From: a virus | Reading direction: 5' to 3' (one strand) | DNA: 64,000 bases | Virus record (IMG/VR): IMGVR_UViG_3300042520_002054 | Span: 1-64,000 of that record | Shown here: one piece after another, positions 1 to 64,000 of the stretch | Numbering within the stretch: the first letter of the stretch is position 1 | Layout of the letters: every line of letters starts with the position of its first letter | Notes under the pieces: generated by a model | What the model was told of the DNA's origin: nothing | Database searches by the model: none | Seen by the model: only the letters and a program-made list of their open reading frames with translations | Program-made: the position numbers and the translations under genes

Positions 1-3000
1 TCTTAGTACCACCTTGAGTCTGTAGTGTATCTACACCAACAAATCTTGTAGGTTCAGAATCTTCATATAGAATAACAGCTCCGTTTTCATTAAGCGATTT
101 GATGTTATTCACCTTACCGCCAAAATCCTTGTAGTTATTTGCTAGATAAGCTTTCCAGTTATCACGCTTAAGCTCATCTTGTTGTTGTAGAGAGTATATA
201 ACCCTGTTGGGGTAGTACTCAAAACAATCTACTGCAACCTGGGGATCATAACTTCTTGGAAGAACTTTACCCCAAGTAGTGAAATTATTATACAGTTTAG
301 AAACACTGAGTGAAAAATCATACTTGTAGTAATTACCCATAGTAATGATATCCGATCTAAACATTTCATTATAATCAGAGTACCCTTCCGGTTCAAAGTG
401 TTTCTCATGTAAAAGTTCACCGTAATCTCTAAATGCAAGGTTGATTTCAGATTCTACAAAGAAGTCTCTTACACCATTATTAAATAAATAAAAGAATGCT
501 CTTTTAAGTACAAACACACCAGTCTTGCTACTAGCTCTATCTAAATGATGAAAATCACTAGGTGTAGTAAGCTGTAAACCATTCCTAAGATTTAGTTTAA
601 TCGTAAAGTCGTTAAGATCAAATCTTTCTAAGTTTGCCCAATAACGAGGAAAAGGTCCGTTAATATAATTTTTGTAATTATACTCTGTACCGTTGTTTTC
701 ACCTAGCAACCACTGGTTAAAAAAGAAATAAGGGTTCTTCTCAGTATAACGGTTAATATAAATATCACCACCAAAGATTACACCTGTTCTATACCGGTTA
801 CCGTCAGGTTGTGTTTTAAAAACGCAGCTTTCAATTGGAATCTGTACTATTGAATCTAATTGACCATATTGGTTCTCATAGCTTAGTTTAATTGCACCAT
901 AATAAGCAGATGTAGTTCTTGTATATACATCGTTAGTAGGATCATCATGCTTATTTAAATCATGTAATCGAACGCGTGAATTATCTTTTATTGACGTATT
1001 ACCTACGTTTATATGCGGTTCTACAATGTTAGATTGTAGTTTTACAGCAACAAACTTATTTCTGAAAAGATTATTAATCTTTAAATCATCAACATATGCT
1101 TGTACAAATGGATCAATGTATCTACCAGCATTATCAGAAATTGCTCTTCTTCTATTACCCTTACTTGTAATTGGTAATGAGTTGTTATAAAAACCATGAG
1201 AGTTTACCTGTAAAGCATAATCTCTATATGGACTAAAAGCATAAATAGCTTCAAGAGATGATTGAATACCAAGAGCGCCATAATATATTAATGCTGGTGC
1301 TGCTAATAAAATACCAGCAAGTGTACCTACAGGTCTTGCTGTAATCATACTTGGTACATCAGGAATAGCTGTAGCAGTTCCTGATTCAGCTTGTGATATT
1401 TTTATTGCACCTGCACCAAGAAATGTAGCACTAATATCAGTCCTGTTTGTCGCTTTACCTAAGGCTGCAAGAACTGCTATACCAGCACCGACAATGGATG
1501 CAAATATAAAAGCACCATCTGTAATTAATTTACTTTTAGGATGCTTATATGGAAATTCAAATTTACCTTCTACACTACCATGTTCTACAGTGTATAATTC
1601 AATTGCGCCTTGTGAAAAGAAGGGTTTATTAAATGTAGTATCTGGTGAATGAAACGAGTAAATATCTTTTCTGTAAGACGCAGGTGCTAAAGAAGAATGG
1701 TCAGGTTTATTACCATTATCTTTTTTTAACTCAGTTCTTAAAAATACATTAGGATTTAAATCATTATATGGGAAATTTTGGTACAAACCCTTTTTTCCAG
1801 GTTGTCCACTTATATCATATTCCCACATGTTGTTAAAAAGTCCCTTAGCAACAATACTTCTATTACCTTCGCGAGAACCTCTTAAAATTTCATAACCTAC
1901 AATGTCTAAAATAGGATTACCATCTATATCTAAAGGATGCTGGATATTTAAAAATTCAACACCTAATACAGATATTTTAGAACCGTTATCAGAATGAATA
2001 TGACTAGTAATATTATCTGGGAATTTATGGTGTCTTATAGCTTTTCCACACAAGTCACCCCAGATATCTGGTTTATCATCTGGATACCTCTCAGTTGATT
2101 CCCAGTAACCCATTTGACCTGTAGATGTTAAAACACCACCATCAGGTAATGTTCCCGATGTAGATGTCTTAGTAGCTGTATTATAAACCTGCCAGTTTTT
2201 AGTTTCACCAGGAAGTACGTCTGTACCTGAAGCAAGTTGTGTATCAGTTGCTAAAGGTGCACGACCAGGAATATGATATGAAGCTGACCGATGACCTGTT
2301 TTATAAATCCATCTAATAAAAAAACTATAAACCTCATCTCTCATATAAGAGGTTTTATTTCCACCTCTTATATAGTAATTTGAAGGATAATCAACAGATA
2401 GCCATCTAGATTGAATTTGGTTTGCTAAAGGTTGATAGTTAAAGTCAGGTCTTGTTGTTACACCAGATCTTAATAAATATCCATTTACTTCAAATATCTT
2501 ATCACTCTTATAGTAAAGAGCATTTTGTAAAGGAATGTATGATAATGGAATTGTAACCCAAGCTTGGTCAATAAGATCCAAAACAACCTTTTTCTGACGA
2601 GTATTGTAATATCCAACACGCCTTGCAACAGTCTGCAAGTTTACTGTAGTGACCATTACAAGTTCAAATTCATCAAAACTTGTATCGATCTCATCTATAT
2701 CTATTTCAATAGATCCACCAACTCCACTGTGACTCCATAAAGATTGAACATTACTTGGTTTAAAGTAATCTGATACTCTTACACCATTTACAGAGTAAGC
2801 TATTACAGCTTGATAGGAACCATTTAAAAGTTGACCGGCACCTTTCCCCTTATTGATACGAATACAGGGTGTATCTACAATAGATTGCAAGAGGGTCTTT
2901 TCACAGTCCAACTCATCTGAATATTCAGGAACATAGCATGAAGGATCTGGGGAAAGGTTTACTCCGGTCTTTTTATAGGGTACGTTATCCAGATTTAAAT

Positions 3001-3430
3001 ATCTGTCAGGGTTTAACCCGTCTTGCCAATAAACAGAATGGGTGCAATCATAATTTTCTTTTGCAGCACCTGTAATAAGATTTGTAGTTTTAAAACCTAA
3101 GCACTTATCATTTACTACTTTGGTATACTTACACAAACCTTCATTGAATATTCCAATCTCGCTATCAATGTTATTAGTAGAAAAAACAATCCACTCACTA
3201 CCGGATTTATGAACCAAACCTATTACGGTATATGGTGCAGACGTACAGTACTTGTTAGCTTGTTCATTACCTAATACACCAACTTCACCTAAATGTGAGT
3301 TGTTTACTCCGTTACGGGCATGAGTCCACAGTCCCTCACCGACAAATAAGTCGTTGAAGTCTTTAACCATACCTTTTGTGAAGGTATTGTTTTTTTGTAG
3401 ACTACTCTTATTATCCAGCCCTTCACTCAT
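1..3430 (-). CDS. Tail stabilization/muzzle-like protein, crAss-type (partial, runs off the left edge)
   Basis: Not in the ORF track because no stop lies in the window. ATG at 3430 gives MSEGLDNKSSLQKNNTFTKGMVKDFND..., and the same frame is open at the window edge (...DTLQTQGGTK). Over 1100 aa. The N-terminal NTFTKGM.KD motif and position after the ring genes fit crAss-like tail stabilization proteins. Confidence 0.75.
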   Translation of the reverse strand, partial: MSEGLDNKSSLQKNNTFTKGMVKDFNDLFVGEGLWTHARNGVNNSHLGEVGVLGNEQANKYCTSAPYTVIGLVHKSGSEWIVFSTNNIDSEIGIFNEGLCKYTKVVNDKCLGFKTTNLITGAAKENYDCTHSVYWQDGLNPDRYLNLDNVPYKKTGVNLSPDPSCYVPEYSDELDCEKTLLQSIVDTPCIRINKGKGAGQLLNGSYQAVIAYSVNGVRVSDYFKPSNVQSLWSHSGVGGSIEIDIDEIDTSFDEFELVMVTTVNLQTVARRVGYYNTRQKKVVLDLIDQAWVTIPLSYIPLQNALYYKSDKIFEVNGYLLRSGVTTRPDFNYQPLANQIQSRWLSVDYPSNYYIRGGNKTSYMRDEVYSFFIRWIYKTGHRSASYHIPGRAPLATDTQLASGTDVLPGETKNWQVYNTATKTSTSGTLPDGGVLTSTGQMGYWESTERYPDDKPDIWGDLCGKAIRHHKFPDNITSHIHSDNGSKISVLGVEFLNIQHPLDIDGNPILDIVGYEILRGSREGNRSIVAKGLFNNMWEYDISGQPGKKGLYQNFPYNDLNPNVFLRTELKKDNGNKPDHSSLAPASYRKDIYSFHSPDTTFNKPFFSQGAIELYTVEHGSVEGKFEFPYKHPKSKLITDGAFIFASIVGAGIAVLAALGKATNRTDISATFLGAGAIKISQAESGTATAIPDVPSMITARPVGTLAGILLAAPALIYYGALGIQSSLEAIYAFSPYRDYALQVNSHGFYNNSLPITSKGNRRRAISDNAGRYIDPFVQAYVDDLKINNLFRNKFVAVKLQSNIVEPHINVGNTSIKDNSRVRLHDLNKHDDPTNDVYTRTTSAYYGAIKLSYENQYGQLDSIVQIPIESCVFKTQPDGNRYRTGVIFGGDIYINRYTEKNPYFFFNQWLLGENNGTEYNYKNYINGPFPRYWANLERFDLNDFTIKLNLRNGLQLTTPSDFHHLDRASSKTGVFVLKRAFFYLFNNGVRDFFVESEINLAFRDYGELLHEKHFEPEGYSDYNEMFRSDIITMGNYYKYDFSLSVSKLYNNFTTWGKVLPRSYDPQVAVDCFEYYPNRVIYSLQQQDELKRDNWKAYLANNYKDFGGKVNNIKSLNENGAVILYEDSEPTRFVGVDTLQTQGGTK

Positions 3431-3780
3431 AGCTTTATGTTAATTTTCTTTTTGTCTAAAAACTTATAAAGATTCTCTGTCAAATGTCCTGTTAACCAGG
3501 CTTTAGTTTCTTCATCCTCAATATATCTATCCTCGCATATACGAGTTGATAAATGAAATACCTCATGTGCTATGAGGTTATGCGATATCTGTTCTTGTAA
3601 AAGCACAAGATGATATAAGCTATTTGTATAAAAGACGCAACCATCAGCGTCTTCAATAGACCATAGCTCTTTAGTTTTACGATACGTTTTTATAGCAACC
3701 TCTTCCATTGAATCAGTTATCATAAAAACTACACTTGCATCATAAACACCTACTTTAATTTTTTTCTGTACAATGCTCAT
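3427..3780 (-). CDS. Small protein with HExxH motif (zincin-like)
   Basis: IAHEVFH motif plus a downstream EDEE; overlaps both neighbours by 4 nt. Confidence 0.5.
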   Translation of the reverse strand: MSIVQKKIKVGVYDASVVFMITDSMEEVAIKTYRKTKELWSIEDADGCVFYTNSLYHLVLLQEQISHNLIAHEVFHLSTRICEDRYIEDEETKAWLTGHLTENLYKFLDKKKINIKL

Positions 3781-4871
3781 CTTATATTGCTCTTAAACAT
3801 GTTATAGTAGTTATGATATTGAGCTTTGCGATTCATCTCCCATACACGTTTCAATTCATTAAAGTCAGGAGTGTTCACATAGCTAAATGCATTATTTCTC
3901 GCCATTCTTAATTTTTGCGAAATGAATTGCAGTTTATTTTGAACTGCAGATTCACCACTTAAAAACATATTTTCAAATATTCTTTCTTTCAATGCATACT
4001 CATAATATTCATTGACAATAGGATGATCAAATACTAAAAGGTTACCAGCATCATCTTCCATTACAGAACTATAATTCAAGTAAATAGTACCCTCGTCAAA
4101 ATTTACATGAAAGAATCCATTTTCAAGATATCCGATATAATGACTTTTAACAGTTAAATTCCAGCAGTCATTCATTATCTTTCTGCTAGGTTTAATTTCA
4201 ATAGGCACTAAACGCTTGTATGTATTTACAACATTGTTGTGTATATAAGTTACCGTAGGATTATTATCATCATCGTTTTGCAAGTGAGTTTGCTGACTAC
4301 CAAAGTTTGTAATTGACTTTTTACCAATAATGATAATTTTAACTCCTGTAATAATTTGTGCTGTATCATTATCAAGAATAATTTCTCCAGCGCTTGGTGT
4401 TGAAAAATCAAAAGATGCTAATGTTCCATCAGGTAACTGAGCTTGAACAATTACATCCATTGTATTAAGAGTGTGACTTATCAAATTACCATTAGGTTGA
4501 AGATCCATTGTAATTGTAAACTGATCTACACTTGTTCTTGATAAAATATTTTGCGCCATCAATACACCTTCAAGTAAACCTTGATTGTAAGTTTTTTCTT
4601 TTCTTACAATTGGATGTTCGTTACGTGACTCACAAACCAAAGCAAAATTCAATACATGAAAATCTTCAGGAAGTCTAGCTTTACCTTTATGAATCTCAAT
4701 ACACTTTTGTCTTGTAGGATTCACCTTTAGTCCAAGTTCACGGTTTACCTTAATTGCTACTTTAAGCAATTCTTGAGGTTCTACATAACCTTGACTATCG
4801 ACACCCTTCATGTCAATCTCGACACTTTGCAAAAGCTCGTCAAATGTTCTATATTGAATTTCGGTTAGCAT
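3777..4871 (-). CDS. Tail tubular/ring protein with internal insertion
   Basis: I.I.KGKARLPEDF motif near the N-terminus and C-terminal YSSVMEDDAGNLLVFDHP..EYYEYALK, typical of crAss ring/tubular proteins; synteny. Confidence 0.65.
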   Translation of the reverse strand: MLTEIQYRTFDELLQSVEIDMKGVDSQGYVEPQELLKVAIKVNRELGLKVNPTRQKCIEIHKGKARLPEDFHVLNFALVCESRNEHPIVRKEKTYNQGLLEGVLMAQNILSRTSVDQFTITMDLQPNGNLISHTLNTMDVIVQAQLPDGTLASFDFSTPSAGEIILDNDTAQIITGVKIIIIGKKSITNFGSQQTHLQNDDDNNPTVTYIHNNVVNTYKRLVPIEIKPSRKIMNDCWNLTVKSHYIGYLENGFFHVNFDEGTIYLNYSSVMEDDAGNLLVFDHPIVNEYYEYALKERIFENMFLSGESAVQNKLQFISQKLRMARNNAFSYVNTPDFNELKRVWEMNRKAQYHNYYNMFKSNIR

Positions 4872-4882
4872 CGTCTTAAAAT

Positions 4883-5557
4883 TTATTGTCTAGCAAGGTG
4901 TCGATTATCCTGCATGATATCAGATGGTATTTGAATCATACCTGCTAAATCTCTTACAACATTCTGTTCAATTTCAGCAAATAAAAATTCAGGTACATGG
5001 AAACCTCTTTCTTGCATGTACAAACAATCATCTTTGTCGTCACAGTTATATTTACTAATGTCTTCTTCAAAAACACCTTCAATTCGAATAGCATCCCATT
5101 CTAGATTTGGGAAATATAGATAACCATCAAGATACCAGTAATACTTTTTCTTATTGTATTTAAATGTCTTCTGGTTTGCAATTTTTTCAAATGTATTTGG
5201 AAAAGTAGGAACAAGTTCCTCACTCATGTCAATGCTTGTTACAGATCTCATTAAAGGACCCCAGTATCCTTGCATCAGCGATGGAACTTTATGTTTAGTT
5301 CTTTTGAATGTACACCCGCTTTCAACACAATGACATTGTGCTTCTATTTTGTCAATTTCAATTAGCTCAACAAATGAGAGTGCTTGAAAAACAGAATTAA
5401 ACTTCATAATACGATTCAGGTTATCCTGACGTCGCATCATGACAGCAGCGTATTTACGAATAAGGGAATAAAGGAAACGGTCGGTTAAAAAAGCATCTTG
5501 CTTTACCGACTTAACTTGATTACGCACCCTAGATATTACTTCACCAATTGTTACCAT
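4883..5557 (-). CDS. Tail ring/adaptor structural protein
   Basis: 224 aa, YYWYLDGYLYFPN...IRIEGVFEE motif; synteny in the tail block. Confidence 0.6.
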   Translation of the reverse strand: MVTIGEVISRVRNQVKSVKQDAFLTDRFLYSLIRKYAAVMMRRQDNLNRIMKFNSVFQALSFVELIEIDKIEAQCHCVESGCTFKRTKHKVPSLMQGYWGPLMRSVTSIDMSEELVPTFPNTFEKIANQKTFKYNKKKYYWYLDGYLYFPNLEWDAIRIEGVFEEDISKYNCDDKDDCLYMQERGFHVPEFLFAEIEQNVVRDLAGMIQIPSDIMQDNRHLARQ

Positions 5558-5582
5558 ACTTTTGTATGTTTAGGTAGGGTGC

Positions 5583-6167
5583 TTAGTCAAGTGCTAGTTC
5601 ATCATAACTATCGAGGTTTTTGATGTTCTCTGCTTCTTTCATAATCCTATAGTTATTTTTTCTAAATAACTTGGATACTTGAAGCGTGTGATCTACTTGC
5701 ACATATAGTTTCCAGTTTTCAGGATACACTTTACCAAGTGTTCTTTTAAACCTTCTTGAACCTTGAAAACCCCAAATCTCATAATTCTTGAATCTATACC
5801 TGGTTTCGTGATTTGTGTAAAATATCTTTGCTAGATAATTATCACTCTCCCAGTTACGATGCTGAATTACTTTGAGATAATCCTGCGATTTTCTAAAGTC
5901 TACATTCTTGCGAATTTTAGGTAGACAGGTTCCTATAAACAAATTTCCTACATGCTCCGGAAGCTCAACACCATCCCTGCTTTCCAACACCGTATTCCAG
6001 GTAAGCTCATTAAATGTTAAGATTATGTTCTTAATCTCAGCATCAGAAAGCTTATCCAAACCATGTATTTTGCTTCTTAGAAGACTGATAACAGACTTAT
6101 TAAGAGTACCCAATACAGAGGGTCGAAATCGCGGTGCATTTAAGTCTGGTTTCTTAGCGTCTTTCAT
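5583..6167 (-). CDS. IHF/HU-like basic protein of the crAss structural block
   Basis: Basic; helical N-half followed by GVELPEHVGNLFI, resembling the IHF beta-arm start; synteny. Confidence 0.5.
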   Translation of the reverse strand: MKDAKKPDLNAPRFRPSVLGTLNKSVISLLRSKIHGLDKLSDAEIKNIILTFNELTWNTVLESRDGVELPEHVGNLFIGTCLPKIRKNVDFRKSQDYLKVIQHRNWESDNYLAKIFYTNHETRYRFKNYEIWGFQGSRRFKRTLGKVYPENWKLYVQVDHTLQVSKLFRKNNYRIMKEAENIKNLDSYDELALD

Positions 6168-6225
6168 GCACGTCCTACAATAAGAATTTAATAAATTTTT
6201 GCCACATTTTCATGGTTTCGAACCA

Positions 6226-7563
6226 TTAAAGTGTATAAACAAACTCTGAAACTTTACCTTTCTTCTCACAATGCAGTTCTAAGATTCCCGCACGCTTATT
6301 ACCAGTCCATTTATTGTGATAATGATAGTAGTCTGAAGAAGATAAACTAGGGAGCTGTCGTGTTGTAAATCCGTTCTCTTCGTTTTCGGTAAGGTACTCT
6401 TTGGACCTTTTTGTATGGTAATGACCTACATACAGAGTTCTGTAAAGTGCAGAACCCCACTGAGTTGGAAACTCGGTAGCATAAACTAGCGGATTATTTT
6501 TACTGCTTACATCACCGTGCTCAAAACAAAACATGTTTGATCCATAAACATGTACCTTTCTTTCAGCGTAATTACTGTCAAATTCAATATTTGACCAATC
6601 TTTAAATCCTTGCTGAATAGCATGAACTAAGTGAAAAGATGATAATCTGTCATGATTACCCGGAAGAAATACAATCTTTAACTTATTGCAGAACTGAGAT
6701 ATTGTTCCTATTGTCTGCATTAGCGAGTCAAACGCTTTTATGTATGTTTCAACAGGTCCTTCACCATTTTCTACTATTGTACCCTTGGTTGTTGTACCAT
6801 TAAATGTATCCATGTTTAGAGCATCACCACCTACTACAAAAATTATTTCATCTAAATAGTAAGTGTTGTAAGCCTTTGTCAATAAAGACTTTACACAACT
6901 TTCGAGGATTTCTCCGAGGTTTTCATTTCCTGGTTTTCCAAAGTGAAGATCTTGGAGAGAAAAGACTCCACAGACTTTTTCTTCTGAGGATTTATTGAGC
7001 AGGATGTTACTTTTGTCGAGGGGTTGAATTTCCGGTAATTCATAATTCTGAAGAATTTCTAAAAACGTACTTTGTATAACATGTTCTTCAGGTAGTTTAC
7101 TAACTAACGCAGAAACATACCATCTACCACTTTTCTCCTTGTTCCAGTATTGCGAGAGTTTCCACTTCTTTGTATCAATGTTTAAAAGTGAAATAATTTC
7201 TTCAGCACTTCTAGGTTCTGTAGCAAATAGACCGGTAATCTTGGTAGTACCTGTTTCTAAGTCAACATGTTGCTCTACTATTGTAGCTGATTCAGATTTA
7301 GAACTATCAATAATAATCTTACCTAAATTTTCATCGAGTTCTGAAAGAAGTGTAATGGATTCTTCACCATCTACTAGTTTTCGTTGCAAGTAGTTGACAA
7401 CATGTGTATCAACAACGGGAGAAATATCACTGATTGCATTAACAACTAATTCTTTTAATGCTAGATATTTTTTGAGTGGTATACCTATTTTTTCTGCTTT
7501 TTCAAGATCAGAACGCTTGCGTTTCAAGCTTTGGTATACAGATGAAATTAGACTCATGGGCAT
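6226..7563 (-). CDS. Calcineurin-like metallophosphoesterase with N-terminal extension
   Basis: Motifs DLHFG, GGD, GNHD, HGD and GHYH in the canonical order. Confidence 0.85.
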   Translation of the reverse strand: MPMSLISSVYQSLKRKRSDLEKAEKIGIPLKKYLALKELVVNAISDISPVVDTHVVNYLQRKLVDGEESITLLSELDENLGKIIIDSSKSESATIVEQHVDLETGTTKITGLFATEPRSAEEIISLLNIDTKKWKLSQYWNKEKSGRWYVSALVSKLPEEHVIQSTFLEILQNYELPEIQPLDKSNILLNKSSEEKVCGVFSLQDLHFGKPGNENLGEILESCVKSLLTKAYNTYYLDEIIFVVGGDALNMDTFNGTTTKGTIVENGEGPVETYIKAFDSLMQTIGTISQFCNKLKIVFLPGNHDRLSSFHLVHAIQQGFKDWSNIEFDSNYAERKVHVYGSNMFCFEHGDVSSKNNPLVYATEFPTQWGSALYRTLYVGHYHTKRSKEYLTENEENGFTTRQLPSLSSSDYYHYHNKWTGNKRAGILELHCEKKGKVSEFVYTL

Positions 7564-7579
7564 GGGTTTTCATAAGTAA

Positions 7580-7593
7580 GTTCTACAAATATA
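7580..7593 (-). promoter_or_regulatory. Bacteroidota-type -7 promoter element TATATTTG(TAGAAC)
   Basis: Matches TAnnTTTG just upstream of the phosphoesterase; lies within the inverted repeat AGTTCTACAAA...TTTGTAGAACT (7579-7610). Confidence 0.6.
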
Positions 7594-7635
7594 TATCTTT
7601 TTGTAGAACTTTATGTTAATTTAAGGAAAAATAGT

Positions 7636-7666
7636 AAGAACCCCCAGTATTGCTACCGGGGGTCTT
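7636..7666 (-). terminator. Rho-independent terminator
   Basis: Minus strand reads AAGACCCCCGGTA-GCAA-TACTGGGGGTTCTT, followed by a T-rich tail. Confidence 0.7.
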
Positions 7667-7716
7667 ACAGACCACTGCCAGGAGAAACCAACAAACCTGA
7701 TCAATGATTTTTTATC

Positions 7717-8223
7717 TTAACACTGAATATCGTCTGGTCCAATCACCACACCTTCGGTAGTAATAAGCCAGTTCATGTTATTAGCAAATAAATGCGTAAA
7801 GCCTTGCAGACGTCCACTCATAGAGCCATCAATATACAATTGACATCCAGAACCAAACTCGTCGGGTCTACACGTTGTATAGAATACATTACCACCAATA
7901 ATAGCCATACTGCATGCAGCACCTGTATCACCACCCCATCCAACGTTAAAGTATTCTACAGGGTCAGTACTGCCACCACCTCCGCCACCGGGTGTAGTTA
8001 TACTTACTACAGTGCTATTAGTTGGACCACCATTATTGCAGATATTATCAACTCGATAATAAACAGTTGCACCATCAGGAGCGGTTGAATCAGTATAAGT
8101 TCCTAGACTAGGCGATACAGTTGCTAACAGTGTAGACACACTTAGATCTAAACCTCTATAAATACGTTGGTTTGTTGAGTTAGCTCCACCTGCTGGTGTC
8201 CATGTTAATGTTACTGTTGCCAT
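7717..8223 (-). CDS. FN3/Ig-like domain virion protein
   Basis: TLTWTPAGG...YTDST...YYRV pattern, poly-Gly linker, Cys-containing C-terminal domain; paralog of the neighbouring gene. Confidence 0.65.
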   Translation of the reverse strand: MATVTLTWTPAGGANSTNQRIYRGLDLSVSTLLATVSPSLGTYTDSTAPDGATVYYRVDNICNNGGPTNSTVVSITTPGGGGGGSTDPVEYFNVGWGGDTGAACSMAIIGGNVFYTTCRPDEFGSGCQLYIDGSMSGRLQGFTHLFANNMNWLITTEGVVIGPDDIQC

Positions 8224-8241
8224 AATATTTTAAATTTTATC

Positions 8242-8784
8242 TTATGAGTCAAAACCCGCATCATTCATAACGCTCAAGTTAGAAGGTGCAAGACATGGTT
8301 GGTTAGCAATTGATACAGAATCTGAGCAAGAAATTTGAAAACCACCACAGGAAATTGTAAACGAATATGTATACGTTGTACCATAAGATCCAGTAAATGC
8401 TACACTAAAACCTGATCCGCTATTACTTGTAGCTTGTGCAGAAATACCATTATTAAATGTAACATTACCAGTATACTGAGAGTTTCCAGGTAATGTAGGA
8501 AATGACAATTCTACACCAGTTCCATTAACAGTTTCTGTAACTGTAGGGCAAGTAGGATTACAAATAATTACGTCGTTTGAATCTACTGTACCGTTACTAC
8601 ATATGTTAACAATCTGATACGTGTAAGCAATATTATCAGATGCAGTACTGTCAGTATATGTACTTACAGCAGCGCCAATAGTTGCAATAGTAGAGAAAGC
8701 TCCACCACCTGATTTTCTTTGAACTTGTTGTCCGGTTGTTGTTTGACCACCCGCTGGTGTCCAGTTTAAAGTAAATGTTGCCAT
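8242..8784 (-). CDS. FN3/Ig-like domain virion protein
   Basis: MATFTLNWTPAGG...YTDSTA...YTYQI; paralog of 7717-8223. Confidence 0.65.
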   Translation of the reverse strand: MATFTLNWTPAGGQTTTGQQVQRKSGGGAFSTIATIGAAVSTYTDSTASDNIAYTYQIVNICSNGTVDSNDVIICNPTCPTVTETVNGTGVELSFPTLPGNSQYTGNVTFNNGISAQATSNSGSGFSVAFTGSYGTTYTYSFTISCGGFQISCSDSVSIANQPCLAPSNLSVMNDAGFDS

Positions 8785-8807
8785 TTTATATAAGTTTGTT
8801 TAAATGT

Positions 8808-10490
8808 TTAACCTAATGTTTGAGCTGAAAGTCCTGTTGGTGTAGTACATCCCTCAGGGCAATCTGTTACAGTATATGTTAGAGTCTTTTGTTTTACAGC
8901 ATCACCACAATTCATTGTCATATTCAATGTAATCTGTGTACCTGAAAGATTCAGGTTGATAGGATCTATAACACCTCCACCAATTGACTGACCAAATGTC
9001 CACTGATTACTATTAGTAGGTGCAGCTGAGTAAGTTAAACTATCCTGTACTAATAAGTTTGATGTACCTGTTTCATAAACAGTAATATTTATGTCTGAAC
9101 CTTCAGCCCAAGTAGCTGAAGCAGGTATATTTACGTTATACAAAAATCCTATAGATGGACAGTCTGGCGCATCAATTGTTACCCAACCTTCTTCAATCTC
9201 TGCAGTATCACAATCATCAGCAGGTCTACATGCATTCTTTGTAAATGTTAATTCAATTGTTGAAGACTCTTCAAAACCTTCACAAATTGTTTTAACTCTA
9301 ACTTTATAACTGTCACCTGAAATTAACCCTAACCCAAAGAAGTTAGCACTTGCAGAACCACCACCTGGTATATTTATAATATGAGAATCAATTTCAGTAT
9401 TGCTATTTACATGTACTAACAAAAACTGTAGACTTAATACTGTAGCACCACTTACGGTTGCAGAAGCAGTAATACCATTTTCTGTACGAGTACAAACTTC
9501 TTCATATGTCAATCCAGATGGCACGGGACATCCGGCTACACATTCTAATGTTGTAGCCTCAGCAGTAACCCAAGCAGAATCACCACCAGTACATTTAGTT
9601 TTAACTCTTATGTTATAGTTTGTCAATTCATTCAATCCTGATACTGTAATTGTATTTTGTCCAGCAAGTGTTGTTGTTAACATTCCACCAGCTGTCCACG
9701 TTGCAGAACCTGCAACTTGATATTCTAATGATACAGTAGGATTACTAGGAATATGAGCAACAGTTACAACAATTGCTTCACAGTTTACAGATGTAACGCT
9801 AAATTCTGGAGCAGGACATTGCGTAGGAATACAATCCACAGTTTCAGATAATGCAGGACATGGTGTTCCTCCACAAGATGCAGGTGTAATGACAGTTCTT
9901 GTTCTAGTCTTCAAACTATTTACACATTCTGACCAGGGACCCCATTCTGACACAACACAATCTACAGGAGTACAACACTCTTCTGTTTCAATAAGAGAAG
10001 GACATGGATCACCACCGCAGGAAGCAGGGGTAACAACAGTTCTTGTTCTCGTTCTTACACCATTATTACATGCAGACCATTCACTCCATGCAGATACCAC
10101 ACAATCAACGGGTTCACAGCATTCTCTTGTTTCTTCTAATGCAGGACATGGATCACCTCCATTAGAAGCAGGTGTTACCACAGTACGAGTTCTTGTTTGT
10201 TCACCATCGATACATTCTGACCATGGTCCCCACTCTGATACAACGCAATCAACAGGTTGCGGAGTACCATCACAGCAGCACTGTGTAAGTTTAGTCATAA
10301 TCTTGATAAGTACGCTCTCAAGTCTTTCGTTTCTTTGAACATTAAGACAAGGGAAATTAGGTCCTGTATAAAGAACGCAATCATCTTTATATAACTCAAC
10401 GCAGGGTTCGCCATTACACACTGGAGGTGGTGGAACAGTTACCGGAGGTACTGTTTGCTGGCAAGGTTGACAATAATCGTTAGGGTACAT
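8808..10490 (-). CDS. Cys-rich fibre/decoration protein with three thrombospondin type-1 repeats and FN3 domains
   Basis: Three copies of DCVVSxWxxWSxC...RTRTVxTPASxGGxPCPxL, then FN3-like VSGLNELTNYNIRVKTKC. Confidence 0.8.
   Translation of the reverse strand: MYPNDYCQPCQQTVPPVTVPPPPVCNGEPCVELYKDDCVLYTGPNFPCLNVQRNERLESVLIKIMTKLTQCCCDGTPQPVDCVVSEWGPWSECIDGEQTRTRTVVTPASNGGDPCPALEETRECCEPVDCVVSAWSEWSACNNGVRTRTRTVVTPASCGGDPCPSLIETEECCTPVDCVVSEWGPWSECVNSLKTRTRTVITPASCGGTPCPALSETVDCIPTQCPAPEFSVTSVNCEAIVVTVAHIPSNPTVSLEYQVAGSATWTAGGMLTTTLAGQNTITVSGLNELTNYNIRVKTKCTGGDSAWVTAEATTLECVAGCPVPSGLTYEEVCTRTENGITASATVSGATVLSLQFLLVHVNSNTEIDSHIINIPGGGSASANFFGLGLISGDSYKVRVKTICEGFEESSTIELTFTKNACRPADDCDTAEIEEGWVTIDAPDCPSIGFLYNVNIPASATWAEGSDINITVYETGTSNLLVQDSLTYSAAPTNSNQWTFGQSIGGGVIDPINLNLSGTQITLNMTMNCGDAVKQKTLTYTVTDCPEGCTTPTGLSAQTLG
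9831..10256 (-). repeat. Three tandem 144-nt (48-aa) TSP1-type coding repeats
   Basis: Repeat starts at aa 79, 127 and 175 of the 560-aa ORF. Confidence 0.85.
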
Positions 10491-10511
10491 CTCTATCTGT
10501 TATTTATATTT

Positions 10512-12296
10512 TTAAACTATACCGCCATTACCACCATCACAAGGATCAGAAAGATCTGTAATTGCTGCCGTACAGTCTGCGTATGATTGCAATACGACTG
10601 GTGCAGAAACTATTTGATCAGATGTAGCAATTACTTCCCAAGCATAAGGTGCATTTGCAGAACCAGAAATGCTAACTCCGGCACCAATTGCTAACTGTGA
10701 AGAACTACGAACATTTATAATTCCGCTACTTGTACCACAACATCTAGCTACTTGATAATAATAGTAAGTAGTTCCACTTCCAGCAATTGTACTAAACAAT
10801 TGACCATAGCTTGCAGAAGTTCCACATTCATAATTTACAGAAACTTCTATTCTATAAGAAGATGAAGCACTTAAAAGATTGAAGAAGTAGGTACTTTGAG
10901 ATGTTTGAATTGTCTGATATGTAATACTTCCAGAATTATTTTTAAGCGCTACAGTATAGCTGCTAATTGGTGTAGAACCACCTGTAGGTGGTACCCATAC
11001 AACTTCCAAGCTATTTGCGGTGGCTTGTACTAAACTAATACTGCTTACAGCAGGTTTACTACAGCTAAATGTAGATGTTTTAACAGCTGTTTTAGAACAT
11101 GTTAAACCTGATCCAGTATATGTAGTTGTAAGTGTAAATGTTAAATCCTTATCGGTAGGTACATCTGGTGTAAGTGAAGCAAGATTAATTTCAAAAGGAC
11201 CGCCATCAGGTGATGTAAAATTACCTAGTGTAAATGGTACGTCTACAAAGTTTGCACCATTATTCCATGAAATTCTAACTTTTGTACCGGATTGCTCTGT
11301 TAATCCGCTAGGAATTGTAGATAAACCAGCAAATGTCAAAGATGCTGAAGTTCTTTGTTGATTTACTGCAAGTAAAAAGTCGATAACAAGATCAGTACAT
11401 TTGATAGAGGTAACAACACCTAAGTCATCTACACGATCTCTCATATCACAAATAGTCAACCAAAGATTATTAATTGTATCAGCTAAACTTTGTGGATTAT
11501 TTACCCAACCTGGTAACTGTGCCATTACAGCAGTACCATTACCTGATAATTGGAATTGACTTCCTAAATTGTTGCATTGTTTTGTAAGCGCTTGAAGAAT
11601 CTGGGTGGTAGTACCTGTTGTGGTTCTCAAATCACAGAATTCATCTTCAAGTGCTAAAAAAGCATTTTGAATTGTAGTTGGTGTTCCTGGTGTTCCCACA
11701 CACTGTGGTGTAACATTTACAGAAGCTGAACCACCTCCGCCAGAAGTATTTTCTAATGTTGTAACTCTAGATTCAAGATTTGTAATTCTTGTATTATGAG
11801 CAGCAATATCTAAAATTAAATCACAAATTTCTGCTGCTAATTTTCTGCTATATGCAGTGTGTTCTAAAACCTCAACAAAGTCGCCATCTTCATTTGTATA
11901 GCGAAGAGCAGGAGGAAGTAACACATTTACGGGTTCTGGTGCAGGACGACCACCTGTATTAAGCAAATCTTCTAATTCACATGTTTTATCAATTAACAAT
12001 TGAAGCAACTGAATTAGAGTTTGAGGATCAGACTGGTACTGCTCAACAAGGCATTTGAAATCTAGTGTTGATATATCGATTACTCCGTTGGTAGACTCAC
12101 AAAGTAAAGTTGCAAGTTTATAGACAACGTCATCAATAGTATCACCCTTACAAAGATTAATGCAAGGGATATCTGGACCCTGCCATATCACACATTGTGA
12201 TGATACAGCTGAGCAGCCGGGGGTTGTATTGTTCTTTACAGGTTTCATCCTTATAGTGTCTTTATATGCTCGGTAATTTTGTTTAAAGAACAACAA
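10512..12296 (-). CDS. Tail fibre-like protein (Cys-rich N-terminus, coiled coil, FN3)
   Basis: CVIWQGPDIPCINL N-terminal motif, heptads RITNLESRVTTLE, FN3-like LEVVWVPP...YRIEV; true start probably at MKPVK. Confidence 0.7.
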   Translation of the reverse strand: MLFFKQNYRAYKDTIRMKPVKNNTTPGCSAVSSQCVIWQGPDIPCINLCKGDTIDDVVYKLATLLCESTNGVIDISTLDFKCLVEQYQSDPQTLIQLLQLLIDKTCELEDLLNTGGRPAPEPVNVLLPPALRYTNEDGDFVEVLEHTAYSRKLAAEICDLILDIAAHNTRITNLESRVTTLENTSGGGGSASVNVTPQCVGTPGTPTTIQNAFLALEDEFCDLRTTTGTTTQILQALTKQCNNLGSQFQLSGNGTAVMAQLPGWVNNPQSLADTINNLWLTICDMRDRVDDLGVVTSIKCTDLVIDFLLAVNQQRTSASLTFAGLSTIPSGLTEQSGTKVRISWNNGANFVDVPFTLGNFTSPDGGPFEINLASLTPDVPTDKDLTFTLTTTYTGSGLTCSKTAVKTSTFSCSKPAVSSISLVQATANSLEVVWVPPTGGSTPISSYTVALKNNSGSITYQTIQTSQSTYFFNLLSASSSYRIEVSVNYECGTSASYGQLFSTIAGSGTTYYYYQVARCCGTSSGIINVRSSSQLAIGAGVSISGSANAPYAWEVIATSDQIVSAPVVLQSYADCTAAITDLSDPCDGGNGGIV

Positions 12297-12481
12297 GAAC
12301 TTGCAAGCTTCATTTCATTTCTGTCTAGTTCGAGTGATCTTTTGTAGACTTCTCTAATGTCAGCAAGATGATCTATCTCTAAAGGTTTAGGGCAGGATTT
12401 AATACCATAACGCTTTGCTTTGAATGCTTTGTAAGTAGCATCAGCAAACAGACCGTCAATATGTTCTAATACCTCGCTCAT
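12251..12481 (-). CDS. Small hypothetical protein of the structural block
   Basis: 76 aa ORF coupled to its neighbours. Confidence 0.6.
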   Translation of the reverse strand: MSEVLEHIDGLFADATYKAFKAKRYGIKSCPKPLEIDHLADIREVYKRSLELDRNEMKLASSCCSLNKITEHIKTL

Positions 12482-12609
12482 TTTGTTTTTAAAGATTCTT
12501 CATATTGCGCAATACATTGAGAGCAACATTTTGTTCCATCAGATGCTGTTTTTACTTGGCATCCACAAGTAATTTTAGTTCCACAATTTGTACAAGTGTT
12601 GGTACTCAT
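12478..12609 (-). CDS. 43-aa Cys-rich microprotein (not in ORF track)
   Basis: MSTNTCTNCGTKITCGCQVKTASDGTKCCSQCIAQYEESLKTK*; AAACCAAAGAAT leader; stop overlaps the next start (ATGA). Confidence 0.75.
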   Translation of the reverse strand: MSTNTCTNCGTKITCGCQVKTASDGTKCCSQCIAQYEESLKTK

Positions 12610-12620
12610 ATTCTTTGGTT

Positions 12621-13259
12621 TTAGTGACAGTTACAACTTCTTGTATAGGGTGTTCCGCATGAAATGCAACAACCGCTATGATATTTATTTAAAAGCTTTT
12701 CAGCATATGTCATCATATCAATTGCTTGTGCAGGTGCATGACATTGTTCAGCTTTAGCTTTTGCACCATCTAAATACAACTTAATGTATCTTAAATCGTG
12801 AAGTTTTTTGTGGAGTTCTGCAGTAGGTTCGCATTTCTCCAATTGAAGTCTACAAAGTTCAGCTGCATATGCATTCATAATCTTTGTAGTTCTTAAATGA
12901 TAATATTCAACGAAAACTTTTTCGTTAGGACTTATAGAATATCTAATCTTATAAAGTCCATCGGGTAACCCGATGAGATTTTCTGACTGAGGATGCTGTA
13001 ATCCTAAATCAATAGCACTAATATTTTTAGAAAATCCTTGCGTAAGACCTTCGGTAATAAACACAGGTTCCTGAAATCCGGGAAGATAAATATCCAGACG
13101 AGGACATTCTACAGGCAATCCGGTACCATATACTGACGCATCAACAATGCGCAGTATCGTTGGAACTGCTGTATCTGGGATATCTAATGCTAAATAATGT
13201 TTGATTGCCATAACATGTACCTCTACAATAAAATTTACAAAAAAGTCTCCATAAAGCAA
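12621..13259 (-). CDS. Conserved structural-block protein
   Basis: LPDGLYKIRYS motif as in crAss-like fibre-associated proteins; likely start at MAIKHY. Confidence 0.55.
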   Translation of the reverse strand: MLYGDFFVNFIVEVHVMAIKHYLALDIPDTAVPTILRIVDASVYGTGLPVECPRLDIYLPGFQEPVFITEGLTQGFSKNISAIDLGLQHPQSENLIGLPDGLYKIRYSISPNEKVFVEYYHLRTTKIMNAYAAELCRLQLEKCEPTAELHKKLHDLRYIKLYLDGAKAKAEQCHAPAQAIDMMTYAEKLLNKYHSGCCISCGTPYTRSCNCH

Positions 13260-13302
13260 AAAAGGAGAGGAGAGTTTTTTGCTCTCGCTCTCCCTTTTGC
13301 TT
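13255..13302 (-). terminator. Terminator hairpin after the abundant structural gene
   Basis: Inverted repeat AGCAAAA..GGAGAG..GAGAG / CTCTC..CTCTCC..TTTTGCT. Confidence 0.6.
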
Positions 13303-13318
13303 AGGTTATATGTTTACC

Positions 13319-14470
13319 TTAGAGTGTCTCTAGAGCAACACTATTACCAGCAGCAGCAAGAGCTGCGTCGATAAATGTTTCAAAGTCAGCATCAGGAGCA
13401 GAAACAACTACTTTAATCAAGTATTGATCAGCATCCATCATACCGCTAGGATTGCTAGAACGAGGTACACTGTGAAGGATGTAGTAAGCACCATAAGATG
13501 CAGTACGGCTGATGCTACCCAAAGTGGTATCATCAAGAACTTCACGCAAACGAGCATCAGTTTGGAAAGGCTCTTGCTCGTAACGCTTGCTAAGGATAAG
13601 TTCACGAAGAACAGTCTCACCAAAACCTTTACCTTGAGCAGCAGCTTGTACTTGTGCAACTGAGAAACAGTTACTAGCGCAAGGATCACCATTATCTTCC
13701 AAAGCAGAAGCGTAGATTTGAATAGGCTCAAGTTCTACATGATCCATTGGAGAGAAAGAACAGTCACCAAATTTGGTATCTACATAAGCTCCAGTCAATC
13801 GCAACTTAGCAGCTTTTTCAGCAGCAGGAAGTGCAATCCAAGCAGAAGTTTTAGTAGTAGAAGTTCCAGTTACAACACCTTGTGCGTTCTTAGTGATGTA
13901 CAATACAGCAGCAGAAATGAATTTGCTCAAGATAGGATCAGCAGCGATCTCAGCTTTCCAAGCTTCAAATACAGTCTCAACACCTACAGGAGTGTTAGAT
14001 GAATCGCAACATCCAGTGTAGCTATCCAAAGTCTTGTAGACATTGTGAGTCAAGAAACGAAGAGCGGGTGAACCTTTTACATCCAAGCGAAGACGTACAG
14101 TCTTTTCGCAAGGGATAGTGCAATAATCATCTTCACCAACAGTGATGATTTGATTTACAGGAGCTGCAGGAGCAACATAGTAAAACTTGCTAACAAATTT
14201 AGGATTAATACCTTTAGTCTTAACAGACTCTTTGTAACCTCCGTGGAAAGGTCCGATCTTGTCGGAAGTGTGGAAGCTACCTTGAGCAAGGTAAAACAAT
14301 TTGGTAGCAGGAGCTGCAGTCAGGTCCTGAATAGCATTGGTCTTAGCGTCAATTACAGACACTTTACCAGGGTGAGATTCCAAAGTCACAACGTGCTCGG
14401 AAGTGCTCGAACTTTTCAATCCGTTAGTACCAACTAGTACCTTCTGGAATGCATGGGGAAAGTAAGCCAT
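13319..14470 (-). CDS. Abundant virion protein (auxiliary capsid protein candidate)
   Basis: 383 aa, strongly biased codon usage like the MCP, downstream of the MCP. Confidence 0.6.
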   Translation of the reverse strand: MAYFPHAFQKVLVGTNGLKSSSTSEHVVTLESHPGKVSVIDAKTNAIQDLTAAPATKLFYLAQGSFHTSDKIGPFHGGYKESVKTKGINPKFVSKFYYVAPAAPVNQIITVGEDDYCTIPCEKTVRLRLDVKGSPALRFLTHNVYKTLDSYTGCCDSSNTPVGVETVFEAWKAEIAADPILSKFISAAVLYITKNAQGVVTGTSTTKTSAWIALPAAEKAAKLRLTGAYVDTKFGDCSFSPMDHVELEPIQIYASALEDNGDPCASNCFSVAQVQAAAQGKGFGETVLRELILSKRYEQEPFQTDARLREVLDDTTLGSISRTASYGAYYILHSVPRSSNPSGMMDADQYLIKVVVSAPDADFETFIDAALAAAGNSVALETL

Positions 14471-14496
14471 TTTTTAAAAGATTTAGGGTTAAAAGA

Positions 14497-14877
14497 TTAT
14501 TTTAGAAATTTTAGTTTGTAGAGTGTTTGCGCAGTCAGTTGTGCTATTTCATCAATCTGATTTTGCACCCACCCTTCACTATATAATATACGCTTTTCTT
14601 CCAACATATTGTAGAACTCTGTTAAAATTTCTACAGAACTTGTTGGTTGAGTTGAAGTTGGGATTGTAATTTCTTGCAATCCATGAATACCTTGAATACC
14701 TTCTGCTAAACCATCAATTAGATCTAACAATGCAGTATAAAACTCATCTAATGCTTTATGCTCTGAATAACTTCTTGTTGAAAGATGAATAAGATGAATC
14801 TGATCTCTTACACCAAATAAGTTTCCCAGGAATTCAGCATATGAGCTTGATGGTCTTTTAATAGTCCTTTGTATCAT
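14497..14877 (-). CDS. Ferritin/Dps-like four-helix protein (DUF5856-like)
   Basis: H.IH..TRSYSEHKALDEFY..L..LID.LAE...G pattern and C-terminal IDEI.....QTLYKL. Confidence 0.7.
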   Translation of the reverse strand: MIQRTIKRPSSSYAEFLGNLFGVRDQIHLIHLSTRSYSEHKALDEFYTALLDLIDGLAEGIQGIHGLQEITIPTSTQPTSSVEILTEFYNMLEEKRILYSEGWVQNQIDEIAQLTAQTLYKLKFLK

Positions 14878-15575
14878 TACGAGTTATTTTGTGCGTTTGA
14901 TTTATTACGCTGATACTGACTAAAGTTTTCAATGTCGCCGGCAAGGATTGCAACTGCTTCATCGATAATGATTTCAACAATATCGTCCTTAAACTCTGAT
15001 TCTACATTTGTACCAACTGCTCCTGTTGAAATGTTAACGCATCCGTCAAAATTTATAGGTCTTGGTAATCTGTAGTAAGTAAGAGTTGTTTTCTCAATAT
15101 TGAATGTTTTATCAGTATAAATTCTGCATCTATTGTTTCCCATAGTACAGAAAGTTTCACCCCATTCAAATGACGGTTTTCTAAACGCATCATAGAGAAG
15201 ATTGTCAACATCTCCAACTTCAGCTAAATAAACAACAACAGGTCTAGATGGGCAGCATTCGTCTTTAGCGATTGCAGTCATTCTCTTGAAATACAAATAG
15301 TTTGCAGGAAGCTTGTCTGTTTCAAAATATGTTTCATATCCTGAACCCGGTAGCACTGCTTCACTTACAAGAATTTGAAGATCATCAATCATAATTTTTG
15401 ATGCTTCATCACCCTGCTTGCGAATATTTGTACCTGCAACTTGTCTACGTACCCACTCTAGCTGAGCTTTGTTGAAAGCTTCAACAATCTGCCAGCATTC
15501 CAAGTTGTCATAATCAAGAGAAGCTAGTTTATTTAACCGCTCCTTAAACTTGATTTGTAACAGGTTGTTGTTCAT
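14877..15575 (-). CDS. Head-tail ring/adaptor protein
   Basis: FNKAQLEWV...LPANYLY...LTYYRLP; crAss synteny two genes after the MCP. Confidence 0.6.
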   Translation of the reverse strand: MNNNLLQIKFKERLNKLASLDYDNLECWQIVEAFNKAQLEWVRRQVAGTNIRKQGDEASKIMIDDLQILVSEAVLPGSGYETYFETDKLPANYLYFKRMTAIAKDECCPSRPVVVYLAEVGDVDNLLYDAFRKPSFEWGETFCTMGNNRCRIYTDKTFNIEKTTLTYYRLPRPINFDGCVNISTGAVGTNVESEFKDDIVEIIIDEAVAILAGDIENFSQYQRNKSNAQNNS

Positions 15576-15589
15576 TTAGTTATCAGTAT

Positions 15590-16603
15590 TTAGCTATTCC
15601 AATATTTTTCTACAGTTCTTGTGAGATCGGCAAGAATTTCTTCATTCAAAGGATTCTTTAGATACTCAACAATTTCAGAAGGATTTTTACCCAACATTGT
15701 ACTACTACTCATATGGTAAATATATCCGTCAGCTCTTGTCGCAAGAAGCTTATAGAAAGTTCCATCTTTTACAATTGAACGCAGCTTGAGTGTTTCCATA
15801 TCCAAACTGCAGATTTCTAAGAAGCGTTCTGCTGTTTTACGCTTATCTCTATCAACCGATTCACCATTGATGTATTTATCCATATTATCATACATCACAT
15901 CAATTGGTGTGCTCTTGCGATATTGAGTAGAACTTGCATCTACAACCTTACATACATAGAACAATTTATTAGCGTTCTTGTCATAAAGTTTTTGAAGTTC
16001 TGAAAGCGCTTTATTTCTAAGTTTTTTAACCTCAGTTTTAATAGCTGCAGTCTCTTCATATTTATCTAAGTAAAACTTAGGAGGAACTGCTCTATTTCTA
16101 GCATCATCAAGACTTTTTGCAATGATTGAAAAACCACCAGCTTCAATAGCTCTAAGTTTAATCAAATCGTAAGCATCTTTAGCAGGATCTAAGAACATTG
16201 GTTCATTTCCGCAACGAAGAACAATTTTACTCCAGAAATCGTCATTGTTAGGTTTCAAGAGTTTTACTTTGTTCCAGAACTCTTTGTCATCAGGATCTAC
16301 TTCATTAGAAGCAAGTTCTCTTTCAAGACTACTTACAATCTTTCTAATCTCTTTGATTGCAGCATTTCTTTCGTCTTCATCCAATCTCTTCAGTTCCGGA
16401 GCAAATTCATTAAGACCTGTTACATAACGTTTGATTCCGTTGTTTTCCAAACATGCTAACTGTTCTTCATGGAATACTCCTTCAAACAGTGACATGTTGT
16501 AACGTTCTAGACCCATATTAGATGAGCCATTGTCTACGTAAGGTCGAATAGCAATCGTGCTACTTCTCTTCAGAGAATTGTGTTTCTCAATCATTGTTTC
16601 CAT
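15590..16603 (-). CDS. Conserved crAss-like structural protein downstream of the MCP
   Basis: 337 aa ORF; synteny. Confidence 0.55.
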   Translation of the reverse strand: METMIEKHNSLKRSSTIAIRPYVDNGSSNMGLERYNMSLFEGVFHEEQLACLENNGIKRYVTGLNEFAPELKRLDEDERNAAIKEIRKIVSSLERELASNEVDPDDKEFWNKVKLLKPNNDDFWSKIVLRCGNEPMFLDPAKDAYDLIKLRAIEAGGFSIIAKSLDDARNRAVPPKFYLDKYEETAAIKTEVKKLRNKALSELQKLYDKNANKLFYVCKVVDASSTQYRKSTPIDVMYDNMDKYINGESVDRDKRKTAERFLEICSLDMETLKLRSIVKDGTFYKLLATRADGYIYHMSSSTMLGKNPSEIVEYLKNPLNEEILADLTRTVEKYWNS

Positions 16604-16752
16604 ACTTGGTTTTTGTTGGTTTATGTTTTTGCAACTATTAGTTTAAAGCTTCTGAACCACGTCAAGGTTGTTACATCTCAGAAGAAACCTGGGTTGCCCC
16701 AGGTGAGTCGGAATTAACCGACATCGAGGAGGTGGAAGATTATAAAAGCAAA

Positions 16753-16776
16753 ACTGGGGGAATGGTTACCCCCAGA
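16753..16776 (-). terminator. Terminator after the major capsid gene
   Basis: Minus strand reads CTGGGGG-TAACCATT-CCCCCAG-TTTTGCTTTT. Confidence 0.8.
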
Positions 16777-16793
16777 TTTACTATAGGTTTAGG

Positions 16794-18416
16794 TTAGAAA
16801 GAACCACCAGTGATTGGGTTTCTCATAACGATTTTCAACACTTTGGTCGGGTCTTTTACCCACAAAGCAGGCATCGTTTGAGTCATGAACACACGGTATC
16901 CGTTAAAGTTTCCGCTAGAAGAGAAACCTTGAGTACGTCCCATGTAGTCCATAGTACCGTTCTGATAGAACCACTTCAACTCGTTATCCCACTGCAACTT
17001 CAACAAGAAGATATTGTCGTTAGTGTTATCAGTGATATCGAATACGATAAAGTTGTAGCTAGACAGAGGGAAACCATCGATAATTGGGTTTTCAATATCG
17101 TTAGTGTGAACGTTGTCAAATGCAGGGTTCAACACAAACTTAACGTTTGCCAAGAAAGGAATGGTGTAGCTAGTGAAAGCGAATCCGAAGTTCAGATCCA
17201 TTCCTTGACCAGTGATAGCACCGATGTCAGCAGCTTGTACTACAAGACCTGCACCCAATGCTTCCTTCTTGATAGCTTCGTTAACCATCTTCATACCAGC
17301 CATACCAGTTTGAACGATGATCTGACGCTTAGGATCTGGTCCTTTAAATTCAACTTTACCATTGTAGAAGTTGAAAATTTCGCTACGGAAAAGCTCAAGG
17401 TTGAAAGAACCTTTGTTGTAGATACGCTTGAAAGAGTTATCCAACTGCTTCCAAAGACCCACAGACAAACGGATATCATCCGGACCATCTTGCTTAACGC
17501 GACCACCTTGTCCCCACATCAAGTAGGTTTCAATGTCAGTTGCAATTTTAGTCAAGTGAGCTGCTTCAAGGTTGGTAACGAAAGAGCGAGACAAAGTACC
17601 GCTTTCGTAAGCACGCTTGATGTAGTCTTTACCCATTTTAGCAACCATAGCGTCGATAGAAGTGATCGCAGGATCAATGTTCTTATCGAAAGAACGCCAG
17701 ATTTCAGTTACAGGTACGCTACCATCAGCATTCATACCACCTTTCATCATCAAGTCTGCACGGCTAGATACACTGTAGTGTACGTGAGCTTCAGCACCAC
17801 CTACGTAGTTGTAGAACTCACGGAAACCAGCGCTCAATTCACCGATGTCAGAGAAACGCTCACCATACTCACCACGAGCAGAACCTTTACGGAAAAGCTT
17901 GGTACCAGGCTTAACAAAGTTTTTGTCAAGACCTTTCTGGTTGTCGTTGTTTACAAGCTGAACAGTGTAAAGGAAACCGTCACCAGTAGGAAGAATGTCT
18001 TCAGCGGTAACGTACATTTCAGCACCGTTGTACTTGTCATAAGTGATGATATCACCATGACCGAAAGAACGCTTGTTAATTTTGATTTTGAAAGTGGTAC
18101 CATCTTTACCAACATTTGCAGAAGCGCCTGGTTCAGCGTCTTCAGTAATGTAAGGAAGATCTTGTACAATAGGTGTTTGCCATTTGTACTCACCACGAGG
18201 ATTGTTTACGTTGATGGTATTTTTACCACCGAAAGATGCCATCTGATAAAGAGGCATTTCTACCTTCTGTGTCATTGCCCACAAGTCTACAGGACCCAAA
18301 TCCATGGGTTCAGAGCTTTTAAGCATGTTCACAAGATGGTAGCTGTCCACATGAGAGCTAACTTTGTAGCTAGTGTCTCTCAGGAATAGACCATTGTTAA
18401 GAACAGGTGTACTCAT
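16794..18416 (-). CDS. Major capsid protein (crAss-like)
   Basis: 540 aa, highly optimised codons, YKWQTP near the N-terminus, IIVQTGMAG motif; order terminase-portal-scaffold-MCP. Confidence 0.85.
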   Translation of the reverse strand: MSTPVLNNGLFLRDTSYKVSSHVDSYHLVNMLKSSEPMDLGPVDLWAMTQKVEMPLYQMASFGGKNTINVNNPRGEYKWQTPIVQDLPYITEDAEPGASANVGKDGTTFKIKINKRSFGHGDIITYDKYNGAEMYVTAEDILPTGDGFLYTVQLVNNDNQKGLDKNFVKPGTKLFRKGSARGEYGERFSDIGELSAGFREFYNYVGGAEAHVHYSVSSRADLMMKGGMNADGSVPVTEIWRSFDKNIDPAITSIDAMVAKMGKDYIKRAYESGTLSRSFVTNLEAAHLTKIATDIETYLMWGQGGRVKQDGPDDIRLSVGLWKQLDNSFKRIYNKGSFNLELFRSEIFNFYNGKVEFKGPDPKRQIIVQTGMAGMKMVNEAIKKEALGAGLVVQAADIGAITGQGMDLNFGFAFTSYTIPFLANVKFVLNPAFDNVHTNDIENPIIDGFPLSSYNFIVFDITDNTNDNIFLLKLQWDNELKWFYQNGTMDYMGRTQGFSSSGNFNGYRVFMTQTMPALWVKDPTKVLKIVMRNPITGGSF

Positions 18417-18456
18417 TTTTGAAAGGGTTTAGGATTAAATGATATTTGTTAATGGT

Positions 18457-19707
18457 TTAACTTCTTCTGAATATATTTGACGGACGAGGTATTTTTCTTC
18501 CGACTTTTTCTTCTTTGTCGTCAGCTGCTGTTCCTGCAATTTTTCGTGCTTCTTCAGTTTTCAGCTTACGAACTGTGTCTTGTGTTGCCTGGTTCTTTGC
18601 TTGTTGACGAATCTGATCTTTATATGCATCAGGATCTGCTAACAACCAAAGTGCTTCAGCAACTAAATCATATCTGGGTTCTTGGAACTGATACTTCTCA
18701 AGAAGATGTCCCAGTAGATTTGTTTGCTTACCCGACATTGACTGATATTTAGCGTCAGTTAATTCTGAGAACAAGAATGTTTGAACGCGTTTGTCAATTT
18801 TTACACCGTTCAACTCACCAACTTTAAGCGTTTCGTATACATTATTCATGTAATCACGAGCAGCTTTTTCTTGTTGTTTCTTGTATTGCTCTTGACGCTG
18901 AATCTGCTCTTCAAGAATTTCTTCTTGCATTTTCTCAAGTTTGGGTTTGAAACTACCAGCTTTCTTTTCAAGTGTTCCAAAGTCTTCCCATTCCTTAATT
19001 TGCTCTTCAATATCTGTGTCGCTACCAAAACTGGTTGCTCTCAAATATTGACGTACCACATGGTGAGCATCTGCTTCAGGATCAAAAGACTTAGTCTCTT
19101 CAACTTGAGCAAGAGCACGGAACAAACCTTTAATATCTGTTCCACCATTTGCTACGTAACGAGCTGCATATTGCAGTTCATCGGGTAGTGATTCAAAGAA
19201 CTCTTTAGGAGTTTGGTCTCTAATCGCTTGTTCGCGTTCTTGGAAGTTTGCTTCTAACAGCTCTTTCCAGTCTTTCATAGAGTACTCCTCTAGTTTTTTA
19301 TCATCTTCAAAGGGGATAATAAGACCCTCTTCAATCAACTTAGCGAATGTTTCAACCATTCCGCTTTTGTCAACTTTTTTCCTTCCTGCTTTAGAAGACA
19401 ATTCATCATCGTCATCATCTCCAGTTGGATTAAGATCGTCTAATACATCATCTGTATTAATTGGATCTTTTTTATCATCTGCTGCTTGATCTTTTTTATC
19501 ATCAGCAGTGTCATCTTTTTTTTCATCATCATCTTCAAGAAAACTCATATCAACTGCTGCGTTTCTTGAAAAGAGACTTGGTTTTTTTGTGTCGCTCTTT
19601 CCGTCTCCGATTACTACATCATCTGCACTAGGCATAGGTAGAAAATCATCAATGTCAGAGAGCGTTACAGATTCTACTTGCGTAGACTGGTTTTTTTCTG
19701 TAGCCAT
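18457..19707 (-). CDS. Acidic scaffolding-like protein
   Basis: Asp-rich disordered N-terminus and coiled coils; between portal and MCP. Confidence 0.7.
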   Translation of the reverse strand: MATEKNQSTQVESVTLSDIDDFLPMPSADDVVIGDGKSDTKKPSLFSRNAAVDMSFLEDDDEKKDDTADDKKDQAADDKKDPINTDDVLDDLNPTGDDDDDELSSKAGRKKVDKSGMVETFAKLIEEGLIIPFEDDKKLEEYSMKDWKELLEANFQEREQAIRDQTPKEFFESLPDELQYAARYVANGGTDIKGLFRALAQVEETKSFDPEADAHHVVRQYLRATSFGSDTDIEEQIKEWEDFGTLEKKAGSFKPKLEKMQEEILEEQIQRQEQYKKQQEKAARDYMNNVYETLKVGELNGVKIDKRVQTFLFSELTDAKYQSMSGKQTNLLGHLLEKYQFQEPRYDLVAEALWLLADPDAYKDQIRQQAKNQATQDTVRKLKTEEARKIAGTAADDKEEKVGRKIPRPSNIFRRS

Positions 19708-19847
19708 AATTTAAGTGTTGGTTTCTTTGTTGTTCTACATTAATAATCTACACATTATTATTTATTTCTAAACTTTCAAAAGTTAGTTTATGAAATATAT
19801 GTGTGACATTTTTCGGATTATATCGCTAACAAGTTTTCAGGATTTTA

Positions 19848-22565
19848 TCAATCTTTTTTGTCGTAGCGATTTTTGTTAGTGCGGGCAACTTCTACTTGCT
19901 TTTGAGCAATCTCTTTGCGTGCTTGAAGTTCTTGTCTTTGAAGATCAATTTTCTGTTGATCCATTGCATTTTTAGCAACAGAAGCTTCACGACGCATGTT
20001 TAGTTCTTGATCAGCGCGATCTTTTTTATCTAAATAATCTAAAGTATCTCTAAAATCAGACTGACTATTTTTATCAAGATCTACCATAGCACCGTATCCA
20101 GCTGATCTAATTTCCGCAACACGGACATCATTATCTCTTTCAAGTTGTGCTTGCTCTGCTTTAAACTGCTGTTCAGCCATCAAGCGTTTATCAAGACCTT
20201 CTTGCTTCATCTTCTCAACTTCCTGCATTTGTGCAAGTTCGTCTTGCTTAGCTTTAGTTGCTTTCTCTTCAATACCTTTCAATGTATGACTGATTTCTGC
20301 AAGAGAATCTGCTTGAACAAGTTTTCCAAGATCATAGATTGATGCCCCGGATGTATTGTTACTTAATGCAAGTTGACGGATCTGCTCCATGATTTGTTTT
20401 TGGTTGACTTTAGTTGTCACAAAAATGTTCAAATCACGAGCAAGCATTTCTGTACCACTCATTTCAAAATTCACCTTTTCATCCATACCAGTCATGTACT
20501 GAAGACGTACAGAAGGTTTATGTGAATGATAATACTGAGCAAGGTCAGTTCTCATTTGGTGAACTCTTGGCATCAAATATTCTGAATGCTGAATAAAGTA
20601 TGTCTCTGTTTGAGAGTAAGAGTTATTTACAGCTTGCTGGATACCTTGAGCAGTTTCTTGAGCATTAACAGCACCAAGACGTTGTGGTGAAATACCAATA
20701 GTTTCAAAAGCTTGTTGTTTAAAGTAATTTGCCAGTTGAATTCTAGACATTAGACGCTGCGTCTGTTCAAGATTCAACACCTGATAATGCTGGAAATTAA
20801 GTGCATTTTCAGTATTTGTTATTGAAGTATCCAAAGGCAACATTTGGAATGACTTCATTGCTACATATGCTTTAGCAAAGTTATTCTGTCCCCAGTCTTC
20901 ACCCATTGACTGACGCGGTAAAGCGTTTTGGTCCAGCATGATTACTGTACCCAATTCATCAATCAATATGTCAGCAATCTGGTTATTGACAAGATTATAA
21001 CCAATTTGAAAAGGTTTCATCTTGTCTACAAGAGCTACCGATCTTGTATTACGATCAGAGAATACAGAACCTTCTACTGGTAGTTTACAACCATAAGGAG
21101 TAAAATCACCCTTGAATTGGAAACGTACAGGTTTGACATTCAAATAAATAGGAGCTAGTCCCGTTGCATCCGCATTACCGTAGAAAGTATGTCGGTTTGG
21201 TCCTATCTTAAGTCCACCCCAAACTTCATTAATCCATATCCATTCTACATGTTCACCATAGATAAGATTATCTGCAGTCTTTCTTTTAATAACCGATGTG
21301 TCATAAATCGGTTTATTAGTTACTTTGAAGTTCTCATCAACAATCATTCTGATCTCGCTTCCGTCATCTTCAATACGTGTAAGATAACCAAGCATTCTCT
21401 GAGACTTCCAATATACTGTTGTAACTCTAAGTAAATTAGTTGTACCGTAATCATAAAGGTCTTCTGATTCTTCTAGGATTTGCGTAATAACATCGTCTCC
21501 CTGACCCAGGAATCTGTCATTTACACTAACAAATTGTCTGTATCCTAAAGATGGACCTTCTGTATTCCATTTATGAGATCTAGTAGCATCGTAAAAAGTA
21601 CCGTCATTCTGATATCCTGAAATAGCATATCCTGCAGCTTTTACAGGATAAATAGCTTCTAGAGAACGAAGTTGCTCTTCTGTCATCATATAACCATACT
21701 TGTCAATGATATCAGAAGGACTCATTAAGTCAACTTTACCAGCCCAGTTACCTTGTGAGATGTAACGTACTTCTGGAGACTTGTGATAAAAAGTCAACAC
21801 AGGATTCCACAATTCAATCTCGTAGTCATCCTCATTCATCTTGAAATGCCAGAATTCTCTGTCAGTAATCAGCATATCTTTAAATGCCATGTTTTCAAGT
21901 TCTTTTAACTTGAAACGCTCTTCATCTACAAGATGTTGGTGCATTGCCCACTGCTCAATCATAGAGCGGTAATCCTTTTTAAAATATGCTTCAATTTCAG
22001 GAAGCGACTTAAGATTCTCAGGATTTAATGCTTGCTGTGCTTCTTCTGAATCCATCTGCATACCTTGCGCCATCAACATCTCCATCATCTTAGCTTCAGC
22101 ATGCGCTAAAAGATATTGCTCTACCATAAGACGTTTTTCTTCAAGCATCTCATTGTAGGATATCTCATCTACAGCACGGTACATTATACGGTCATTGCGT
22201 TTAGCAAACTCACCGGATAATACATTAATTACGTTAGGGATAATTGGGAAAAACTTTAACTCTAATGCAGAGTCATCAGTCTTTGTCAGAATATTGATAA
22301 GGTCAGCTTGCTCGTTATCTTCCTCAATAATGTAATCTGTTTTGTCAATTACACCATTAGCAAGCTTATAGTTTTTAAGAAGTTTTCTGGCGTTTCTGCG
22401 TATTTGCTTCAGTCCCTGCATTTCATACCAGTCCATATTCCACGCACCCCATTCCTCAGTTTTCTCTTTGGTAGGTAAAAATTGGATAGGTTGAGTAATT
22501 GTACCCAACCGATTATACTCAGCTTTTGCGCCGTTTTTTATCTGTAATGCATTAAATATTTGCAT
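19848..22565 (-). CDS. Portal protein
   Basis: 905 aa; FFPIIPNVINVLSGE, WIWINEVWGG, LVDKMKPFQIGYN, GISPQRLG motifs; C-terminal coiled coil; follows the terminase. Confidence 0.9.
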   Translation of the reverse strand: MQIFNALQIKNGAKAEYNRLGTITQPIQFLPTKEKTEEWGAWNMDWYEMQGLKQIRRNARKLLKNYKLANGVIDKTDYIIEEDNEQADLINILTKTDDSALELKFFPIIPNVINVLSGEFAKRNDRIMYRAVDEISYNEMLEEKRLMVEQYLLAHAEAKMMEMLMAQGMQMDSEEAQQALNPENLKSLPEIEAYFKKDYRSMIEQWAMHQHLVDEERFKLKELENMAFKDMLITDREFWHFKMNEDDYEIELWNPVLTFYHKSPEVRYISQGNWAGKVDLMSPSDIIDKYGYMMTEEQLRSLEAIYPVKAAGYAISGYQNDGTFYDATRSHKWNTEGPSLGYRQFVSVNDRFLGQGDDVITQILEESEDLYDYGTTNLLRVTTVYWKSQRMLGYLTRIEDDGSEIRMIVDENFKVTNKPIYDTSVIKRKTADNLIYGEHVEWIWINEVWGGLKIGPNRHTFYGNADATGLAPIYLNVKPVRFQFKGDFTPYGCKLPVEGSVFSDRNTRSVALVDKMKPFQIGYNLVNNQIADILIDELGTVIMLDQNALPRQSMGEDWGQNNFAKAYVAMKSFQMLPLDTSITNTENALNFQHYQVLNLEQTQRLMSRIQLANYFKQQAFETIGISPQRLGAVNAQETAQGIQQAVNNSYSQTETYFIQHSEYLMPRVHQMRTDLAQYYHSHKPSVRLQYMTGMDEKVNFEMSGTEMLARDLNIFVTTKVNQKQIMEQIRQLALSNNTSGASIYDLGKLVQADSLAEISHTLKGIEEKATKAKQDELAQMQEVEKMKQEGLDKRLMAEQQFKAEQAQLERDNDVRVAEIRSAGYGAMVDLDKNSQSDFRDTLDYLDKKDRADQELNMRREASVAKNAMDQQKIDLQRQELQARKEIAQKQVEVARTNKNRYDKKD

Positions 22566-22586
22566 CTTTCATAGGATTAATGTCTA

Positions 22587-24794
22587 TTATCGAAAGTTCT
22601 TAAACGGGTTCCTAGGCTTTCCTGAACTAATACTTACGTTTTTGGAACCTCCAATATGCCTAAAGGGACTCATTTTTAAGTTACTAATTTTAGGTGAGTT
22701 CTCCAAATTAGCATTTTCATATTCCGTCTTTCTGGCGTACCCCCGATTAGAATGCTGAATTTTGGAAAAAGCAACTAATGCCGCAAAGCTTACCAGACGG
22801 TCAACGTTAAGTCCATCACGGTATGCTTGCATTTCTTTTAACAACATGGGATCTGGTATTCTTTCTACCCCATATACTGTTTTTACAATTTCACCATCGC
22901 TCTTGGTCACGTGATCAAGTTCCTCTGTTAGAAACGAAACAGCATAACTAAGCAAGTGTGTTTTAAAAATAGAACCTACGTTTCTCCAACCGTATTCTTG
23001 AAAGACATTTGTGTTAGCTCCAAGGTCTTTAAGAAACAATATTTGATTTTTAGGTACCAGGTATCGTTGTTTTTTTCTAGCAATCATGTGTTGAATAAAC
23101 AATGAAATGTTATTCTCGACAATTGTCCACGCATTATACCACTCAATTATTAGTTCAAGACGTTCGTGTGTTTTATTAAGGTCATCAAAACGACCGCACC
23201 ATACAGCTACTATCTTGTCTTTTTCTATATGACTTTCTACACTTCCGTCGTTTTTCTTTTTTGTAATTTCAACCGGTGTCTTGTAAACTACAATTGAGCA
23301 TAATGAATCTGATGTTGTTGTTTTACCTTCAGACACCGGGTCAACAGAAGCGTAGTACATACCAAATGTAGGTTCTGCTACAGGTCTTTCGTAAACGACT
23401 ATTGTACCCTCTTTGTCAGTAGTTTTAGGAGATATAGGAAACTCTGAAATAGGAAGCTTCTTTGATTCTCTAGCTGCAACTTTACCATTCTCATCACGAT
23501 ACAGATCTACATATTCTGTATAATATTCACGATCTTCAATTCTTCTTAACTGCGCACTGACAAGATGCAACGGAAACATTGATACTTTTCTATTAGCAAA
23601 AGCTTCTTCAATGTTAATCGGTTTCTGAGAAATACGAAGTTGGTAGTCTTGCGATTTAAGTTTTTTCTTCCAGTCAATTCTTTCTTCAAGAATCATCTGT
23701 AAAGCTTCTTCAACCAAAGAATTACCGTATTCATCAATACAAGGTAGCATTGACCATTGTTCAGGTATAAATAAACCACATTCAGCGTATTCACCATGTT
23801 CATTAAGAAGATTTGTACCTACAGCAAGAATATCTTTTGAGTCTGGTTGCAAAATCATTTCTTTCAGTGGTTCACACTGATCAAGGTCACCCACAGAACC
23901 AGCTGCAACAAACATACCTGTGTATATCATACCAGACTTTAATGCCGGTAGAAGATACTCAATAGTCTTATCCATGTTCGGTGCAATACCTGCTTCCTCA
24001 TGAAAGAACAGATTACAAGGACCACCGACACCATTTGTAGGATCTTTATCTAGAGATAAACCTATAATTACAGAATTTAAACCTACGTCTTTTTTTCTTC
24101 CTCCAGCATTTACTTCAATTTTCTGCTGCCAGTTAAGAATCTTATCGGGATTACAAGGTCTGTACCAAGCGGTATGCTGATTAAGAAAGTTTCTGTATTC
24201 TTCCATAAATCTCCATGTACCCTTCTCATTGATATAATCTTTTAAAGACCCTGCCATTTTATTAATAGAACCTTCTTCAAACCAGAAGTTATTAATCATT
24301 TTTGCAGCATGGTAGTATGAAGACGCAATCTGACGTTTCTTTAGAATTGCAACATGTTTGTAACTATACTTAGCAATATCTTCATACAATGCCATATGAT
24401 ACTGCGCATCCCTTACATCTGGGAAAGTAAACTTACCTTGCTCCTTGTTGTAGATGGGTAGAAAGTTTAACCACATGTAGTAGTCTCTTGTCAGATACCA
24501 TGTCTTTCCAAGAGGACTTTTAAATATTACACCCTTTCTACATTTCTCTTTTTCAAAGTTCCAATAATCTATAAAGTCTTTGCTTCTAAAAGGTGCAGCG
24601 CAGTAAATACGCTTTTCATTAAAATATTTAGCTTGATTATTAAATAACCTGGATGTTTCATCGAAACCATACTGACCCGGTTCCTTAAAAATGGATTTAA
24701 GAAACTCTACAAACTGTTCTCTTGTGGCATATGTAGTTATAGTCCATTCGCCAACAGCTGCATCATACGTGGGTATTTGTATGAAATTCTCCAA
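22587..24794 (-). CDS. terL: Terminase large subunit
   Basis: LKKRQIASSY Walker A variant, FFHEEAG Walker B, nuclease motifs ASVDPV, IVENN and NVDRLVS. Confidence 0.9.
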   Translation of the reverse strand: MENFIQIPTYDAAVGEWTITTYATREQFVEFLKSIFKEPGQYGFDETSRLFNNQAKYFNEKRIYCAAPFRSKDFIDYWNFEKEKCRKGVIFKSPLGKTWYLTRDYYMWLNFLPIYNKEQGKFTFPDVRDAQYHMALYEDIAKYSYKHVAILKKRQIASSYYHAAKMINNFWFEEGSINKMAGSLKDYINEKGTWRFMEEYRNFLNQHTAWYRPCNPDKILNWQQKIEVNAGGRKKDVGLNSVIIGLSLDKDPTNGVGGPCNLFFHEEAGIAPNMDKTIEYLLPALKSGMIYTGMFVAAGSVGDLDQCEPLKEMILQPDSKDILAVGTNLLNEHGEYAECGLFIPEQWSMLPCIDEYGNSLVEEALQMILEERIDWKKKLKSQDYQLRISQKPINIEEAFANRKVSMFPLHLVSAQLRRIEDREYYTEYVDLYRDENGKVAARESKKLPISEFPISPKTTDKEGTIVVYERPVAEPTFGMYYASVDPVSEGKTTTSDSLCSIVVYKTPVEITKKKNDGSVESHIEKDKIVAVWCGRFDDLNKTHERLELIIEWYNAWTIVENNISLFIQHMIARKKQRYLVPKNQILFLKDLGANTNVFQEYGWRNVGSIFKTHLLSYAVSFLTEELDHVTKSDGEIVKTVYGVERIPDPMLLKEMQAYRDGLNVDRLVSFAALVAFSKIQHSNRGYARKTEYENANLENSPKISNLKMSPFRHIGGSKNVSISSGKPRNPFKNFR

Positions 24795-24796
24795 TG

Positions 24797-25255
24797 TTAT
24801 TCTGTTACAGCTAAATCAATTACACTTTCTATAGTATTGGGATCACCGTTTGATGTATTGATTACATAAATTAGAGTGTTTATATCTCTTGACTTTACAA
24901 TTGGATATTTTGTTTCACCACCACTCCAATAGTTTGTATAATCTTCACGATGAATAATACACCAAAGACCTGTGTATGGATTCAAATGGAAAACCCAATT
25001 GTAGAATCCTTCGTTCACCTCTTTCATATCATTATTCTTTAAATCTTTATAGAAACTATAAAACCATACACCAGCGTTATAAAAAAACCCGGGTATGATT
25101 TCTAGATTTGTTTTTGCGTACATCTTAAAAGAAATCTCACAGAATAACCAACCAAGTTTATCTGTAAAATAATTTCTGATTTTAAACAAATAGGTCATCA
25201 TGAGGATGTCTTTTATTTTTATTAATTGATCTGCGCAATAAAATATAAGCACCAA
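24797..25255 (-). CDS. Hypothetical protein (true start probably internal)
   Basis: ORF track; 5' part overlaps the neighbouring ORF. Confidence 0.5.
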   Translation of the reverse strand: MVLIFYCADQLIKIKDILMMTYLFKIRNYFTDKLGWLFCEISFKMYAKTNLEIIPGFFYNAGVWFYSFYKDLKNNDMKEVNEGFYNWVFHLNPYTGLWCIIHREDYTNYWSGGETKYPIVKSRDINTLIYVINTSNGDPNTIESVIDLAVTE

Positions 25256-25418
25256 AAAATAGTCCCGATACGCAGTAAAAAATTAAATCCGTAATCCAAT
25301 AGGAATTTGTCAAGTCCATTACTAGCTTGAATAAAGCGTCGAATCCAAATGGATTGAAAAACATAGCGATCATAAGTACTACTGTCGCCAACTTCTGTTT
25401 GTCTACTGTCACCTTCAT
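25182..25418 (-). CDS. Small two-TM membrane protein (holin candidate)
   Basis: Two hydrophobic segments and a basic C-terminus. Confidence 0.45.
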   Translation of the reverse strand: MKVTVDKQKLATVVLMIAMFFNPFGFDALFKLVMDLTNSYWITDLIFYCVSGLFFGAYILLRRSINKNKRHPHDDLFV

Positions 25419-25445
25419 TACTCATATTTATTGGGTTTCGTTATA

Positions 25446-25958
25446 CTATTGGTCATATGCAAGTTGTTGACCACCTCTTGCAGTACCTTTCTGTTCTTCC
25501 ATAAGATCTTTATATGCTCCTTTGAATGACATACGAATCTGCTCAAACTTTGCTGCTGCATTTACAAGAGAGTTGATATTACCATCACGACCATGCTCAA
25601 TAGGTGTATTCTCCATATATCGAGCAAGTCTATCAAGCATTTGCTTTATACCCATGTATGCGCGATACGTAGGTGTCTCGTAAAGCTTTTCACAAAATTT
25701 TAATGCATCTCTAATTGTAGTATCTTCTGTAGAAAATTCAGCATTGACTTCACGTAAAATCAATTCTTCTTTATCATTTTCGACAATATCAAAAAAAGGA
25801 TTTAGTTCTGGATTAGGACACGTCATATAAAACACATACGCATATACTGACAAATAATCTTCAGGATATTCGTCAAATATTTTCTTTAGAGTTTCCAATA
25901 CAAAGCAATGCTCTGTGGGAACTACTGTACCATTCTGAACATCAAACAGCTTGACCAT
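25446..25958 (-). CDS. Conserved crAss-like protein upstream of the terminase (small-terminase candidate)
   Basis: 170 aa helical protein with C-terminal RGG; synteny. Confidence 0.45.
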   Translation of the reverse strand: MVKLFDVQNGTVVPTEHCFVLETLKKIFDEYPEDYLSVYAYVFYMTCPNPELNPFFDIVENDKEELILREVNAEFSTEDTTIRDALKFCEKLYETPTYRAYMGIKQMLDRLARYMENTPIEHGRDGNINSLVNAAAKFEQIRMSFKGAYKDLMEEQKGTARGGQQLAYDQ

Positions 25959-26799
25959 ACTTCTTCATTAAAAGTTTTTCTTTATTTTCCTGGTAGTGTT
26001 TCAATAAACTTACCACCTCATCTTTCAAATAAGGTAGCCGATAAATAACAACTTCCTTTACTTTAGGATAACCCTTTTCATCATAAATAACAAGAGGAAA
26101 TCCATTTTCATCTTTTTCATCACGCTCTTCAAAAAGAATATGATGAATTGTCAAATCACCCGCTTGCAATTTGGGATTATGCTTTAGTACAATATACATG
26201 TACAAAGAAAGTTGCAGGTTGTAATGATTAAGATTACAATCATCCAAATGTGAAACAGGGTATTCCATTTTTTGTGAAATACCCTCCCAGTTTCTGTAGC
26301 TTTCTTTTTTAATCTCTTTGTTTGTTTTGTAATCCGTGATATATACTTTTCCATTCGCAACTTCTACCAAATCACTTTGACCACATATACCTGCTGATTT
26401 TAAATAAACCATATGCTCAGGATAAATACCACCTGTAAGTTTTTGTTCGGGAGCAACCTTGTAACCGTTTGCATCTACAATAGGTGCATAAATTGGCAGC
26501 TCTGTATTATATCTAACAATAGTATTACAACCTAAAAGATCATCTTCTCTTTGTTTGTGATACCAGTTTCCTAGTCCTGTTGCTCTGTCAGCTTCTTTTT
26601 TCCAAATAGCTCGAATGTCTTCAGGACGCATACCATACCATTTACTTTTAGAATTTCTGGAAGATTTTTCAGAAATAGTTTTAGGGTCAAATGGTTGTTT
26701 GTAAAAACTTAAAAGTGTTGTAGCACTTACCCACTTTACAGATTCAGACTTATCTATTGAGTGATAAGAATGATCTGATTCGTTAAAATATATTTCCAT
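25942..26799 (-). CDS. PD-(D/E)XK exonuclease
   Basis: GQSDLV...ITDYKTNK...YNLQLSLY motifs. Confidence 0.85.
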   Translation of the reverse strand: MEIYFNESDHSYHSIDKSESVKWVSATTLLSFYKQPFDPKTISEKSSRNSKSKWYGMRPEDIRAIWKKEADRATGLGNWYHKQREDDLLGCNTIVRYNTELPIYAPIVDANGYKVAPEQKLTGGIYPEHMVYLKSAGICGQSDLVEVANGKVYITDYKTNKEIKKESYRNWEGISQKMEYPVSHLDDCNLNHYNLQLSLYMYIVLKHNPKLQAGDLTIHHILFEERDEKDENGFPLVIYDEKGYPKVKEVVIYRLPYLKDEVVSLLKHYQENKEKLLMKKYGQAV

Positions 26800-26811
26800 A
26801 GGTCATTGGTT

Positions 26812-27123
26812 TTACATTCCTAATTTTTGCTCAAGCTTTTGAGCCTCTTCTTCAGTGAGTTCACTAGACCACTTAGATGCAGGACAACTGCTTGCTAAAC
26901 TTCTGGTTTTAAAAAATAATTTGCATCCGCAAAGACTGCAACAAGGTTGCGTACCAGCAACTAAGCACTTGTCACCTTTGTTATCAATATGCTCGCATCC
27001 ATTGCAAATACTCATACGTTCTTTTGCAATAGCTTCGACATCCTCTTTGGTAAATATTGAGTTCTTGATACCCTCAATAATTTCACCCTTGCTTTTCCAA
27101 ATTCGAATTATGCTGTTCATAGT
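26812..27123 (-). CDS. Cys-rich Zn-binding protein
   Basis: RMSICNGCEH...CSLCGC...KT......CP..KW; start taken near MNSIIRIW. Confidence 0.6.
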   Translation of the reverse strand, partial: TMNSIIRIWKSKGEIIEGIKNSIFTKEDVEAIAKERMSICNGCEHIDNKGDKCLVAGTQPCCSLCGCKLFFKTRSLASSCPASKWSSELTEEEAQKLEQKLGM

Positions 27124-27484
27124 TTTTTCTTTGGTTTTTGATTTCAGCTTTTTCAGTTTCAAGTGTAGCAACTTTTTCTTTTAAGTCTAAAAGTTTATCA
27201 AGCTGATCGTACTTGTCTTTTAGAATGCTGTATTGCTGTAATGTTTTTGGTGCACCGATTGTTTCGATCAACCTCTGTAGTCTTGCTATTTTATTTTCCA
27301 AAGACCAAGGTTTTACAACAAATGTTCCCAGATTTGGAACTTGTATGTGTGTATGTGTGACTTGCGACATTTGATTATGCACATACTTCCAATATTGCAC
27401 TATTACAGAATCAACAATTTCTTCGCTTACATTAAGCTTCTGTGCTGTCTTCTTTACTATTTGGTTTCTCTTGGTTGGTCTCAA
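27083..27484 (-). CDS. HU/IHF-like DNA-binding protein
   Basis: IVKKTAQKLNVS...IQVPNLGTFVVK. Confidence 0.7.
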   Translation of the reverse strand: MRPTKRNQIVKKTAQKLNVSEEIVDSVIVQYWKYVHNQMSQVTHTHIQVPNLGTFVVKPWSLENKIARLQRLIETIGAPKTLQQYSILKDKYDQLDKLLDLKEKVATLETEKAEIKNQRKNYEQHNSNLEKQG

Positions 27485-27854
27485 CTGCTAAAAAATTATA
27501 GTTTAGTAAAATGTTTCCTTTTTTTGCAACATTTAATCCATCAATAAGTCTAATTACTTTCTTACCCTTACGTGATTTAATCACATAACCTCTCTTTTCA
27601 AGACTTACCATTCTGTTTCTTACGTTCTGTGAACGTACTTCTGGTTTTTCTGTATGCTTATATACAATACCTGCAGCACGATCACAGAACAAACGCAGTT
27701 CAATTGGACCCCATAAACCTAATAGTGTCAGCAGTTCCAAATCACTAGAAACAATGCTCTCTTTTTTAAAGAACATTACTTCTGTAATGATTTGGTACTT
27801 TACCAGATCGTAGTGATCTAGTCTTACCTTTTTTGTTATTTTGTTTACTTCCAT
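27432..27854 (-). CDS. Winged-HTH-like DNA-binding protein
   Basis: SQNVRNRMVSLEKRGYVIK pattern. Confidence 0.5.
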   Translation of the reverse strand: MEVNKITKKVRLDHYDLVKYQIITEVMFFKKESIVSSDLELLTLLGLWGPIELRLFCDRAAGIVYKHTEKPEVRSQNVRNRMVSLEKRGYVIKSRKGKKVIRLIDGLNVAKKGNILLNYNFLAVETNQEKPNSKEDSTEA

Positions 27855-27873
27855 TTTGGTTTTATTTCTTAAT

Positions 27874-27995
27874 AATGTCAGTGAGCGAGTTTCACGCTCA
27901 TCTCCTATAATCCAGTTATATCTGCGGATACAACTGTAACCCTTGCCACCTAAGGGATAGGCGTGCTTTTTTTACGCTTGCACCAACACGACATT
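27874..27995 (-). ncRNA. tRNA-like structured RNA with a branched arm replacing the anticodon loop
   Basis: AATGTCG/TGACATT closing stem, GTGC/GCAC arm, CCTAT/ATAGG stem enclosing two hairpins, and a GAGCG-TGAAACT-CGCTC T-like arm. Confidence 0.55.
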
Positions 27996-28006
27996 GACTA
28001 TGTTTA

Positions 28007-28305
28007 CTGATTTTTCATAAGGTGGGAGTCCTGACTACCCACAAGTCTAACGCATGTCCCTTTTCACCCATAATCCAAGTAGATGATCAGTCTACCTGTA
28101 ATGATTAGCTGGATTGACTACCAGCACCTGCTGCGGAGATCAGTATGTATATTCTTCGCAGGACCCCAGAGCTTATTGGTTACGCTACCTTTAAGTTGAG
28201 TGGTTTTATCCTCCATGCCTGACAACGTGCGTCCCAGTGCTTTGCAGAACGGTAACACTACATTAACCCCTCTCAAGAGTTTGTTCAGTCACAAATGAAA
28301 ATCAG
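28007..28305 (-). ncRNA. About 300-nt multi-hairpin ncRNA candidate
   Basis: No ORF of 60 aa or more, GC-richer than flanks, terminal stem CTGATTTTCAT/ATGAAAAATCAG, at least four internal hairpins; directly downstream of tRNA-Met. Confidence 0.55.
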
Positions 28306-28325
28306 ATTTCTCAAAGAACGATTTG

Positions 28326-28400
28326 TTGCGGGGGTGAGATTCGAACTCACGTAGTTTGGCTTATGAGACCAAGCTGGAACCAACTCCAGTCTACCCCGCC
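28326..28400 (-). tRNA. tRNA-Met (CAT), possibly initiator-like
   Basis: GGCGGGG...TTGGT-CTCATAA-GCCAA...GTGAG-TTCGAAT-CTCAC-CCCCGCA-A; 1:72 mismatch; CCA not encoded. Confidence 0.9.
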
Positions 28401-28405
28401 TTTAG

Positions 28406-28681
28406 TTACCAGACAATTGCAATGTCTCTTTCAGCAATCATCAAACGTGTTTCACCTTCTACTTCAATAATCTCAGTATTTTGAAGAATAATTGCAGGGA
28501 TATACACTTTGTCACCTGGTTTTACCAGTGACACTTCTTCTCCAACAGCATACACTTCAAGAGCTGTCCACTGCTTCATCATGTCTTTCTCAAGCTGAGC
28601 CTCTCCTTCAGGAGTTAATACGATCTTAGAGTCCGGTTTTACCGGTTTTTTCAAAAGAATTCTTGTTCCTACTAGTTTCAT
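28406..28681 (-). CDS. groES: GroES/Cpn10-like co-chaperonin
   Basis: MKLVGTRILLK...EVYAVGEEVSLVKPGDKV...LMIAERDIAIV. Confidence 0.85.
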   Translation of the reverse strand: MKLVGTRILLKKPVKPDSKIVLTPEGEAQLEKDMMKQWTALEVYAVGEEVSLVKPGDKVYIPAIILQNTEIIEVEGETRLMIAERDIAIVW

Positions 28682-28706
28682 AATTTATTGGTTTATAATT
28701 GTTTAG

Positions 28707-28780
28707 AGCCACCAGTAGGAATCGAACCCACAACCTACTGAGTACAAATCAGTTGCTCTACCAGATTGAGCTATGGTGGC
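28707..28780 (-). tRNA. tRNA-Thr (TGT)
   Basis: GCCACCA-TAGCTCAATCTGGTAGAGC-A-ACTGA-TTTGTAC-TCAGT...GTGGG-TTCGATT-CCTAC-TGGTGGC-T. Confidence 0.95.
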
Positions 28781-28785
28781 AAGAC

Positions 28786-28914
28786 CTAATCAGTTTTCTT
28801 TCTTTGTTGGTTTTTCTTGTTAGAAAACTTTTCAAAACCACGGTTATCGTAGTTCCTTTCCTCGATGTCTTCAATCCAACGGTTTCGCTTAGGTCCTCCT
28901 CGTTCTTTTCTCAT
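28786..28914 (-). CDS. 42-aa highly charged microprotein (not in ORF track)
   Basis: MRKERGGPKRNRWIEDIEERNYDNRGFEKFSNKKNQQRKKTD*; fills the gap upstream of tRNA-Thr. Confidence 0.45.
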   Translation of the reverse strand: MRKERGGPKRNRWIEDIEERNYDNRGFEKFSNKKNQQRKKTD

Positions 28915-29013
28915 ACTGTTTCAACTTTGTTAATGGATAAACCCCCCGCAATCAAGCGGAGGGCTTATACCATAGGTTTTCACAGGTATTGGATTTCACT
29001 TTTACACTTGCAC

Positions 29014-29292
29014 TTAACGGTCGCGTTTCAGAGTTCTTCCACCTCTCGACGCTGGTTCTTCATTAGGAGTAATATCATCATCCGTTTCACCTTCATCCTG
29101 TGAAGCCTGAATAGCATTCATAGTCATCACCGCATTCAAACGCTGTGCGTCAGCAATAGCTGTCTTACTATTCAGATCAGCTAACTGGTAACGCAAACTT
29201 GCAAGTTCAATCTGCGACTTATACCATGCTATAATTTCATCTCTTGTGGGTTCTTTGGGAACCTCTTGTTCAATATTTTCTTTTGTATCCAT
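29014..29292 (-). CDS. Hypothetical coiled-coil protein, first gene of the minus-strand block
   Basis: 92 aa ORF with AAACCAACAAGAAT leader. Confidence 0.7.
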   Translation of the reverse strand: MDTKENIEQEVPKEPTRDEIIAWYKSQIELASLRYQLADLNSKTAIADAQRLNAVMTMNAIQASQDEGETDDDITPNEEPASRGGRTLKRDR

Positions 29293-29342
29293 ATTCTTGT
29301 TGGTTTAAGGTCTACAATACAAATATACTTAGAAAGTTTAAA

Positions 29343-29371
29343 TTCTACAAATTTATTAGTATTTTTGTAGA
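29343..29371. promoter_or_regulatory. Back-to-back Bacteroidota-type promoters
   Basis: Minus strand TAAATTTGTAGAA (29343-29355) and plus strand TATTTTTGTAGA (29360-29371) at the strand switch. Confidence 0.65.
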
Positions 29372-29386
29372 GGTAGGGTTAAACTT

Positions 29387-29599
29387 TTGAAGTGTAATAT
29401 GTCAGAAAAGTACACGTCGAGCTTGAAACTTAAGAAGATACGCGATATCTTACTTAAGAAGAGGTTTAAGTATCTCGATGATACCAAGACGGTAAAGGTC
29501 TATAAGAACAAAGAGTATAAGTTGTACAGAATGGATAATGTAGATATTATTACAGACACAAAAGATAACCGTCTAGGTATACTAATACAGGATATATGA
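29387..29599 (+). CDS. Small basic hypothetical protein
   Basis: ORF overlapping the next start; probable start at MSEKY. Confidence 0.55.
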   Translation: MKCNMSEKYTSSLKLKKIRDILLKKRFKYLDDTKTVKVYKNKEYKLYRMDNVDIITDTKDNRLGILIQDI

Positions 29600-30093
29600 A
29601 AGTCAGTAGAGAACTAGAATGGGAGGCATTACAAAAGGTTTGCTTACATGCTGAAAAACTAGCTGAGCAAAATGGTCTAACCCCTCAAAATACCGTTGTA
29701 GCAATGGTATCACCCGATTACAGTGCAACTGTTGCCATGCATGTTGCGCATCATCTGAGTAAAGATGGTGAAATGCTTGACATTATTCCCGTAGACATAC
29801 CATATCCAGATCAAGATCCTGCAGAGTTTCAGGACAATTTCACACATGTAGTCTCTCACAAATTTGATAAGTATCAAAACGTCATTCTTGTAGAAGGCGG
29901 TGTTATTTCAGGTAAAACATTTGAATTCATAGATGCAGATCTCCGAGATAGGGGTCTGAACGTATTCTCTATTGCATTATTTGAGAATAATCATAGCACT
30001 TATTGGTCTGATATTGTGGGTTTCTACTATGACTGGAAAAAAGAACCCTTAGAATTTTATTGGGAAAGAGAAAACAAACATTGGAATTTTTGA
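29596..30093 (+). CDS. Phosphoribosyltransferase-fold protein
   Basis: PRPP-loop-like VILVEGGVISGKTF (degenerate relative to hhhhDDhhxxGxT). Confidence 0.6.
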   Translation: MKVSRELEWEALQKVCLHAEKLAEQNGLTPQNTVVAMVSPDYSATVAMHVAHHLSKDGEMLDIIPVDIPYPDQDPAEFQDNFTHVVSHKFDKYQNVILVEGGVISGKTFEFIDADLRDRGLNVFSIALFENNHSTYWSDIVGFYYDWKKEPLEFYWERENKHWNF

Positions 30094-30094
30094 T

Positions 30095-30529
30095 ATGGAA
30101 AAGAAAAAAGCAATATTCAAATTTAACGGTGGCAAAGGAGCTTTGCTTTGCAGTAAATGCAGTAAAATAATTAAAACAGGTAGTACTATGACTGAAGAAG
30201 AAATATTAGCAATGAAAGGTAAAGCATCGCTTGAAGCGCAATACTGCGAAGATTGTGGAGGAGTTAAGCCAGACGTTAAAATATTTTATTTAACTCGTGC
30301 TGAGGATAACAAGGTTATAGCCGGTTTGAGTTATAAGTTTGTAGAATGGAATGAAAACGGTACAGGTAAGGACTTACATGCTGAACCTCAAGTTGGATTT
30401 AGTTTTATCATGGACCCTAATCCTATAGATTTTACTTGGTTGACAACTAAGATTACAGAAATCGTAGAAGACAACGAAAAAGTTCTAAAATTCAAAACAC
30501 AGAATTCTACATACACTTTAGAAAAATAA
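30095..30529 (+). CDS. Zn-ribbon-containing hypothetical protein
   Basis: CSKC...CEDC. Confidence 0.6.
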   Translation: MEKKKAIFKFNGGKGALLCSKCSKIIKTGSTMTEEEILAMKGKASLEAQYCEDCGGVKPDVKIFYLTRAEDNKVIAGLSYKFVEWNENGTGKDLHAEPQVGFSFIMDPNPIDFTWLTTKITEIVEDNEKVLKFKTQNSTYTLEK

Positions 30530-30530
30530 A

Positions 30531-30857
30531 ATGATGACTGAAGAACAAATTCTCAAATACGGTGAAATACAGTATTTGAAAGGGAGAATAGATGAGCTTG
30601 AAAAAGCTGCGTGTATTGTTATGAGTACACAGTCTATTCGTAGAGTTGATGCAAGACTCGATAAGTATTATCGAAAACTCAAAGAGGTTGATGAGATTTC
30701 TTACTATTTACATTTTGTAGAATCCAAAAATGTTCGGCATAGTAAAGAAAAGAGTAAGAGACATGTTCAGGATCTTCTAAAAGAAGTGTTGGAGCATGTT
30801 ACAGACATTGACCTTAAAATTAAAATTTCAGATCACATTAATAGGATTTCAGGATGA
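30531..30857 (+). CDS. Hypothetical protein
   Basis: ORF track, operonic spacing. Confidence 0.6.
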   Translation: MMTEEQILKYGEIQYLKGRIDELEKAACIVMSTQSIRRVDARLDKYYRKLKEVDEISYYLHFVESKNVRHSKEKSKRHVQDLLKEVLEHVTDIDLKIKISDHINRISG

Positions 30858-31501
30858 GAGAAGCAAACCGTACCCGTAAAAACGAGATTCGTTATAAAGT
30901 AGAATTAAACGAAGAGCAGAAAGAAGTAAAACGTTTAATTAGAGAAAACCAAGTTGTAGTCATTACAGGTAGAGCCGGTTGTGGTAAGTCGCTTGTCTCT
31001 GCACAAACTGCTTTAGATTTTCTGTTTAAAAAAGAATCAGAAAAGATTTTAGTTACAAGAGCGACTATTGAGGTAGGTAACTCTCTAGGTTTTCTACCTG
31101 GATCTCTTGATGAAAAGTTTAATCCTTATTTAGAAGCCTTTCAGGAGAACCTGCTAAAGTGTTATGATAGAGTAAGGATTGAAGAGCTGATTAAAGATAA
31201 GCTCATAGAAGCGATGCCTGTGCAGTTTATTCGCGGAAAGACTATAGATGACGTTCTTGTCGTAGAAGAAGCTCAGAACTTAAATAAACAGCAAATGCTG
31301 GCAATTCTTACTCGTCTTGGTAAGACTGGTAAGATCATCATTAACGGTGACAATGAGCAGAAGGATATTAAGGATGAATATAACGGATTAAGCTATGTTA
31401 TTGAGCTGAGTAAAAAAATTGAAGAAATTAAGTGGATCAAGCTCAAGGTGAATCACAGATCGGATTTAGTTGGTAAAATTTTAGATTATGAGTACAAATG
31501 A
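30854..31501 (+). CDS. phoH: PhoH-family ATPase
   Basis: GRAGCGKS, LGFLPG, FIRGKT, EEAQN, LTRLG, GDNEQKD, HRS. Confidence 0.95.
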   Translation: MREANRTRKNEIRYKVELNEEQKEVKRLIRENQVVVITGRAGCGKSLVSAQTALDFLFKKESEKILVTRATIEVGNSLGFLPGSLDEKFNPYLEAFQENLLKCYDRVRIEELIKDKLIEAMPVQFIRGKTIDDVLVVEEAQNLNKQQMLAILTRLGKTGKIIINGDNEQKDIKDEYNGLSYVIELSKKIEEIKWIKLKVNHRSDLVGKILDYEYK

Positions 31502-32024
31502 TAAAACTGAGCTAAGACACAAGCTCGCTAAACAAATTGTAGACATCTATCCAAAGATGTTTACATTCTGCGTAAGACTAAACTGCGAACCTGATCCATA
31601 TGAAACATATGGTACGGGAATGGGTGTTGGTCTTGGATGGTACCCAATTATTAAAAAGCTTGTAGAGACAATCCATGAAAACGATACAATGCTTAATCTT
31701 GAACATGGTACTGACCATGTCACAAAAGTAACTCAGATTAAAGAAAAGTTTGGAGGACTGCGCTTTTACGTGACCGGTACCAGTGATAAGAACTGGAAAG
31801 CCATCGATGCAGCTGAAGAAGACTCATTCTATACTTGTGAAGAATGTGGTTCTAAACAAGATGTCGGTCGTTGGAATGACGGTTGGGTTTCAACCAAATG
31901 TAAAAAATGCGCAACTGAAGAGTTTGAAGAGCGCAAAGCAAAAGGTCAATGGGTAGAAGGCACCACTCTTGACGAAATATTTAAGACTTGGTCAGAGATA
32001 TCTCAACCCGATGAGCACGAGTAA
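31488..32024 (+). CDS. Conserved phage protein with QIKEKFGGLRFY motif and Zn ribbon
   Basis: GWYPII...QIKEKFGGLRFY...TCEECG...CKKC. Confidence 0.7.
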   Translation: MSTNDKTELRHKLAKQIVDIYPKMFTFCVRLNCEPDPYETYGTGMGVGLGWYPIIKKLVETIHENDTMLNLEHGTDHVTKVTQIKEKFGGLRFYVTGTSDKNWKAIDAAEEDSFYTCEECGSKQDVGRWNDGWVSTKCKKCATEEFEERKAKGQWVEGTTLDEIFKTWSEISQPDEHE

Positions 32025-32255
32025 CTAGGTTAGCTGCAAAGACAGCGACCATTTAAACCATGTGAGATCGAGATAGTAGTGGTTAAAACCTACTACTGTT
32101 TCGGTCTCTTTCTTTTTTACATATTTGTAGTCTTCTTCGTACCATACAGAAACAGCCGGAAGAATGTAGAACGTATTGTGATTTTCTAGAATAGTGAATC
32201 TTTTAAATAGTTTCATTTTCTTTGGTATTAAGTTTTTAATCCATCCACTTACCAT
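32025..32255 (-). CDS. Small hypothetical protein
   Basis: ORF track; convergent with the PhoH operon. Confidence 0.5.
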   Translation of the reverse strand: MVSGWIKNLIPKKMKLFKRFTILENHNTFYILPAVSVWYEEDYKYVKKKETETVVGFNHYYLDLTWFKWSLSLQLT

Positions 32256-32434
32256 GAGTTCTCAAATGCCAAAACCTGTGTTTGAGCACTTCAATAACTA
32301 ATTGAAAAAAAGAATCTGCTTCATAGCTTCCAGCTGAGCATATTAGTTTGAATTTTGATTTCATTTCTCGTTGGTGTTAAAGGTTTTTTTTGTATTACTG
32401 TAATCAGGGTTACCGTAACCAGGGTTACGATAAT

Positions 32435-32752
32435 TCATTTTCCTATAAATTGTTGGATTACTTTGGCAAAAACACTGATGTTTACCTCAAAGCCTTTGTG
32501 GTCCATAAAGAACTTGTAGTCATTGGGTACTGACGGGTCACTGTACCTGGTGCCTGTAGCAACACAGACAGCCTCCATCACCTCGTGACAGATAACACTG
32601 AATACATAAGAAGGATCAGACTGTAGAGTAGCTGTTCCAATTACAATCTCACTATCGGGGAAACTGAACGACCCACCCGCGTTATTCTTGTCGGTCCTCA
32701 CCTTAAACGTATGAGATAGAATACTTATCTCCTTAGGGAATACAATCTTCAT
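32435..32752 (-). CDS. Small zincin-like protein (HExxE variant)
   Basis: ICHEVMEAV; start moved to MKIVFPK because the longer ORF overlaps tRNA-Arg. Confidence 0.55.
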   Translation of the reverse strand: MKIVFPKEISILSHTFKVRTDKNNAGGSFSFPDSEIVIGTATLQSDPSYVFSVICHEVMEAVCVATGTRYSDPSVPNDYKFFMDHKGFEVNISVFAKVIQQFIGK

Positions 32753-32804
32753 AGTACTACGTATTTGTCCAGTTTTTTGCATAATAAACTGGACAGGTTT
32801 ATTG

Positions 32805-32878
<74 letters not shown>

Positions 32879-32916
32879 ATGTCTACAAATATATAAAAAT
32901 TCCTTGAAGTTCTACA

Positions 32917-32932
32917 TGTTTCACGTGGAACG
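32917..32932. promoter_or_regulatory. parS-like palindrome
   Basis: TGTTTCACGTGGAACG, one terminal mismatch to the parS consensus TGTTNCACGTGNAACA. Confidence 0.55.
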
Positions 32933-33110
32933 TCTACAAAATAACCAACATCTACAAAACTACCCCCATAGTTCCAACAGAGAAATGATACCCCCCGGTA
33001 CCCAGTCGCATATGGGGGAGAGAGGATGAGGAGGGGTTAATAACAACCCCCCACCCAGCGCGCAAAGAGGTACCCACCCCCGCCTTGATTCAGCATGTAA
33101 AGCACGGATT

Positions 33111-33212
33111 ATGTATCACTGGTACATCATTTCGGGAGTCAGTATCCTTGCTAAGTCGCTGCGAGAAGCGTATCGCTACTACAGAGACAACTGCAAGGAG
33201 AAAGGTGAGTAG
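33111..33212 (+). CDS. 33-aa microprotein, first ORF of the putative early region (not in ORF track)
   Basis: MYHWYIISGVSILAKSLREAYRYYRDNCKEKGE*, followed by hairpins. Confidence 0.4.
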   Translation: MYHWYIISGVSILAKSLREAYRYYRDNCKEKGE

Positions 33213-33241
33213 GGATTACTCACGCCCGGCAGCACGACACA

Positions 33242-33278
33242 GGAGATACTAGACTACACATCTGGTATCTCCTTTATT
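33242..33278 (+). terminator. Terminator-like hairpin
   Basis: GGAGATACTAGA-CTACACA-TCTGGTATCTCC-TTTATT. Confidence 0.65.
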
Positions 33279-33336
33279 ACCGCTTTATGTGTAATACTCA
33301 CCATCTCTAACAAGTAACATCAAAACCCTAAATATC

Positions 33337-33561
33337 ATGAGAAATCTCAGAAATGTTGTACTACCTGTACAAGTCGTAGCACTCTTCGTGTTACCCGCAA
33401 TCATGCTTACCATCATCATGTCCGCAATTGCTATCATGTTCATGGTATTAACGCCTCTTTCCTACTACGATATCACTACCAGTGTACCTGCAGGAATCTT
33501 CGGATTCATCGGTTACATCTGCATGGTCGTTGCTGTAGGAAACTTTATGTGGGACGAGTAA
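33337..33561 (+). CDS. Small two-TM membrane protein
   Basis: 74 aa, almost entirely hydrophobic. Confidence 0.7.
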   Translation: MRNLRNVVLPVQVVALFVLPAIMLTIIMSAIAIMFMVLTPLSYYDITTSVPAGIFGFIGYICMVVAVGNFMWDE

Positions 33562-33698
33562 TAACTCACCACCACATAGAATTACGATATACCCCGTTTC
33601 AGTGCTTAACAGAGCGTGCACTGTTACGGGGTTTAAACTTTCTACGCTCTAAAAAATCCCTAAAACCTGCAGGTGTATAGGCAACCTGTATTAAAGTC

Positions 33699-34214
33699 AT
33701 GAGTAAATTAATGCTCTCCCCAGAAGTCTCTGACTTCAAAGAAGGTCTGTTCATCTTAACAGACGAGTCTGGTAATGCTGTACGTCGCTACGAAGATGAC
33801 CCTGAGCAAGGGTTCATTGTCCTCAAGGATGTACAGTTTCGTGAAATCACCTTGCTTACTTCCACACGTCTCCAACTGAAGACACGTCAGGCGCTCTATG
33901 CAGGTCCTGTCGATGTGCTTGAGAAGAAGATTGCTATGTGGGAAAAAGCAGGTAAAATCCCAGGACGTATCCAATCACTGGATATCTTGGAAGGTGACCC
34001 AATCTTAGACAACCTGAAGAACCTCGACAGGTATGTTAAGCGTGCGGGTGAAGACGGACCAGTGCTTACCAAGGACGGTAAAAAGATTTACCACTTCCGT
34101 AAGTACACCGCAAACCCTGACGCTGTCGATATGCTCATCGAGCACGACAACAAAGCGGAAGTCACCACACACCGTGCTGCAGCGCGTCTTGCATCTGCAG
34201 ACCTTGACGCTTAA
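33699..34214 (+). CDS. Hypothetical early protein, paralog A
   Basis: Optimised codons; shares LY.G, W...G.IPGRI, K.AG..G, HDN and ADLDA* with 35063-35542. Confidence 0.8.
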   Translation: MSKLMLSPEVSDFKEGLFILTDESGNAVRRYEDDPEQGFIVLKDVQFREITLLTSTRLQLKTRQALYAGPVDVLEKKIAMWEKAGKIPGRIQSLDILEGDPILDNLKNLDRYVKRAGEDGPVLTKDGKKIYHFRKYTANPDAVDMLIEHDNKAEVTTHRAAARLASADLDA

Positions 34215-34232
34215 GTCATCAATCCTCTGATA

Positions 34233-34268
34233 AGCAGGGTCATCCTTCGGGGTGACCTTGCTTTATTA
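34233..34268 (+). terminator. Terminator with UUCG tetraloop
   Basis: AGCAGGGTCATCC-TTCG-GGGTGACCTTGCT-TTATT. Confidence 0.8.
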
Positions 34269-34302
34269 TTACTCACCATCTTAATATCCTAAAATAAATA
34301 TC

Positions 34303-34812
34303 ATGCGTATTAACCTCGCTTACTTCGAAACGTTACCTACCCTTGTCAATGGTAAGGTAATCGTACTGAACTGTCCTTACGGTAAACACATTGGTTCCGT
34401 TAACGGTAAATCAGTCTCTCTAATCACTGTTGGTAAATACACCACAGTACCTGACGGTGACATTAAAGCAGAGCACTACGACATCCTTCAAACCAGTCAA
34501 TACACTATACTGGTAAACAGCAAGGACGGGTTCTACTTTAAAGTCGTAAAAGACTATTTGGATAATCAAGAAGTCTCTCACATAAGAGAACTATTATTCA
34601 AGTACTCTAATCCCGTAACCTACAGAGTCGGTGACAATGTCCATCTCAAGCATATGAATGGCATCTATAAAATCGACAGCATTCACGGTAGTTTCGTTAG
34701 CATCACTTGTCAAAAGTGGCAACGGTATCCTGAACAGTATTCCCGCTATAAGTTCATAACGCTTGACGACATCAAGTGTCTAGCAGGTGGAATACACAAC
34801 TGGAACCGCTAA
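34303..34812 (+). CDS. Hypothetical protein with a C-terminal SH3/KOW-like segment
   Basis: YRVGDNVHLK motif. Confidence 0.6.
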   Translation: MRINLAYFETLPTLVNGKVIVLNCPYGKHIGSVNGKSVSLITVGKYTTVPDGDIKAEHYDILQTSQYTILVNSKDGFYFKVVKDYLDNQEVSHIRELLFKYSNPVTYRVGDNVHLKHMNGIYKIDSIHGSFVSITCQKWQRYPEQYSRYKFITLDDIKCLAGGIHNWNR

Positions 34813-35062
34813 ACGTTTAACACCTAAGCATGTGTCTAAACTGCTTTACTTTAAAAGAACAAAAACAATACTCACCACCGCAGTAAAGACACTACTGCAG
34901 TTTTTTGATCATCAGCATGACATGTCTGATATCCTGCAAATTCCGGTAGTTTTTGGTGGACTACTCGCAACCCTAACTTGCAACAAACAGCATAATCGCT
35001 GAAACAAAAACAGTACCCACCACCGCAATTAATCACTAACAAAACAATTTAAAAGTTCAATT

Positions 35063-35542
35063 ATGAGCAAGAACATCAATCCCAATTTGAAGGTAGTCAC
35101 TGAGTTGACTGCTTATGAGTCTGATCCTAACCAGGGTTGGGTCCGCATGGAAGAAACTTCTTACGTTGATAAGGAGATTTCCCCATTGCGCACTATCGCT
35201 GTAGCTGAGAAGCGCAGCTGTCTGTATTCCGGTTCCATGGAAGCATTGCAAGCAAAGCTTGCTGAATGGAAACGTCAGGGTGGTATTCCCGGTCGTATCC
35301 GTGTAGTAGAGATGGTAGAGTCTGATGCAAAGCAATTTGTCAAAGACATTACCACTCGTGAACCTAAAAAAGCTGGTGACACTGGTGTTATCTGCTGCTT
35401 GGGTGGCGAACCTATCTACCGATTCAGCGCTTATGATGCTACTGGTGAGAAGACAGATACACTGGTTATGCACGATAACGGTGACGCTATCCGAGCAATT
35501 AACGCTCAGCGTCGTCTAGAAACTGCTGACCTAGACGCATAA
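35063..35542 (+). CDS. Hypothetical early protein, paralog B
   Basis: Shares motifs with paralog A; ends RLETADLDA*. Confidence 0.8.
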   Translation: MSKNINPNLKVVTELTAYESDPNQGWVRMEETSYVDKEISPLRTIAVAEKRSCLYSGSMEALQAKLAEWKRQGGIPGRIRVVEMVESDAKQFVKDITTREPKKAGDTGVICCLGGEPIYRFSAYDATGEKTDTLVMHDNGDAIRAINAQRRLETADLDA

Positions 35543-35554
35543 GACGTTATGCGC

Positions 35555-35620
35555 CTACTATATGGAGCTACAGTAACAGGTTAATCCCTGTTGCTGTACG
35601 CTCTGTGTAGTTTTTGTTTG
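35555..35620 (+). terminator. Long hairpin followed by a U-tract
   Basis: GAGC-TACAGTAACAGG / CCTGTTGCTGTA-C-GCTC stem, extended by CTAC/GTAG, then TTTTTGTTTG. Confidence 0.65.
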
Positions 35621-35776
35621 AGTTAAGTTACAATATCCACGATAATAGAATAATTCCAGTGCGTGCGAGAGTGTGCACGATGGTGTGAGAACCACACCCC
35701 ACACTATTCTTATCGCTTCAAAACTCTGATAAACACTACATTAGTTTCTCAGAACACGGATTAGATAGCTAACTCA
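35619..35776 (+). ncRNA. Multibranched ncRNA candidate
   Basis: TGAGTTA/TAACTCA closing stem; CGATAA-TAGAATA/TATTC-TTATCG stem enclosing GTGCGTGC-GAGA-GTGTGCAC and GGTGTG-AGAAC-CACACC; TCTGA..AAAC/GTTT..TCAGA hairpin. Confidence 0.5.
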
Positions 35777-35971
35777 TTCTTAACGTCCGTATAGGAAGTA
35801 GTATATACTCTCTATATGATTAACTATATATTCTTTAATACGTTCTTTCTATCTATAGGGTTTTTTGTTAGGGATTCTCCCTTAGGTAGAGTTGTAACAC
35901 CGGGGGTTGCATTAGTTGACGGGTGCTTACAGTGTCGCGTCTAGTAACCTTTGGGACCGCAAGGTCTCATA

Positions 35972-36137
35972 ACGCAGGCTAAAATCGGTGTACCATAGAA
36001 AATCAATCTGGTCCAGAAGTATGCAGTATAAGTATTCAGGCTTGTAAACCCTGTTTATAAGTGTTAATACTTATGAGTCATCGTGTTGGTAATGATTATC
36101 TCTTTCTATGCTGTGGGTTCGAATCCCATCTTGCGTT
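35972..36137 (+). ncRNA. tRNA-like RNA with a tmRNA-TLD-like layout and an expanded central arm
   Basis: Acceptor ACGCAGG/CTTGCGT, canonical T-arm GTGGG-TTCGAAT-CCCAT, stemless D-loop with GG, CATAGAAA/TTTCTATG stem enclosing about 100 nt. Confidence 0.65.
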
Positions 36138-36236
36138 CTAATTGTATGTGACCACGTAGAGTCTTTATCCACCCGTGATGCAGTAATGTAGGGTGGACAT
36201 ACAATTTTAAAATAAAACCAATCTAATATCTATATC

Positions 36237-36350
36237 ATGAAAAAATCAACTACCCAGAATGTCCAAGACAATGACCGTCTCGCCATTCTATCCGTAACCC
36301 TATTTTTAATCGTAGTTATCAGCTGCATCTTAATTGAAAGGTTATGGTAA
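36237..36350 (+). CDS. 37-aa single-TM microprotein (not in ORF track)
   Basis: MKKSTTQNVQDNDRLAILSVTLFLIVVISCILIERLW*; TATCATG start context shared with 33337 and 34303. Confidence 0.6.
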   Translation: MKKSTTQNVQDNDRLAILSVTLFLIVVISCILIERLW

Positions 36351-36589
36351 TCAAGTTTAACTTCTACACAGTATTCTTCGGGCTGGTCCTTCTATATGGT
36401 GTCTTTCAATACGGAAGAGTCTATGACAAGGACCAACAACCCCAAATTACCGTTGACCAACCACAGTACAATCACATGGTTCAAGTGGATGACTGTACGA
36501 TAGTCATGGATACCCTGGGAAATATCAATTCCATTTGGTATCAAGACAGACCGTACACCCTCGACACCGCAATCTTAGCTGATCTCTGA
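36344..36589 (+). CDS. Small protein with N-terminal TM anchor
   Basis: FYTVFFGLVLLYGVFQYG hydrophobic segment. Confidence 0.65.
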   Translation: MVIKFNFYTVFFGLVLLYGVFQYGRVYDKDQQPQITVDQPQYNHMVQVDDCTIVMDTLGNINSIWYQDRPYTLDTAILADL

Positions 36590-36590
36590 T

Positions 36591-36659
36591 ATGTTTATCA
36601 TCGGTATTGTCATCATTATCCTACTTTACGCTATCCTTAAACAGATGCCAAAACAGTAG
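36591..36659 (+). CDS. 22-aa TM peptide (not in ORF track)
   Basis: MFIIGIVIIILLYAILKQMPKQ*, starting 1 nt after the previous stop. Confidence 0.45.
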   Translation: MFIIGIVIIILLYAILKQMPKQ

Positions 36660-36867
36660 GTATGTTCGCACTGACGAACATGGTATCACATATGCGTACA
36701 CATCTATGTAATGTATCTATATACATATATTCGTCCACGCGAACATAGTATGACCGCATACGCGAACATCAATCAACAGAAAAAGTGCTCCATATAAGTG
36801 CTTTACATAGCTATTCAATTTAAAAGGGGTTGTATGGAACCCCTTTTTCATTTTTAATCAAAATCCA

Positions 36868-37134
36868 ATGGAAAAATCCCTTAAAAGAATGTGGGTGCTG
36901 AGAATTAATGCACTCAACAACGAAACAAAAGAGACTACTACAAACACTTTTGTATTCGAAGACGAACGTACTGCTAAAACATTTGCTATTACCGTCCAAT
37001 TAGTCATTCATCCTGCGCCAAAATATGATTGCAAGGTTGAATTGACTGAAACAGATGTTGTGACACCAGAGAAGGTTTCCGAACTGCTATCTGATGTAGC
37101 TCATCTTGTAGACAAACTTGCAGATAAATTTTAA
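36868..37134 (+). CDS. Hypothetical protein
   Basis: ORF track. Confidence 0.65.
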   Translation: MEKSLKRMWVLRINALNNETKETTTNTFVFEDERTAKTFAITVQLVIHPAPKYDCKVELTETDVVTPEKVSELLSDVAHLVDKLADKF

Positions 37135-37151
37135 ACCAATCCTTTATTCGT

Positions 37152-37490
37152 ATGAAAAATCAATCAGTTTACCGCTATTGGACCAAACAGGAAGAAAAGA
37201 CCATCATCAGTTGCATTAAAAACAACCCTGAGAATCTTTCTAAAGCTTTTGCTTGTGCTGCCGAAGTAATCAATCGTAGTACGCAGTCAGTATCTAACAG
37301 ATACTACACGCACATCCGCAGTAAAAAAGCTATTTTCCAAACATCTTCAAGTAAAAGTGTTTTTGTAAACAGTAAAAATGTTTCACGACGCAAAAATCAA
37401 AGCAATGCTAGTCGTGTAGATGTTTTTGCAAGCATGTTTAAAATGCTTACCACAGATGAGAAGGCTCGTGTATTGATGAGTTTACTATAG
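37152..37490 (+). CDS. Myb/SANT-like HTH protein
   Basis: WTKQEEKTII...AEVINRSTQSVSNRYY. Confidence 0.65.
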   Translation: MKNQSVYRYWTKQEEKTIISCIKNNPENLSKAFACAAEVINRSTQSVSNRYYTHIRSKKAIFQTSSSKSVFVNSKNVSRRKNQSNASRVDVFASMFKMLTTDEKARVLMSLL

Positions 37491-37597
37491 TAGTTTATTA
37501 TACGGTGGGTATTACCCTTAAAGAACAGAACATGGTATTTAGGAGTCATTATGTTATTTGCTGTCGCCGTATTTTAAACTTTTAATAATTAAATCCT

Positions 37598-37948
37598 ATG
37601 AGTTTATCTTATTCTAACCGCAAAAAATACGTTAGTCTTCTACTTACATACAGAAAGTTTAAAAAGATGTGTAGCTCATGGTTGTTTCCTCCGCATGAAG
37701 ATCCAATTCATTTTGAAATATGGGTTATTGATCATCTAAATAGGAAGTCAAGCATCTATGCATTTGCTACAATGAAAGAAGCATTAAACTTTGTAAGCTT
37801 TGATGATCGTTTAAATACAGACATAGAGTATCTGTTTGTAAGACGTGTTAAACATAAGTGCGATACCCTTCGTCTTAACGTACATCCAGTAAAAAATTCC
37901 ATCCATAAACCCTACGATCAACTATGCTTAGATCAGAAGCCTACATGA
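37598..37948 (+). CDS. Hypothetical protein
   Basis: ORF track. Confidence 0.6.
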   Translation: MSLSYSNRKKYVSLLLTYRKFKKMCSSWLFPPHEDPIHFEIWVIDHLNRKSSIYAFATMKEALNFVSFDDRLNTDIEYLFVRRVKHKCDTLRLNVHPVKNSIHKPYDQLCLDQKPT

Positions 37949-38265
37949 TTATGCGTTATGCTGACGCAAGAGAAACAGAAACACACTGGCATACTCCAGA
38001 GAATTATGTTCAGTACAAAAATGAAGATGTTGAATACACAACTGACCAAATTGCTGTAGTACAGAATCTTTTTGAAAACACTATCCACATACACCCAATT
38101 GAAGGCGGAGTAGCTATGAAAGATATCTTTCTTACTAGCTTTCCTTTAAAAGATGTTTTTTCAGAAGATGAAACTGTTGCAAAAGCAATTGAAAAGTACT
38201 ATAGACAACGTTTTCACTTCTTTGATTTATTAGATCCAGAAGACACTTATCATCATTTTATTTAA
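37924..38265 (+). CDS. Hypothetical protein
   Basis: ORF track. Confidence 0.6.
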   Translation: MLRSEAYMIMRYADARETETHWHTPENYVQYKNEDVEYTTDQIAVVQNLFENTIHIHPIEGGVAMKDIFLTSFPLKDVFSEDETVAKAIEKYYRQRFHFFDLLDPEDTYHHFI

Positions 38266-38276
38266 AAAACCATTTT

Positions 38277-38606
38277 ATGGGTAGAATGAAAGAAATCTAC
38301 GGTGAAATGTTAGAAAAAGGAGAAATATTTCCTACTATAACAGAACCTGTAGTAATGAAAATCTATGCGTCTTTTACTTATAAAGACCAAAATTATCTTG
38401 TCATGGGTGACTCTTTTGATGACATCCGTGAGAAAATCGCTTACCGTTTTGGAACAGATACAGATAAAGTAGAAATAACCGAAGAATATTCTAGTAATGA
38501 CAATGCATTTGGTGCATATGTCATGAAAGTTACATTCATAAACGGTGAATATCTTTTTCCATTTGTATCAGTATCTATTTATACACCAGAAATAATTCTT
38601 TACTAA
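38277..38606 (+). CDS. Hypothetical protein
   Basis: ORF track; MGRMKE start common among phage small proteins. Confidence 0.65.
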   Translation: MGRMKEIYGEMLEKGEIFPTITEPVVMKIYASFTYKDQNYLVMGDSFDDIREKIAYRFGTDTDKVEITEEYSSNDNAFGAYVMKVTFINGEYLFPFVSVSIYTPEIILY

Positions 38607-38812
38607 TGACAGACTTTTTATTTTATTACGTACTTATTACATACATGATACAGATTGCAATACTTGTTGTTGAGCACAAAGAGCGAGACATTATTAACAT
38701 GGATATGTTAATGCTAATTCTTGCTCCTTGGAGTATTATCCCTGTAATAGCGTCACACTTGGTCTCATTTCTTGTAGACCTTGAAGGTGTGTTTTTAGAA
38801 AAGAAAGATTAG
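38606..38812 (+). CDS. Small membrane protein
   Basis: Two hydrophobic segments. Confidence 0.6.
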   Translation: MTDFLFYYVLITYMIQIAILVVEHKERDIINMDMLMLILAPWSIIPVIASHLVSFLVDLEGVFLEKKD

Positions 38813-38845
38813 GTGTATAGTTGATAGATGGTTGGTAAGTAAAAT

Positions 38846-38879
38846 TAGGGGTGCTCTCTTGTAGAGCATCCCTTTTTTT
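38846..38879 (+). terminator. Rho-independent terminator
   Basis: AGGGGTGCTC...GAGCATCCCT-TTTTTT. Confidence 0.75.
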
Positions 38880-38985
38880 ATGATTCTAACTGTCTGATTA
38901 TCAATTATTAAAAACTTTTTGTAGAATAATTCTACAATTTGTATAACTTACTCAAGTTTTTGTACAATTTAATTACCAACCAGCC

Positions 38986-39531
38986 ATGTCAAAAACCATT
39001 CATTGCACCGCAAAAGGTATTCTCATACACCACGAGAATCACCACAAATCACATTTTGTTCCCTATGCAGAGGAACTTGATCAAAAGTATTACCAGGACA
39101 AAGCAGCAAGAAAATCAATTGTTGCTGAAATGGAAATGCTTCATCTAAATCCTGTTCAAAGTACCATGTACGAACGTCTTGTTAGAGGTTTAGGCTATTT
39201 CTCTAAATCAGATATAGCAAATATGCCTCAAAAAACTAAATCTAAAATTGAAGCTGAACACAGTAAAGCTCAATTTTTGGTTAGAAAGCTTCGTGTAGAC
39301 GCTTACTTTAAAGCAGAAACTAAATTGCTTAACGCAATATTCCCTCATGCTAACATTGGTTCCAAAGTAAGCGATTACTACAATGGAGCTGATGTACCGC
39401 GTCATGTCACTAATCAACGACTTGGTATTACCAAAAAGGTAATGATTGAAACATTTATTCAGAATCGTTTACTACCAGTAAACTTTTTTGACATAACTGT
39501 TGAAAGTACTGCTTTATCACTTAATGCATAA
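38986..39531 (+). CDS. Hypothetical protein
   Basis: 181 aa ORF. Confidence 0.7.
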   Translation: MSKTIHCTAKGILIHHENHHKSHFVPYAEELDQKYYQDKAARKSIVAEMEMLHLNPVQSTMYERLVRGLGYFSKSDIANMPQKTKSKIEAEHSKAQFLVRKLRVDAYFKAETKLLNAIFPHANIGSKVSDYYNGADVPRHVTNQRLGITKKVMIETFIQNRLLPVNFFDITVESTALSLNA

Positions 39532-39838
39532 TAATATGGATGCTCAAGAAAAGTTCGCAGGTCTAGACAATGTAGAAATTAGTATGATCTACTATCGATT
39601 TTCTCAAGTATTGAAGAAAATTGATAAGAACATTGAACAGGGGATTATTACGAAAACTGTCAATTTACCGGGAAGTGGTGCTCGTATTGAAGCACCGCTC
39701 CCGTTGAATGACAGAATGAAGAATGATCTTACTGACTCTATGTTTTACAAAACAGTCCAGTCTATTGTAAATAAGCTGGAACCTATTGTAGAAATTATTG
39801 AAGATTACGATTCTTCTATCAAAGAAAAACTTAGTTAA
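39500..39838 (+). CDS. Hypothetical protein
   Basis: ORF track; true start likely at MDAQEK. Confidence 0.6.
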   Translation: MKVLLYHLMHNNMDAQEKFAGLDNVEISMIYYRFSQVLKKIDKNIEQGIITKTVNLPGSGARIEAPLPLNDRMKNDLTDSMFYKTVQSIVNKLEPIVEIIEDYDSSIKEKLS

Positions 39839-40112
39839 AGCAATGCGTAAGATATCCTATGCTAAAATACCCAATACAGTCGCTTACAATAGCAATATTG
39901 ATTTAGAAGCTAGGATGCTATACGTAATTCTTTCTTGCTTGCAAGGACCTAATGAGTTCTGTTATCCTTCAATACGTTGGATGTCTGAAAAGTGCAATTG
40001 TAAACGCACCAAGATTAGTAGACTTCTTAAAATACTGATAGATAATAATTTAATTGAACGAATGAAAGATCCTGTCGCACGTAAAACAGTTACAAAGGTT
40101 TACAAAATCTAA
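39798..40112 (+). CDS. Winged-HTH protein (HTH_36-like)
   Basis: ARMLYVIL...CYPSIRWMSEKCNCKRTKISRLLKILIDNNLI. Confidence 0.75.
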   Translation: MKITILLSKKNLVKAMRKISYAKIPNTVAYNSNIDLEARMLYVILSCLQGPNEFCYPSIRWMSEKCNCKRTKISRLLKILIDNNLIERMKDPVARKTVTKVYKI

Positions 40113-40124
40113 CATCCAATATCT

Positions 40125-40577
40125 ATGTCTAAATCACGCGACATTATTAACAAAATTCGTGAACTAATTGATGAAATTCCTGATGGAAGTAATGCTTACA
40201 TCATCACCGTAGTTCATAATGACACTGATGAAGATTGTCCTTCATTCCTAAAAAGTGGCGGTAATACAGAAAGTCTTGCAAAGCTTTCTGAAGTATTGCA
40301 AAGACAAGTAGAGTCTTTAAAAACAAAATTGATTACACAAAGTCTATTTACAGATGCAATGAATCACTTTATGAATGTTTTAGAACCTGAACAAAGAGAT
40401 ATTTTGTTAGAAGGTATGCAAAAACATGCTGATGATGTCATGCGTAAAATCATGTCTGATCTAGGTAATAAACTTGGCGAAGACTCTGACAATGACGATG
40501 ATGATTCAGATAATAAAAATGATAATTCTTCTGGTAAAGACGACTTAGATAATTACTTAAGAGACATCTTTAATTAA
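40125..40577 (+). CDS. Hypothetical protein with acidic tail
   Basis: ORF track. Confidence 0.65.
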   Translation: MSKSRDIINKIRELIDEIPDGSNAYIITVVHNDTDEDCPSFLKSGGNTESLAKLSEVLQRQVESLKTKLITQSLFTDAMNHFMNVLEPEQRDILLEGMQKHADDVMRKIMSDLGNKLGEDSDNDDDDSDNKNDNSSGKDDLDNYLRDIFN

Positions 40578-40583
40578 AAGATT

Positions 40584-41198
40584 ATGGGAGTAGATATTTA
40601 CGGTGTATCACCAAAATTAAATGGTGTTAGACCAGAATTTCCATCTGATGAAGTTTGGGAAACTTTATCTGAAAATGCTCGAAATGAAGTTTTTCAGCAA
40701 ATTCATGAATTTGAAGAAAATAATCCTGGTTATTATTTCCGTAATAACTGGTGGGCATGGAGACCTATTCAGTATTTAATAGTTGGTTTAAATGATAACT
40801 ACGGTTTAGGTTTAACTGACGAACAATGTAAACTACTTGGTGAAAACAGTGGTCTTGTTACTGATGATTCAGAAACATGTAATCGTATAGCAAATGCTTT
40901 AGAAACAGTTATTGCTGATCTTAAAACTGAAGAAATCGATAAAGTCTCAATGTTATCAGGATCATGGAGTGTTAGTACAATATTTAGTGATGGTCGTATT
41001 GGTAGCACATCTGCTAACAAATATGAAATTGATCAACTGAATAATAAATATGGTATTAACCGCTTATCCTTTGAAAAAGAATTCTTTATTGATAGTAAAC
41101 CTGATATTTTTTACGAACCATCTCATACATGCTCTCTGAAAAATATTGAACGGTTCATTGCGTTCTTACGCAATTGTAATGGATTTAAAATCTATTAA
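40584..41198 (+). CDS. Conserved phage hypothetical protein
   Basis: MGVDIYG...YFRNNWWAWRPI...FIAFLRNCNGFKI. Confidence 0.7.
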   Translation: MGVDIYGVSPKLNGVRPEFPSDEVWETLSENARNEVFQQIHEFEENNPGYYFRNNWWAWRPIQYLIVGLNDNYGLGLTDEQCKLLGENSGLVTDDSETCNRIANALETVIADLKTEEIDKVSMLSGSWSVSTIFSDGRIGSTSANKYEIDQLNNKYGINRLSFEKEFFIDSKPDIFYEPSHTCSLKNIERFIAFLRNCNGFKIY

Positions 41199-41212
41199 AA
41201 AATAACTAACAC

Positions 41213-42556
41213 ATGCAACATCATATTTTATTTAAAGCAGAAGCCAGTTCTGGTGGCGTTAATCTCAAAGTTCTAAACTTTCCAGATATTAAAAAACAAT
41301 TCCCTCATTTTGAAGAAGATACTTTAAAAGTATCTTGCAACTTGGGTAACATTTTACGTTTCCCTGTTCAAACATGGTTTATTTCTACTGTTTCTGAAAC
41401 CCCTGGTGAAGAGATTAATCAATACCAAGTAGCTGGTGAACATCACATTCACATTGCAGATCAAAAAGCATTGTTTCTGAATGATAATGTATTTGTACTT
41501 CCTTCAACTCCGGCAAGCAATCCTACAAGTGCAGAACTTGTATACTTGTTTAACCATATCTTGAAAAGCCAAGATGAATTTAGTGTTCCAGTAGATGAAA
41601 AAGTACGCACGCTTGCTGAATTGTATGCACCTTATGGTTATACAATTGATGTAGATGCTATTCTTAATCCTCCAGTACCTGAAACGATTGAAGAAGCAGT
41701 AGAAATCGGTGGTTCACTACATGACTTTATTAAGTCTAAGTACCCTGTTCCTGATATTAAAAAAGCAGGATTTTCTATTGACGAAGACATCTGGTATTTG
41801 CTAGTTCGTAACGTACTTCGTGGAGAAAATACTCTGATTATCGGACCAACTGGTACTGGTAAAACAGAACTTATCTCTCTATTAGCACAATCTATGGGTT
41901 TACCAATGCATACACAAGACATGGGTACAGTTCAAGATGCACAGTCTGCACTTCTTGGTGTACACCGTCTAAATAGTGATGGTAAAAGTGAATTTGATTA
42001 TGCACCTTTTGTAAATCATATTCAGCAAGAAGGTATTGTTCTCTTGGATGAACTTAACCGTTCACCACTTGCAGCAAACAATATTCTTTTTCCTTGTCTA
42101 GATCGTCGTCGTTATCTACCTGTAGATATTGCTGATTCAGATGCTGACCGTCGTATACCTGTTCACGAAAAGACTATCTTTTTTGCAACAGCTAACCTAG
42201 GTTCAGAGTATTCTGGTACACAGATGATTGACCGTGCATTGCTTGACCGCTTTTTCCCCATCGAGTTGGATTACCCGATCGAAAAAGAAGAAGTACGTGT
42301 TCTTGTAAATCGCACAGGCGTTGATGAGAAAAGTGCAAAAGCTATTGTAAAAGTTGGTAATCAGATTCGTAGGCAGTTTAAAGAACAAGAATTGTCTAAT
42401 GCTATTTCTGTACGTCACACTTTACAAGCTGCTAATCTTGTTAAAGATGGATTTGCTTTAGAAAAAGCTCTTTCAAGTACTATTATGCCACTCTTTGAAG
42501 ATGGTATTGGTGCTAGTGAGCGTAGTAAAGTTAAATCAATTATTGCAGCGTTCTAA
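41213..42556 (+). CDS. MoxR/CbbQ/CobS-family AAA+ ATPase
   Basis: GPTGTGKT, VLLDELNR, FATAN, DRALLDRF, ISVR. Confidence 0.9.
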   Translation: MQHHILFKAEASSGGVNLKVLNFPDIKKQFPHFEEDTLKVSCNLGNILRFPVQTWFISTVSETPGEEINQYQVAGEHHIHIADQKALFLNDNVFVLPSTPASNPTSAELVYLFNHILKSQDEFSVPVDEKVRTLAELYAPYGYTIDVDAILNPPVPETIEEAVEIGGSLHDFIKSKYPVPDIKKAGFSIDEDIWYLLVRNVLRGENTLIIGPTGTGKTELISLLAQSMGLPMHTQDMGTVQDAQSALLGVHRLNSDGKSEFDYAPFVNHIQQEGIVLLDELNRSPLAANNILFPCLDRRRYLPVDIADSDADRRIPVHEKTIFFATANLGSEYSGTQMIDRALLDRFFPIELDYPIEKEEVRVLVNRTGVDEKSAKAIVKVGNQIRRQFKEQELSNAISVRHTLQAANLVKDGFALEKALSSTIMPLFEDGIGASERSKVKSIIAAF

Positions 42557-42567
42557 ATTGTTTAATT

Positions 42568-44478
42568 ATGGGTTTCAGAGATTGGTTTAACCGAAAAGAA
42601 GAGAATAATTACTCTTATTATGACAGTTCCCGCAGATTAATATCTTGGGATACAGGTTACAAAAACTATTCTGACTTCCTTGTTGACTCTAAGCGTGGTA
42701 AAAAAGGTATTCAAGATGTTGCAAGTATTTTGAATTCTATGTTGCGTGTTATGGGTGTCTCAAAAGACACCCATTTCACCGGCAAATTAGATGGTAGTAG
42801 TAGAAAACTACAGCTTCCTATTAACTTACTACGAAATAAAGAAACTGGGAATCTTGACATTACTGGTGAACGTGTAGATGCTTTTTATGGTAAAAGTGTC
42901 TTAAATGCGTCATTACAGGGTATGACAAGTACTGACAAACTGCAATACGTAAACGCTGTTGCAAAAGCAAAAAAGAATGGTGATTTACAATCAATGATCC
43001 GTGTTCTTTTAGATGACGAACGTATTCATAGAGAGCTGTCTGAAAATTATCCGGGGTACAGCAAGTTTGCTCAAAAGTATAAAGAACATATATATGAAGG
43101 TGCTGAAAGTTGGTTAGCTAAACCGGCGTCTACAGAACTTGAAGAAGTTGTTCAGCTTTTGACAATGCTTATTCGTTATCCTAAAGATGTTCCATCTGAA
43201 CTTTTAGAAAAATATTCAAAACTTGTAGATTATTTGCAAAGAATATTTAACAAGTTTGACGGTATTCCTAAAACAGCAGAAGAAACTGATAAACTTACTA
43301 AAGCTATCTACAATACTGTAATCAAATATGTAGATGAATCTACACCTCCTCCTTCGACATCTCCTGATGATAAAGGTGAGAGTGAAGACGATTCTTCAGA
43401 TGATGGTGATGGTAGTGATGAATCAGATTCAGAAGACGGTAAAGATCCTTCAGATAAACGCAAAGAAACAAGACGTCGTAGAACTTCTTTAAGTAAAGAT
43501 TTTGCATCTGCTGTTAAAGATGTTTATTCAGAACTTGTTGAAGAATCAACAACAACTGAAGAAGATCATAAAAACGAAGAAGTAGCTAAAACTATTACTG
43601 ATGAGATAAAAAAAGCGGAAGACGCAAGTAAATTTATGAGTCCAAAAGATGATAAAGAACTTGAAAAATCCGGTATACATTTTATTGTACCTGAAGGTGA
43701 TGCTAAACAGTATAACAGCATCAAATCTAGAGTTGATATGACAAAGGCTCAGGTACTTAAAAAGTTGCTTTCTCGTAAAAGTAAAGATTATGACTTTACT
43801 TTAAAATCTATGCGTTCAGGTCGTCTTGACACTAATAAAATTGCTGAAGCTGTTCAGCATGTTCCTACTATCTATGAAAGAATAGGACATGTTAAAACAG
43901 ACAAAATTTGTATTGGTGTACTCATTGATGAGTCTGGTTCTATGTGTGGTAGCGAAATTGAAAAAGCAAAAGAAGCTGCTGTGTTTATTAACGAAGCATT
44001 GGGTAAACTACCTGATGTAGAACTTTTTATTTACGGGCATTCTGCTGATCAAAAAAGTCATCGCAGTACAGAAATCTATACTTATCGTGAACCTGGTAAA
44101 TCATTATCTCCACATGCATTAGGTAGCTGTCGTGCTAGATGTGAAAATCGTGATGGTGTTGCTATTTTAGAAACTGCAAAGCGTATAAGAAAATTCACAA
44201 ATAACAACGGTGTATTATTTGTTTTATCAGATGGTGCACCTGCTGCTTCTGGATATGGTGGTGGATTTGGTATTCGAGATACTAAAGAGAAAGTTAACCA
44301 GGTTGAAAAGACTATGGGCTTTCAGGTAATTCAAATTGCTATAAACAATCATGTACCTTCTGAAGAAATGTTTAATCATTTTGTTAAAATGACTGACATC
44401 AAAAGATTACCTATTGATATGGTAAATTATCTGTCTAAACATATTAATCGTTTGGTTAAAGAAAAGTACACAATGTAA
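42568..44478 (+). CDS. vWA (MIDAS) domain partner, CobT/NorD-like
   Basis: Acidic linker, RSGRLD, LIDESGSM, ENRDG, VLSDGAP. Confidence 0.9.
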   Translation: MGFRDWFNRKEENNYSYYDSSRRLISWDTGYKNYSDFLVDSKRGKKGIQDVASILNSMLRVMGVSKDTHFTGKLDGSSRKLQLPINLLRNKETGNLDITGERVDAFYGKSVLNASLQGMTSTDKLQYVNAVAKAKKNGDLQSMIRVLLDDERIHRELSENYPGYSKFAQKYKEHIYEGAESWLAKPASTELEEVVQLLTMLIRYPKDVPSELLEKYSKLVDYLQRIFNKFDGIPKTAEETDKLTKAIYNTVIKYVDESTPPPSTSPDDKGESEDDSSDDGDGSDESDSEDGKDPSDKRKETRRRRTSLSKDFASAVKDVYSELVEESTTTEEDHKNEEVAKTITDEIKKAEDASKFMSPKDDKELEKSGIHFIVPEGDAKQYNSIKSRVDMTKAQVLKKLLSRKSKDYDFTLKSMRSGRLDTNKIAEAVQHVPTIYERIGHVKTDKICIGVLIDESGSMCGSEIEKAKEAAVFINEALGKLPDVELFIYGHSADQKSHRSTEIYTYREPGKSLSPHALGSCRARCENRDGVAILETAKRIRKFTNNNGVLFVLSDGAPAASGYGGGFGIRDTKEKVNQVEKTMGFQVIQIAINNHVPSEEMFNHFVKMTDIKRLPIDMVNYLSKHINRLVKEKYTM

Positions 44479-44481
44479 TTA

Positions 44482-44507
44482 AACCCCGGATGTAAAAGTC
44501 CGGGGTT
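44482..44507 (+). terminator. Hairpin after the vWA gene
   Basis: AACCCCGGA-TGTAAAAG-TCCGGGGTT. Confidence 0.6.
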
Positions 44508-44522
44508 ATAATTTTTAAAACT

Positions 44523-45005
44523 ATGCCATACAATCAATTTCTTGGTGTTGCTGGAGTAGACTCTGGACAACTCCTTATTTGCGATCCCTGCTACATTGAT
44601 AGCGAATGGGAAAAAGAAGACTTTTTAGACATCCGATTCTACAAACATAAAACATCGGGTGAAACTTTGCAGTACAGAGTAGATTTTAGAAACTACGAAG
44701 AACCTATTGCTAAGTATGATAACAAAACTATGAATCAACTTTTAGAAACATCTGAATGGGAACAGCAGGATGCTTTTGAAGTGGAAAATGAGTTTAGTTA
44801 TAATGCATGTGCAAAAAATACTTTGTCAGAAGATGGTTTCGGACAATTGAACTACAAACTAGGTCATCCTGGTGTAGGAGTTGTATTTAGCACAACTATA
44901 GGTGATGGAATGTATCCTGTATTTGGAAGTTTTAATGATGACGGAACTTTATTAAGTGTTACTATTAAAATTACTGAAGATTATGACGAATCCGAAGAAT
45001 TTTGA
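44523..45005 (+). CDS. DUF4241-like hypothetical protein
   Basis: GVDSGQLLICDPCY...STTIGDGMYPV. Confidence 0.6.
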   Translation: MPYNQFLGVAGVDSGQLLICDPCYIDSEWEKEDFLDIRFYKHKTSGETLQYRVDFRNYEEPIAKYDNKTMNQLLETSEWEQQDAFEVENEFSYNACAKNTLSEDGFGQLNYKLGHPGVGVVFSTTIGDGMYPVFGSFNDDGTLLSVTIKITEDYDESEEF

Positions 45006-45408
45006 TATTAATCGTCAACTGGTTTATAATGCTGTTCGATGCTTAAACTGTAATGAAGTATTAGTTTCTTATCACCGTCATGATTATAAAACATGCAAAT
45101 GTGAAAATCATAGCATGGTTGACGGTGGTAATGATTATCAACGTTATGGTGGTGTTGATTTAGAAAAGGTAGAAACTATATTTTATTTTGCTGATGATGA
45201 TTTTGAAATTGTCAGAAAACACGCTCAGCGTGGTGGTCGAGGTAAAGATGGTACGCAACCTTTAAAATGGGTTCCTATTTGTGAAATGAATGACAATTGG
45301 TTAAACGCTGTATTAGACTATGGTGGTGCTGAATGGCATTTAGATCTTATTAAAAAAGAAATCCAATACCGAAAAGATCACAATATAACTATCAAAGAAG
45401 ATGAATAA
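44983..45408 (+). CDS. Zn-binding conserved phage protein
   Basis: CLNC...S.HRHD...CKC.....DGG; start near MTNPK. Confidence 0.65.
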   Translation: MTNPKNFDINRQLVYNAVRCLNCNEVLVSYHRHDYKTCKCENHSMVDGGNDYQRYGGVDLEKVETIFYFADDDFEIVRKHAQRGGRGKDGTQPLKWVPICEMNDNWLNAVLDYGGAEWHLDLIKKEIQYRKDHNITIKEDE

Positions 45409-45673
45409 AACCAACATTAACATCGACAAAAGACCTTATGGTCAAACAACTTATCACTCTGGTACATATGTTATTGGAGGTATTTTATGGGAAGACGAAT
45501 ATCAACCAGATGAAGTATTTCCATTTACGGTAGAGATTCATCATGACTTAGATAATTCTCTATTTGAAGTAGGTAAAATAGAATGGCAGGACGGAATTAA
45601 ACCTGCTAACTATGAAACTATACAAGAAACTATTGTAAATAATCTTTACAACCAGCAAAAAACAGTTTTATGA
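45401..45673 (+). CDS. Hypothetical protein
   Basis: ORF overlapping both neighbours. Confidence 0.6.
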   Translation: MNKTNINIDKRPYGQTTYHSGTYVIGGILWEDEYQPDEVFPFTVEIHHDLDNSLFEVGKIEWQDGIKPANYETIQETIVNNLYNQQKTVL

Positions 45674-46527
45674 AAACATTGGAGAGGAAGTCTATGTTAA
45701 TTCGTGAGAGCGGAAGAAGCACAGACTTCATCTCTCCGAGTTTTGGACACGGTTGTTTATTCAACTGTACGTATTGCTATATGAAACGTCATAAACCAGA
45801 AGGTTTAGATGTAGCTAAAAATACAGGTGATATTCTTACAGCAATCAACAATCATGCTTGGTTTGCTAGTGTAGATAAACCTAATCAAACACATAAGGAG
45901 TATATCACATACGATATCTCTTGTAATGAAGACTTTGCTCTTCATTTAAAGTATCATAACTGGTTAAAAATATTTGATTTTTTTAAAGATCATCCGAGAG
46001 CTATGGGTTCTTTTGCTACAAAGTATGTAAACAAAGAACTTCTTGACTATAACTCTGAAGAAAAAATAAGAATCAGATTTAGTCTTATACCTCAAAAATA
46101 TGCTGACCAGTTAGAACCAAACACTTCTAAAATAATTGATAGAATAAGAGCTATTAATGAATTTATAGAAGCTGGATACGATGTACATATAAACTTTAGT
46201 CCTGTTATTGTAACTGATGATTGGCTTTATCAATACAGACTTTTATTTGAAGGAGTAGATGCTTTAGTAGATATAAAGTATAAAGATAAAGTCAAAGCAG
46301 AAGTAATTTTTCTTACTCATAATACGAATAAGCATCATTACAATGTACAACATCAACTTACAGGTGAAGACCTTATATGGAATCCTAGTATTCAAGAAGA
46401 TAAAGTTTCCCAATATGGTGGAACTAATCTCAGGTATAAATACAATTTAAAATCCAGGTATATTGATGAGTTTATAAAACTACACGATGAAATAATACCT
46501 TGGAATACAATAAGATATATTTTCTAA
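45670..46527 (+). CDS. Spore photoproduct lyase-like radical SAM protein
   Basis: GHGCLFNCTYCY (CxxxCxxC), ATKYVN, RIRFSL, GYDVHINFSPVI. Confidence 0.85.
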   Translation: MKTLERKSMLIRESGRSTDFISPSFGHGCLFNCTYCYMKRHKPEGLDVAKNTGDILTAINNHAWFASVDKPNQTHKEYITYDISCNEDFALHLKYHNWLKIFDFFKDHPRAMGSFATKYVNKELLDYNSEEKIRIRFSLIPQKYADQLEPNTSKIIDRIRAINEFIEAGYDVHINFSPVIVTDDWLYQYRLLFEGVDALVDIKYKDKVKAEVIFLTHNTNKHHYNVQHQLTGEDLIWNPSIQEDKVSQYGGTNLRYKYNLKSRYIDEFIKLHDEIIPWNTIRYIF

Positions 46528-46529
46528 TC

Positions 46530-46910
46530 ATGAGTCATCCATTACATCACAGTATTAGCTCAGTTAAAAAATATGGTGGAAGTATAGAAGACTATCTACC
46601 AATACATAACTGGTTTGATGAGACTAAAGCTCATTATCCAGATATGAGACACCGTGCTTTACGTCATCACTCAGAAGGTATATTCTGGTGCGAAGAAAAG
46701 TTTGGTGTTTATATTACTAATTCAGATGGTAAAATGGTACCTGTACGTGCTATCGGTGAACAGCATTGTATGGAAGACATTGGTTTTATACCTACAATTA
46801 AAGACTATTTAGATAATATGTCTCAAATAGGTTGGATGTATAAACCCGGTGAAGGTCGTAAAATGTTAAAAACAATTACAGAAGAAAAATTAGATTATGT
46901 CAGCAACTGA
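46530..46910 (+). CDS. DUF6915-like His-rich protein
   Basis: MSHPLHHSISSVKKYGG..DY..IHNWFDETK....D.RHRALRHH..GIF...EQHC.ED.G. Confidence 0.7.
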   Translation: MSHPLHHSISSVKKYGGSIEDYLPIHNWFDETKAHYPDMRHRALRHHSEGIFWCEEKFGVYITNSDGKMVPVRAIGEQHCMEDIGFIPTIKDYLDNMSQIGWMYKPGEGRKMLKTITEEKLDYVSN

Positions 46911-47604
46911 AAAAAATTTTAAAATCTCAGATGTAATGACTTGGTTAGATGAAAAATCATCTCAAGGTCATGAAATTGAACTCTGCTGGGAAGGCGGTGG
47001 AGACAGTGGTTGGGTTTATTTCCAAATAGATGGAGAACAAGCTAATTCAGAACCAATCATTGACTGGTTAGTAGATAAAATGTATAGCATTTTAGATTAT
47101 GGTTCATGGGCTGGTGAATTTTCAGCAAATGGTACTGCGATATATGATCCTGCAACTAAGTGCTTTGAAGGAACTGATTACTATTCTGAAGATGAAACTA
47201 TGAGTTTTGATTGTAATTTTTCAATTAACATCCCTAAAAAGTTAGCATTTGAAGAATTAATTATTGAAGTTCAAGGTTCATTCGATGAAGGTCTTCCAGA
47301 AGTTGTTCCATCATATGTGATCAGGAATGGTTTTACTACTAAAGAGTATGACAATTTTGAAAACAAATTGACGCAAGAGTTACCTAATATACTAGAAAAC
47401 AATCTTAATTCAGGTGATTATGATCCTGATGATATGCGGTATTGGAACACTACACTAAACATTGATCCAAAAGAATGTACTGTTAGTGAAGACAATCAGT
47501 TTATTGTTTACAATAATAAATATGTTGAGATTTCAGTAACTAGCACTGATGAAAAAGGTATTGTATTAGATTTAAACGATTATACAGATGACGACTGTGA
47601 ATAA
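46897..47604 (+). CDS. Acidic DUF6878-like protein
   Basis: WEGGGDSG motif near the N-terminus. Confidence 0.55.
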   Translation: MSATEKNFKISDVMTWLDEKSSQGHEIELCWEGGGDSGWVYFQIDGEQANSEPIIDWLVDKMYSILDYGSWAGEFSANGTAIYDPATKCFEGTDYYSEDETMSFDCNFSINIPKKLAFEELIIEVQGSFDEGLPEVVPSYVIRNGFTTKEYDNFENKLTQELPNILENNLNSGDYDPDDMRYWNTTLNIDPKECTVSEDNQFIVYNNKYVEISVTSTDEKGIVLDLNDYTDDDCE

Positions 47605-48337
47605 TTTAGAACAACACAACTTTATTGTAGAAAATGTACCGGGCTTTTCATTTATGACTGCAGCTCGTGCATGGAAAACTAAATATGAAGATTATGCCGA
47701 GTTTCAAAATACTGTAATTACTAATGAATCTTACAATGAACTTGCAGAAGTTATGCATGAAATGTGGGATTCATTACCTGTATTAACAGTAGCTGAAGCT
47801 TTACAAGAATCTAACACTGAAAAACGTAGGGTTTATTTCAACGCTATAGGTGTTATTAAACTATTTAAAGAACTTGAACCTGAACTTCTTGATCGTCAAG
47901 AAATTGAAAAAGAAAGACAGCGTTGGGATTTAGATAATGCTCCTTATACTCATAAGTTTAAAGACATATACGAGCTTTACAGAATTCCTGCTGAAAAACT
48001 TTATGCAGGTGCTCAGTCTCGATTTGGTAGAACTAGTTTAGAAAATTCTAATGATGCTTTTGCAGTTCGCTGCTGGTGCACTACAACTAATCGTGAATAT
48101 TGGTTGTATGTTCCAAGAGAAGCTGCATTGGGATCAGAGTGGTGGAGAAAAGAAGATACTAAACCAGATGCTATTAGAGCTATTGCATGGACTATTCGAG
48201 TAGATCACAATAATCTTGAAAGAATTTACCGACAAGGTGATATAATTGTTGTGAAGCTATCAGATAAGTCAGAAAAGGTCCGACCTTATCATCTTTCAAA
48301 AGAAGATTATCTCTCATTAATGTATTCAGAAACTTGA
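47588..48337 (+). CDS. DUF6745-like protein
   Basis: N.EKRRV...G...YELYR...C.TT.REYWLYVP...AIAWT...RQGD. Confidence 0.6.
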   Translation: MTTVNNLEQHNFIVENVPGFSFMTAARAWKTKYEDYAEFQNTVITNESYNELAEVMHEMWDSLPVLTVAEALQESNTEKRRVYFNAIGVIKLFKELEPELLDRQEIEKERQRWDLDNAPYTHKFKDIYELYRIPAEKLYAGAQSRFGRTSLENSNDAFAVRCWCTTTNREYWLYVPREAALGSEWWRKEDTKPDAIRAIAWTIRVDHNNLERIYRQGDIIVVKLSDKSEKVRPYHLSKEDYLSLMYSET

Positions 48338-48342
48338 TAATT

Positions 48343-48483
48343 ATGGAAGAACTTATTCCCGAACATATAATTGTTCCTGTCTATTATTTTATCGATGAAG
48401 ATGGTAAAGCTCATTTCGATATAGATGAAATGAGTGATTACTTTGCTAACGAAATTGATAAACTTGAAAAAATCAATAATTAA
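48343..48483 (+). CDS. 46-aa acidic microprotein (not in ORF track)
   Basis: MEELIPEHIIVPVYYFIDEDGKAHFDIDEMSDYFANEIDKLEKINN*; fills the operon gap. Confidence 0.6.
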   Translation: MEELIPEHIIVPVYYFIDEDGKAHFDIDEMSDYFANEIDKLEKINN

Positions 48484-48794
48484 TGGTACAAAAATTTCAA
48501 TTTATGAAACAATCTAAAAATTATCAGTCTTCAGCAAAACGTATTGTTTTGGGTGAAGGTGAAGTTGTAGGTCACAAGCACGTACTGGAATCACTAAAAG
48601 CGATTTCATTTACAGAAAACGGTGAAACTGAGTCATGGAATAGTATTCCATCAATTGATTTCTTGCTTGAAGGTACTGGTGTTCTTACTCATGATGAGCA
48701 TGATCGAATGGTATTTGAAAGTGGTAACTATGTTAGTTACAATCAAGTAGAATTTAACCCTTTTGACCAAACTATTTCTAGAGTATTTGATTGA
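48483..48794 (+). CDS. Small His-motif beta protein
   Basis: LGEGEVVGHKH...LTHDEHD...G.Y....QVEF. Confidence 0.65.
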   Translation: MVQKFQFMKQSKNYQSSAKRIVLGEGEVVGHKHVLESLKAISFTENGETESWNSIPSIDFLLEGTGVLTHDEHDRMVFESGNYVSYNQVEFNPFDQTISRVFD

Positions 48795-48834
48795 TTAAAA
48801 AGGGGTGGTGTAAAAGCCACCCCAATTTTAAACT

Positions 48835-49044
48835 ATGTTTGAAATTGTTAAACTATCTAAAAAGCTTACACCGCAAGAAATGGCAGATGATTACATAATC
48901 CGACACGGTGAAGCAGCATATGCTCAATTTGCAACTGTTGTTAACTTCCTAGAAGTTAGTCAAGCAACAAGCATGGAATATTTCTATGAGGTAAAAAACA
49001 TCATAAAAGAGCGACAAAGTTCTCCAAATAGAGTATATTTGTAG
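48835..49044 (+). CDS. Hypothetical protein
   Basis: ORF track. Confidence 0.6.
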   Translation: MFEIVKLSKKLTPQEMADDYIIRHGEAAYAQFATVVNFLEVSQATSMEYFYEVKNIIKERQSSPNRVYL

Positions 49045-49082
49045 ACCTTAATAATCTTTTTTGTGAAAAAATCACAATAATC

Positions 49083-49346
49083 ATGATATATAGTAATCAT
49101 ACTCCAAAACCTACTGAAATAACTATTAGTCATCACGGTACAAAAGTTACTGTAGAACTACCCTGGGATTCTAGTTTAGATGAAGTCTATAACGCGCTTC
49201 GTGGTCTTTTAATCACAGTCGGATGGTCTGATTCACAAGTTGATAGTGAAATCTTGTCTCAAGCTGAATATGTAAATGAGAAAATTTCATATAAAGAAGG
49301 TGAAGATTTACTAAACAATGAAGAAGCTTCTGACGATAATGATTAA
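49083..49346 (+). CDS. Hypothetical protein
   Basis: ORF track. Confidence 0.6.
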   Translation: MIYSNHTPKPTEITISHHGTKVTVELPWDSSLDEVYNALRGLLITVGWSDSQVDSEILSQAEYVNEKISYKEGEDLLNNEEASDDND

Positions 49347-49409
49347 AGTTTAATTTTTTTTCAATAATTGTACTAATAGTACATAATTCAGCAAAAATTT
49401 AAACCAATA

Positions 49410-49649
49410 ATGTTAAGTAATACTAACTGTCATCACTGTATTCATTCTAAAAAGAATACAGAATACAATTCCGCACATATACATTGTAAACTTTACTGGT
49501 CGTATTATAAAAAACAGAAATACTCACATCCTAAAGCAGGGGAACATGCTATAAAAAATGGATGGTGGGATTTTCCATACGACTATGATCCTATTTGGAT
49601 GGAAAACGATTGTAATCATTTTGAAGAAAAACCTAAAACAAATATTTAA
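49410..49649 (+). CDS. Small Cys/His-rich protein
   Basis: CHHC...HIHC...GWWDFP..YDP.W...C..F. Confidence 0.6.
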   Translation: MLSNTNCHHCIHSKKNTEYNSAHIHCKLYWSYYKKQKYSHPKAGEHAIKNGWWDFPYDYDPIWMENDCNHFEEKPKTNI

Positions 49650-49652
49650 GTC

Positions 49653-50081
49653 ATGAGTATCCGTGTTGCATGTAAAAAACTTCACCCTGATGCTGTTATT
49701 CCTCAATACGCAAAAGCGGGTGATGCTGGACTAGATTTAGTAGCAACTAAAATTATAAATCAAGACAACCAGCAAGTTACATATGGTACAGATTTAGCTG
49801 TAGAAATACCTGAAGGTTATGTTGGTTTAATCTTTCCTCGAAGCTCTATACGTAAGTATGAGTTATCTCTTAGTAACTCTGTAGGAGTTATTGATAGTGG
49901 ATACCGTGGGGAGATTCAAGCAACCTTTAACACCAGATTTTATGGTGAAATTGTATACAAAAAAGGTGACAAAATTGCTCAGCTTGTAATTATTCCTTAT
50001 CCCCAAATTCTAATGTATGAATCAGATGAACTCTCAGAATCAGAACGGGGAACAGGTGGTTTCGGATCAACTGGTAACTAA
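49653..50081 (+). CDS. dut: Trimeric dUTPase
   Basis: AGLDL, PRSS, GVIDSGYRGEI, IAQLV, RGTGGFGSTG. Confidence 0.97.
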   Translation: MSIRVACKKLHPDAVIPQYAKAGDAGLDLVATKIINQDNQQVTYGTDLAVEIPEGYVGLIFPRSSIRKYELSLSNSVGVIDSGYRGEIQATFNTRFYGEIVYKKGDKIAQLVIIPYPQILMYESDELSESERGTGGFGSTGN

Positions 50082-50448
50082 AGAATATACTGGACAGATA
50101 GAGATAAGAGACCTTAATATGGCTCTCTATCTCTATACTTTCCGGTACGGTAAACAGTTAATACAGGATCTTTATGTAGTTCTATCAAAGAAATTACATT
50201 GGGATAAACCAGACATTCTTGCAAGAATGATATTCTGCAGAATGGTACCACCTGAAGAACTATATTCTGATACAGGCTTTGGAATAAGCTTGGTAAGCTA
50301 TTTAAATGTAGATGTTAAAATAGTAATTAATTGTGAGCTTCAGATAGTAAGTGTATTCTCTAAAGGGAATAAAGCACCTGTATGGTCAGGAACTTTTCAA
50401 AAGTTTATTGATGAGTATACATTCCCTGAAGCTAAATTAGATTTGTAA
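50017..50448 (+). CDS. Hypothetical protein
   Basis: ORF track; overlaps the 3' end of dut. Confidence 0.55.
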   Translation: MNQMNSQNQNGEQVVSDQLVTKEYTGQIEIRDLNMALYLYTFRYGKQLIQDLYVVLSKKLHWDKPDILARMIFCRMVPPEELYSDTGFGISLVSYLNVDVKIVINCELQIVSVFSKGNKAPVWSGTFQKFIDEYTFPEAKLDL

Positions 50449-50537
50449 AATATCAGTGATTACATATCTTCGGTGAAATAATAAGTGACCACACTTGTGA
50501 TTTTGTGAGATAGTAAACTGATTTTTAACATATTACC

Positions 50538-50567
50538 GTCGCGGGTTCGAGTCCCGTCCGGTCCGCA
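50538..50567 (+). other. Putative attP core: 3' half of a bacterial tRNA-Asp gene
   Basis: GTCGCGGGTTCGAGTCCCGTCCGGTCCGCA is a T-arm plus 3' acceptor strand with no 5' half upstream; 140 nt upstream of the integrase; flanked by GTGAC/GTCAC repeats. Confidence 0.8.
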
Positions 50568-50706
50568 AAGTATTGTAAATCAATACATTGCAGTTAAAAA
50601 ATGTCACAAATATTTAAAAAATTGTGACATCAGGTGTAAATATCAGTGTAAAAAACTGGTGTGATAAAAGTGGTCACGTATAAGTAAGTCACTAATACTT
50701 ACACAT

Positions 50707-51843
50707 ATGCAGATCACTTTTATCACAAGGCACCAAAGCAAAAAGTCGGGTCTTTCAACCTTGTATGCAAGAATCAGTTTTAGCTCAGAAATTGTAGAAA
50801 TTAAACTACTATTAAAAGCAGGTCCTAACTGGAAAACAGATATAGGAATTAACACTTATTTGAATAAAGTCAGAGAAGAGTTAAATGCTATTTATTATCA
50901 AATGAGCTTAAAGTCTTTACAGATTTCTCCAAAACTTATTAAAAGCGAGTTTGCTAAAAAGACTAAAGTTTATAGTCTATTTGAAGTCTATGACACTTTT
51001 GTTACTAAAATTATTGATTCCAGAATTAAACAGAATGAAATAACTCAGGTGGTAAAAAACAAATACACCTATACTAGAAATCATTTGCAAGATTTTATAG
51101 AATGTAATTTTAGAACAAGTGATATTCCTATCAAGAATATATCACCCCTATTTGTGTCAGATTTTGAAATATTTTTAAGACAGTTTTGTAACCATAACTC
51201 AGCTCTCAAACACTTACACAGGTTAAAATCTGTTGTAATGTATTCTATCAACATTATTAAGTGTTTAGATACAAATCCGTTTGAGCAAAAAATATTAAAA
51301 TTTCAGAAGAATAACCCTGTACATCTTACAATAGATGAGATTAATAAAATAAAAAATAAAAACTTATCTGATAGACTTGACAAAGTAAGAGATGTTTTTT
51401 TATTTCAATGTTATACAGGACTATCTTATAGTGATATTAAATCATTAACTATAGATAACATTGATCTTGATAAAAAGATTATTAGAAAATATAGGGTTAA
51501 AACAAATGTAGAAAGCGTAATCTTTTTGCTAGAACCTGCCTGGAAAATACTTAATAAGTATGATTACAAGCTGCCAATACCTACTAACCAGAAAATGAAT
51601 GCTTATCTAAAAGAGATAAGTACTATTTGTTATATATCAAAATCCTTAACTACTCATACTGCACGACATAGTTTTGCAACATTGTCGTTATCCAATGAAA
51701 TACCAATTAATGTTGTGTCAAAAATGATGGGACATACATCTATCAAATACACAGAACATTATGCAAAGACTTTAGATAATGATATTATAAAACATAACGA
51801 AAAAATGTCTAATCTATTTTCTGACAAATTTGGTTTAAACTAA
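50707..51843 (+). CDS. int: Tyrosine integrase, Bacteroidota type
   Basis: N-terminal arm-binding-like LYARISF, SAM-like core, FLFQCYTGLSYSDI, R.KT, HTARHSFAT, MGHTSIKYTEHYA. Confidence 0.93.
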   Translation: MQITFITRHQSKKSGLSTLYARISFSSEIVEIKLLLKAGPNWKTDIGINTYLNKVREELNAIYYQMSLKSLQISPKLIKSEFAKKTKVYSLFEVYDTFVTKIIDSRIKQNEITQVVKNKYTYTRNHLQDFIECNFRTSDIPIKNISPLFVSDFEIFLRQFCNHNSALKHLHRLKSVVMYSINIIKCLDTNPFEQKILKFQKNNPVHLTIDEINKIKNKNLSDRLDKVRDVFLFQCYTGLSYSDIKSLTIDNIDLDKKIIRKYRVKTNVESVIFLLEPAWKILNKYDYKLPIPTNQKMNAYLKEISTICYISKSLTTHTARHSFATLSLSNEIPINVVSKMMGHTSIKYTEHYAKTLDNDIIKHNEKMSNLFSDKFGLN

Positions 51844-51847
51844 ACAA

Positions 51848-52243
51848 TTGTCTAAATTGTGTACAATTTGGATAACTAAAATGTATTTACTTATGGCGAA
51901 AAAAAAGTTAAGTGAACAGCAATTGCACAAGATGGAATCTTTGCTAAGAGAAGGTAAAACACCAGAAGATTTATCCAACTATTTTGGAATAGCAATCAGT
52001 TCTATTCACAATTATAAGCGTATGCTTAAAGAAAAAGGTATTGAGTTACCTAATATTCGTGGTCAAAGACCTAAAGGTATTGAAATACCTAGCGAATCTA
52101 TTCAAAGCTTATCAGATCATGATAAAAACTCTATTCTATTACAGAGTTATATTCATCTTATAGTCAACCGCACCGATTTTTATGTGAAAGCAAGTGCAAA
52201 AACTATCAAAGTTGATGAAAATCAAATAAGTGTTGACTTTTAA
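51848..52243 (+). CDS. HTH DNA-binding protein (repressor or directionality-factor candidate)
   Basis: GKTPEDLSNYFGIAISSIHNYKR helix-turn-helix; likely start at MAKKKL; follows the integrase. Confidence 0.65.
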   Translation: MSKLCTIWITKMYLLMAKKKLSEQQLHKMESLLREGKTPEDLSNYFGIAISSIHNYKRMLKEKGIELPNIRGQRPKGIEIPSESIQSLSDHDKNSILLQSYIHLIVNRTDFYVKASAKTIKVDENQISVDF

Positions 52244-52263
52244 ACAATATAAAAATCTAAAGG

Positions 52264-52293
52264 AAACCGGTCAAATTACTGACCGGTTTTTTT
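52264..52293 (+). terminator. Rho-independent terminator closing the integrase-HTH unit
   Basis: AAACCGGTCA-AATTAC-TGACCGGTTT-TTTT. Confidence 0.8.
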
Positions 52294-52334
52294 ATTAGCG
52301 ATATATTCCGTTTTTTGTAGAACTTAATGTATAT

Positions 52335-52667
52335 TTGTTCTACAATATGGTTAACTTAGCTGTCATAATTCTGAGAATCATGATAGTGAGTTTACCTAAT
52401 GGTAAAGTCGTTGAAATGAGTTTAGAGCAGTATCTCAGAATGACCGATGAAGATTTTCAATTCATGGTAGCTCAAAACTGGGGAGAGGAAGTTAACAATC
52501 CTTTTCATGGTTCTGTACTAGAAGATGGCGAATTCGCTGAAATTCCAATTCCTGAAACATTTGCTGAAGAAATTAGAATTGAAGATGAGTTCGAAGATCT
52601 TACCGACATCGATCCTTCTGAAAAACTCTCTGATGACGATTTCATTGACGATAACCTGGAAATATAA
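52335..52667 (+). CDS. Small acidic protein
   Basis: Likely start at MIVSLPNGK; very D/E-rich C-half. Confidence 0.65.
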   Translation: MFYNMVNLAVIILRIMIVSLPNGKVVEMSLEQYLRMTDEDFQFMVAQNWGEEVNNPFHGSVLEDGEFAEIPIPETFAEEIRIEDEFEDLTDIDPSEKLSDDDFIDDNLEI

Positions 52668-52718
52668 TAAGCTAAAAATAAAAGCTTAACAATCAATGAA
52701 AACATTGATCAGGAACTC

Positions 52719-53138
52719 TTGTCTATGATTCAACCTAAATTAAAAACTTGTGCTGGCTGCGGTGAACAAAAAGTTATATGGAAAAACTTTGAAGGAGATA
52801 AGTACTGCAAAGATTGTTGGTACCGTAAAGAAACTCCTAAGTTCCCTGCAAAGAGCAATATTAAATCTGTTTCAGATAAACGTAAACCCCTCGATGATTT
52901 ATATAGTGTTTTACGAAGAAAATTCTTATCCGAACCCGGAAGACAATGCTGTGCTGCTAAATTATCAGGTTGTCAGGGATGCGGACCAGAAATTCTTACA
53001 ATACACCATAAACGGGGACGAGGAAAATATTACCTCGACACATCTACCTGGGTTCAGTTATGTCTCAACTGTCACAAATGGGTAGAAGAGCATCCAAAAG
53101 AAGCAAAAGAATTAAACCTTTCCGAATCTAGAGTATAA
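52719..53138 (+). CDS. HNH-type/Zn-binding nuclease-like protein
   Basis: CAGC, CKDC, TIHHKRGR...LCLNCHKWVEEH. Confidence 0.7.
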   Translation: MSMIQPKLKTCAGCGEQKVIWKNFEGDKYCKDCWYRKETPKFPAKSNIKSVSDKRKPLDDLYSVLRRKFLSEPGRQCCAAKLSGCQGCGPEILTIHHKRGRGKYYLDTSTWVQLCLNCHKWVEEHPKEAKELNLSESRV

Positions 53139-53161
53139 CAATTAATTTTTAAATCAAAACT

Positions 53162-53497
53162 ATGAGAACATTTGTAGGTTATTATTGCCTTGGTGCAACA
53201 TCTAAAGAAGATGCACTTGCAGAAAAAGGATTCTGTTTGTGGTATGAAGTAAAACCAAACAGTCTTCGTCGCTTTTTAATGTTGAAATTACTTGGATTTT
53301 TCTGGGTTGACAAAACTAGAACTGTTGGTGGTAATCAAGAGTCTAATGAAAAGTCTCAGAAAAATCTGCAAACTAATCCTGGACCTAAAAAACAACGTGG
53401 TCCACGTAAACAACCTGTAGCTCTTGCACAAACTCCAGTAGAAGAAGTTCAAGATGCTCCTGTAATTAAAAGAACTCCCCGACAACCAATCAGATAA
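53162..53497 (+). CDS. Hypothetical protein
   Basis: ORF track; coupled to the helicase. Confidence 0.6.
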   Translation: MRTFVGYYCLGATSKEDALAEKGFCLWYEVKPNSLRRFLMLKLLGFFWVDKTRTVGGNQESNEKSQKNLQTNPGPKKQRGPRKQPVALAQTPVEEVQDAPVIKRTPRQPIR

Positions 53498-54600
53498 TGA
53501 ATAATCGCGAGACCATCCAGCAACAGGCTTTAGAATCTGTTGCTGGTAAAACTCGCAGCGGTCTTGGAATTTCTATGGGTGTAGGTAAAACTCTCATAGG
53601 ATTAAAACATATGAATGACTTGTATGTCAATCATGGATTGCGCAAATTCTTAGTTGTAGCACCCAAAAAGTCTATTTTTACGACTTGGGTTGATGACGCT
53701 AAGAAGTTTGCGCTTTTTCATTTAGAAGACTGTATGGAGTTTACTACATACTTAAGTCTTACTAAAAAAGATCACGCTGCGTATGATGCTATTTATCTAG
53801 ACGAATGTCACAGTCTACTTTATTCTCATGAGTTGTGGTTAGCAACTTTTGGTGGAATAATTTTAGGACTGACGGGTACACCTCCTCGTTTTAAAAACAG
53901 CGAGAAAGGGTACATGGTAGACCGCTTCTGCCCTATTGTATATACTTATATTACTGACGATGCTGTTGAAGACGGTATTTTAAATGACTATCGGATTATA
54001 ATTCATCCTATTGAGCTTTCTGATAGAAAAGATTATCTCGTTAAGACAACAAAAAAAGAATTTTACTCAAGCGAGAAAGCTAATTATGCTTACTGGTGCG
54101 AGAGAGTTCACAATGCTGTTGGTCCAAAAGATGAGCAGATTACAAGAATAATGAGAATGACTTCACTAATGGGGTATCCTGGTAAGATGCGTTATGCTAA
54201 AAGACTTCTTCAAACTATTGAAGGTAAGTGTTTAGTTTTCTGTAACACACAAGCTCAAGCGGATAGTATTTTACCAAACAGTTATCATAGTAATAACCAA
54301 TACAGTGAAGAAAATCTTATTGCATTTAAAACCGGTGAGATTGACAGATTAAGTTGTGTTCTTTCTCTTAACGAAGGTGTTAATATACCTGAACTACGAT
54401 CATGTATTATTATGCATGCTTATAGTAATGAGAGAAAAAGTACACAAAGAATAGGTCGACTATTACGTCTTAGTCCAGATGAAACAGCAACAATACATAT
54501 TCTTATGTATAAGAATACAATTGATGAAACCTGGGTTAACAAAGCATTAGAAGACTTAGATCCTACAAAAATCCAAATCTTAGAAAATACTTATGCATAA
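53497..54600 (+). CDS. Superfamily 2 (DExH) helicase
   Basis: MGVGKT, DECH, GLTGTP, LNEGVNIP, QRIGRLLR. Confidence 0.9.
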   Translation: MNNRETIQQQALESVAGKTRSGLGISMGVGKTLIGLKHMNDLYVNHGLRKFLVVAPKKSIFTTWVDDAKKFALFHLEDCMEFTTYLSLTKKDHAAYDAIYLDECHSLLYSHELWLATFGGIILGLTGTPPRFKNSEKGYMVDRFCPIVYTYITDDAVEDGILNDYRIIIHPIELSDRKDYLVKTTKKEFYSSEKANYAYWCERVHNAVGPKDEQITRIMRMTSLMGYPGKMRYAKRLLQTIEGKCLVFCNTQAQADSILPNSYHSNNQYSEENLIAFKTGEIDRLSCVLSLNEGVNIPELRSCIIMHAYSNERKSTQRIGRLLRLSPDETATIHILMYKNTIDETWVNKALEDLDPTKIQILENTYA

Positions 54601-54976
54601 CGAAATAATTCGATTTGCTATAAAAGAAGGACAGCTTGTACCAGCTAACTCTGTTGAGGAAGCAAAGTACAAGCTGTTCCTTAAAACGCTTCATGAAGGT
54701 GATACTATTGAAGCATTTATGAACTTGCATAAAGCAGATAAAACTTTAAGTCAAGTTGCATATGCACATGTCCTTATCCGTGAACTTGCCAACTACACAG
54801 GTCATTCATTTGAGGAAATGAAAGCACATGTAAAAGAAAAAACAGGATTGTATATAAAAACTCATGAAGGAAGAACTACTTATAAAAGTCTAGCAGACTG
54901 CTCTAAAGGAGAACTTTCTAATGTAATTGAAACCTGTTTACAAATTGGTAATGATATTGGATGCTACTTACGCTAA
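54593..54976 (+). CDS. NinB-like hypothetical protein
   Basis: T.SQ..Y.H.LIRELA..TG.SFEEMK...KS.A..SK.E. Confidence 0.5.
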   Translation: MHNEIIRFAIKEGQLVPANSVEEAKYKLFLKTLHEGDTIEAFMNLHKADKTLSQVAYAHVLIRELANYTGHSFEEMKAHVKEKTGLYIKTHEGRTTYKSLADCSKGELSNVIETCLQIGNDIGCYLR

Positions 54977-55291
54977 ATCTTCGTCGGTAGCATCTCGTAC
55001 AAAACCTTTTTCTTTTGCTAGTTTTTCAAACTCGTAGACAAAAATCAAACATGTTTCATAATGCTGTACCCAAGGAGTACTAATCTTTTGATTTTGGATT
55101 TCTTGATGCGCATTATTAATAATTTCCGCATCCAATTGACCTTCTTTCATAGCATTTTGATTGACAATAAACTCTGTCAAAGCAACCATGCGCGACTGAA
55201 AGCCGGCAGATATCTCCATAGATACAATAGCTGAGCTATCAATTACTTGAATTTTTTCCTCTTTTGGGTTTTGAGGTGTGGTTGTTTTCAT
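54968..55291 (-). CDS. Hypothetical protein, lone minus-strand gene in the replication block
   Basis: 107 aa ORF with its own TACATTTGTAGAAC promoter at 55307-55320. Confidence 0.7.
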   Translation of the reverse strand: MKTTTPQNPKEEKIQVIDSSAIVSMEISAGFQSRMVALTEFIVNQNAMKEGQLDAEIINNAHQEIQNQKISTPWVQHYETCLIFVYEFEKLAKEKGFVRDATDEDLA

Positions 55292-55365
55292 ACATGTTTT
55301 TTATAAGTTCTACAAATGTAGCAATAAACGTATATAATATCAACTTATTATACAGAATTATAAAA

Positions 55366-56082
55366 ATGGCAACAACAAAACCAAACTGTGAAGAGATAGC
55401 TGAAAAGCTTTCTCAGAAACTTAAACAATCTGGCTGGTCAGACATACTAAAAAGCTTTCTGGTCAGCAATGAATTCAAAAATATTTTCTGCACTCTTGAA
55501 CAAACTGTTCAGGATGGTAACAGATTTACGCCACCATTAAAGGATGTTTTTCGTGCTTTTGAAGAGTGTCCTTATGACAAACTAAGGGTTGTCATTGTAG
55601 GTCAAGATCCGTACCCACAAATCGGTGTAGCTGATGGAATAGCTTTTTCTTGTTCTAAAACAGGGAAACCTGAAGCATCTTTGAGGTATATACAAGAAGC
55701 TATACAACGCACTGTATATCAAGATACTAAGATTGAACAATCACCAGATTTAGCTAGATGGTCTAACCAAGGTGTTTTAATGTTGAACACAGCTCTTACA
55801 ACAGAAGTTGGTAAGATAGGTCGACACTACGACATTTGGTATCCCTTCATTGTATTTCTCATAGATATACTTAACCACAAACGTAATGATATTACGTGGA
55901 TATTTATGGGGAAAAAAGCGGCAGAATTCGGGGATTTTCTCTTGTTTAATCCGAATAAACTATTTTGTTCCCATCCAGCTAGTGCTGCTTACGCTAAACA
56001 GCAGCAATGGGATTGCTCAGACGTATTCAACAAATGTAATCAATTACAAGAATCATCAGGACTACCACCAATAACCTGGTAA
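55366..56082 (+). CDS. ung: Uracil-DNA glycosylase, family 1
   Basis: VVIVGQDPY, ADGIAFS, QGVLMLNTALT, SHPAS; start taken at MATTK. Confidence 0.93.
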   Translation: MATTKPNCEEIAEKLSQKLKQSGWSDILKSFLVSNEFKNIFCTLEQTVQDGNRFTPPLKDVFRAFEECPYDKLRVVIVGQDPYPQIGVADGIAFSCSKTGKPEASLRYIQEAIQRTVYQDTKIEQSPDLARWSNQGVLMLNTALTTEVGKIGRHYDIWYPFIVFLIDILNHKRNDITWIFMGKKAAEFGDFLLFNPNKLFCSHPASAAYAKQQQWDCSDVFNKCNQLQESSGLPPITW

Positions 56083-56116
56083 TATTTTAGAGAATTTCTT
56101 GTTGTAGTTCTACATT

Positions 56117-57136
56117 TTGTATATCTTAGCAGTCCATTTACTATCCATGAATAAACCAACATCGCTTCCTAGTGCATATAAACACATTAGTGTAGGATAT
56201 GCGGAAGCACTCGATCACATTTATAAAAGAAAGATCGGTGAAGTACGATCTCTAGTAACCCCATGGAAAAGATTTAACAATGCCATCATGGGAGGACTTG
56301 ATTGGAACACAATCAACGTCATTGCAGGAAGACCAGGTTCAGGTAAAACCCTGATGTCTTCAATTATTTCACGTCAAGCATTTAATCTTAATCCTAAAGA
56401 CAAGATTGCTGTATTAGACTTTCAATTTGAGATGCTTACAAGAACTAGTGCTCAACGAGAACTCGCTGGTGCATTAAGTAAAAGTATGCATGAATTGAAT
56501 AGTGTGGGTTACGCTTTGTCTGATGCAGATTTTGAAGCAGCTCGTAGATATGTCGCATCTATTCCAAAAGATTTACCAATTTATTCTGTTGAAAAACCAC
56601 AGACAGTAGCTGGTATCAAGGAAGCAGTGCGTATATATGCTGAACATATGCCAGATAGAAAAATAATTATAACCTTAGACCATACTCTTCTTGTAAAAGG
56701 AAGTTCTGAAGAACGTTCTGTTACAGATAAACTGTATGGATTAGGTGAAGCTCTTACCGAACTAAAACGAACTTATAACTGCATGTTTATTGTCCTTACT
56801 CAGATGAATAGGGATATTGAAGGTGTAGAACGAAGAAAACCTCGAAGTGCTGGAAACTTTCCAACACCTAGTGATGTGTTTGGTTCAGATGCTTTACTGC
56901 AACATGCAGACACCTTAATTGCAATTAACAGACCTGCAGATTTCAACATATTTGAATATGGCGCACCTGGTTTTGTTATTCATGACAAAAACGTAATGGC
57001 TGTGCATATATTAAAATCACGTAACTCTGAAACAGGTATGCTTTGGTTTTTAGGTGAGTTTAAAAAAATGAACTTACTAGAACTAGAAGAAACACACCCT
57101 TATTACCCCGTATCCACAGTACCAATTAAAAAGTAA
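56117..57136 (+). CDS. dnaB: DnaB-like replicative helicase
   Basis: IAGRPGSGKT, FEM, LDH, LTQMNR, SDALLQHAD, KSRN. Confidence 0.9.
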   Translation: MYILAVHLLSMNKPTSLPSAYKHISVGYAEALDHIYKRKIGEVRSLVTPWKRFNNAIMGGLDWNTINVIAGRPGSGKTLMSSIISRQAFNLNPKDKIAVLDFQFEMLTRTSAQRELAGALSKSMHELNSVGYALSDADFEAARRYVASIPKDLPIYSVEKPQTVAGIKEAVRIYAEHMPDRKIIITLDHTLLVKGSSEERSVTDKLYGLGEALTELKRTYNCMFIVLTQMNRDIEGVERRKPRSAGNFPTPSDVFGSDALLQHADTLIAINRPADFNIFEYGAPGFVIHDKNVMAVHILKSRNSETGMLWFLGEFKKMNLLELEETHPYYPVSTVPIKK

Positions 57137-57139
57137 AGT

Positions 57140-57700
57140 ATGTATTCAACACCATTATCTGAAGAAAAACCTACTTACACAAAACCAGATTCTGAAGTAA
57201 GAATCGAAAAAACGAAAGCAATTAAAGATTTTTGGAAGGAAGCTTTAGTTGCTACTACATTCAAAGGAATGTATGTTGTCCCAAAAGTATTATACAAACC
57301 TTCCGGTAAAAGCTATGATGTAATTAGCTGTTATGCAACCGAGCTATCTAAAGGTGATATGCTTGTAGAGTACGTCAATTTTCAATATGACGTAATTGAT
57401 GAAGATAGGACACTATACTTGCTAAGGTATAATCCAAACTTCGAGAGTGAATATGAAGATCGTGGTAATGGTAGTTTTACCATTAAAGCGGAAAAATTAC
57501 AGAAAGTTGTAAGCTACAATGATTTACGTAGTGCTTCTACTGAAAGAACAGAAGAAGAAGTTGCAACTTTTTTAGAACAAGGTGAGCAAGAGGATGCTAA
57601 TTTTAACAAGCTTACTGTACGTGACTTGTATGCAATTATCCAAAACAAACCTGTTTCTAACAAACCTTGGTTAAATAAGGTCATTTTGAAAAACAAATAG
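57140..57700 (+). CDS. Conserved replication-block hypothetical protein
   Basis: C-terminal LTVRDLYAI....PVSNKPWLN. Confidence 0.65.
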   Translation: MYSTPLSEEKPTYTKPDSEVRIEKTKAIKDFWKEALVATTFKGMYVVPKVLYKPSGKSYDVISCYATELSKGDMLVEYVNFQYDVIDEDRTLYLLRYNPNFESEYEDRGNGSFTIKAEKLQKVVSYNDLRSASTERTEEEVATFLEQGEQEDANFNKLTVRDLYAIIQNKPVSNKPWLNKVILKNK

Positions 57701-57701
57701 T

Positions 57702-58487
57702 ATGACAGCAACGACAGAAGCAAAAAGACCAGCAGCTGTTTCTGCGCCGGGAATTGTACTCCCGACAAAGAAATCACCAGCACTAACTAAAAGTCCTAAG
57801 ACACTTGTGATTTTTAGTAAACCAAAAGTTGGTAAGACAAGCTTGCTTGCAGGACTTGAGAACTGTTTAATTCTCGACTTAGAGAATGGAACAGATTACT
57901 TAGAAGCTATGAAGCTAAAAGTAAGTTCTGCGCAAGACATCAAACCAATTGTATCAGCAATTATTGAAGCGGGTAAACCGTACAAATACATTGCTATTGA
58001 CACAATCACAGCACTAGAAGACATGTGTATTCCGGTAGCTGAGCGATTGTACAGTGATTCACCAATGGGTAAAAATTGGTTTACAGAAGGAAAACCAAAA
58101 TATGGTTCTATTCTAAACCTACCCAATGGTGCAGGATATCCCTGGTTGCGTGAAGCATTTACCAGAGCTATTGAACTCATCCGTCACGCTGCGGATAATA
58201 TCATTCTAATAGGTCATATTAAAGACACTCTATTAGAAAAAAATGGAGCTGAATTTTCAGCACTAGACTTAGACTTAACAGGAAAATTGAAACGCATCAC
58301 AACATCAAATGCTGATGCAATAGGTTACCTGTATCGTAAAGGAGACAAAAACTTTTTAAGTTTCAAAACAACAGATGAAATCAGTTGTGGTGCTCGACCT
58401 GAGCATTTGCGTAACAAAGAGTTTGTAATCTCTGAAGTAACAGATAGTGGGCTTGTCACTCACTGGAACGAAATATACATCGACTAA
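57702..58487 (+). CDS. AAA_24/Sak4-like P-loop ATPase
   Basis: SKPKVGKTS, LDLENG, IAIDTIT, ILIGH, ADAIGY. Confidence 0.85.
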   Translation: MTATTEAKRPAAVSAPGIVLPTKKSPALTKSPKTLVIFSKPKVGKTSLLAGLENCLILDLENGTDYLEAMKLKVSSAQDIKPIVSAIIEAGKPYKYIAIDTITALEDMCIPVAERLYSDSPMGKNWFTEGKPKYGSILNLPNGAGYPWLREAFTRAIELIRHAADNIILIGHIKDTLLEKNGAEFSALDLDLTGKLKRITTSNADAIGYLYRKGDKNFLSFKTTDEISCGARPEHLRNKEFVISEVTDSGLVTHWNEIYID

Positions 58488-58518
58488 ACTAAACATTTAA
58501 CTTTAAATAATAAAAACC

Positions 58519-59250
58519 ATGAATTTCAGAATTGACGATTTTGACGTAAACAAAGATCTCAACCAGTCAGGTGGAAACAGTAATTCACCACTTCTTGAAC
58601 CAGGTACTCACCAAGTTCGTTTGGTAGACATGTACTTGAAAACACCAGGTTATGATGCAAAAAAGGAAAAGTATGAACTTATCCTAGTTCTAGAAGGACC
58701 TAATATGGGACCTGATTTTAAAGGATGGTTGAAAGATCCTATGAATCCTAGTCGTGGAAGCTTTGAAGGTAAAAGTGCAAATGTCAAGCATGACTTCTGG
58801 GCATTTAGTACATACACCAATAAGCGTGGTGAAAATGTAGATCGTGACCAACAGATTTTCCGTTGGGTAAATTCGTTTGCATTTTACATTGGTAAAATGG
58901 AAGCATTGCGTGCAGCAAATATTGATGAAGCTACTATTGAAGACTATGTAGCAGCAGCAAAAAATGTTTTAGCTGATGTAAATCACTGGTTCTACGCAAC
59001 AGTTGCTGGACAGCAGTACAAGAACAAAAATGGTTATGACGCATTTACATTGTTCTTTCCTAAACCTACTAAGCTTCAGCAACCTTATGCATACTCACCT
59101 GATGGTGACATGCCTGGAAATATTCTTGCGTTTAATCCTGAAGAACACATTACTGTTAAAAAAGAGCGTGAAGCTGAACCATTGTCTGATGGTTTTAGCG
59201 TAAATGGTAGTTATGCACCAGCAAATGGTTTTAACGACTTGTCACTCTAA
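58519..59250 (+). CDS. Putative single-stranded DNA-binding protein
   Basis: LEPGTHQVRL N-terminus, acidic/aromatic tail; between Sak4-like ATPase and primase. Confidence 0.5.
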   Translation: MNFRIDDFDVNKDLNQSGGNSNSPLLEPGTHQVRLVDMYLKTPGYDAKKEKYELILVLEGPNMGPDFKGWLKDPMNPSRGSFEGKSANVKHDFWAFSTYTNKRGENVDRDQQIFRWVNSFAFYIGKMEALRAANIDEATIEDYVAAAKNVLADVNHWFYATVAGQQYKNKNGYDAFTLFFPKPTKLQQPYAYSPDGDMPGNILAFNPEEHITVKKEREAEPLSDGFSVNGSYAPANGFNDLSL

Positions 59251-59310
59251 TTTTTAACTGATAGTAAAATGGGGTGTAGTTAACGCTGCACCCCATTATT
59301 TTATAATTGT

Positions 59311-60321
59311 ATGTTCAGGGTTCGAGATTATGTCCACGATTTTACAGAAGTACCTTCCACATGGATCTTTGAGTACTATCTCAATTTATCTCAACAACTG
59401 CACGGACAAACAGTCTTAATACGCAGTGTGTTTAACAGTAAGGACAAAAATCCTTCGCTGTCTATTTATTACAATCGTCACCTCCAACAGTACAGGTTCA
59501 AATGTTTTTCGACAGGTATAGGAGGTTCGGCGATCGACCTTATGCAACACTTATGGAAGGTTGATTTTCATACTGCAACTAAAAAGATAATTGACGACTA
59601 TGTTCAATTTATTAACAGCGGTAAGAGTTTCAATCGAACTATTTATGAAGGTGCTACATGGAGAGTCAAGGATTACACACCTCGAATCTGGAATACAAAC
59701 GACGCTAAATACTGGACACCTTTCAATATTGACAGTAAACTTTTAGAAAAATACAATGTGGTTCCTTTGGACAACTATGTAATGTTTCGTAAAAAAGGTT
59801 CTGAATGTCAAGATGATGAGTCCTTTATCACTAAAAGTGAATACATATATGGTTTCTTTAACCGAGATGGTAAATTGTATAAAATTTATCGACCGTTAGA
59901 TAAAGAACGCAAATTCTTAAAGATTGGAAACTACTTACAGGGATTGGACCAGTTAGAAATGCTGGATTACCTTGTAATAGTTTCCTCTCTTAAGGATATA
60001 ATGTGTATGAAATCTTTAGGTTTTAAGGTAGATTTAGTTGCGCCAGATAGTGAAAACTCGACATTGTCAGAACAGCAAATAGATGAATTCAAAGCAAACT
60101 ATAAAGCTGTTATAACTCTATTTGACAATGATGATGCAGGTATTAAAAACATGAAGAAATACGAGGAGTTGTATAAACTCCCCTTTGTGTATTTACCTAT
60201 GAGTAAAGATGTAAGTGACTCTGTAAAGCAGTTCGGTAAAGAGAAAGTTCTATATGAACTTGCACCAAGGTTGCAACGAGCGATTGAAAAATATGAAGAA
60301 TATCATCCTGAAAATACGTGA
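59311..60321 (+). CDS. dnaG: DNA primase (TOPRIM)
   Basis: DKNPSL...FKCFSTG.GG, SSLKD, LFDNDDAG, KDVSD. Confidence 0.85.
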   Translation: MFRVRDYVHDFTEVPSTWIFEYYLNLSQQLHGQTVLIRSVFNSKDKNPSLSIYYNRHLQQYRFKCFSTGIGGSAIDLMQHLWKVDFHTATKKIIDDYVQFINSGKSFNRTIYEGATWRVKDYTPRIWNTNDAKYWTPFNIDSKLLEKYNVVPLDNYVMFRKKGSECQDDESFITKSEYIYGFFNRDGKLYKIYRPLDKERKFLKIGNYLQGLDQLEMLDYLVIVSSLKDIMCMKSLGFKVDLVAPDSENSTLSEQQIDEFKANYKAVITLFDNDDAGIKNMKKYEELYKLPFVYLPMSKDVSDSVKQFGKEKVLYELAPRLQRAIEKYEEYHPENT

Positions 60322-60361
60322 GTTCTACAAAATAAGTTAAATTTGTAGAAATCCGTATCCT

Positions 60362-60793
60362 ATGTTGATATTCATACCAGGTGCTGTACCCTCGTCCAAA
60401 AACAGCAGAATCCGTACAAAGTCAGGTTTATTCATTGCATCTAAAGCAACACAAACCTGGAGAAAAAATACAATGCAATACTGGAGTCTGTATCGAAAAG
60501 CTTTTGTAGAACAGTGTATTGGCAAGTCTCAACCTTTCTTTATTGGTTTTCATTTTGTACGGGGTACTAAACACCGTTGGGATTTTATCAATCCTTGTCA
60601 AACTATTCAAGATGAAATGACCCATCATGGGTGGTTAACAGATGACTCTGTTGACGAAATGTTACCCCTACCCTTAAAAGTAGACGGTAATTACTGGTCT
60701 TACGATAAGAACCATGCGGGTGTATATATAAAAGTATTATCTACACCTGAAGAAGCAAATTTTAATTTTTCAAAGACCGCAGTACATGTATAA
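60362..60793 (+). CDS. RusA-like Holliday junction resolvase
   Basis: VPSSKN...DFIN.....QD......W..DD. Confidence 0.7.
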   Translation: MLIFIPGAVPSSKNSRIRTKSGLFIASKATQTWRKNTMQYWSLYRKAFVEQCIGKSQPFFIGFHFVRGTKHRWDFINPCQTIQDEMTHHGWLTDDSVDEMLPLPLKVDGNYWSYDKNHAGVYIKVLSTPEEANFNFSKTAVHV

Positions 60794-61826
60794 ATTTAAT
60801 TCAGACGCAATCGACGCAGGCACTAGACTTAGACTTGAAGAAGAATTTTTTTCAAATAGGTTTACATTGTCATATAGCGGATTAAACAGATTGCTTTATT
60901 CCCCGCAGTTATTCTACAACGACTATGTGCTTAAAGGTAAGCAGGAGTCTGTTGACAAATATTTGGTTGAAGGTAAGTTGATTCATTGTCTATTACTTAC
61001 ACCACATGAATTTGACAAACAATTTGCTATTACACCGAAGGATCTTCCATCAGATAGCGCAAAAGCATTATTGCACACTTTGTTTAATCATCACTCTGAG
61101 CTTTCAAAAACAGAGGATTATGATGGTCGTACACAATTGGAAGAATACGGTAACGCAGTATTAGATATTCTTACAGATATGAATCTTCATCAGTCGCTTA
61201 AAACTGATGCTCAAAGGTTAGAGAAAATCATTATTGATAAGAATATTGAGTATTGGAATTACCTGCTTAATGCTGATGGTAGAAGCATTGTTGATGACAA
61301 TCAAATGGAATTTGCTAAACAAGTTGTAGAAACTATTAAAGCAAAATCTAGGATTAATCAATTGATGGGACTTACCGTAGATCCTTTTGATAAAGTTCAG
61401 GTCCTGAACGAGTTTTATGTACATCTACCAGCTGAACATTTACCTTTTGATCTTAAAGGGTTTATTGACAACTTGGTTATTGATCATAATGCTAAAATTA
61501 TCAGGATTAATGATTTGAAAAAGTCTTCAAAAGATATTCAAAACTTCAAAGATTCGATTGATTACTATCGTTATGACTTGCAAGCAGCAATGTATTATAC
61601 ATTGATTGTCAATACATTAGCTAAAGAGTATGGTTACGATGTAGAGTTTCGATTTATTGTAGTAGACTCTTTGATGCAAGTAGCTCCTTATAAGGTTTCA
61701 GCAAAGACTATGGAGGAATGGGTCAATAATCTCAACACTAAATTGGAAGAAGCATCTTACCATTTTGAGAAAAGAGATTTCGATCTCCCTTATCTATTTG
61801 CAGTAAACCAAGAAGTAGAGCTATGA
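60786..61826 (+). CDS. PD-(D/E)XK exonuclease (RecE/DUF3799-like)
   Basis: LSYSGL, G.LIHC.LL, KGFIDNL, INDLKK, Y.YDLQAAMY. Confidence 0.85.
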   Translation: MYKFNSDAIDAGTRLRLEEEFFSNRFTLSYSGLNRLLYSPQLFYNDYVLKGKQESVDKYLVEGKLIHCLLLTPHEFDKQFAITPKDLPSDSAKALLHTLFNHHSELSKTEDYDGRTQLEEYGNAVLDILTDMNLHQSLKTDAQRLEKIIIDKNIEYWNYLLNADGRSIVDDNQMEFAKQVVETIKAKSRINQLMGLTVDPFDKVQVLNEFYVHLPAEHLPFDLKGFIDNLVIDHNAKIIRINDLKKSSKDIQNFKDSIDYYRYDLQAAMYYTLIVNTLAKEYGYDVEFRFIVVDSLMQVAPYKVSAKTMEEWVNNLNTKLEEASYHFEKRDFDLPYLFAVNQEVEL

Positions 61827-62392
61827 TTCAAGATCTGTATAAGACTTATTTTCAAAAATCCAAGGTATTTCTATATCCTCTCATAGGGATAAGTAGAAAG
61901 GCAGCTTACCGTCCCAGCAATACTTATATTGCTTGGGATGGTAGGTTCACACCTGAAGACTGCAAACTAATTGCAGTTTACAAGGTTGACGATTCTGATG
62001 AGTGGAAGCAGTTCCATTTAAATATTCTGCTGAAGAATAGGATGTTTAATTCATTCTATACTTCCAAGGATTTGACTGAGAATATCTATGTATTTGATCT
62101 GTTTTATCATAAAGCTGATTATAAGCATATTATAAGAGGTCAATACTCTAAAATACAATCACATCCTAGAGGTTTAATTCTTAACCATTTCGGACATAAT
62201 ACACCTGAGTGGGCATATGTAGAAAGTTTCTTAATTCCTAAGAAGCACTTCAAACAATATGCTGAAATGCTAGGTGTCGATCAAGAAGATCTAGAATCTG
62301 TAGGTGAATTGTGTTCACCACCAGATTTAGAAAAAGAAACTTTATCTCTAGAAACAGTTGATTATTTTGGAGAACTTGTCAAAGAAATTTAA
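61823..62392 (+). CDS. Conserved hypothetical protein
   Basis: FLYPLIG...GQYSK...ELCS.PD..KET. Confidence 0.65.
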   Translation: MIQDLYKTYFQKSKVFLYPLIGISRKAAYRPSNTYIAWDGRFTPEDCKLIAVYKVDDSDEWKQFHLNILLKNRMFNSFYTSKDLTENIYVFDLFYHKADYKHIIRGQYSKIQSHPRGLILNHFGHNTPEWAYVESFLIPKKHFKQYAEMLGVDQEDLESVGELCSPPDLEKETLSLETVDYFGELVKEI

Positions 62393-62422
62393 TTTTGTAG
62401 AACTCATAAAAAAACCAATGTC

Positions 62423-62785
62423 ATGGCAGAAAAATCAATGCTTGTAACAACTATGGAATGGAACGGTACACCGACATTCCGAATGATTCCTATTAACATC
62501 GACTGTCCTTATGTAGATGTAATTTTTGATCCTCGTGAAAAAACTCTTGCTGTTATCAGTTCAAGTGTTAAAGAAAAACCTCAAATGTTACCTAAGCTAA
62601 ACGACAAGGGACAATTGATGCAATTACGTGGTAATGATTACGCTCAAGAACGTCGTATCATGGAAGCTTATTATGAATACTATATCCAAGATTTGACGGA
62701 TATTGAAACTTTTGTAAAGCACTTTGCTGTAAACTCAGATCACCCAGTGATTAAAACAGCAATCGAAACAGATTATAATAAGTGA
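62423..62785 (+). CDS. Conserved hypothetical protein
   Basis: 120 aa; TAATTTTGTAGAAC promoter at 62390-62403. Confidence 0.65.
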   Translation: MAEKSMLVTTMEWNGTPTFRMIPINIDCPYVDVIFDPREKTLAVISSSVKEKPQMLPKLNDKGQLMQLRGNDYAQERRIMEAYYEYYIQDLTDIETFVKHFAVNSDHPVIKTAIETDYNK

Positions 62786-62809
62786 TTACAATAGTTTCAT
62801 CCCGTGTCT

Positions 62810-64000
62810 ATGAATCGTACATTTTGGATAATGGACTATGAAACAATAGTAAATTGTTTTATAGCTGTTTTTGAAGCGTATGACCGGGATGAACGTAAAG
62901 TATTTGTAATTAATCGTGACAGAAATGACGCTGTTGCATTTATCAAATTTCTTGATGAATGTATTGTAAGTGACAGCTGGCACTTTGGTTACAATAATAT
63001 TGCTTTTGACGCCCAGATTACGCAGTATATACTGGTAAACCGTGAAGCTATACTAAAAGGTAGTAGTGATGAAGTCACTATGATGATCGCTCAGTATGCC
63101 GGAACGGTAATTAATAAATCTAGGAACAATGAGTTCCATGATTTTAGAGAAGAAGACTTTTCTATCAAAGTGATTGACATTTTTAAACTCAATCACTGGG
63201 ATAATCCTGCTAAAAGATCAAGCTTAAAGTGGATACAATACTCTTTAGATTGGAATAATGTACAAGAAATGCCGCATAAACACACTAATCCTGTGTTAAC
63301 GAATGAAGTACTAAACGATCTGATAGGATATTGTATTAACGACGTTGCTTCTACTAAAAACATTTTTCATTACAAAGATGAGAAAGGTGTAGAAGTAATG
63401 AAAGAGCAAATACGACTGCGTTCTGAACTCAGTAAGCAGTATGGTATAAATCTTTACAGTGCTTCTGAGCCACGCATAAGTAAAGAAATGTTCTTACACT
63501 TTTTGAGCGAGCGTCTAAATCAGGATAAACGCACCATTAGAGGATATCGAACTAGCAGAAATAAGATTCAGATAAGTGATGTTCTATTACCATACATTGA
63601 TTTCCATACGCCGGAATTCAAAGCTATGTTCAACTGGTTTAAAAACCTTTCAATAGAAATCAGAGAAGAAAACACTTCTGACACAGAGAATAAAGGTCCT
63701 AAATATACAATGCACTATAAAGGTGTAGAAACTGTATATGGTTTAGGTGGATTACATGGTTGTGCTAAACCAGGTATTTACGAAGCCAAAGACGATATGA
63801 TTCTTGTGACAGCAGATGTTACATCTTTTTATCCGAATCTAGCTATACGCAACAAGTGGAGTCCTGCTCACATTAAAAATGATGTATTCTGTGAGCTTTA
63901 TGAATGGTTCTTTGAAGAGCGTAAAAAGTATCCTAAAGGTTCTACTCTCAATTATCTTTTTAAGATTATTCTAAACTCAACGTATGGTCTAAGTAAGAAT
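62810..64000 (+). CDS. polB: Family B DNA polymerase (partial, runs off the right edge)
   Basis: Not in the ORF track. ATG at 62810: MNRTFWIMDYET (ExoI), GYNNIAFD (ExoII), YCINDV (ExoIII), in-frame DVTSFYPN (motif A, 63815) and KIILNSTYG (motif B, 63962). Confidence 0.93.
   Translation, partial: MNRTFWIMDYETIVNCFIAVFEAYDRDERKVFVINRDRNDAVAFIKFLDECIVSDSWHFGYNNIAFDAQITQYILVNREAILKGSSDEVTMMIAQYAGTVINKSRNNEFHDFREEDFSIKVIDIFKLNHWDNPAKRSSLKWIQYSLDWNNVQEMPHKHTNPVLTNEVLNDLIGYCINDVASTKNIFHYKDEKGVEVMKEQIRLRSELSKQYGINLYSASEPRISKEMFLHFLSERLNQDKRTIRGYRTSRNKIQISDVLLPYIDFHTPEFKAMFNWFKNLSIEIREENTSDTENKGPKYTMHYKGVETVYGLGGLHGCAKPGIYEAKDDMILVTADVTSFYPNLAIRNKWSPAHIKNDVFCELYEWFFEERKKYPKGSTLNYLFKIILNSTYGLSKN

What the first reader, a model, noticed from the sequence alone, without database searches (positions are those of the whole stretch)
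27874..27995. Second tRNA-like RNA whose anticodon loop is replaced by two hairpins
Seen on the minus strand: closing stem AATGTCG/TGACATT; D-like arm GTGC..GCAC; CCTAT/ATAGG stem branching into CCCTT-AGGTGGC-AAGGG and CAGTTGTATC-CGCA-GATATAACTG; and a T-like arm GAGCG-TGAAACT-CGCTC. It lies downstream of tRNA-Thr and tRNA-Met on the same strand. Inference: with the 35972 element, the phage may encode two unrelated anticodon-less tRNA mimics, one in each transcription block, which hints at a tRNA-mimicry system.
Basis: partly seen in the sequence, partly recalled or inferred. Interest (0 to 1): 0.7.

Follow-up and report, generated by a model that had tools for sequence, protein, structure and literature searches.

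The report
tRNA-shaped leader RNA in lake phages
A conserved 122-base RNA that copies the core of a tRNA but carries two hairpins instead of an anticodon always sits just before the same small gene in a group of lake phages. It probably marks where host tRNA-trimming enzymes cut the message.

Summary

I found 22 distinct copies in uncultured freshwater crAss-like phages. Across them 90.9% of 783 pair cells are standard pairs, and 32 of 37 pairs changed on both sides. No Rfam family and no tRNA finder recognises the element, so it is a new RNA family.

The tRNA likeness goes beyond shape. A U-purine linker, a 4-bp D-like stem, a 5-bp T-like stem with a 7-nt loop and a G-C closing pair are present in all copies. 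Loop bases sit where tRNA has A14, R15, G18, Y48, U54, R57 and A58 in 21-22 of 22 copies. The 19:56 pair is swapped to U:A.

It is not a free member of the tRNA cluster. In 22 of 22 copies it ends 14-24 nt before the start codon of one orthologous 131-140-aa gene. The upstream neighbour varies: manA-like RNA, tmRNA, tRNA-Met, or a protein gene.

My best reading (0.4) is a tRNA-like punctuation element cut out by RNase P and RNase Z/E, which frees the mRNA. A regulatory leader is the main rival (0.3). The proposed two-RNA mimicry system is not supported.

The scan has noted analogous tRNA-shaped phage leaders on other DNA. None of them is a sequence look-alike of this element.

The parts
27874..27995 (-). 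Whole six-helix tRNA-shaped RNA domain (122 nt), a new family
   Evidence: R1 hit at 143.6 bits. Covariation in 22 copies. No Rfam family at E<=10.
27989..27995 (-). P1 5' strand (acceptor-like closing stem, 7 bp including one G-U); pairs with 27874-27880
   Evidence: Sequence. All 7 pairs changed on both sides across clades.
27984..27988 (-). J1/2 linker. Its last two bases are U-G; U-purine stands directly before P2 in 22 of 22 copies (U8/R9-like).
27963..27983 (-). P2 (4 bp, D-like stem) with its 13-nt loop L2. The first two loop bases are A-A, and G-U at loop positions 5-6 is invariant.
27904..27961 (-). P3 (5 bp, anticodon-stem-like; 27957-27961 pairs with 27904-27908), which encloses the P4 and P5 hairpins
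   Evidence: The window and L002 elements differ at 4 columns of the alignment, and two of these are the two sides of one P3 pair. All 5 P3 pairs changed on both sides.
27940..27956 (-). P4 hairpin (5 bp) with loop L4, which carries the conserved GGUGG
   Evidence: GGUGG in 21 of 22 copies: 17 of the 18 tabulated, plus all 4 added copies printed. All 5 P4 pairs changed on both sides.
27913..27936 (-). P5 hairpin (10 bp) with tetraloop CGCA
   Evidence: All 10 pairs changed on both sides. Of the 18 copies, the tip loop reads CGCA in 14, CACA in 3 and other in 1, by my reading of that output. The 4 added copies also read CGCA.
27883..27899 (-). P6 (5 bp, T-like stem, G-C closing pair) with the 7-nt loop UGAAACU
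   Evidence: G-C closing pair in 22 of 22. Loop positions 1, 3, 5 and 7 identical in 21 of 22, and positions 2 and 4 in 22 of 22. 4 of 5 pairs changed on both sides.
27874..27880 (-). P1 3' strand. RNA-library contigs of the downstream gene stop at 27873 and 27877.
27855..27873 (-). 19-nt A-rich, unstructured leader between the element and the start codon. No terminator-like site.
27432..27854 (-). The constantly linked gene (140 aa). No Pfam or PHROG family; weak winged-helix-like model.
   Evidence: Orthologue follows the element in 22 of 22 copies.
28016..28313 (-). Upstream neighbour in this phage: manA-like structured RNA. It is context, not part of the element.
   Evidence: RF01745 at 25.4 bits, below the gathering score of 55.2. 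High depth in 4 RNA libraries.
28325..28400 (-). tRNA-Met (CAT) further upstream (context)

Best explanation
The element is a conserved RNA domain of a new family. Its outer part imitates the core of a tRNA: a closing stem stacked on a T-like arm, a U-purine linker, a 4-bp D-like stem, and loop bases at the tRNA elbow and core positions. The anticodon loop is replaced by two hairpins with conserved loops (GGUGG and CGCA/CACA).

It is built into the 5' side of the transcript of one conserved small gene. My proposed mechanism is as follows.
1. Transcription runs through the phage's RNA-gene cluster, or through whatever lies upstream, into this gene.
2. The domain folds like a tRNA.
3. The host's tRNA end-processing enzymes cut it out: RNase P at its 5' edge and RNase Z or RNase E just after the closing stem.
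4. This frees the downstream mRNA with a short A-rich leader. The logic is that of tRNA punctuation or a 't-element'.
5. A roughly 125-nt RNA is released, whose conserved hairpin loops may bind a further partner.

Shown here: the fold, its conservation, the tRNA-core signature, single copy per genome, and the invariable link to the gene. Inferred: co-transcription, cleavage, the enzymes involved, and any role of the released RNA.
For: Fold and covariation:
- 22 distinct copies; 90.9% of cells paired; 32 of 37 pairs with changes on both sides; slid controls 34-44%.

tRNA-core signature in 22 copies:
- U then purine before P2: 22 of 22.
- L2 begins A-A (A14, R15): 22 of 22.
- G-U at the 18-19 positions: 22 of 22.
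- U before P6 (Y48-like, able to form the A15:U48 Levitt pair named in PMC4201824): 22 of 22.
- G53-C61-like closing pair: 22 of 22.
- U54, A56, A58: 21 of 22 each. A57: 22 of 22.
- Positions 19 and 56, which pair G:C in tRNA (recalled), are U and A here.
- In 16 of the 17 second-clade copies the closing helix is 8-9 bp, the linker to P2 is 2 nt, and no base separates P6 from the closing helix.

Gene link:
- The element ends 14-24 nt before the orthologue's AUG in 22 of 22 copies. This includes 4 distinct copies found by a loop-motif scan that did not use the protein.
- The upstream neighbour varies. It is a manA-like RNA in the window; tmRNA 5-6 nt away in L002/L003/L025; tRNA-Met 5 nt away in L005; tRNA-Met plus a hairpin spacer in the second clade; and a protein-gene stop 17 nt away in L113.
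- In a relative that lacks the element, a true tRNA-Met ends 18 nt before the same AUG (L009/L065).
- The phage tRNA-Met and tmRNA genes encode no CCA, so 3' endonucleolytic processing is expected in this host. That step is inference.
- No terminator-like site lies between the cluster and the gene.

Weak hint of an RNA end:
- RNA-library contigs of two studies cover the gene and stop at 27873 and 27877, with no loose end. DNA runs hold all sampled words of the stretch.

Precedent:
- t-elements and tRNAs upstream of plant mitochondrial genes define mRNA 5' ends through RNase Z/P (PMC1920247, abstract and passages).
- RNase P also cuts non-tRNA phage RNAs and mRNAs (PMC11143913, passages).
Against: - No cleavage has been shown. 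The contig ends could be assembly breaks between co-occurring strains, and I did not lay DNA runs.
- The T-like loop has G and A where tRNA has the universal U55 and C56 (recalled). It lacks the GGTTCRANYCC motif of plant t-elements.
- No tRNA model sees the element.
- The closing helix is 8-9 bp with a 2-nt bulge in most second-clade copies. In the window clade 2-3 nt separate P6 from P1 and the linker is 5-6 nt, so the acceptor/T geometry is not strictly that of tRNA.
- A mere cutting signal does not explain why the GGUGG and CGCA loops are as conserved as the core.
- Orthologues at 49-57% identity manage with two plain covarying hairpins at the same place. This fits a generic 'structured leader' as well.
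- No CCA is encoded after the closing stem.
Confidence: 0.4

Rival explanations
1. It is a cis-regulatory leader. The folded domain stays on the mRNA and controls translation or stability of the downstream gene by binding a ligand, a tRNA-binding factor, or the gene's own winged-helix-like product. That would be an operator in the manner of the tRNA-like thrS leader (recalled).
For: - Constant position 14-24 nt before one orthologous AUG in 22 of 22 copies, with varying upstream neighbours.
- Orthologues without it carry other structured leaders at the same spot: two covarying hairpins, or another closed structure in L112/L114 (seen by eye).
- Sequence-specific conserved loops L2, L4, L5 and L6 suggest a binding surface.
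- One copy per genome.
Against: - No expression platform. There is no terminator-like site, and the A-rich start region stays outside the fold.
- The alternative 8-bp helix seen in the window clade is not kept in the second clade.
- Conserved bases sit in terminal loops and tRNA-core positions rather than in a junction pocket.
- The protein's fold is only weakly winged-helix-like (pLDDT 65.8; best Foldseek E 0.27). Nothing shows that it binds RNA.
- The RNA-library contigs do not run into the element (weak).
Confidence: 0.3
2. One reading: a free-standing, trans-acting anticodon-less tRNA mimic. It would be a decoy or adaptor for tRNA-binding enzymes or tRNA-targeting defences, belong to the phage's RNA-gene cluster, and perhaps work together with the 35972 element.
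For: - tRNA-core signature.
- In the window clade it starts 5-6 nt after a tRNA or tmRNA in 4 of 5 variants, like a tandem tRNA gene.
- Phage T4 ends its tRNA cluster with two small stable RNAs, rnaD and rnaC. rnaC has a canonical T arm and a similar branched fold.
- YrlA RNAs show that tRNA mimics with a replaced anticodon arm exist (PMC4201824).
Against: - The link is to the gene, not to tRNAs. L113 has it 17 nt after a protein gene, L111 has no tRNA called by ARAGORN upstream, and the second clade has a hairpin spacer.
- No copy occurs in any other context. The two pattern scans of IMG/VR gave 9 and 88 stretches (80 listed), one metagenome scan gave 11, and one genome scan gave 21. All model-positive copies that I examined lie before this gene; L158 was not examined.
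- No Ro60/TROVE gene in the complete 120.7-kb genome.
- The 35972 element does not co-occur.
Confidence: 0.12
3. It is a generic 5' structure that only protects the mRNA end or insulates it from upstream folding, with no specific recognition. The tRNA likeness would be a relic of descent from a tRNA gene.
For: - Relatives use simple hairpins at the same place.
- The position is just outside the expected ribosome footprint (inference).
- The locus is a hot spot where RNA genes come and go between close relatives.
Against: - Four loops and the core positions are invariant or nearly so across two clades whose stems have been almost completely rewritten.
- In the alignment the last 30 columns are invariant in all five window-clade copies. 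Third codon positions of the adjacent gene are only 76% identical between the window and L003 (107 of 141).
- A simple stabiliser needs neither feature.
Confidence: 0.1
4. It is a DNA-level site (operator, promoter or recombination site), or a decaying tRNA pseudogene without function.
For: - A sigma-70-like match overlaps the 3' edge (27881-27853).
- The gene product looks weakly like a DNA-binding winged helix.
Against: - Promoter-like matches are at the chance level: 4 found against 3.6 +/- 2.1 expected. The one at the 3' edge ends on the start codon.
- Six nested helices with G-U intermediates on this strand and compensatory changes indicate RNA pairing.
- A pseudogene would not keep 90.9% pairing over 22 diverged copies.
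Confidence: 0.03

Closest known systems
t-elements and tRNA punctuation of organellar transcripts (Forner et al. 2007, PMC1920247; abstract and passages read)
   Same: A non-decoding tRNA-like cloverleaf, or a true tRNA, placed directly upstream of a protein gene. Its edges define mRNA ends through RNase P and RNase Z. The excised element can persist as a small RNA.
   Different: Plant t-elements were found through a canonical T arm (GGTTCRANYCC), which this element lacks. The present RNA is from a phage of bacteria, has a branched two-hairpin 'anticodon' domain with conserved loops, and its cleavage has not been shown.
Phage T4 small stable RNAs rnaD (species 2, 119 nt) and rnaC (species 1, 139 nt), NC_000866
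   Same: Non-tRNA RNAs of about 120-140 nt on the same strand directly after phage tRNA genes. rnaC folds with a closing stem, internal hairpins and a T arm.
   Different: No similarity to model R1. rnaC keeps a canonical T arm. The next annotated gene downstream of rnaC in T4 (e.8) ends about 285 nt away, not 14-24 nt. That the function of the T4 RNAs is still unknown is recalled, not checked.
YrlA / bacterial Y RNAs (Chen et al. 2014, PMC4201824; abstract and passages read)
   Same: tRNA mimics in which acceptor-, D- and T-like parts and tertiary pairs such as the 15:48 Levitt pair are kept while the anticodon arm is replaced by another module. Some are in phages, and one is cut by RNase P.
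   Different: YrlA lies next to a Ro60/Rsr gene and carries its binding site. This complete phage genome has no TROVE gene, and no Rfam family matched the element at E<=10 in either search that covered it; I recall that Rfam holds a YrlA family, but I did not look its accession up.
Canonical tRNA (Rfam RF00005)
   Same: Four-arm layout; U-purine linker; 4-bp D-like and 5-bp T-like stems; 7-nt T-like loop; bases at positions 14, 15, 18, 48, 53, 54, 57, 58 and 61.
   Different: No anticodon loop. Positions 19, 55 and 56 differ. No encoded CCA. Not detected by RF00005 or by ARAGORN, with or without the intron option.
Candidate structured RNAs of IMG/VR viruses (Fremin et al. 2023, PMC10690425; abstract and passages read)
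   Same: That survey reports tRNA-like candidates and candidates consistently upstream of genes in the same collection in which these copies lie.
   Different: The text I could read names no such motif.

Membership tests
Canonical tRNA (RF00005) | Cloverleaf of closing stem, D arm, anticodon stem and T arm with short fixed connectors | tested here: met
   Six-helix model with P1, P2, P3 and P6 in tRNA order. Connectors of 2 nt and 0 nt in 16 of 17 second-clade copies; 5-6 nt and 2-3 nt in the 5 window-clade copies.
Canonical tRNA (RF00005) | 7-nt anticodon loop with an anticodon | tested here: not met
   P3 opens into hairpins P4 and P5 in all 22 copies.
Canonical tRNA (RF00005) | Universal core bases (U8, A14, R15, G18, G19, Y48, G53, U54, U55, C56, R57, A58, C61; list recalled) | tested here: inconclusive
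   10 of 13 positions are matched in 21-22 of 22 copies. Positions 19, 55 and 56 are U, G and A instead, and U19/A56 could still pair. The numbering of the 12-13-nt loop is my assignment.
Canonical tRNA (RF00005) | Recognition by tRNA models | tested here: not met
   No RF00005 match at E<=10 on the element in an 801-nt search. ARAGORN at default settings, and with introns allowed, found 0 of 11 copies tested; only inconsistent calls appeared at lowered thresholds.
t-element / tRNA-like processing signal | tRNA-like fold directly flanking an mRNA end | tested here: inconclusive
   The fold is met. The mRNA end has only a weak hint: RNA-library contigs of two studies stop at 27873 and 27877.
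t-element / tRNA-like processing signal | Cleavage by RNase P and/or RNase Z | not testable with these tools
   Needs in vitro cleavage or end mapping.
t-element / tRNA-like processing signal | Canonical T arm motif GGTTCRANYCC (used to find plant t-elements) | tested here: not met
   The loop is UGAAACU or a variant; the stems differ.
YrlA / Y RNA | Encoded next to a Ro60/Rsr (TROVE) gene | tested here: not met
   PF05731: 0 matches in the 120,708-bp genome, rated 100% complete; the controls matched.
T4-type small stable RNAs of tRNA clusters | Similarity to rnaC/rnaD | tested here: not met
   R1 with filters off on the T4 tRNA region gave no hit on rnaC or rnaD.
Riboswitch / regulatory leader | Constant placement upstream of one gene family | tested here: met
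   22 of 22 copies, 14-24 nt before the AUG.
Riboswitch / regulatory leader | Expression platform (terminator, or conserved alternative pairing with the start region) | tested here: not met
   No terminator-like site on the minus strand between 28400 and 27854. The alternative helix of the window clade is not conserved in the second clade.
Any Rfam family | Covariance-model match | tested here: not met
   No match on the element at E<=10 in the window, or at E<=1 in 4 second-clade loci that carry it.

The most novel reading that the evidence does not exclude
The element is a two-part phage RNA device. A tRNA-core handle makes host tRNA enzymes release it, one copy per message of a regulator gene that precedes the block running to the packaging and head genes. 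The replaced anticodon domain (GGUGG and CGCA loops) then acts in trans, for example as a decoy or adaptor for a tRNA-binding host factor or a tRNA-targeting defence nuclease. Production of the small RNA and of the regulator would then be stoichiometrically coupled.
Probability: 0.12. Interest if true: 0.8.

Novelty: new variant of a known kind. Interest (0 to 1): 0.6.

Why it matters
If the reading holds, phages of Bacteroidota-type hosts use a purpose-built tRNA look-alike as punctuation between an RNA-gene cluster and a protein gene. That would tie phage gene expression to the host's tRNA-processing enzymes.

The family gives a clean test case. It has 22 diverged copies, a defined fold, four invariant loops that can be mutated, and a single linked gene. 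The swapped 19:56 pair and the replaced anticodon domain also make it a natural experiment on which tRNA features RNase P and RNase Z need.

In practice, it adds an unannotated RNA family to crAss-like phage genomes. It also shows that the stretch between tRNA-Met and this gene is a hot spot where structured RNAs (tmRNA, manA-like RNA, this element) are gained and lost.

Tried and rejected
Searches that found nothing
- Known RNA families: Rfam at gathering scores on the whole window, and at E<=10 on 27700-28500, found nothing on the element. The same held at E<=1 for second-clade loci.
- tRNA with an intron: ARAGORN with -i found 0 of 11 copies. Only inconsistent calls appeared at 60-80% thresholds.
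- Cultured phages: blastn of 27400-28800 against 50,697 phage records matched only the tRNAs.
- Prokaryote genomes: the loop-motif pattern gave 21 stretches. R1, with default filters and E<=1, scored none of them.
- Distant orthologue loci: 29 loci at 49-57% protein identity gave no credible R1 hit with filters off. The best was 15.6 bits, E 0.044, away from the leader.
- The 19-mer scan of metagenome contigs gave 11 stretches. Three were the element and 8 were unrelated by eye.

Ideas considered and dropped
- A hammerhead- or twister-like core, considered by eye: no Rfam support, and the candidate bases vary between copies.
- A structural switch. The window-clade MFE uses an 8-bp helix between J1/2-P2 and the P6/P1 3' strands, and GGUGG can pair with the P3 5' strand. 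Neither pairing is kept in the second clade.

Protein function
- The protein has no Pfam or PHROG family. The Atlas neighbours are unnamed viral clusters. The model has pLDDT 65.8, and the Foldseek matches are all E>=0.27, of winged-helix type. This is only a lead.

RNA libraries
- No contig of the four RNA libraries was laid on 27892-27975 at >=90% likeness. This part without cover is not evidence either way. Small structured RNAs and strain-variable stretches assemble poorly.

Papers
- Searches for 'crAss-like' + 'tRNA-like' (1 paper, listing only, not read) and for 'Crassvirales' + 'tmRNA' (9 papers, listings only) gave no title or abstract start pointing to such an element; I did not open these papers.
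- The supplements of PMC10690425 could not be read.

Full report
THE OBSERVATION

- P1: a 7-bp closing stem.
- P2: a 4-bp stem with a 13-nt A-rich loop.
- P3: a 5-bp stem that opens into two hairpins.
- P4: 5 bp, loop with GGUGG.
- P5: 10 bp, loop CGCA.
- P6: 5 bp with the 7-nt loop UGAAACU.

On its own the sequence is only modestly structured. Nothing in Rfam matches the element even at E<=10 in an 801-nt search, and ARAGORN does not call it.

RELATIVES AND COVARIATION

Window clade.
- The protein of the gene just downstream (27432-27854) led to IMG/VR contigs with the element.
- Exact-word scans added metagenome copies.
- This gave 5 distinct variants: window, L002, L003, L005 and L025.
- The window and L002 differ at only 4 columns of the alignment. 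Two of these are the two sides of one P3 pair.
- I built covariance model R1 from these five. It finds one copy in the window.

Second clade.
- A scan for three invariant loop motifs with free stems found a diverged copy, L070/L071, at 48.7 bits.
- Its linked protein led to many more loci. R1, filters off, was run on 20 of those 23 loci. I left out two that repeat the L070/L071 contigs and one that holds only the gene's end.
- R1 hit 16 of the 20. Of the other four, one has no room upstream, one is cut inside the element by the contig end, and two (L112, L114) carry a different structure.
- A looser loop-motif scan gave 88 stretches, of which 80 were listed. I passed the 73 new loci to R1, and 20 matched.
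- Seven of the 20 are on contigs not seen before. I examined six of them; they give 4 further distinct sequences. L158 was not examined.

All 22 distinct copies together.
- 90.9% of 783 cells pair, against 34-44% when partners are slid by 1-3 columns.
- 32 of 37 pairs changed on both sides, against 11-15 when slid.
- Every helix has compensatory changes.
- These alignments are fitted to the model. A structure-blind MAFFT/RNAalifold run on 19 of the 22 recovered P1, P4, the P5 tip and P6, but not P2 or P3.

HOW tRNA-LIKE IS IT?

The layout is a cloverleaf. In 16 of the 17 second-clade copies:
- the closing helix is 8-9 bp, mostly 6 bp + a 2-nt bulge + 3 bp, and L111 shows a compensatory change in the inner part;
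- the linker to P2 is 2 nt;
- nothing separates P6 from the closing helix.

The window clade is looser, with a 5-6-nt linker and a 2-3-nt gap.

The conserved unpaired bases fall on tRNA core positions (the position list is recalled; the numbering of the loop is my assignment).
- U then purine before P2: 22 of 22.
- A-A opening L2: 22 of 22.
- G-U at loop positions 5-6: 22 of 22.
- U before P6: 22 of 22.
- G-C closing P6: 22 of 22.
- U, A and A at T-like loop positions 1, 3 and 5: 21 of 22 each. A at position 4: 22 of 22.

A15 with U48 is an allowed Levitt pair (PMC4201824). Where tRNA pairs G19 with C56, this RNA has U and A. The universal U55 is G.

tRNA models do not see it. It has no anticodon loop and no encoded CCA. 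It is therefore a tRNA-core mimic and not a tRNA.

CONTEXT

The phage.
- The genome is a 120,708-bp virus record with terminal repeats.
- TerL, portal and major head protein lie downstream on the same strand.
- TerL's nearest relatives are crAss-like phages of Bacteroides, Flavobacterium and Cellulophaga, at about 26% identity.

The window, on the minus strand: tRNA-Thr, a GroES-like gene, tRNA-Met, a roughly 300-nt manA-like RNA, the element, a 19-nt A-rich leader, then the 140-aa gene.

Across relatives the upstream neighbour changes.
- tmRNA ends 5-6 nt before the element in L002, L003 and L025.
- tRNA-Met ends 5 nt before it in L005.
- tRNA-Met plus a roughly 28-nt hairpin spacer precedes it in most second-clade copies.
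- A protein-gene stop lies 17 nt before it in L113.
- L111 has no tRNA called by ARAGORN upstream.

The downstream neighbour never changes. The orthologue's AUG follows 14-24 nt after the closing helix in 22 of 22 copies.

There is one copy per genome.

Orthologues at 49-57% identity lack the element. They have either tmRNA plus two covarying hairpins, or a true tRNA-Met ending 18 nt before the AUG.

The gene itself has no family. Its model is weakly winged-helix-like.

RNA DATA

Four lake and aquatic metatranscriptome runs hold parts of the stretch as contigs.
- The manA-like RNA is far deeper (about 20-157) than the flanking genes (about 2-12).
- Contigs of the 140-aa gene from two studies stop at 27873 and 27877, the 3' edge of P1, without loose ends.
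- DNA runs hold all sampled words of the stretch.
- This is only a weak hint of an RNA end there, because strain mixtures can also break contigs.

INTERPRETATION

The fold, its selection, the tRNA-core signature and the link to the gene are shown. Function is inferred.

The reading that fits most facts is a tRNA-like punctuation element.
- It would be transcribed through from whatever lies upstream.
- It would be recognised and excised by the host's tRNA end-processing enzymes.
- That would liberate the mRNA with a short A-rich leader, as tRNAs and t-elements do in plant mitochondria (PMC1920247).
- It explains the constant distance to the AUG, the indifference to the upstream neighbour, the true tRNA at the same spot in a relative, the tRNA-core conservation and the contig ends.
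- It does not explain the equally conserved GGUGG and CGCA loops. These point to an additional partner, either for the released RNA or for a regulatory role on the mRNA.
- I put this reading at 0.4.

COMPARISON WITH KNOWN SYSTEMS

It works most like a t-element. By genomic setting it is nearest to T4 rnaC/rnaD, and by design it is nearest to YrlA. It fails a defining feature of each family:
- no canonical T arm;
- no similarity to the T4 RNAs;
- no Ro60 gene;
- no anticodon loop.

I therefore file it as a new RNA family that is a new variant of the tRNA-like-element kind.

The proposed pairing with the 35972 element is not supported.
- That element has a canonical T arm and a weak tRNA match (15.2 bits).
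- BLAST finds only a 38-nt piece of it in one close relative.
- BLAST finds nothing in three 95-99% complete second-clade genomes that carry this element.

Earlier notes of this scan describe analogous tRNA-shaped leader RNAs in other phages. None is a sequence look-alike of this one. I did not test them.

I found no description in the papers searched. The motif lists of PMC10690425 are in supplements I could not open.

Noticed in passing
window 28016-28313 (-): A roughly 300-nt structured RNA with a sub-threshold match to Rfam manA RNA (25.4 bits here and 29.8 bits in L002; gathering score 55.2). In four RNA libraries its contigs are about 20-157 deep, against about 2-12 for the flanking genes. 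In L071 a near-identical stretch (seen by eye) lies elsewhere, upstream of tRNA-Arg.
   Followed up: partly
window 28011-28203 (RNA run X15): One RNA-library contig (depth 72.7) joins 28203 back to 28011 ('goes back 193') inside the manA-like RNA. This could be a permuted or circular form, a tandem copy in a strain, or an assembly artefact.
   Followed up: no
L002 1894-2270; L003 2474-2849; L025 7045-7420; many of L039-L066: Close and distant relatives carry a phage tmRNA gene just upstream of the same gene (Rfam 71-95 bits). The predicted tags are long and most end in AA (LAA, VAA). The window's own phage lacks it.
   Followed up: partly
L039-L066, about 65 nt before the orthologous gene (alignment A6): Orthologues without the element have two short hairpins between tmRNA and the gene. 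8 of 14 pairs changed on both sides, with G-U intermediates on the coding strand.
   Followed up: partly
L114 1019-1095; L112 669-745: A tRNA (RF00005, 46.1 bits in L114) that ARAGORN reads with a four-base anticodon 'gtgc', about 105 nt upstream of the orthologous gene. A different closed structure follows it in place of the element.
   Followed up: no
window 28325-28400 (-): A tRNA-Met (CAT by eye) with an unusual D arm. ARAGORN reports 'tRNA-???', and Rfam scores it only 39.7 bits. Several relatives' copies are called tRNA-Met by ARAGORN (for example in L071).
   Followed up: partly
R1 does not hit it. Only a 38-nt piece is found in one close relative, and none in second-clade genomes.
   Followed up: partly
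L069 (phage T4) 2909-3047 (-): T4 rnaC folds (MFE -50.2 kcal/mol, z -4.57) with a closing stem, two internal hairpins and a canonical T arm. It is thus itself a tRNA-like RNA with a replaced anticodon region.
   Followed up: partly
window 27083-27484 (-): The gene after the linked gene has a weak, sub-threshold match to bacterial DNA-binding protein (HU/IHF type, 17 bits against a cut-off of 22.4). A PD-(D/E)XK exonuclease gene follows at 25942-26799.
   Followed up: no

Follow-up and report, generated by a model that had tools for sequence, protein, structure and literature searches.

A crAss-like phage from lake water probably carries its own site-specific integration module: an integrase gene beside an attP site whose 29-nt core would recombine with the 3' end of a host tRNA-Asp(GTC) gene. 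We put the probability of this reading at about 0.68. Judged from the sequence, the attP-integrase module is real, probably functional, and likely aimed at Chitinophagales, and the phage is probably able to insert into the host chromosome. An earlier note on this DNA had proposed integration at a host tRNA-Asp, and that main reading is supported by the phage genes on both sides of the module, the exact core, the intact integrase under selection, and the single copy of the core in the genome.

Background

The module is of a textbook kind, and its presence here is a moderate surprise. Phages P4, P22 and HP1 and mycobacteriophage L5 have attP sites that contain the 3' end of a tRNA gene, and such sites were reportedly reviewed by Williams in 2002. 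The present site resembles these classical ones in its core (a tRNA 3' end), in the adjoining integrase gene, and in the repeats found in both arms; it differs in its crAss-like carrier, which has no recognisable excisionase or repressor.

Passages of PMC10983915 describe the prototypic crAssphage as lacking integration genes and lysogeny in the Crassvirales as rare, and PMC8375218 calls crAss-like phages incapable of lysogeny. An excerpt of PMC9980608, citing Yutin 2021, notes integrases in a subset of these phages; the word "integrase" is absent from the main text of Yutin 2021. The epsilon crAss-like phages, according to PMC11054128, show temperate signs of another sort: they have genes for a repressor and an anti-repressor, and Parabacteroides contains related but incomplete prophages, with no integrase found by the authors, whereas the phage described here has an integrase and an attP site and no recognised repressor. 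Our literature search found no paper that reports a freshwater crAss-like phage with a tRNA-Asp attP site or an integrase module, although supplements may list integrases in crAss-like genomes.

The window analysed here, 64,000 nucleotides long, covers the first 64 kb of a phage genome that is complete at 120,708 bp and belongs to a clade detected in 20 runs from 16 studies. PHROG profiles identify the portal (7.7e-91), TerL (2.2e-64), and MCP (2e-31), and giant ORFs of 1,314–3,648 aa occupy the minus strand at 75–120 kb of the genome. Homology of TerL, portal, and MCP, a three-block layout, and giant virion proteins are the marks of the extended crAss-like assemblage. By these sequence features the phage is crAss-like, apparently in the broad sense only, its TerL being about 26% identical to those of Crassvirales (150 phage records matched). 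The 25 TerL matches listed of these 150 come from crAss-like or related Bacteroidota phages at 24–27% identity, except for two unannotated fecal "Bacteriophage sp." records. Megablast of positions 49000–54000 against a phage collection gave no match.

The attP core and its arms

The core lies at 50538–50566, on the plus strand, as do all features described below other than the palindromes and the terminator, which are given without strand. All of its 29 nt match the 3' end of the tRNA-Asp(GTC) of Bacteroidota exactly, beginning at the T-stem and taking in the discriminator base and one further C. The tRNA 3' part as a whole (50538–50567) ends 139 nt before the integrase ATG at 50707, much as the earlier note had described it. 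The Rfam tRNA model has no match at 50300–50800, so the core is a tRNA fragment, not a gene. Nor is the match due to chance, because bacterial DNA has exact copies of 28 nt of the core at 120 loci or more (137 occurrences), nearly all of them tRNA-Asp(GTC) genes. Identity starts at exactly 50538 in all 137 occurrences listed, and ARAGORN reads the one bacterial copy checked as tRNA-Asp(gtc). The site thus has what distinguishes a tRNA-targeting attP: a core that is the 3' part of a tRNA and that adjoins an integrase gene.

With up to three mismatches allowed, the core 30-mer is single-copy in the 120,708-bp genome; the second copy that would have pointed to a small passenger element is missing. 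Phage genes lie on both sides of the module, in keeping with the proposed attP (excised) configuration. The 29 tRNA-matching bases are invariant in seven of seven phage sequences, and their flanks diverge. Identity among relatives extends to 50574 in six of the seven, and in the most distant one (L144) conservation ends one base past the tRNA. Across the region as a whole, an alignment of five lineages has 176 invariant columns out of 283.

The P arm (50449–50537) is non-coding and lies between the stop codon of a 143-aa ORF and the core. It contains the box AGTGACCAC (50484–50492), an invariant run of nine in five lineages and single-copy in the genome, whose inverted partner, GTGGTCAC, lies at 50670–50677; in relatives this arm also has a copy of TCAGTGTAAAAAC. 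The inverted pair across the core that had been described is present, with GTGACCAC at 50485–50492, one base away from the 50484 first given. A repeat search also recovered the reported direct repeat, AAATATCAGTG, at 50448–50458 and 50638–50648. The P-arm copy is a candidate arm-type site, and relatives read (A/T)TCAGT(G/A)TAAAAAC at its position.

The P' arm (50567–50706) runs up to the integrase start and contains a series of blocks invariant in the alignment: TCAATAC (50580–86), TTAAAAA (50594–600), TGTCAC (50602–07), GTGTAAA (50634–40), ATCAGTGTAAAAAACTG (50642–58), and GATAAAA (50663–69). Two tandem GTGTAAA(A) boxes at 50634–50658, also candidate arm-type sites, include the P' copy of the direct repeat and a run of 17 nt that is the longest invariant stretch outside the core. 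The palindrome ATGTCACAA-N12-TTGTGACAT is present as reported at 50601–50630; it occurs nowhere else in the genome and is the only part of the region retained by module-less relatives. A loose pattern for it has two matches in 64 kb against 0.11 expected, the second being unrelated; as a single-copy element, it was rejected as a genome-wide phage motif.

An inverted-repeat search and folding reveal a long hairpin around the integrase start codon (50660–50727; −31 kcal/mol, z −7.0), with none of 200 shuffles equally stable. It is kept in four lineages, with one pair changed on both sides; translational control and service as a protein-binding inverted repeat are both possible roles.

The integrase and the downstream gene

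The integrase gene (50707–51843) encodes an IntCTnDOT-like tyrosine integrase of 378 aa, with SAM_5 core-binding and catalytic domains. Matches to PF00589 (2.6e-16; 60.3 bits against a cut-off of 27.1), PF13102 (6.7e-10), and phrog_1 integrase (6.6e-34) bear out the earlier call of an intact enzyme. Alignment with XerA (5hxy) places the HxxR motif (HTARH), the GH, and the Tyr of TEHY. At the position of the first catalytic Arg, present in XerA, this protein has Ser (TGLSYSD), as do all six orthologues. A conserved Arg 12 residues upstream, in KVRDVF, could substitute; activity would then depend on it, by analogy with what a passage of PMC8138268 reports for CTnDOT.

The IntCTnDOT subgroup (CTnDOT IntDOT and NBU1 IntN1), as portrayed in that passage of PMC8138268, has the same domain order, SAM_5-type core-binding followed by catalytic, and a first catalytic Arg that is weak or absent; its relatives, like those of this integrase, are in the Bacteroidota. 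The differences are in length (378 aa against about 400–415 aa in most matches), in carrier (a 121-kb phage rather than conjugative or mobilisable elements), and in the arm-binding domain PF17293: most listed homologues have it, and the integrase described here has no match at E up to 1. A divergent form of that domain may make up its 90 N-terminal residues. The GC content of the gene is 27.6%, against 35.7% for the genome.

Among the 120 integrase matches listed, the named homologues are site-specific integrases of Bacteroidota; the best identity outside the phage's own clade is 41% among those matches, and the nearest non-clade proteins, at 35–41%, are widespread in the phylum. Integrase clusters with at least 76% identity occur only on phage-sized contigs, up to 121,703 bp. 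Relatives at 37–39% identity (including P0010 and P0013) lie on contigs of about 120–124 kb, and a scan of viral contigs with the homologue P0013 found nothing. The temperate Bacteroidales gut phages LoVEphage and BS-TP2 (a Bacteroides phage), which are smaller (57–72 kb) and unrelated to this phage, have related integrases: in LoVEphage the C-terminal part is 39.5% identical, covering 44% of the query, and in BS-TP2 the identity is 30.9% with 84% of the query covered.

Beyond the integrase lies the palindrome AAATTGTGTACAATTT (51854–51869). Its presence upstream of the HTH gene had been noted before, but it is perfect in this genome only; it is imperfect in three related lineages, and the conserved part is AATTGTCTAAATTGT. 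The gene that follows (51893–52243, with the start placed at the ATG common to relatives) encodes 116 aa and is intact in three other lineages at 66–73% identity. The protein has no match in Pfam or PHROGs and no Foldseek match in the PDB at E ≤ 0.001. Its predicted structure has a three-helix N-terminus (pLDDT about 86), and there are weak fold matches to HTH domains and Atlas leads under 0.9; on this modelling an N-terminal helix-turn-helix is probable, and the protein may act in excision or as a regulator. A terminator-like hairpin with a T-run (52264–52295) closes the module and is retained in module-less relatives; a scan placed it on the minus strand, and inspection by eye gave the reading on the plus strand, where it is followed by T7. 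The HTH gene and terminator are thus where the earlier note had put them, as are attP and the integrase. Its description of the module as apparently complete was too strong, since no CI/LexA-type repressor (HTH_3, Peptidase_S24) was matched in the genome.

Conservation and loss among relatives

A scan of viral contigs with an integrase peptide pattern missed the orthologues and returned only ten relatives at 30–35%; the orthologues were recovered by a scan for the neighbouring helicase and by DNA patterns. The site is covered in ten related contigs, of which six have the module and one has attP without the integrase; the other three, which form a single lineage, are missing nearly the whole module. 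The integrase ORF is intact at 378 aa in all six module-bearing genomes, with pairwise dN/dS of 0.05–0.13 at a dS of 0.6–3.3, which is saturated; the integrase is under purifying selection in these six. The module has the same collinear position in every carrier and diverges about as much as its left flank (about 75% against 76% nucleotide identity). Because it diverges along with the backbone, the module is, on this comparison, evidently the phage's own rather than a recent passenger.

Integrase is missing from four of the ten contigs, and is therefore dispensable for propagation. In L139, attP is kept, but about 1.5 kb has been deleted between two ATAAAA words, and the integrase with it; both flanks are 98.7–99.4% identical to those of the integrase-bearing L143. 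In the module-less relatives the boundaries fall at 50449 and 52282. These losses look secondary.

Integrated copies and the host

The search for attL/attR junctions that the earlier note had proposed came back empty for this lineage in the contigs and genomes sampled. An attL probe had no hits among metagenome contigs, and the three matches to a probe of P arm plus core were all attP sites in phage relatives. In four of four runs represented by Logan contigs, the phage contigs end at 50567 and begin again at 50540 or 50541. These breaks arise because tRNA-Asp genes in the same samples have 30–32 nt in common with the phage; contigs that cannot bridge the core leave junctions unreadable either way in those four runs. 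Loose contig ends before 50538 read as tRNA-Asp bodies.

No close portal match was found in 401 Chitinophagales, 401 Sphingobacteriales, 401 Cytophagales, 401 Bacteroidia-class, and 381 Chitinophagaceae genomes, the best overall being 33%. Several portal matches were set aside: G020:C155, G1066:C254 and C208, and G1344:C32 as weak or non-integrated; G962:C171, 92.6 kb long, as crAss-like from end to end and lacking any integrase match; and G1705:C13 as a 23-kb all-phage contig. An orphan tRNA-Asp fragment in Niabella (L062) was also rejected: no element is tied to it, and the intact tRNA lies on another scaffold.

A distant crAss-like prophage, integrated at tRNA-Arg in a Cytophagales chromosome, is a precedent. 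It was found in genome G995 (contigs C9 and C19), of the order of a Chryseolinea MAG, and is collinear with this phage over at least 135 kb, with 14 protein matches. An intact tRNA-Arg(TCT) flanks it at one end and a 49-nt copy of the tRNA's 3' part at the other; the integrase lies at that junction, and the DNA beyond it carries bacterial genes. The two phages share gene content and order (TerL, portal, MCP, giant proteins), an integrase of the same Pfam make-up, and a target that is the 3' part of a tRNA, restored in the prophage by the direct repeat. They differ in the tRNA and the length of the core, in the arm that holds the integrase relative to the tRNA, in GC content (about 50% against 36%), and in PF17293, matched in the prophage integrase at 8.1e-10 and not in this one. 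The relationship is distant: the portals are 32–33% identical, and the integrases 23%.

The suggestion that the core might identify the host held in part. The core itself, which matched tRNA genes as expected, is common to several Bacteroidota orders and to Gammaproteobacteria; the next bases, CAAAG, point to Chitinophagales. CAAAG follows the tRNA in eight of the 137 occurrences listed, all eight in Bacteroidota and six in named Chitinophagales or Chitinophagaceae, whereas the gammaproteobacterial copies continue with CCA. On these flanking bases, a freshwater bacterium of the Chitinophagales is the likeliest host.

Proposed mechanism and alternatives

In the proposed mechanism, the phage genome would circularise, and the integrase would then recombine the core (50538–50566) with the identical 3' end of the host tRNA-Asp(GTC) gene, with the conserved arm boxes probably binding integrase and accessory proteins. 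Base-for-base replacement of the displaced tRNA end by the core would leave the tRNA intact at one junction. The predicted prophage would read tRNA-Asp, integrase, HTH gene, replication genes, giant virion genes, structural genes, early genes, and the 29-nt tRNA fragment. The stable hairpin at the start codon probably keeps integrase synthesis low.

The losses among relatives invite another view, that a once functional module is decaying in the clade and persists by inertia in an effectively virulent phage. Two independent events removed the integrase from four of ten contigs, no prophage of the lineage was found in the contigs and genomes sampled, and no repressor (HTH_3, Peptidase_S24) was detected. 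A relic would, however, gather stops, frameshifts, and core changes, whereas the ORFs are intact in six of six genomes with dN/dS of 0.05–0.13 (at saturated dS), and the core is invariant in seven of seven despite diverging flanks; we consider decay unlikely. The same absence of an integrated form in the contigs and genomes sampled, the palindrome beside the core, and the report in a passage of PMC10983915 that prototypic crAssphage persists as a phage-plasmid without integration would suit a recombinase that serves the phage genome itself, resolving multimers (during replication or in a plasmid state) or inverting a segment, with the tRNA-like core a leftover of the gene's origin. But resolution does not require a site that resembles a host tRNA, and the conserved bases are exactly the tRNA-matching ones; the palindrome persists in relatives without the recombinase, and there is no second site for inversion, all of which makes such a role very unlikely.

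It is more improbable still that the module is a small bacterial integrative element (integrase, HTH gene, and its own att site) moving on its own account. Its presence in some close relatives and absence from others (the boundaries being 50449 and 52282), its GC content below that of the backbone, and the wide occurrence in Bacteroidota of the nearest non-clade integrases (35–41% identity) would fit such a passenger. Against it, the core is single-copy, and no direct repeat longer than 11 nt flanks the module, which occupies the same place in all six carriers and diverges as its flanks do. The module-less form retains the internal palindrome, which fits deletion rather than an empty target site, and integrases with at least 76% identity are on phage-sized contigs only.

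Site-specific integration by the phage itself, the preferred reading, can be extended to the clade: genuinely temperate phages that lysogenise Chitinophagales at tRNA-Asp, with an ancestral module, and with integrase-bearing temperate and integrase-deleted, obligately lytic forms, 99% identical elsewhere, co-circulating in lakes. We hold this extension tentatively, at somewhat less than even odds.

Implications

A conserved, selected attP-integrase pair in an abundant lake phage provides a directly testable case; natural integrase-minus sister genomes and the prophage in the G995 chromosome provide further ones. The flanking bases also offer a host lead for an uncultured phage clade seen in 20 runs from 16 studies. 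If the clade is indeed temperate, the start-codon-sequestering hairpin would be a switch on integrase synthesis, and, with the Cytophagales prophage, integration would be an old, repeatedly lost trait of crAss-like phages rather than a foreign exception.

The attP core

An isolated tRNA 3' end at 50538-50566 (29 nt) forms the core of a putative attP, followed by a tyrosine integrase (50707-51843), an HTH gene (51893-52243) and a terminator (52264-52295). Every element of this module listed in an earlier note was found in its place, within one base. No other site in the genome matches the 30-mer at 50538-50567, even with up to three mismatches; the second core copy that would have marked a small passenger element is thus absent. 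Neither ARAGORN nor Rfam reports a tRNA gene at this place; the core is thus only part of one.

What the core matches is evident from bacterial DNA. The 28-mer 50538-50565 is matched exactly in at least 120 bacterial loci, and in none of its 137 occurrences there does identity extend upstream of 50538. What lies upstream instead reads by eye, in every full-length row but three, as the body of a tRNA whose anticodon loop, CTGTCAC, is that of tRNA-Asp(GTC); ARAGORN called tRNA-Asp(gtc) for the one copy checked.

Fragments resembling the core also lie elsewhere. Niabella sp. 22666 carries an orphan 34-nt tRNA-Asp 3' fragment without a 5' half (L062:4326-4359), the intact tRNA-Asp being on another scaffold (L178); a different element with the same target probably left it as an att scar. 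Two further occurrences in gammaproteobacterial loci (L096 and L107) start at the anticodon loop and lack the 5' part of the tRNA. They are likely to be att duplicates left at tRNA-Asp by unrelated elements.

Conservation and selection

The non-coding region was aligned for seven sequences, and invariance was counted among five lineages. Of 283 columns, 176 are invariant; the longest invariant run is 29 nt and coincides exactly with 50538-50566, the next being 17 nt. By rough arithmetic, with 62% of columns invariant, a run of 29 would arise by chance with a probability of about 1e-6 at any given start position. One related contig, L144, changes one base past the tRNA end (CTAGG, versus CAAAG in the others). 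Conservation thus coincides with the bases that match the tRNA, the pattern to be expected of a core that has to match a host gene.

The genes are likewise preserved. The 378-aa integrase is free of stop codons in all six carriers, with dN/dS of 0.05-0.13 (dS 0.6-3.3) between four lineages. The 116-aa HTH gene is intact in the five loci that reach that far, with dN/dS of 0.09-0.15 where dS is computable; elsewhere it is saturated.

Presence and loss among relatives

Seven related contigs were found through a scan with the neighbouring helicase (91-92% protein identity) and three more through DNA patterns; ten contigs cover the site, and one (L140) ends short of it. A check of close relatives had been proposed, and six of the ten carry the whole module in the same place: three near-identical contigs (L141, L142 and L145), L143, L144 and the window, counted apart. 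In L139 the attP remains, but the integrase is gone, as is most of the HTH gene. L136-L138, near-identical and thus one lineage, have only about 50 nt at the site: the 50601-50630 palindrome and the terminator. In these three contigs the P'-arm palindrome ATGTCAC-N16-GTGACAT is kept exactly, between the upstream stop codon and the terminator (L136:6725-6775).

L139 and the integrase-bearing L143 are 98.7-99.4% identical in both flanks, and what L139 lacks is about 1.5 kb, deleted between two ATAAAA words; together these point to recent loss of the integrase in L139. Compared over the left flank with the L141 and L143 groups, the empty lineage shows 91% identity, the integrase-bearing window only 76%; L144, still more distant, also has the module. 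The economical reading of these sequence relationships would be one ancestral module followed by two losses, a history that recombination between phages could blur.

Elsewhere, L145 has about 2.6 kb of extra DNA (849-3482), absent from the window, between homologues of window positions 46533 and 46525. Within this segment, 30 nt are identical to window 32359-32388 on the opposite strand.

Integrase, HTH protein and arms

The integrase combines a catalytic domain (PF00589, 2.6e-16) with a SAM_5 core-binding domain (PF13102, 6.7e-10), and aligns with solved structures of XerA, XerC-like, IntI4 and XerD chains. In these alignments HTARH falls on the HxxR box, and GH...TEHY on the histidine and the tyrosine nucleophile. 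The first catalytic arginine of XerA corresponds to the serine of TGLSYSD. In the parts of Smyshlyaev et al. (PMC8138268) consulted, this arginine is described as weakly conserved in the IntCTnDOT subgroup of Bacteroidetes, and another arginine takes over its function in the CTnDOT integrase. All six orthologues have an arginine 12 residues upstream of the serine (KVRDVF), which may substitute for the missing one. Most homologues in a large protein search contain the arm-binding domain PF17293, whereas this integrase and its nearest relatives yielded no match to it, even at E up to 1. In that search, identities within its own clade were 98%, 82% and 76%; the best outside was 41%.

The HTH protein matched nothing in Pfam or PHROGs, and Foldseek found no PDB match at E ≤ 0.001. 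Its AlphaFold model (four sequences) has a mean pLDDT of 69, with about 86 for three N-terminal helices; the weak Foldseek rows are mostly HTH or winged-HTH DNA-binding domains, and Atlas leads (HTH_38, HTH_7, HTH_23 and GerE) score below 0.9. An HTH fold is therefore probable on the model; that it acts as excision factor or regulator is a guess. HTH_3 and Peptidase_S24 had no match anywhere in the genome. The palindrome noted earlier upstream of this gene is present, but is perfect only in this genome.

Several boxes are conserved in the arms: AGTGACCAC in the P arm (50449-50537), with its inverted partner GTGGTCAC in the P' arm (50567-50706); TCAATAC; the palindrome TGTCAC-N16-GTGACA; GATAAAA; and two tandem GTGTAAA boxes within 50634-50658. 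The P arm of relatives has TCAGTGTAAAAAC, a direct repeat of the P' box; the window's copy of this repeat has partly decayed to AAATATCAGTG. These boxes are plausible candidates for arm-type or accessory-factor sites. Around the integrase ATG, a hairpin at 50660-50727 (−31 kcal/mol, z −7.0) is more stable than all of 200 shuffles and is kept in four lineages; both sides of one pair have changed, by way of a synonymous substitution in codon 8. The covariation support is thin, because most pairs never vary. Directly after the module terminator lie TTGTAGAACT (52316-52325) and its near-inverse TTGTTCTACA (52336-52345).

The phage and its possible host

The virus record (120,708 bp, 35.7% GC), of which the window makes up the first 64 kb, has an exact 127-nt terminal repeat and is rated complete. 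Its layout is crAss-like: structural genes at 3-28 kb on the minus strand; early and replication genes at 29-73 kb on the plus strand; and giant ORFs (1,314-3,648 aa) at 75-120 kb on the minus strand. PHROG profiles matched the portal (7.7e-91), DNA polymerase (5.5e-72), large terminase (2.2e-64) and major head protein (2e-31). By tblastn the terminase matched 150 phage records, every one below 60% identity. The 25 rows listed (24-27% identity) comprise crAss-like gut phages, Azobacteroides phage ProJPt-Bp1, Flavobacterium phage FpV4 and two unannotated fecal 'Bacteriophage sp.' records; Cellulophaga phages appear in the by-name tally. Judged by these identities, the phage is crAss-like only in the broad sense, and distant from the cultured gut families. 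ARAGORN places a tRNA-like gene with a two-base 'anticodon' at 28325-28400, beside tRNA-Thr and tRNA-Arg genes.

Each of 20 sequencing runs from 16 studies contains at least 74% of the words sampled from this stretch; 18 of the runs are labelled freshwater or lake water and two fungus metagenome. Runs X11 and X14, from other studies' samples, contain a second strain that differs at about 22-27 bases per 3.4 kb (window 48500-54000). One base is inserted behind 48796 and two are missing at 51888, shortly before the start of the HTH gene; the integrase of this strain is covered without gaps.

The earlier note suggested that the core may identify the host. Chitinophagaceae, Pedobacter, Cytophagales and many Gammaproteobacteria share the core, which alone therefore cannot name the host. 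The bases after the tRNA end are more telling: CAAAG in the phage, CCA in gammaproteobacterial genes. CAAA follows 40 of the 137 core occurrences, and CAAAG follows eight, all in Bacteroidota: Edaphocola flava, E. aurantiacus, Gynurincola endophyticus, a Chitinophagaceae MAG, a Chitinophagales MAG (two copies), a Bacteroidia MAG and a Bacteroidota MAG. This flank offers a lead to Chitinophagales, not proof. Separately, the bin of a Chitinophagaceae genome includes a 23,204-bp contig of crAss-like structural genes (G1705:C13, L184-L185; 26-32% GC), which hints weakly at a host for this group of phages.

Probes for an integrated state

A probe for attL (tRNA-Asp anticodon loop, core and P' arm) had no match in metagenome contigs, and one joining P arm and core found three contigs, each with attP; the proposed attL/attR junctions thus did not appear for this lineage in the contigs probed. 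Logan contigs break at the core in all four runs, because tRNA-Asp genes share its sequence, and junctions are unreadable there. For integrases at least 76% identical, the longest contig measures 121,703 bp. Portal matches in sampled genomes were few: Chitinophagales 1/401 (weak), Sphingobacteriales 0/401, Cytophagales 3/401, class sample 1/401 and Chitinophagaceae 1/381. The best reached 33% identity, and no close relative occurred in these samples of each group.

A distant counterpart does carry the signature of integration. In a Cytophagales genome (G995), contig C9 (228,862 bp) has bacterial genes to about 107.7 kb (PAS histidine kinase, MacB/FtsX permease), then a 49-nt tRNA 3' part (108,030-108,078) and an integrase with arm-binding, SAM_5 and catalytic domains (108,245-109,468). 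From there to the contig end, 13 further proteins match ORFs of this phage: eleven structural and giant proteins in its gene order (terminase, portal at 32%, capsid, giant proteins), and two replication genes in swapped order. The only other copy of the 49 nt lies in an intact tRNA-Arg(TCT) (C19:14884-14958), with 14.8 kb of lower-GC DNA before it and host-like GC after. The sequence signature is that of a prophage, crAss-like and at least 135 kb long, integrated in tRNA-Arg(TCT) and bounded by a 49-nt direct repeat (C9:108030-228862 plus C19:1-14958; L155-L170). Members of the wider assemblage do integrate by the tRNA route, which says nothing direct about this phage.

Two other contigs are less clear. 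G962:C171 (92,574 bp, about 60% GC; L171-L175), in a Cytophagales genome, has crAss-like genes throughout, without an integrase match or clear host genes, and could be either a phage caught in the bin or a piece of a prophage. A portal-like frame at G1344:C32:6067-8436 (L180, L181) has one in-frame TAA inside the match, which could be a broken gene or a recoded stop.

The module is real, the phage's own and kept by selection, in a pattern that is sensible only if a match between the core and a host tRNA-Asp gene is required. We put the probability of a working integration system at roughly two in three. What is left is shared among three readings: a relic, with which the lack of junctions would agree and to which the constrained, stop-free integrase is opposed; another role for the recombinase, which would leave the tRNA-matching core unaccounted for; and a passenger element, as the module's presence or absence among relatives might suggest, set against the single core copy. 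If the integration system works, its mechanism is textbook; its occurrence in crAss-like phages is unusual against the published picture of that group.
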